Part shown: positions 1 through 13,048 of the stretch, one piece after another | Numbering within the stretch: the stretch's first letter is position 1 | Layout of the letters: every line of letters begins with the position of its first letter | Notes under the pieces: generated by a model | The model's input: the letters and a program-made list of their open reading frames with translations, nothing else | What the model was told of the DNA's origin: nothing | Databases searched by the model: none | Made by a program: the position numbers and the translations under genes | NCBI GenBank assembly: GCA_028713575.1 | Contig: JAQTOB010000013.1 | Coordinates: 1-13,048, forward strand | Reading direction: 5' to 3' | Length of the DNA stretch: 13,048 bases | Source: Patescibacteria group bacterium | GTDB taxonomy: Bacteria > Patescibacteriota > Patescibacteriia > UBA2591 > UBA6264

Positions 1-2
1 TT

Positions 3-248
3 TATACAAAGTTGCCGGAGTTAAGAATTAGTTTACTGGCAGAGGCCATTAAGGACGCAAAAGCGCGGGCGGAAAAAATTGCCGAAAGTAGCGGTAAAAG
101 AATTGATGTAATTAAGTCTGCCAGTATCGGCGTGGTCCAAGTTTTGCCGGTCAATTCCGTGGAAATAAGCGATTACGGCGCTTATGACACTTCCAGCATA
201 GAAAAAGAGGTGATGGTAACGGTCAAGGCGAGTTTTAATATGAAATAG
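3..248 (+). CDS. SIMPL/DUF541-family protein, C-terminal fragment (5' end lies outside the window)
   Basis: The reading frame is open back to the window edge (frame 3, no stop from nt 3), so the TTG at 12 is probably not the true start. The sequence LLAEAIKDAKARAEKIAESSGKRIDVIKSASIG...KEVMVTVKASFNMK resembles the C-terminal half of SIMPL/YggE-like proteins as I recall them. Stop TAG at 246-248. Confidence 0.6.
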   Translation, partial: YTKLPELRISLLAEAIKDAKARAEKIAESSGKRIDVIKSASIGVVQVLPVNSVEISDYGAYDTSSIEKEVMVTVKASFNMK

Positions 249-1391
249 ATGCGTGCGAATCATTTTTACAAATTGATTATCGCCGTGATGATCTGCGAGG
301 TGGCGGGCCTTGTTGGTTCGGTTTTTACCGGGCCGGCCATTGACGGTTGGTATGCGGGTCTAATAAAGCCATCGTTTAGCCCGCCAAGCTGGATTTTCGC
401 GCCGGTTTGGACAATTTTATTCGCCCTAATGGGGATTTCATTTTTTCTGATATGGAAAAGTGATATTTTTATCAATCCTAAAGAAAGAAGAAGAGGAATA
501 ATCATATTTTTTATTCAGTTAGTTTTGAATATTTTTTGGTCAATTCTTTTTTTCGGTTTACGCTCTCCTCTTGGGGCTTTGGTGGAAATATTTTTTCTTT
601 GGTTAGCCATTCTGGCTACTGTGATCGTTTTCAGAAAAATCAAGCCAATCGGTCATTTGGCGGCTTGGTTTTTAGTGCCATACCTTTTTTGGGTTAGTTT
701 TGCCGCTTATCTTAATTATTCAATTTGGCGATTGAATGTCGCGCCGGGCAGAGAAACAATGGTCTATACGGAAGAGAAGTCGTCCGGTTTTAGCAATGAA
801 CGGGTAGAGAAAGCGATTACTGATTATCTTTTGACCCAAAATGATTTTAGCTGGAAAACGCAAAACAATAGCCACAATTTTTGCGCCATTGAAAATCTGA
901 TGCCGGAAAAAGAATTATTTCCTTTGTATACTTGGGCGTATTGCGGAGAATATATTATTCAAAATGACGAATTAAAAATATTAAGCGGTTCATCTGGTCC
1001 GACGGAGATAGATTATCCGAACGAACTTTCTTTTTATGATTTAGGCAAATTTTCCCACAGGAAACCTGGTGATGGTGCGCATTACGCTATGGACATTGAG
1101 AAGATATTTCCCGAAGAGATATGGCAAAAAATTTTTAATTTTAACCGAAAAAATATTATTAAAAAAATAGAAGACATCGCTTTAATTAATATTTCCGGCT
1201 GGGAATCAATAAAAAAAGCCGTTGATGGTTGTGAAGTAAAATCCGTTTGGCAGCATCACGACAGAACAGTTAAAGCAGAGTTGAGAAACGGAGGAGAGTT
1301 GAGCGGAGTTGAACCGATAATTGATGAAATAATGAAATTAGCAGTTGCGGCCGAACCACGATGCGGTAAAATTTTAATGGGAACGGAATAA
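249..1391 (+). CDS. tspO: TspO/MBR tryptophan-rich sensory protein (aa 1-163) fused to an uncharacterised soluble domain of about 215 aa
   Basis: The N-terminal 163 aa form five hydrophobic, Trp/Phe-rich segments with TspO-like strings: GWYAGLIKPSFSPPSWIFAPVWTILF, NIFWSILFF and YLFWVSFAAYLNYSIWRLN. The last of these is where free-standing TspO proteins normally end. The frame then continues without a stop for 217 more codons. The ATG at 249 directly abuts the upstream TAG. Confidence 0.85.
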   Translation: MRANHFYKLIIAVMICEVAGLVGSVFTGPAIDGWYAGLIKPSFSPPSWIFAPVWTILFALMGISFFLIWKSDIFINPKERRRGIIIFFIQLVLNIFWSILFFGLRSPLGALVEIFFLWLAILATVIVFRKIKPIGHLAAWFLVPYLFWVSFAAYLNYSIWRLNVAPGRETMVYTEEKSSGFSNERVEKAITDYLLTQNDFSWKTQNNSHNFCAIENLMPEKELFPLYTWAYCGEYIIQNDELKILSGSSGPTEIDYPNELSFYDLGKFSHRKPGDGAHYAMDIEKIFPEEIWQKIFNFNRKNIIKKIEDIALINISGWESIKKAVDGCEVKSVWQHHDRTVKAELRNGGELSGVEPIIDEIMKLAVAAEPRCGKILMGTE

Positions 1392-1421
1392 TATATTATT
1401 TTTTTTAAAATTTTGTTTTAT

Positions 1422-1430
1422 TTATCCACA
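1422..1430 (+). promoter_or_regulatory. Perfect DnaA-box consensus 9-mer TTATCCACA, 8 nt upstream of a TTGACA -35 element
   Basis: Exact match to TTATCCACA, read directly in the intergenic region 1392-1517. Confidence 0.5.
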
Positions 1431-1438
1431 GGGGACAT

Positions 1439-1467
1439 TTGACATAAAATTATTATGGGTATATGCT
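1439..1467 (+). promoter_or_regulatory. Candidate sigma70-type promoter for the DUF5320-led island
   Basis: TTGACA at 1439-1444, a 17-nt spacer, then TATGCT at 1462-1467 (4/6 match to TATAAT). An alternative -10 is TATATG at 1460-1465 with a 15-nt spacer. The -35 is perfect but the -10 is only moderate. Confidence 0.45.
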
Positions 1468-1517
1468 TATAACATACGGTCGGAAAAAATTTAATCAATT
1501 TATTTAATAAAAAGCAT

Positions 1518-1787
1518 ATGCCAAGATTTAACGGAACTGGACCTATGGGTTTTGGCCCGGGTACGGGCTGGGGCAAAGGTCCTTGTGGTGGTGGCCAATT
1601 TTTTGGTCGCCGAAATGGCAGACAAGGTCAAGGTTTGGGACAAAGAAGATTTTGGGGACACTACCCCGCATCGGCTCTCGACGAAAAAGAAGAAATAAAA
1701 ATGCTTTCTGACGAAGAAAACATTTTAAAAGAAGAACTTGAAGCCATAAAATCTCGTTTAACCCAGCTGAAATCTGCTAAAAATTAA
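1518..1787 (+). CDS. DUF5320-family protein (Gly/Arg-rich N-terminus, C-terminal coiled coil)
   Basis: MPRFNGTGPMGFGPGTGWGKGPCGGG followed by an FFGRRNGRQGQGLGQRRFWG tract and a heptad-like EEIKMLSDEENILKEELEAIKSRLTQLK tail. This matches the DUF5320 pattern (MPRGDGTGPMG...) that I recall next to NifX-like/DUF134 genes in anaerobes. Confidence 0.8.
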   Translation: MPRFNGTGPMGFGPGTGWGKGPCGGGQFFGRRNGRQGQGLGQRRFWGHYPASALDEKEEIKMLSDEENILKEELEAIKSRLTQLKSAKN

Positions 1788-1882
1788 AAAAATAGAAAAA
1801 ATTTTTAAGTAAAGTTAAAGGTCAAGATATTAAAAATTATTTAATATGAAATGTTTTTAATTTGCGTTAATCAATAAAAGAT

Positions 1883-2167
1883 ATGTTATCACAAATACCA
1901 ATCAATTTGGAGAAAATTGACAAGAAAAATTTGGACGCGGAAATATTAAGAGTCGGCATTATTGCCGAGTTAGACGCGGTTAATTTATATGAACAAATGG
2001 CGGCTATAGCGCAGGACGAGAACATAAAAAAAATTCTTTTAGATATTGCTAAAGAGGAAAAGACGCATGTGGGAGAGTTTCAGGCTTTATTATTAAATCG
2101 TGACCAAGAACAGGTTAAGGAAATGGTCGCCGGAAAAGAAGAAGTTAAAGAAGAAGTGGGGGAATAA
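1883..2167 (+). CDS. EncFtn-like mini-ferritin (ferritin-like/rubrerythrin superfamily, half-ferritin fold)
   Basis: IAELDAVNLYEQ and EEKTHVGEF parallel the EELEAVDWYDQ and EEKEH motifs of encapsulated ferritin. The spacing Glu29 -30- Glu59 -3- His62 equals the E32/E62/H65 spacing of the Rhodospirillum rubrum EncFtn as I recall it. The protein is 94 aa. Confidence 0.75.
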   Translation: MLSQIPINLEKIDKKNLDAEILRVGIIAELDAVNLYEQMAAIAQDENIKKILLDIAKEEKTHVGEFQALLLNRDQEQVKEMVAGKEEVKEEVGE

Positions 2168-2180
2168 TAAAACAAAATTT

Positions 2181-2519
2181 ATGAAAATCGCAATAAGTTC
2201 AATGAGTGAAAATATTGAAGGCAATGTTTCTGATGTTTTTGGCAGATGTCCATATTTTGTTATTACTGAAATAAAAGACGGTAAAATAGAAAAAACAGAA
2301 ATCGTCAAAAATGAAAGTACTGACCAGAATAGCGGAGCCGGAGTTTTAGCCGCCCAATTAATGGCGGAAAAAAATATTGAAGTCGTAATTGCCAATAATG
2401 TCGGACCAAGAGCCCTGGATGTTTTAAATCAATTTAACATTGAAGTTTATGTTGGCAAAGGAACAGTGAAAAATGTTTTACAGGATTTTATGGACAAAAA
2501 ACTTAAGAAAATGAATTAA
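2181..2519 (+). CDS. NifB/NifX-type (dinitrogenase FeMo-cofactor biosynthesis domain family) small protein, paralogue 1
   Basis: MKIAISS...VSDVFGRCPYFVITE...GAGVLAAQLMAEKNIEVVIANNVGPRALDVLNQFNIEVY is the typical single-domain Nitro_FeMo-Co fold pattern. I start at ATG 2181 rather than the ORF-track 2100, because that extension overlaps the ferritin-like gene and MKIA... is the family-typical N-terminus. Confidence 0.85.
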   Translation: MKIAISSMSENIEGNVSDVFGRCPYFVITEIKDGKIEKTEIVKNESTDQNSGAGVLAAQLMAEKNIEVVIANNVGPRALDVLNQFNIEVYVGKGTVKNVLQDFMDKKLKKMN

Positions 2520-2549
2520 TATATTGGAAAATATAATTTTATTTATTTA

Positions 2550-2576
2550 GAAAATGAAAATAAATTTTCATTTTTC
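2550..2576 (+). repeat. AT-rich inverted repeat or hairpin between the two NifX-like genes
   Basis: AAAATGAAAAT (2551-2561) pairs perfectly with ATTTTCATTTT (2564-2574). G2550 can wobble-pair with T2575. A T-rich run follows. Confidence 0.5.
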
Positions 2577-2591
2577 TTAATCATTCCAATT

Positions 2592-2951
2592 ATGAAATTA
2601 GTTATCCCCACAAATGGCAAAAATGGTTTAAATGACAAAATAGCCGAGCATTTTGGTCGTTGTGCGACTTATACTTTTCTTAATGAAAAAGGAGAAGTGA
2701 TTGAAATTATAGATAATACCAGCGAGCATATGGGTGGAATTGGCCTGCCACCTGAATTAATGAAAAAATACGGAGCAGATATTTTATTATGTCATGATAT
2801 CGGACCGAGGGCCATTAATCTATGTAAAGACTTAGGGATTGATGTTTATGTCTGCCAAGCCGATAGGGTAAAAGAAATTTTTGAATTATGGCAAAGTAAT
2901 AAACTTAAGAGGGCGGGCGTAGAAAACGCCTGTAAACAGCATAAAATATGA
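2592..2951 (+). CDS. NifB/NifX-type cofactor-binding domain protein, paralogue 2
   Basis: MKLVIPTNG...IAEHFGRCATYTF...GADILLCHDIGPRAINLCKDLGIDVY has the same fold pattern and the same FGRC motif as paralogue 1. Its TGA stop overlaps the next ATG (ATGA at 2948-2951). Confidence 0.85.
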   Translation: MKLVIPTNGKNGLNDKIAEHFGRCATYTFLNEKGEVIEIIDNTSEHMGGIGLPPELMKKYGADILLCHDIGPRAINLCKDLGIDVYVCQADRVKEIFELWQSNKLKRAGVENACKQHKI

Positions 2952-3820
2952 AAATTGCGGTCACCGGAGGAAAGGGCGGTACGGGGAAATCAATGGTTGC
3001 CACTTCCTTAGCGGTTGAATTTGCTAAAAATAAAAAAACCGTTTTATTGGATGTTGACGTTGAATGTCCGAATGACCACCTTTTACTTTCCGTTAAAAAA
3101 AAGGAATTTGTCAAGATTTATCAACCCATACCAAAATGGAACTTTAATAAATGCAATAAATGCGGCAAATGCGCTTCTGTTTGCAAACAAAATGCGATTG
3201 TTTTTGTTAAGGGTAAATATCCGGCTTTTGTAAAAGATATTTGTATTGGTTGCAAGGCCTGTATTGTCGCTTGTCCTTATGGGGCTATTTCTGAAACCAA
3301 GAAAGAAATTGGGACGATTTATACGGGCAAAAATTATAACGTGGATTTGATTTCCGGCGAACTGAAATTAGGTGAATTGGCCTCAGGCGAAGTGGTGGCT
3401 GAAGTTAGAAAAAATTCGGAAAGTATCGTTAAAAAATTAAAATCAGAAATTATTTTAATAGATTCTGCGGCCGGCATTGGTTGTCCGGTAATCGCGTCTT
3501 TAGTTGGTACCGATTATATCATAGCCGTTACCGAACCTACGCCATCGGCTTTGCACGACTTGAAAAGAGTTTTGTATTTGGCCAATCATTTTCAAATAAA
3601 ACATGGTATAGTTATTAATAAATACGATTTGGCGAAAGAATTTTATCGGGAAATAGAAAAATTTGCCCAAAAAAGCAATACCCCTGTTATTGGAAAAATT
3701 CCTTATAAAAAAGATTTTGTTGATGCAACCATAAAAATGAAACCAGTGGTTGAAATTAACCCAAATTATCAAAAGATATTTAAGCAGATAATTAATCAAA
3801 TAAATTTATCAATAAAATGA
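2948..3820 (+). CDS. MinD/ParA/CooC-superfamily P-loop ATPase with an inserted 2x[4Fe-4S] ferredoxin domain
   Basis: Deviant Walker A: KIAVTGGKGGTGKS. The DVDVECPNDH motif is present. Two cluster motifs, CNKCGKCASVC and CIGCKACIVACP, are inserted after the P-loop. A Walker B-like ILIDSAAGIGCP follows. Confidence 0.9.
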   Translation: MKIAVTGGKGGTGKSMVATSLAVEFAKNKKTVLLDVDVECPNDHLLLSVKKKEFVKIYQPIPKWNFNKCNKCGKCASVCKQNAIVFVKGKYPAFVKDICIGCKACIVACPYGAISETKKEIGTIYTGKNYNVDLISGELKLGELASGEVVAEVRKNSESIVKKLKSEIILIDSAAGIGCPVIASLVGTDYIIAVTEPTPSALHDLKRVLYLANHFQIKHGIVINKYDLAKEFYREIEKFAQKSNTPVIGKIPYKKDFVDATIKMKPVVEINPNYQKIFKQIINQINLSIK

Positions 3821-4866
3821 AAGAAAAGGTAGCTTTAATCTCAATTTTAGCCAATGTATTTTTGGCCATCGGCAAGTTAATTGTCGGATTTATATCCGGT
3901 TCTAGCGCCATTTTTGCCGAAGGATTACATTCGGGCACAGATATATTATCATCGGTTGTAAGTTTTATCGGTATTAAGATTGCCAAAAAGCCGGCGGACA
4001 AAAAACATCCTTACGGCCATTATAAATTTGAAGTTTTGGCTGGATTGGTTATAACCATAATTTTGTTTTTAACCGGCGGGTTTATTATATTGGAATCAGT
4101 TAAGGGGTTTATAAGTCCTTCTCCGGTCAGGATTGGTTATTTGTCTCTCGGCGTGATGCTGATGGCGGCCATAATAAATGAAATTATGGCGAGGTTGAAA
4201 ATTCATTATGGGAAAAAAGAAAATTCAATTTCCTTATTATCCGACGGTATTCACTCCCGGGTTGATGTTTATGGTTCATTGGCGATTTTTATCGGTTTGT
4301 TTTTGACTAAGTATTGGGTCTATGTTGACTCTCTTTTGACTCTTTTGGTCGGTTTATATATCATCAAAGAATCCTTTTCCATAGGAAAAGAAGCAGCTGA
4401 TTCCTTACTTGATGTTTCCGCCGACGAGGAAACAGAAGAAAAAATAAAATCAATTGTTAAAAAAGAAAATATTGAAATAAATTCTTTAAAAACACAGAAA
4501 AAAGGTTCAGCCGTCACTGTCAATTTGGAAATAAATTTGTCACGCAATTTAAAAGTGGAAGAGGCGACTAAGATTTCTCATCACTTAAGAGAAAAATTAA
4601 TTCAGGGTATAAAATCTCTTGAATATGTTTCAATTCAGATTGCCAGCCATGAAATTGAAATCGGATTTTATAAATCCGGTTTTAGTCGCGGTTTTAGCTG
4701 GCAAAAAAGAGGGAGATTTACACATGAAATAAAAGAAGCATCTGGTAAAGGACCCGAAGGGCATTGCGTTTGCAAAAAATGCGGTTATAAAACATTACAT
4801 CAAAGAGGAATTCCTTGTTCAAATCTTCAGTGTCCGAATTGCAATATAAATTTACAAAGAGAATAA
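3817..4866 (+). CDS. Cation diffusion facilitator (CDF) divalent-metal efflux transporter with a 71-aa C-terminal Cys-rich extension
   Basis: Six hydrophobic segments. TM2 carries HSGTD and TM5 carries HSRVD (HxxxD/HxxxD transport site). The CDF signature HPYGHYKFE is present, as is a cytoplasmic alpha/beta C-terminal domain ending near aa 278. The tail follows: GFSRGFSWQKRGRF...GKGPEGHCVCKKCGYKTLHQRGIPCSNLQCPNCN. An ATGA overlap at 3817-3820 links it to the ATPase gene. Confidence 0.9.
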   Translation: MKEKVALISILANVFLAIGKLIVGFISGSSAIFAEGLHSGTDILSSVVSFIGIKIAKKPADKKHPYGHYKFEVLAGLVITIILFLTGGFIILESVKGFISPSPVRIGYLSLGVMLMAAIINEIMARLKIHYGKKENSISLLSDGIHSRVDVYGSLAIFIGLFLTKYWVYVDSLLTLLVGLYIIKESFSIGKEAADSLLDVSADEETEEKIKSIVKKENIEINSLKTQKKGSAVTVNLEINLSRNLKVEEATKISHHLREKLIQGIKSLEYVSIQIASHEIEIGFYKSGFSRGFSWQKRGRFTHEIKEASGKGPEGHCVCKKCGYKTLHQRGIPCSNLQCPNCNINLQRE

Positions 4867-4868
4867 AT

Positions 4869-5144
4869 ATGTCCAGGCCAAGACTTTGTCGGAAAATAAG
4901 ATTTAGTCCGAATGTGACTTATTTTAAGCCTCAAGGCGTGCCTTTGAGATTGTTGGATATAGTTGAATTAACAACAGAAGAGTTAGAGGCCTTGAGATTG
5001 AAAAACGAAAAAAATTTAGAGCAGATAGAAGCCGCTAAAATGATGAAAACCTCAAGAAGCACTTTCCAAAGAATTTTGACTTTGGCCTATAAAAAAGTAA
5101 CGACGGCCTTAATTAAAGGAAAGGCGATTAAAATAATTAAATAG
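4869..5144 (+). CDS. DUF134-family predicted DNA-binding protein (sigma-70 region-4-like HTH)
   Basis: MSRPRLCRKIRFSPNVTYFKPQGVP...LTTEELEALRLKNEKNLEQIEAAKMMKTSRSTFQRILTLAYKKVTTALIKGKAIKI matches the DUF134 pattern (MPRP..R.....P....FKP.G.....L..EE.EA.RL.D..Q..AA..M.SR.TF). I start at ATG 4869, 2 nt after the CDF stop, rather than the ORF-track 4815, which overlaps the CDF tail. Confidence 0.85.
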   Translation: MSRPRLCRKIRFSPNVTYFKPQGVPLRLLDIVELTTEELEALRLKNEKNLEQIEAAKMMKTSRSTFQRILTLAYKKVTTALIKGKAIKIIK

Positions 5145-5151
5145 AAAAATT

Positions 5152-5421
5152 ATGAAAGTATTGAAATTTGGCGCCGAATGGTGTTCAGGGTGTCTAGTGA
5201 TGAGGCCCAGATGGGCGGAAATTGAGAAAGAGTTACCCTGGCTAAAGACAGAAATGTATGATTACGATAAAAATAAAGAGATGGTGGAAAAACATAAAAT
5301 TAACCAAAATCTTCCCACCTTTATTTTTCTTGATAAAAACGGAAACGAAATTACGCGTTTGGGCGGCGAACCGTCAAAAAAAGAATTACTTGCGCTTATA
5401 GAAGAACATAAGGATAAATAA
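5152..5421 (+). CDS. Small cytoplasmic thioredoxin-family protein (WCSGC active site)
   Basis: KFGAEWCSGCLVMRP...LPTFIFLDKNGNE shows a thioredoxin fold, with the CxxC at the expected N-terminal position and a cis-Pro-like LPT motif. No signal peptide is visible. Confidence 0.8.
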   Translation: MKVLKFGAEWCSGCLVMRPRWAEIEKELPWLKTEMYDYDKNKEMVEKHKINQNLPTFIFLDKNGNEITRLGGEPSKKELLALIEEHKDK

Positions 5422-5443
5422 TAAATTGATTAAGATTAAATTT

Positions 5444-6655
5444 ATGTTTAAAAGGTTTTTAATTTTGTTTTTTCTTTTTTGTTTTTTAATTGTTCCCAAA
5501 CAGGATGTTTTGGCGCAAAAATCCGTTAATGTTTATTTTTTTTGGGGAGAAGGATGTCCGCATTGCGCCAAAGAAAAAGTATTTTTAGAAAAACTTGAAC
5601 AAAAATATTCGGAAGTGAAAATTTATGATTATGACGCCTGGAAAACTTCGGAGAACAGGCAATTATTGGTTGATTTTGGTGAAAAATTAAATGTCAATAT
5701 CTCGGGCGTACCTTTTACCGTTATTGGAGAAAAGTATTTTATCGGGTGGTATAACGAGGAAATTACAGGCGCAGCCATTGAAGAAGCAATACAATGCGTT
5801 TTGGAAACAGGATGCCGGGATGTCGGCGCGGAAATTTTGTTTTTAGAAAATCAAAATAATGTTGAAGAAGAGAATTGCGGCTGGGAGGAAGGAAAATCGG
5901 CGATTCCGCAAAAAATTAAAGTTCCTTTTTTAGGAGAGATTGAAACAAAAAATTTTTCCTTACCATTATTAACGATTGTTTTAGGCACTTTGGATGGGTT
6001 CAACCCCTGCGCGATGTGGACATTATTGTTTTTAATTTCTTTACTTTTGGGAATGAAAGACAGAAAAAGGATGTGGATTTTAGGAATAGCTTTTATTGTT
6101 GCTTCAGCTTCGGTTTATTTTCTTTTTATGGCTGCTTGGCTTAATTTGATTTTATTTTTAGGTTTTATTATTTGGGTAAGGATTGTCGTCGGTTTAATTG
6201 CTCTTTCTGGCGGCGGTTATTCTTTAAAAGGATATTTTACTGACCCAAAGGCGGGCTGTAAGGTGACAGGCACGGAGAAAAGGCAAAAAATTTTTGAAAA
6301 GCTTAAAAAAATCACGCAGCAAAAAAGTTTTTATCTTGCTTTAGGAGGAATTATTCTTCTGGCTTTTGCCGTCAATTTAGTGGAATTGATTTGCTCTGCC
6401 GGCTTGCCCGCGGTCTATGCCCAAGTTTTGGCCTTAAGTCATTTGGTCAAATGGCAATATTATCTTTATATTTTGCTCTATATATTTATTTTTATGCTGG
6501 ATGATTTGTTTGTTTTTTTTGTGGCCATGACTACTTTACAAATGACCGGTATTACCACCAAGTATAGCCGAATATCAAAATTAATCGGCGGATTGTTAAT
6601 GATTATCATTGGTTTATTATTGTTGTTTAAGCCGGAATGGCTGATGTTCGGATAA
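5444..6655 (+). CDS. Exported thioredoxin/glutaredoxin-like domain (CPHC) fused to a CcdA/DsbD-like polytopic membrane domain
   Basis: Signal-peptide-like N-terminus MFKRFLILFFLFCFLIVPKQDVLAQ. Next comes VYFFWGEGCPHCAKEKVFLEKL...GVPFTVIG (thioredoxin fold with a CPHC motif). A region of about six TM helices follows, with single cysteines in GFNPCAMW and LICSAGLP, reminiscent of the two half-cystine TM motifs of CcdA/DsbD. The start could instead be TTG 5426. Confidence 0.7.
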   Translation: MFKRFLILFFLFCFLIVPKQDVLAQKSVNVYFFWGEGCPHCAKEKVFLEKLEQKYSEVKIYDYDAWKTSENRQLLVDFGEKLNVNISGVPFTVIGEKYFIGWYNEEITGAAIEEAIQCVLETGCRDVGAEILFLENQNNVEEENCGWEEGKSAIPQKIKVPFLGEIETKNFSLPLLTIVLGTLDGFNPCAMWTLLFLISLLLGMKDRKRMWILGIAFIVASASVYFLFMAAWLNLILFLGFIIWVRIVVGLIALSGGGYSLKGYFTDPKAGCKVTGTEKRQKIFEKLKKITQQKSFYLALGGIILLAFAVNLVELICSAGLPAVYAQVLALSHLVKWQYYLYILLYIFIFMLDDLFVFFVAMTTLQMTGITTKYSRISKLIGGLLMIIIGLLLLFKPEWLMFG

Positions 6656-6667
6656 ATTATTTTAAAG

Positions 6668-6700
6668 ATAAAGATTTGTTTTTAAAAAACAAATCTTTAT
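6668..6700 (+). terminator. AT-rich hairpin downstream of the island (candidate intrinsic terminator)
   Basis: ATAAAGATTTGTTTTT (6668-6683) pairs with AAAAACAAATCTTTAT (6685-6700), a 16-nt perfect inverted repeat starting 13 nt after the stop at 6655. It has only two G:C pairs and no clean U-tract, so confidence is modest. Confidence 0.4.
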
Positions 6701-6705
6701 ATATC

Positions 6706-6714
6706 TGTGGATAA
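6706..6714 (-). promoter_or_regulatory. Perfect DnaA-box consensus 9-mer (TGTGGATAA, the reverse complement of TTATCCACA), 5 nt upstream of a TTGACT -35 element
   Basis: Exact match read directly in the intergenic region 6656-6774. Confidence 0.5.
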
Positions 6715-6719
6715 CTTAT

Positions 6720-6748
6720 TTGACTTATTGTAAAGTATACTTTACAAT
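6720..6748 (+). promoter_or_regulatory. Strong sigma70-type promoter of the DUF2178/XRE/HEAT operon
   Basis: TTGACT (6720-6725), a 17-nt spacer, then TACAAT (6743-6748). It lies 27 nt upstream of ATG 6775. Confidence 0.7.
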
Positions 6749-6752
6749 AAGT
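6723..6752. promoter_or_regulatory. Perfect 30-bp palindrome (candidate operator) spanning the -35 to -10 region
   Basis: ACTTATTGTAAAGTA|TACTTTACAATAAGT is its own reverse complement (checked base by base). An extra direct copy of ACTTATT sits at 6714-6720. Confidence 0.7.
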
Positions 6753-6774
6753 AATATAAATATAACTTTTTTAT

Positions 6775-7182
6775 ATGAATTATCAACAATTTAAAAGGAT
6801 AAAAATATTAACCACTTCTTTTGTTTCCGCTACCGTGGCCGTAGCCGTTGTTTATAACAACATTATTTTGGCTTTAGCCGGAGTGATAATCGGCATGATT
6901 TTCCTTTTTTTTGTCAGAAAAAAAACAAAGATTATTTTAGTGGACGAAAGAGTTCAAAATATTGCTGGTCAAGCCGCTCGTTTGACTTATGTAATTTTGA
7001 CCATGACCATTGCTTTTCTCTCTTTGATTTTTCTTGGCAGCGGTCGGCGGATGAATGACATTAATTATGAAACACTGGGTGTTATTTTAAGTTACACCAC
7101 TTTATTCAGTATTGCCCTGTATTCGCTTTCATATAAATATATCAGTAAAAAATATGGAGAAACAGATGACGAACAAGATTAA
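6775..7182 (+). CDS. DUF2178-family small membrane protein
   Basis: Four hydrophobic segments with a VDERVQNIAGQAARLTY motif between TM2 and TM3. It has the characteristic position immediately upstream of, and overlapping, a short XRE-type HTH gene. Confidence 0.7.
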   Translation: MNYQQFKRIKILTTSFVSATVAVAVVYNNIILALAGVIIGMIFLFFVRKKTKIILVDERVQNIAGQAARLTYVILTMTIAFLSLIFLGSGRRMNDINYETLGVILSYTTLFSIALYSLSYKYISKKYGETDDEQD

Positions 7183-7360
7183 GGTTTATCGGGCTATGCG
7201 TAATATGACCCAAGAAGAATTGGCGAATAAAGTTGATGTTACCCGACAAACCATTATTGCTATTGAAAAAAACAAATATGTTCCGTCTCTGGGATTAGCT
7301 TTTAAAATTGCGAGAATTTTTGGCGAAACCATTGAAAACATTTTTCATTATGAAAAATAA
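7166..7360 (+). CDS. Short XRE/Cro-CI family helix-turn-helix transcriptional regulator (64 aa)
   Basis: MTNKIKVYRAMRNMTQEELANKVDVTRQTIIAIEKNKYVPSLGLAFKIARIFGETIENIF is a canonical HTH_3 pattern. GGAGA at 7156-7160 is the only clear Shine-Dalgarno in the window. The gene overlaps the DUF2178 gene by 17 nt. I start at 7166 rather than the ORF-track 7112. Confidence 0.85.
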   Translation: MTNKIKVYRAMRNMTQEELANKVDVTRQTIIAIEKNKYVPSLGLAFKIARIFGETIENIFHYEK

Positions 7361-7775
7361 TAGTTTTCTTAAACATATGATTCTCAAAAAAATTGATAAA
7401 AATTTAATCACTTATATTATTGGTATAAGCATTATTTTTTTTCTTTTTATTTTTTTTATTATTTGCGCGCAAATCGGTTATGATGTAAAAAAACGTTGCG
7501 AAATGGCCCAAAGCAGATATGGAGGCGAATGCGTTGACGCTTTAATGTATCAAGTAGCCGACGATTCTAGCCAATATGGGAAAAATAGCGCGATTTGGGC
7601 CTTGGGACAATTGGGCGATAAAAAGGCCTTATCTTTTTTGGAAAAATACGACACGGGAAAATTGCTTCCTAAACGCGAATCTTGGAATGAAGGAATCAGC
7701 CAATATGAACTACGCAAGGCCATTAAGCTTTTAAGGGGAGGATTTAATTTATCAGCCTTTATTTGGAGAAATTAG
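7350..7775 (+). CDS. Membrane-anchored HEAT-repeat (PBS-lyase HEAT-like) protein
   Basis: N-terminal TM helix LITYIIGISIIFFLFIFFIICAQ, then NSAIWALGQLGDKKALSFLEK, a typical HEAT_2-type repeat string. The ATG at 7350 overlaps the XRE gene by 11 nt. The ORF-track start at 7308 is a less likely extension. Confidence 0.6.
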   Translation: MKNNSFLKHMILKKIDKNLITYIIGISIIFFLFIFFIICAQIGYDVKKRCEMAQSRYGGECVDALMYQVADDSSQYGKNSAIWALGQLGDKKALSFLEKYDTGKLLPKRESWNEGISQYELRKAIKLLRGGFNLSAFIWRN

Positions 7776-7799
7776 TGTTTTAATTTTGACGATATTTAG

Positions 7800-7805
7800 T
7801 ATAAT
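7800..7805 (+). promoter_or_regulatory. Candidate -10 box (TATAAT) upstream of the oxidoreductase genes
   Basis: A perfect TATAAT is present, but no good -35 sits at 16-18 nt; the nearby TTGACG at 7786-7791 is only 8 nt away. A second TATAAT at 7866-7871 is an alternative. Confidence 0.3.
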
Positions 7806-7903
7806 AGACAAAGATATTTAAGTAACAGAAACTAAAATCAACAGAATTTGTGGCACTTACAAAATTATAATTAATATGTTAAATAATAAAACATATCAGA
7901 TAT

Positions 7904-9526
7904 ATGATTAAAAAAGATTTTTCAATTTTAATAGGAGGTAAAGCCGGAGAAGGGTCCAGGAAGGCGGGCTTGGTAATTGCCAAGTTGTTCACTGAGCTTG
8001 GTTATAAAATTTTTATTTATGACGATTACCAGTCTTTAATCAGGGGAGGACATAATTTTTCTCATATCAGGGCGGCAGATAAAAAAATTCTTTCTCATAG
8101 AGAAAAACTTGATTTTTTGTTGGGCTTAAATAAAGATGTTATTGAAAAACATAAAAATAAGTTAGATAAAAACGGAATCATTATTCAAAATAGCGAGGCA
8201 AAAAAAGCAGTAGAAGAGGTCGGAGGCAAATCAATGATGGAAAATACGGCTCTTATTGCCATTTTCGCTAAAAATATTGGAATAGAATGGAAACTTTTAG
8301 AAAAAGTTTTAAAAGAAGAATTTAAAAAATTTCAGAAACTAAATTTAAGAGTAGCCCAAAGGGCATTTGACAAAGCAGAGATATTAATTAAAGTTAAAAA
8401 ATTGAACAAAAAAGGATTTCCCCTTATGACGGGCAATGAAGCCCTTGCCTTGGGGGCTGTAAAAGCCGGGCTTGATCTTTATCTTGCTTATCCCATGACC
8501 CCGGCCACAGGAATTTTGCACTATTTGGCGGAAAATAAAGACAGGTTTAAAGTAGTCGTTTCCCAATTAGAAAATGAAGTCGGGATTGTTAATGCCGCAG
8601 TAGGGGCGGTTTATGCCGGGAAGAGAACCATGATTGGGACATCCGGAGGAGGCTTTGCTTTAATGACAGAGGGATTTAGTTTGGCGGCCCAAAATGAAAG
8701 TCCTTTGGTTATAATAGAAAGTCAAAGAATGTCTCCGGGAAGCGGCGTTCCGACTTATCAGGCCCAAGGAGATTTATTATTTGTTTTAGGCGCAGGGCAC
8801 GGCGATATAATTAAGTTTGTTATTGCCCCCGGCGATGCCGAAGAATCTTGTTTTTGGGGAGGGAAAATATTAAATCTTTCTTGGAAATACCAAACGCCCT
8901 CAATTTTGCTGATAGACAAGGAGGTTTCCGAGAGTACTTTTAGTTTTGATGAAAATATTTTAAAAAAAATTAATCGCGAACAACCCTTTCTTTGGAATAA
9001 AAAGGGGAGATATTTGAGATATAAGAACACAAAAAATGGAATTTCTCCTTTGGCTTTTCCCGGAGACAAAAACGCAATTTTTAAATCAAACAGCTATGAA
9101 CATGATGAATTTGGCTTGACCATAGAAGACAAAGAGGGTGTAAAAAAGATGCAAGACAAAAGATTAAGAAAGTTCAAAGAAATGGAAAAAGAAGTAGATA
9201 AATTAGAATCAGTTAAGGTTTATGGGAACAAAAAGTCAAAGAAAGCCATTATTTGTTGGGGGTCAACAAAAGGTCCGGTTAAAGAAGTAGTTGAAAAATT
9301 GGGACTTAAAATGATTCAACCGATTATTTTACAGCCTTTTCCCGCGAAAAAAATAAAACAAGTTTTAAAAGGAGTAAAAAAAATTGTTTTAGCAGAAACC
9401 AGCGCCTTAGGGCAAATGGAAAAACTTTTAAATAGTCATGGGATAAAAGTAGATAAAAAGATTTTAAAATATGATGCCCGACCGTTTTTACCAGAAGAAA
9501 TAGAAAAAAAATTATCTAAATTTTAA
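7904..9526 (+). CDS. 2-oxoacid:ferredoxin (acceptor) oxidoreductase, fused gamma-alpha subunit
   Basis: The N-terminal ~170 aa are gamma-like (ILIGGKAGEGSRKAG...YQSLIRGGHNFSHIR). The rest is alpha-like (MTGNEALALGAVKAGLDLYLAYPMTPATGILHYL, ENEVGIVNAAVGAVYAGKRTMIGTSGGGFALMTEG). Confidence 0.9.
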   Translation: MIKKDFSILIGGKAGEGSRKAGLVIAKLFTELGYKIFIYDDYQSLIRGGHNFSHIRAADKKILSHREKLDFLLGLNKDVIEKHKNKLDKNGIIIQNSEAKKAVEEVGGKSMMENTALIAIFAKNIGIEWKLLEKVLKEEFKKFQKLNLRVAQRAFDKAEILIKVKKLNKKGFPLMTGNEALALGAVKAGLDLYLAYPMTPATGILHYLAENKDRFKVVVSQLENEVGIVNAAVGAVYAGKRTMIGTSGGGFALMTEGFSLAAQNESPLVIIESQRMSPGSGVPTYQAQGDLLFVLGAGHGDIIKFVIAPGDAEESCFWGGKILNLSWKYQTPSILLIDKEVSESTFSFDENILKKINREQPFLWNKKGRYLRYKNTKNGISPLAFPGDKNAIFKSNSYEHDEFGLTIEDKEGVKKMQDKRLRKFKEMEKEVDKLESVKVYGNKKSKKAIICWGSTKGPVKEVVEKLGLKMIQPIILQPFPAKKIKQVLKGVKKIVLAETSALGQMEKLLNSHGIKVDKKILKYDARPFLPEEIEKKLSKF

Positions 9527-9531
9527 TCTAT

Positions 9532-10332
9532 ATGAGTAATAAAAATATAAAATTAGAAACATCTGCCCGGAATACTTGGTGTCCGGGATGTGGCAATTTT
9601 GGTATTTTGGCAAGTTTAAAAGAAGCAATCTCTGAGATAATAAATGAAGGAATTTCAAAGGAAGAAATAGTTTTAGTGAGCGGGATTGGTTGCGGTTCAA
9701 AAATTATTGATTACATAAATTTGAACAGTTTTTCTTCTCTACATGGACGATCAATCATTTCAGCAGAAGGAATAAAAATGGCTAATCCCAAACTTAAAGT
9801 TATTGCATTTACGGGAGACGGCGGTTGTTATAATGAGGGGATTGCTCATTTAATTCACGCCGCCAAAAGAAATGCCGATATTACGGTTTTAGTTCATGAT
9901 AATAGAAACTTCGCTTTAACCACCAGTCAATTTACAGCCACTTCGCCAAAAGGATTTAAAGGAAAATCAACTCCTCAGGGGAACATTGAAGAACCTTTTA
10001 ACCCTTTAGAATTAATGTTTTCGTTAAAAACTAGTTTTATTGCTCGGGGATATTCCATGAAAATTAATCACCTTAAAGATTTAATCAAAAAAGGAATTAA
10101 ACATAAAGGATTTTCTTTTATTGAAATTCTTCAGCCTTGTATTACCTTTTTTGACAATACCGATTTTTATAATCAAAGAGTTTATGAAATGAAAGAAAAT
10201 GACTTAAAGACAGACGGAGAAATAATAAAAAAAATAAAAGAATGGGACTACAAAAACAATAATTCTAAAATTCCTTTGGGCATTTTTTATCAAAGAGAAG
10301 GACCTACTTACGAAGAAAATTTATTAAAATAA
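9532..10332 (+). CDS. 2-oxoacid:ferredoxin oxidoreductase beta subunit (TPP- and [4Fe-4S]-binding)
   Basis: WCPGCGNFGIL, SGIGCGSK and the TPP motif FTGDGGCYNEG...HDNRNFALT. It starts 5 nt after the alpha-subunit stop. Confidence 0.9.
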   Translation: MSNKNIKLETSARNTWCPGCGNFGILASLKEAISEIINEGISKEEIVLVSGIGCGSKIIDYINLNSFSSLHGRSIISAEGIKMANPKLKVIAFTGDGGCYNEGIAHLIHAAKRNADITVLVHDNRNFALTTSQFTATSPKGFKGKSTPQGNIEEPFNPLELMFSLKTSFIARGYSMKINHLKDLIKKGIKHKGFSFIEILQPCITFFDNTDFYNQRVYEMKENDLKTDGEIIKKIKEWDYKNNNSKIPLGIFYQREGPTYEENLLK

Positions 10333-10430
10333 ATAACTTAAATATTTCGCGGTAAAATAAAAAAAATAGCCAAGCCGAATTTACGTTTGACAATTTAAAA
10401 ATATAATCAATAAAAAAAATTATATAACAA

Positions 10431-10456
10431 AAAACCGCATGAAAGGCGGCTTTTTG
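10431..10456 (-). terminator. Intrinsic terminator of the cold-shock gene (possibly bidirectional)
   Basis: On the - strand: AAAAAGCCGC CTTTCAT GCGGTTTTTT. This gives a CCGC/GCGG core, extendable through G:U and A:U pairs, followed by a U-run, 18 nt after the csp stop. On the + strand the stem is only 4 bp plus a T5 run, so it is a weaker terminator for the oxidoreductase operon. Confidence 0.55.
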
Positions 10457-10473
10457 TTTTTATGAAAGTGTGT

Positions 10474-10671
10474 TTAAGCTTTTTTAATTTGCACTGCCGA
10501 TGGTCCTTTTGGAGTATCATTAACTTCAAAAGTCACGGCATCACCTTCTTTTAAGTCACTGAATTCAACTCCAGATAATTCACTGGAATGGAAGAATAAG
10601 TCTTTATCACTGCCTTCTTGAGCAATAAAACCAAAACCCCTATCAGTTAACTTTTTAATAGTTCCTTGCAT
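10474..10671 (-). CDS. csp: Cold-shock protein (CspA family, S1-like OB fold)
   Basis: MQGTIKKLTDRGFGFIAQEGSDKDLFFHSSEL carries the RNP1 (GFGFI) and RNP2-like (LFFHSS) motifs. At 65 aa it has the canonical length. Confidence 0.95.
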   Translation of the reverse strand: MQGTIKKLTDRGFGFIAQEGSDKDLFFHSSELSGVEFSDLKEGDAVTFEVNDTPKGPSAVQIKKA

Positions 10672-10780
10672 AAATTGAAATTATAATTATTGGCCTGTAG
10701 TAAAAAATAGAAGTCCGACTGTTTTTCTATGTTTACCAAACAGCATTAGATTTTAATGAAATTAAATATCTAACAATAAT

Positions 10781-10808
10781 ATTATAACAGATTATATTTT
10801 TTTAGCAA
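10781..10808 (-). promoter_or_regulatory. Strong extended -10 promoter of csp
   Basis: On the - strand: TTGCTA (10808-10803), a 16-nt spacer ending in TGT, then TATAAT (10786-10781), giving TGnTATAAT. The predicted TSS near 10774 gives a 5' leader of about 100 nt, as is typical for cold-shock genes. Confidence 0.65.
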
Positions 10809-10843
10809 GGCCCGTGTGCCGCATAAATAGAGTCGTGTATGGA

Positions 10844-10871
10844 TTGACAAAAAAGATAGGCGAGATAAATT
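10844..10871 (+). promoter_or_regulatory. Candidate promoter for the ABC exporter gene
   Basis: TTGACA (10844-10849), a 16-nt spacer, then TAAATT (10866-10871, 4/6 match). It would be divergent from the csp promoter and lies about 120 nt upstream of ATG 10991. Confidence 0.35.
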
Positions 10872-10990
10872 TATTATAGTATTATGGGGATTGATTCCTT
10901 TTTATATTAATTTTATGTTGATTAACAGATAATTTACAGTTAGGGTTAGTAATTTTATAAAAAAATTTTAAAGTTTTAGAAAAAATAAAA

Positions 10991-12778
10991 ATGATAAAAA
11001 AGAAAAAACAAACAAAAATTTTATTAGAAGGATTTAAAGAAATAATAGTTCATCTTAAAAAACACAAAAGAACTATTATTATTATTTCTTTTTTAAGTTT
11101 GATTTCTGCTTTGGCCAATGGAACCGCTCCTTATTTTCTTGGCAGGCTGACAGACTCCATTTTAGATAAAGAAAAGTTTTTTTTCTCAGAAAGAATTATT
11201 ATTCCGTATTTTTTAATTTTTTTATTCATTTGGACAGGAGTAAAAATTTTAGCCGATTTAATTGATTGGCAAAACAGATTAAAAAAAGAAAAACTGAATT
11301 ATGTTGCCTACGCCGATTATATTCGGAATTCTTTAGGTGCGATTTTAGAGCTACCCCTTTCTTTTTACAAAAATCAAAAAAGCGGGGAGGTTGCTGATAA
11401 AGTGGGACGAGCCGGGAATTGGATGTCTAGAATTTTAGAGATTATTGCCGATTTAATGCCACAGGTTATAAGTTTTTTGGTTGGTTCAATTATTTGTTTT
11501 TTAATCAAGCCGGTTTTGGGATTAATTTTAATAATCGGTTTGATAATTTATATTTTGGCTTTAATCAAAATAGTAAAGCCGGCCGCCAAATTACAACTCA
11601 AAGGACATAAGGCCTATTCCAAGGCCTTTAGTCATGCTTATGAAATCATTTTAAATACACCGACAGTTAAACAATCAGGAGCGGAAGAATATGAGAAAAA
11701 GAATTTTTTTAAAAATTTTTCTTTGAATATAGTAAACATTTGGATGAAAGTAGTCGTTATTTGGCACAAAATCGGATTTTTTCAAAGGCTTATTATTAAC
11801 TTAACCCGGTTGATTATTTTCATCATTTCTATTGTTTATATTCATCAAGGACAGATGACTATCGGGCAGCTGTTGATGTTTTTCTCTTATTCGTCAATGA
11901 TTTTTGATCCTTTTGTTCGTTTAGGATATAATTGGCAGACAATTCAAAACGGCTTGGTGGCGGTAAGCCGGGTAAAGAAAATTTTAGATATGCCAAAAGA
12001 AAAATATCAGCCCGATAAAAAAATTAAACTTTCCGAAATTAAAGGAGAGATTATTTTTGATAAAGTGAATTTTTCTTATCAAGACAACAAGGAATTAATT
12101 ATTAATAATATTAGCTTTAAAGTAAATCCCGGAGAAGTAATCGCCCTGGTCGGTGAATCAGGCGCAGGAAAGAGCACTTTGATAGATTTTATTTCCGCTT
12201 ATTATTTTCCCCAAAAGGGGCGAGTTTTAATTGACGGACAAAACATAAAGAATATAGACTTGCGATTTTTAAGAAGTAAGATTGCAATTGTTCCCCAAGA
12301 AGTTACCTTATTTAACGACAGCATTAAAAATAATATTGCTTATGGCAATTTTGGGAGTCAAGAAAAAGAAATAATTCAAGCGGCCAAACAAGCTTATGCT
12401 CATGATTTTATAGAGTCATTTCCTCAAAAGTATCAACAAGTGGTTGGCGAAAGGGGAGTCAAGCTTTCTGTCGGACAAAAACAAAGAATCGCCATTGCCC
12501 GCGCCATTTTAAAAAATCCAAAAATTCTTATTTTAGACGAACCCACCTCTGCCTTGGACGCCAAATCGGAAAAATTTATTCAAGAATCATTACAAGTGTT
12601 GATGAAAAACAGAACTACTTTTATTATTGCTCATCGTTTAAGCACGGTAAGGAAGGCGGACAAGATATTTGTTATTGATAAAGGCAAGATTGTGGAACAG
12701 GGAAATCATGAAGATTTAATAAAAATTCCTAACGGCAAATATCGTCAGCTTTACGAATTTCAAATCGGCTTGCTTTAA
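10991..12778 (+). CDS. ABC transporter, fused permease/ATP-binding half-transporter (type I exporter, MsbA/multidrug-like)
   Basis: An N-terminal domain of about 320 aa with six TM segments is followed by an NBD. The NBD has Walker A GESGAGKST, a Q-loop (VPQE), the signature LSVGQKQR, Walker B ILILDEPTSALD and an H-loop (IAHRL). Confidence 0.9.
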   Translation: MIKKKKQTKILLEGFKEIIVHLKKHKRTIIIISFLSLISALANGTAPYFLGRLTDSILDKEKFFFSERIIIPYFLIFLFIWTGVKILADLIDWQNRLKKEKLNYVAYADYIRNSLGAILELPLSFYKNQKSGEVADKVGRAGNWMSRILEIIADLMPQVISFLVGSIICFLIKPVLGLILIIGLIIYILALIKIVKPAAKLQLKGHKAYSKAFSHAYEIILNTPTVKQSGAEEYEKKNFFKNFSLNIVNIWMKVVVIWHKIGFFQRLIINLTRLIIFIISIVYIHQGQMTIGQLLMFFSYSSMIFDPFVRLGYNWQTIQNGLVAVSRVKKILDMPKEKYQPDKKIKLSEIKGEIIFDKVNFSYQDNKELIINNISFKVNPGEVIALVGESGAGKSTLIDFISAYYFPQKGRVLIDGQNIKNIDLRFLRSKIAIVPQEVTLFNDSIKNNIAYGNFGSQEKEIIQAAKQAYAHDFIESFPQKYQQVVGERGVKLSVGQKQRIAIARAILKNPKILILDEPTSALDAKSEKFIQESLQVLMKNRTTFIIAHRLSTVRKADKIFVIDKGKIVEQGNHEDLIKIPNGKYRQLYEFQIGLL

Positions 12779-12790
12779 TTTAGTTTTCTT

Positions 12791-12816
12791 TTATAATTAA
12801 TTGTGCTTAATTATAA
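12791..12816 (+). terminator. AT-only hairpin after the ABC gene (weak terminator candidate)
   Basis: TTATAATTAA (12791-12800) pairs with TTAATTATAA (12807-12816) around the loop TTGTGC, 13 nt after the stop. There are no G:C pairs, so it is thermodynamically weak. Confidence 0.3.
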
Positions 12817-12828
12817 CTTAAAAATTTT

Positions 12829-13048
12829 ATGCAATTTCCTTCTAATTTTAATTTAAAGCCCGCAAATGTATTGAAAATAGCCGGTTTGACTTTAGTCGTG
12901 ATTATTTTAATCAGTTTGGCTTTTCGTTTAATTGGTTCTTCAATAAGCAGTATAAACGTTGGGCAGAGCCCATTAGCCTATAAAGAAAGTTATAGCAAAG
13001 ATTACGGCCAGACTGACAGTAGCGTTGGTTTGTCTGTTAGAAATGTAA
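12829..13048 (+). CDS. Hypothetical membrane-anchored protein, N-terminal fragment (continues beyond the window)
   Basis: My own translation from ATG 12829: MQFPSNFNLKPANVLKIAGLTLVVIILISLAFRLIGSSISSINVGQSPLAYKESYSKDYGQTDSSVGLSVRNV, with no stop before the window end. It has one clear TM helix. It is absent from the ORF track, presumably because it is open-ended. Confidence 0.5.
   Translation, partial: MQFPSNFNLKPANVLKIAGLTLVVIILISLAFRLIGSSISSINVGQSPLAYKESYSKDYGQTDSSVGLSVRNV

Follow-up and report, generated by a model that had tools for sequence, protein, structure and literature searches.

A Patescibacteria gene cluster with the sequence features of a streamlined ORP cluster and of the IssA store

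Comparative sequence analysis indicates that the six-gene core of a cluster from a Patescibacteria (CPR) MAG, a tiny genome, is a streamlined form of the orange protein (ORP) cluster known from strict anaerobes and also shares features with the IssA iron-sulfur store. The cluster does not represent orphan biology: NifX-like genes beside a MinD-type ATPase that carries two 4Fe-4S motifs are what defines the ORP cluster. The best explanation, to which we assign a probability of about 50%, is that a co-transcribed ORP-type core, regulated by its DUF134 protein, handles metal sulfides or metal clusters and is coupled to a metal exporter. The homologies behind this reading were established by sequence comparison, and from them we infer the functional steps.

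The window, i.e., the whole 13,048-nucleotide stretch analyzed, contains nine co-directional + strand genes at 1518-6655 according to its ORF and gene listing. The original prediction had counted ten over the same span, although its own product list likewise came to nine. Intergenic distances along the cluster are 95, 13, 72, -4, -4, 2, 7, and 4 (or 22) nt, in agreement with the earlier statement that gaps are 95 nt or less, and the ATGA overlaps (2948 and 3817) and 2-nt gap (4867-4868) that it described were seen on direct reading of the sequence. No terminator-like sites were found on the + strand within the cluster's intergenic gaps, and the proposal of one tight, probably co-transcribed unit was supported. 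When the motif-based family calls were subjected to HMM searches, eight of the nine passed Pfam thresholds.

A putative promoter/operator block (1439..1478, + strand) lies ahead of the cluster. The TTGACA promoter was present as described, with TTGACA at 1439-1444, a 17-nt spacer, TATGCT at 1462-1467, and a conserved stretch downstream. It is the best sigma-70-like + strand match in 1300-7000, although promoter-like matches as a class were not enriched there (27, versus 20.5 ± 5.3 in shuffles). The site is kept in seven Patescibacteria lineages, and the block could be aligned across four divergent ones. Its spacer contains an invariant TTATGGG, and TTGAC-N9-TTATGGG occurred exactly once per locus in 11 of 11 Patescibacteria loci, each time upstream of the cluster.

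Within the Patescibacteria, the conserved core comprises six genes encoding DUF5320, two NifX-like proteins, the ATPase, a CDF transporter, and DUF134, and their order is maintained in seven lineages whose flanking genes are unrelated. Outside the Patescibacteria, we sampled 40 ATPase-homologous loci from ~20 bacterial and archaeal phyla, together with 39 control loci harboring other P-loop ATPases. NifX-like genes adjoined the ATPase homologue in 38 of the 40 loci, DUF5320 adjoined it in 22 loci, DUF134 did so in 16, and 17 loci contained the Cys6His module described below; none of these four was detected in the 39 controls. Four kinds of gene fusion further tie the parts together, namely, NifX+DUF5320 (confirmed with Pfam), NifX+Cys6His, DUF134+Cys6His, and CDF+Cys6His. 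The neighborhood is conserved beyond its source genome. Patescibacteria genomes are gene-dense and co-directional, and three of the nine genes are not conserved partners, so unrelated small genes might have come together by chance in a compact genome. For the cluster overall, we consider the likelihood of this close to nil given the gene order kept amid unrelated flanks, the linkage across phyla versus its absence from controls, and the fusions. For the six-gene core, chance juxtaposition was refuted by these comparative data.

The first core gene encodes an 89-aa DUF5320 protein (1518..1787, + strand; Pfam PF17253, 7.5e-18, 66 bits versus a cut-off of 27). Its residues 1-52 are cationic and Gly/Arg/aromatic-rich (pI 12, 33% Gly, 7 cationic and 8 aromatic residues, one Cys), and residues 53-89 are acidic and coiled-coil-like. 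The family alignment revealed a conserved MPxGDGTGP...C motif and C-terminal heptads, and in other phyla DUF5320 is fused to NifX domains. Since the composition of the N-terminal half matches the chemistry of the IssA tail as described (PMC5524996), this half appears IssA-tail-like, and the whole protein resembles a free-standing cationic tail of the IssA type with a coiled coil attached, a parallel that is compositional. The Gly/Arg/aromatic half would act as such a tail in trans, and the coiled coil would multimerize the assembly.

The two NifX-like proteins scored 74 and 55 bits against Nitro_FeMo-Co (cut-off, 26.3). Protein A (112 aa; 2181..2519, + strand; Pfam 1.1e-20) is tail-less and of the MTH1175/IssA-clade type: its top PDB match was MTH1175 (1eo1, 6e-23), which has been assigned to the IssA clade (PMC5524996), and the orange protein 2wfb matched at 1e-7. 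The mechanical ORF of protein A begins at GTG 2100. Protein B (119 aa; 2592..2951, + strand; Pfam 9.5e-15) is of the PH0822/TM1816 type and matched 2yx6 (1.2e-11). The original prediction that these domains do not serve FeMo-cofactor was borne out, as the nitrogenase NifX model TIGR02663 gave 16.6 bits, short of its 112-bit cut-off, and the window's gene content includes no nifHDK, nifEN, or nifB. We propose that the NifX-like proteins could hold anionic metal-sulfide species noncovalently, much as IssA holds thioferrate (PMC5524996); the species bound by the orange protein, [S2MoS2CuS2MoS2]3-, was taken as a parallel.

The MinD-type P-loop ATPase (290 aa; 2948..3820, + strand; Pfam CbiA/ParA P-loop and two Fer4 motifs) resembles Orp3/Orp4. 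Its Walker A motif, GKGGTGKS (nt 2969-2992), is deviant, and the protein also has a conserved Cys179, an amphipathic C-terminal stretch by hydrophobic moment, and a 2x[4Fe-4S] ferredoxin domain as an insert (nt 3152-3274), in which the two CxxCxxCxxxC motifs noted earlier were located at C69-C79 and C99-C109. Key residues were invariant among 36 diverse homologues. The protein is 31 to 40% identical to ATPases of loci carrying bona fide MrpORP, with 36% measured for one such locus, and identity between Patescibacteria classes is 78 to 88%. In Desulfovibrio, the NifX-like Orp8 co-purifies with Orp3/Orp4, which in vitro accept Fe-S clusters delivered by MrpORP (PMC6345978). By analogy, an ATPase dimer might use ATP and its own Fe-S clusters to load, unload, or pass on bound clusters. 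The earlier claim that the stand-alone NifX-like proteins, the ferredoxin-containing MinD subgroup, DUF5320, and DUF134 all lack a demonstrated role was wrong for the first two, since the orange protein, which binds a Mo-Cu-S cluster (PDB 2WFB), and IssA, which stores thioferrate (PMC5524996), are stand-alone NifX-like proteins and the MinD subgroup is that of Orp3/Orp4 in the Desulfovibrio ORP complex (PMC6345978).

A MinD-like ATPase could alternatively serve cell division by positioning proteins at the membrane or the cell poles, a role suggested for the Desulfovibrio ORP complex. Altered cell morphology is the sole phenotype reported for the ORP complex (PMC8359166), inactivation of orpR leads to morphological defects, and ORP genes are annotated "cell division" (PMC8359166, PMC4641369). 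MrpORP shows polar localization, and Orp3/Orp4 carry at the C-terminus an amphipathic helix like that of MinD (PMC6345978); the window ATPase likewise ends in an amphipathic stretch. However, the constant partners (NifX, Cys6His, and the ferredoxin insert) all bind metals or clusters rather than being division proteins, no MinC/MinE/FtsZ-type gene was linked in any locus examined, and the phenotype may be indirect, so we regard a division role as distinctly improbable.

The CDF divalent-cation transporter body (3817..4752, + strand) matched Pfam Cation_efflux (4.6e-52, 177 bits) and ZT_dimer, as well as TIGR01297 (237 bits; cut-off, 82), and consists of a transmembrane domain, a cytoplasmic dimerization domain, and a Gly/Arg/aromatic linker; the complete gene, tail included, runs from 3817 to 4866. 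Its site A reads H38xxxD42 plus H146xxxD150, which we take to be the Zn-type rather than the Fe/Zn-type signature under the usual CDF classification, so the exported metal may be zinc rather than iron. The body was present in six of seven Patescibacteria lineages (three of four in the first scoring) and in 0 of the 40 other loci; among the loci compared, a membrane metal exporter is joined to an ORP-type cluster in Patescibacteria versions only.

The original prediction described this transporter as having a Cys6 tail. The six cysteines are indeed present, but the tail's nature as a separate, widespread module was missed, and its recognition as a Cys6His module by sequence comparison is new here. 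The module (4753..4863, + strand; C-x-C-x2-C-x5-H-x5-C-x4-C-x2-C), with its six Cys and one His invariant, was recovered at E = 1.7e-13 by an HMM built from 16 non-Patescibacteria copies alone. The family has at least 3,100 members, mostly free proteins of 45 to 79 aa without a Pfam family; elsewhere the module is either a free protein of 45 to 86 aa or fused to NifX or DUF134. AF2 modeled it with a mean pLDDT of 82.7, and matches to rubredoxin/zinc-ribbon-like folds were weak. In locus L011, a bona fide MrpORP (510 bits versus a cut-off of 450) has as neighbors a Cys6His protein of 68 aa and a pair of ATPase paralogues, and a deltaproteobacterial locus carries the same set. Judged by size, cysteine content, and gene position alone, the free Cys6His protein is probably Orp5/Dde_3197; in O. 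alaskensis G20 transcriptomes, Dde_3197-3199 move up and down with feoA and flavodoxin (PMC10533852). The module may be a portable metal- or cluster-binding adaptor or sensor that here would link the system's state to a membrane divalent-metal exporter.

The same genes might instead detoxify metals, with NifX-like proteins sequestering thiometalates or toxic metal sulfides (Mo/Cu/Zn/Cd), the CDF exporting, Cys6His sensing, and thioredoxins repairing thiols. The zinc-type site A, the resemblance of Cys6His to zinc-ribbon/rubredoxin knuckles, the Mo-Cu-S cluster of the orange protein as isolated (PMC6345978), and the response of G20 ORP genes to copper-surface exposure (PMC10533852) are consistent with this role. 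However, none of the 40 non-Patescibacteria versions has the CDF, which rules out export as the original function of the core; moreover, such high ATPase conservation in minimal genomes is unusual for detoxification systems, and the ATPase has two 4Fe-4S motifs and Fe-S proteins as partners. Detoxification is accordingly a minor possibility.

The core is closed in seven of seven Patescibacteria lineages by the DUF134 (UPF0251) helix-turn-helix protein (91 aa; 4869..5144, + strand; Pfam 1.9e-19, 70 bits versus a cut-off of 27), a candidate regulator with weak similarity to sigma-70 region 4. Its mechanical ORF begins at TTG 4815. In other loci, DUF134 forms fusions with zinc ribbons and with the Cys6His module. 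It would bind the conserved promoter/operator and regulate the operon; the predicted role in metal or metal-cluster handling under DUF134 control fits all of the comparative evidence.

The original prediction had united all the genes in one module; the conserved unit is the six-gene core, and the other three genes are lineage add-ons. The EncFtn-like/rubrerythrin-type mini-ferritin (94 aa; 1883..2167, + strand; Pfam EncFtn-like, 34.1 bits versus 27; NCBIfam EncB_fam, 64, below its cut-off of 90) is sporadic: the gene is missing from this position in most related loci, persists as a frameshifted remnant in locus L092, and lies 6 kb away next to a ZIP transporter in locus L007. A small cytoplasmic thioredoxin (CSGC, 89 aa; 5152..5421, + strand; Pfam Thioredoxin 1.3e-11, 44.9 bits versus 23.5) was found beside the cluster only in the window among the loci examined. 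The ninth protein (403 to 409 aa; 5426..6655, alternative start 5444, + strand) combines an exported or membrane-anchored CPHC thioredoxin fold, confirmed by Foldseek (probability 1.0) despite subthreshold Trx/Grx sequence matches, with a polytopic membrane domain. This domain matched no Pfam family or PDB chain, leaving its description as "CcdA-like" without HMM or fold support. The family is Patescibacteria-wide (7,291 homologues) and housekeeping-like; none of the other lineages sampled had its gene within the cluster, and in L007 it sits beside the ZIP and EncFtn genes, outside the cluster. All three add-ons, the EncFtn-like ferroxidase among them, are compatible with iron and thiol handling.

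NifX/NafY and CooC/Mrp-type proteins work as cluster assembly and insertion factors. With this precedent, the ATPase and NifX-like carriers could be a dedicated maturation factor that builds or inserts a complex cluster for one anaerobic metalloenzyme; [FeFe]-hydrogenase and 2-oxoacid:ferredoxin oxidoreductase are examples of targets. In Portnoybacteria, [FeFe]-hydrogenase genes come immediately after the cluster, and 2-oxoacid:ferredoxin oxidoreductase is encoded 1.2 kb downstream of the cluster in the window. Nevertheless, flanks vary by lineage and no single enzyme gene is a constant neighbor in the seven Patescibacteria contexts or among the other 40 loci, which makes a single dedicated target unlikely.

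Compared with known systems, the NifX-like proteins share a domain superfamily (Pfam PF02579) with NifX/NafY of nitrogenase FeMo-cofactor assembly but fall far below the equivalog cut-off and have no nif genes nearby. Like the tailed CDFs (FieF/YiiP, CzcD/ZitB, and MamB/MamM), the window CDF has Cation_efflux and ZT_dimer domains and HxxxD in TM2 and TM5, but it scored far under all cut-offs of specific NCBIfam equivalogs (best, MamB, 159 bits versus 350) and adds the C-terminal Cys6His module, otherwise an ORP-type cluster component. With IssA of Pyrococcus furiosus, a thioferrate storage protein (Vaccaro 2017), the cluster shares the IPR003731/NifX domain of MTH1175 type and a cationic region rich in Gly, Arg, and aromatic residues that has one cysteine, compared by description rather than with the PF2025 sequence. 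Here the tail-like region belongs to a protein of its own, DUF5320, in which a coiled coil comes after it, whereas other phyla also have NifX and DUF5320 in the same chain. The ORP cluster of Desulfovibrio vulgaris Hildenborough (Orp3, Orp4, Orp5, Orp8, and Orp9/MrpORP; Fievet 2011, Pardoux 2019) shares the adjacency of NifX-like genes and a 2x[4Fe-4S] MinD-type ATPase, a small cysteine-rich module, and confinement to anaerobes. The module is free there but on the CDF transporter here, DUF5320 and DUF134 are not among the ORP components in the literature found, and a conserved sigma-70-like promoter plus a DUF134 gene take the place of a sigma-54 activator like OrpR. Since the Patescibacteria cluster has one ATPase rather than the Orp3/Orp4 pair (two genes in 38 of the 40 other loci) and no MrpORP, which is missing from the window as a whole, its machine may differ from the Desulfovibrio complex.

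The cluster comprises nine + strand genes between positions 1518 and 6655, rather than the ten of the original prediction: DUF5320 (1518-1787), an EncFtn-like gene (1883-2167), NifX-like A (2181-2519) and B (2592-2951), a MinD-type ATPase with a ferredoxin insert (2948-3820), a CDF transporter (3817-4866), DUF134 (4869-5144), a thioredoxin (5152-5421), and a thioredoxin-fold/membrane protein (5426 or 5444-6655). The intergenic distances are, in order, 95, 13, 72, -4, -4, 2, 7, and 4 or 22 nt, and the two ATGA overlaps and the 2-nt gap described earlier were seen by direct reading of the sequence. The TTGACA promoter was likewise recovered as the top + strand promoter-like site (TTGACA at 1439, a 17-nt spacer, and TATGCT at 1467), and no terminator-like sites were found on the + strand in the gaps of the cluster. 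Another promoter-like site (6720-6748) lies upstream of the first gene after the cluster. Directly 3' of the cluster and served by this site of its own, a gene encoding a DUF2178 membrane protein overlaps that of a small XRE/HTH_3 regulator (7166-7360), the two spanning 6775-7360 (+). On the 5' side, a 380-aa TspO/MBR protein (249-1391, +) matches TspO only over residues 12-161 (Pfam, 7.5e-47); its C-terminal ~215 residues are soluble-looking and match no family.

An Rfam search of the leader and gaps gave no match at E ≤ 1 besides one chance snoRNA, and a riboswitch or other RNA element in these regions was therefore rejected; no tRNA genes were found in the window. The 72-nt gap between the NifX-A and NifX-B genes contains an AT-rich inverted repeat (2528-2574; arms 2528-2544 and 2558-2574, separated by 13 nt and with 82% complementarity). 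We discounted this and the other intergenic inverted repeats as signals, since they are AT-rich and indistinguishable from chance in AT-rich DNA.

The window ATPase is identical to a protein of the Patescibacteria MAG GCA_028711035.1, whose contig JAQTSZ010000003.1 (locus L001) is a sister of the window at 99.5% identity; the window bridges the 100-N scaffold gap of that contig (window 8623-9199 versus L001 8623-8722). The window's 2-oxoacid:ferredoxin oxidoreductase is a single fused gamma/alpha ORF of 540 aa (7904-9526) that appears as two fragments in the public annotation. Across Uhrbacteria, Falkowbacteria, Andersenbacteria, Portnoybacteria, and other lineages (homologues P0002-P0120), the ATPase is 78-88% identical, and its identity to anything outside Patescibacteria does not exceed 48% (clustered at 50%). 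The former level of identity is unusual in the Patescibacteria radiation and could reflect either strong constraint or recent horizontal spread; since it is maintained across classes in very small genomes, it suggests that the system matters to the organism.

We read seven distinct Patescibacteria contexts (the window, L002, L005, L007, L091, L092, and L093). DUF5320, two NifX-like genes, the ATPase, and DUF134 are common to all seven, and the CDF gene lies between the ATPase and DUF134 genes in six; the ATPase is present in one copy in the window and in every Patescibacteria locus. The exception, Andersenbacteria, is without the CDF, and DUF134 there is 167 aa long, bearing a zinc ribbon (CxxC...CxxC) as well as a Gly/Arg tail. 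The conserved unit is a six-gene core, and the functional unit originally proposed shrinks accordingly, with the EncFtn-like, thioredoxin, and ninth genes being lineage-specific additions. One rival reading assigns the cluster to the maturation of one specific enzyme; the flanks of the seven contexts are unrelated to one another. In Portnoybacteria (L002 10309-13019; also L003 and L004), DUF134 is immediately followed on the same strand by genes for an NADH-binding 51K-type subunit and an [FeFe]-hydrogenase large subunit.

Among the seven contexts, an EncFtn-like gene between the promoter and NifX-A occurs only in the window and, as a frameshifted and internally deleted remnant between the conserved promoter and NifX-A, in L092 (5088-5285), where DUF5320 is on the opposite strand (4615-4842). 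The window protein passes the Pfam EncFtn-like cut-off (34.1 versus 27) and falls below those of the encapsulated-ferritin models (NCBIfam EncB_fam, 64 versus 90; TIGR04535, 53 versus 125), and no encapsulin shell gene was found in the window; we therefore rejected its identification as an encapsulated ferritin (EncFtn/EncB cargo). In L007, the EncFtn-like gene is 6 kb from the core, beside a ZIP transporter gene and a homologue of the ninth gene. These three make up a small group of their own, 4-6 kb 3' of the core (L007 14118-16381; also L008), which suggests a second metal-homeostasis unit that is partly merged with the core in the window. The small thioredoxin gene is absent from all other loci examined. 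The ninth protein is one of a family spread across Patescibacteria, in which it has 7291 homologues at 55-75% identity. The other eight family assignments pass curated Pfam cut-offs; its own Trx/Grx sequence matches are sub-threshold, and the thioredoxin fold was confirmed on the predicted structure. Its 250-aa membrane domain matches no known family or structure and does not qualify as a CcdA/DsbD-type domain, so the label "CcdA-like" had to be dropped.

The core is not confined to Patescibacteria. When an alignment of 36 diverse ATPase homologues was used to scan one genome per species, it yielded 40 loci with a true ferredoxin-containing ATPase from ~20 phyla of bacteria and archaea, including Micrarchaeota, Bathyarchaeia, Thermoplasmatota, Dehalococcoidia, Desulfobacterota, Clostridia, Bacteroidales, Spirochaetes, Synergistaceae, and Aminicenantes. 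Thirty-nine loci with other P-loop ATPases from the same scan served as controls. ORFs were labelled with iterated profiles. Fusion proteins made those for DUF5320 and the "CDF" drift towards NifX and Gly/Arg-rich proteins, and this was corrected with a transmembrane-only CDF query, a tail-only HMM free of Patescibacteria sequences, and a Pfam check of 30 DUF5320 candidates. A NifX-like gene was present in 38 of the 40 loci, DUF5320 in 22 (26 ORFs; 30/30 candidates match PF17253), the Cys6His module (the C-terminal tail of the window CDF) in 17, DUF134 in 16, and an EncFtn-like gene in 1; each of these was found in 0/39 control loci, and a true CDF body in none of either set. Linkage of the core thus holds beyond this genome, in ~20 phyla versus none of the controls, and chance juxtaposition is excluded for the six genes.

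An NCBIfam search indicated the MrpORP model and, with it, the orange protein (ORP) complex of Desulfovibrio vulgaris. In that complex, Orp3 and Orp4 are MinD-like proteins with two [4Fe-4S] motifs each, Orp5 is homologous to a small [2Fe-2S] protein, Orp8 is the orange protein, which is NifX-like and has homologues that bind [S2MoS2CuS2MoS2]3- noncovalently, and Orp9 is MrpORP; the genes form two operons, orp5-orp4-orp3 and orp7-orp8-orp9, with a sigma-54 activator (PMC6345978, PMC8359166). Orp3, Orp4, and Orp8 copurify and take up Fe-S clusters from MrpORP in vitro (PMC6345978, PMC8359166). The physiological role of the complex is "still unclear," with cell division being one hypothesis (PMC6345978, PMC8359166), and cell division is accordingly a rival role for the window cluster. 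This literature on NifX-like and MinD proteins contradicts the original prediction that stand-alone NifX-like proteins and the ferredoxin-containing MinD subgroup have no demonstrated role, though their biological function is unsolved.

Several features tie the window to this complex. Its two NifX-like proteins are single-domain (PF02579, 1e-20 and 9.5e-15) and match the ORP structure 2wfb (NifX-A at 1.1e-7, NifX-B at 5.5e-4). The ATPase has a deviant Walker A motif and two CxxCxxCxxxC motifs, all invariant in the 36 homologues, and its gene overlaps that of NifX-B by 4 nt. Homologues of it form the ATPase pair of loci that contain MrpORP: in the Desulfobacteraceae locus L011, where a protein scoring 510 bits against the MrpORP equivalog cut-off of 450 adjoins a 68-aa Cys6His protein and two ATPase genes, the ATPase is 36% identical to that of the window (E = 9e-57). 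A deltaproteobacterial locus contains the same set. In a deltaproteobacterial ORP-type locus, a MoaA-type radical-SAM molybdenum-cofactor gene lies within 1.5 kb after the Cys6His gene (L089 6110-7087; L090 4842-5819), a neighbour worth noting because the orange protein has a Mo-Cu cluster. Many ~600-aa relatives consist of two ATPase-ferredoxin units in tandem (L026 7029-8897, L045 7125-8846, P0122-P0160), and such natural Orp3-Orp4-like fusions argue for an Orp3/Orp4-type pair working as a heterodimer. The nitrogenase NifX and CooC readings were rejected because the NCBIfam equivalog models score far below their cut-offs (TIGR02663, 16.6 bits versus 112, for NifX); as had been predicted, the window also contains no nif genes.

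feoA and flavodoxin are typical iron-status genes. In O. alaskensis G20, the ORP-operon genes Dde_3197-3199 change together with both (PMC10533852), a weak supporting observation for a metal-sulfide reading.

The transporter is a feature of the Patescibacteria version. Its body is that of a standard CDF protein (PF01545, 4.6e-52; PF16916, 2.3e-6; TIGR01297, 237 bits versus 82), with the Cation_efflux transmembrane domain, the cytoplasmic dimerisation domain, and the TM2/TM5 metal site of the family. Site A reads H38xxxD42/H146xxxD150, which we take to be a zinc-type signature by the common CDF classification, and this is the main reason against assuming iron as the exported metal. Metal detoxification is a further rival role for the cluster; the CDF occurs only in its Patescibacteria versions (0/40 other loci).

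The C-terminal 37 residues of the CDF, PEGHCVCKKCGYKTLHQRGIPCSNLQCPNCNINLQRE, carry the Cys6His motif C-x-C-x2-C-x5-H-x5-C-x4-C-x2-C, with six cysteines and one histidine invariant. The same motif ends free proteins of 45-86 aa that start with MPRGDGTGP, continue as Gly/Arg-rich sequence, and are encoded directly beside the ATPase pair. An HMM built from 16 non-Patescibacteria copies alone picked the CDF of the window out of 6593 ORFs at E = 1.7e-13. A search with a 45-aa alignment put the family at 3100 members or more, nearly all of them hypothetical proteins in the annotation that lack a Pfam family. Fusions of the module to NifX domains (L017, L019, and L036) and to DUF134 (L028 and L047) also occur. 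AlphaFold confidently models it as a small knuckle fold (mean pLDDT, 82.7), whose resemblance to rubredoxin and zinc-ribbon domains in a fold search was weak and nonsignificant. Judging by size, cysteine content, and gene position, the module is probably Orp5/Dde_3197. It is fused to the CDF in the window, and in ORP-type loci its free copies adjoin the paired ATPase genes. For Dde_3197, a similarity of 41% to a "dinitrogenase FeMo-cofactor biosynthesis protein" is reported (PMC10533852), which would fit a relative of the NifX-Cys6His fusions but proves nothing.

The other end of the core recalls IssA, the thioferrate store of P. furiosus, which consists of a NifX domain and a disordered, cationic, Gly/Arg/aromatic-rich tail with a single Cys; MTH1175, which is without the tail, falls in the same clade (PMC5524996). 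MTH1175 is the closest solved relative of NifX-A (6e-23 in a structure-database search), and both window NifX-like proteins are tail-less (112 and 119 aa). Residues 1-52 of DUF5320 have a pI of 12.0, with 17 Gly, 7 Arg/Lys, no acidic, 8 aromatic, and 5 Pro residues and 1 Cys, and its last 37 residues form an acidic heptad-like segment. In Dehalococcoidia and Aminicenantes, Pfam places Nitro_FeMo-Co and then DUF5320 in one polypeptide. Given this cationic composition and these single-chain fusions, DUF5320 can be read from sequence as one half of a split IssA-like protein, the half that provides the tail and oligomerisation, and we infer that it is functionally equivalent to the IssA tail.

An alignment of the upstream regions of four divergent Patescibacteria lineages showed conservation of the -35 element, an invariant TTATGGG within the spacer, the -10 element, and ~12 more bases. 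Each of 11 Patescibacteria loci contains exactly one TTGAC-N9-TTATGGG, in every case immediately 5' of the cluster; the remaining 82 loci contain one chance, intragenic copy. Since a conserved spacer is unusual in a plain promoter, an overlapping operator is suggested, for which DUF134 would be the obvious candidate binder.

Taken together, these data best support an ORP/IssA-type metal-sulfide handling machine. The general idea of metal or metallocluster handling was right; the predicted feature is real and conserved, and its gene count, extent, one family call, and claim to novelty needed revision. In such a machine, both NifX-like proteins would be scaffolds, DUF5320 would supply the cationic tail and coiled coil, the MinD-type protein would be the redox ATPase, the Cys6His module would be an adaptor or sensor, here linking the system to an exporter, and DUF134 would be the regulator. 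A more ambitious reading, to which we give about one chance in five, is that the Patescibacteria machine is physically wired via Cys6His to a membrane transporter, so that the six-gene unit works as a membrane-coupled store and release valve for metal sulfide. The NifX-like proteins would be its scaffolds, next to the detached cationic tail and the redox ATPase, and the occupancy of cluster or metal would gate the exporter. These minimal anaerobes could then use it as a main route for supplying Fe-S and buffering metals, and Cys6His would more generally be a portable cluster/metal sensor, able to plug into NifX as a scaffold, DUF134 as a transcription factor, or the CDF as a transporter.

Gene order across ~20 phyla and four kinds of gene fusion place DUF5320, DUF134, and the unnamed Cys6His family (at least 3100 proteins) in one system. 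Its Patescibacteria version, made up of two NifX proteins and a single ATPase, tail protein, regulator, and transporter, is minimal and small enough for reconstitution. Two of its features, the CDF fusion and the conserved promoter, offer direct experimental handles on the way metal-sulfur species are stored, moved, and sensed in strict anaerobes.

The ORP complex became known more than 10 years ago and its function is still unsettled, and IssA is, to our knowledge, the only known biological iron-sulfur store. The window differs from the ORP cluster in having one ATPase gene in place of the tandem paralogues Orp3 and Orp4 (38/40 non-Patescibacteria loci have two copies) and in lacking MrpORP, the fusion of an Mrp/NBP35 domain to a NifX-like domain, which is absent from the window and the 37.6-kb contig flank (NF041136 partial matches, 31-54 bits versus 450). 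The ORP cluster has a sigma-54 promoter and the activator OrpR, whereas the conserved promoter here is of the -35/-10 type, and no gene for an enhancer-binding protein was found in the window. Unlike in IssA, the cationic Gly/aromatic-rich tail is on a separate polypeptide, DUF5320. What the window shares with the ORP cluster is a single-domain NifX-like protein (IPR003731) homologous to the orange protein and, adjoining its gene, a MinD-like ATPase with two [4Fe-4S] ferredoxin motifs; the cluster is a new version of an already known but functionally unsolved system.
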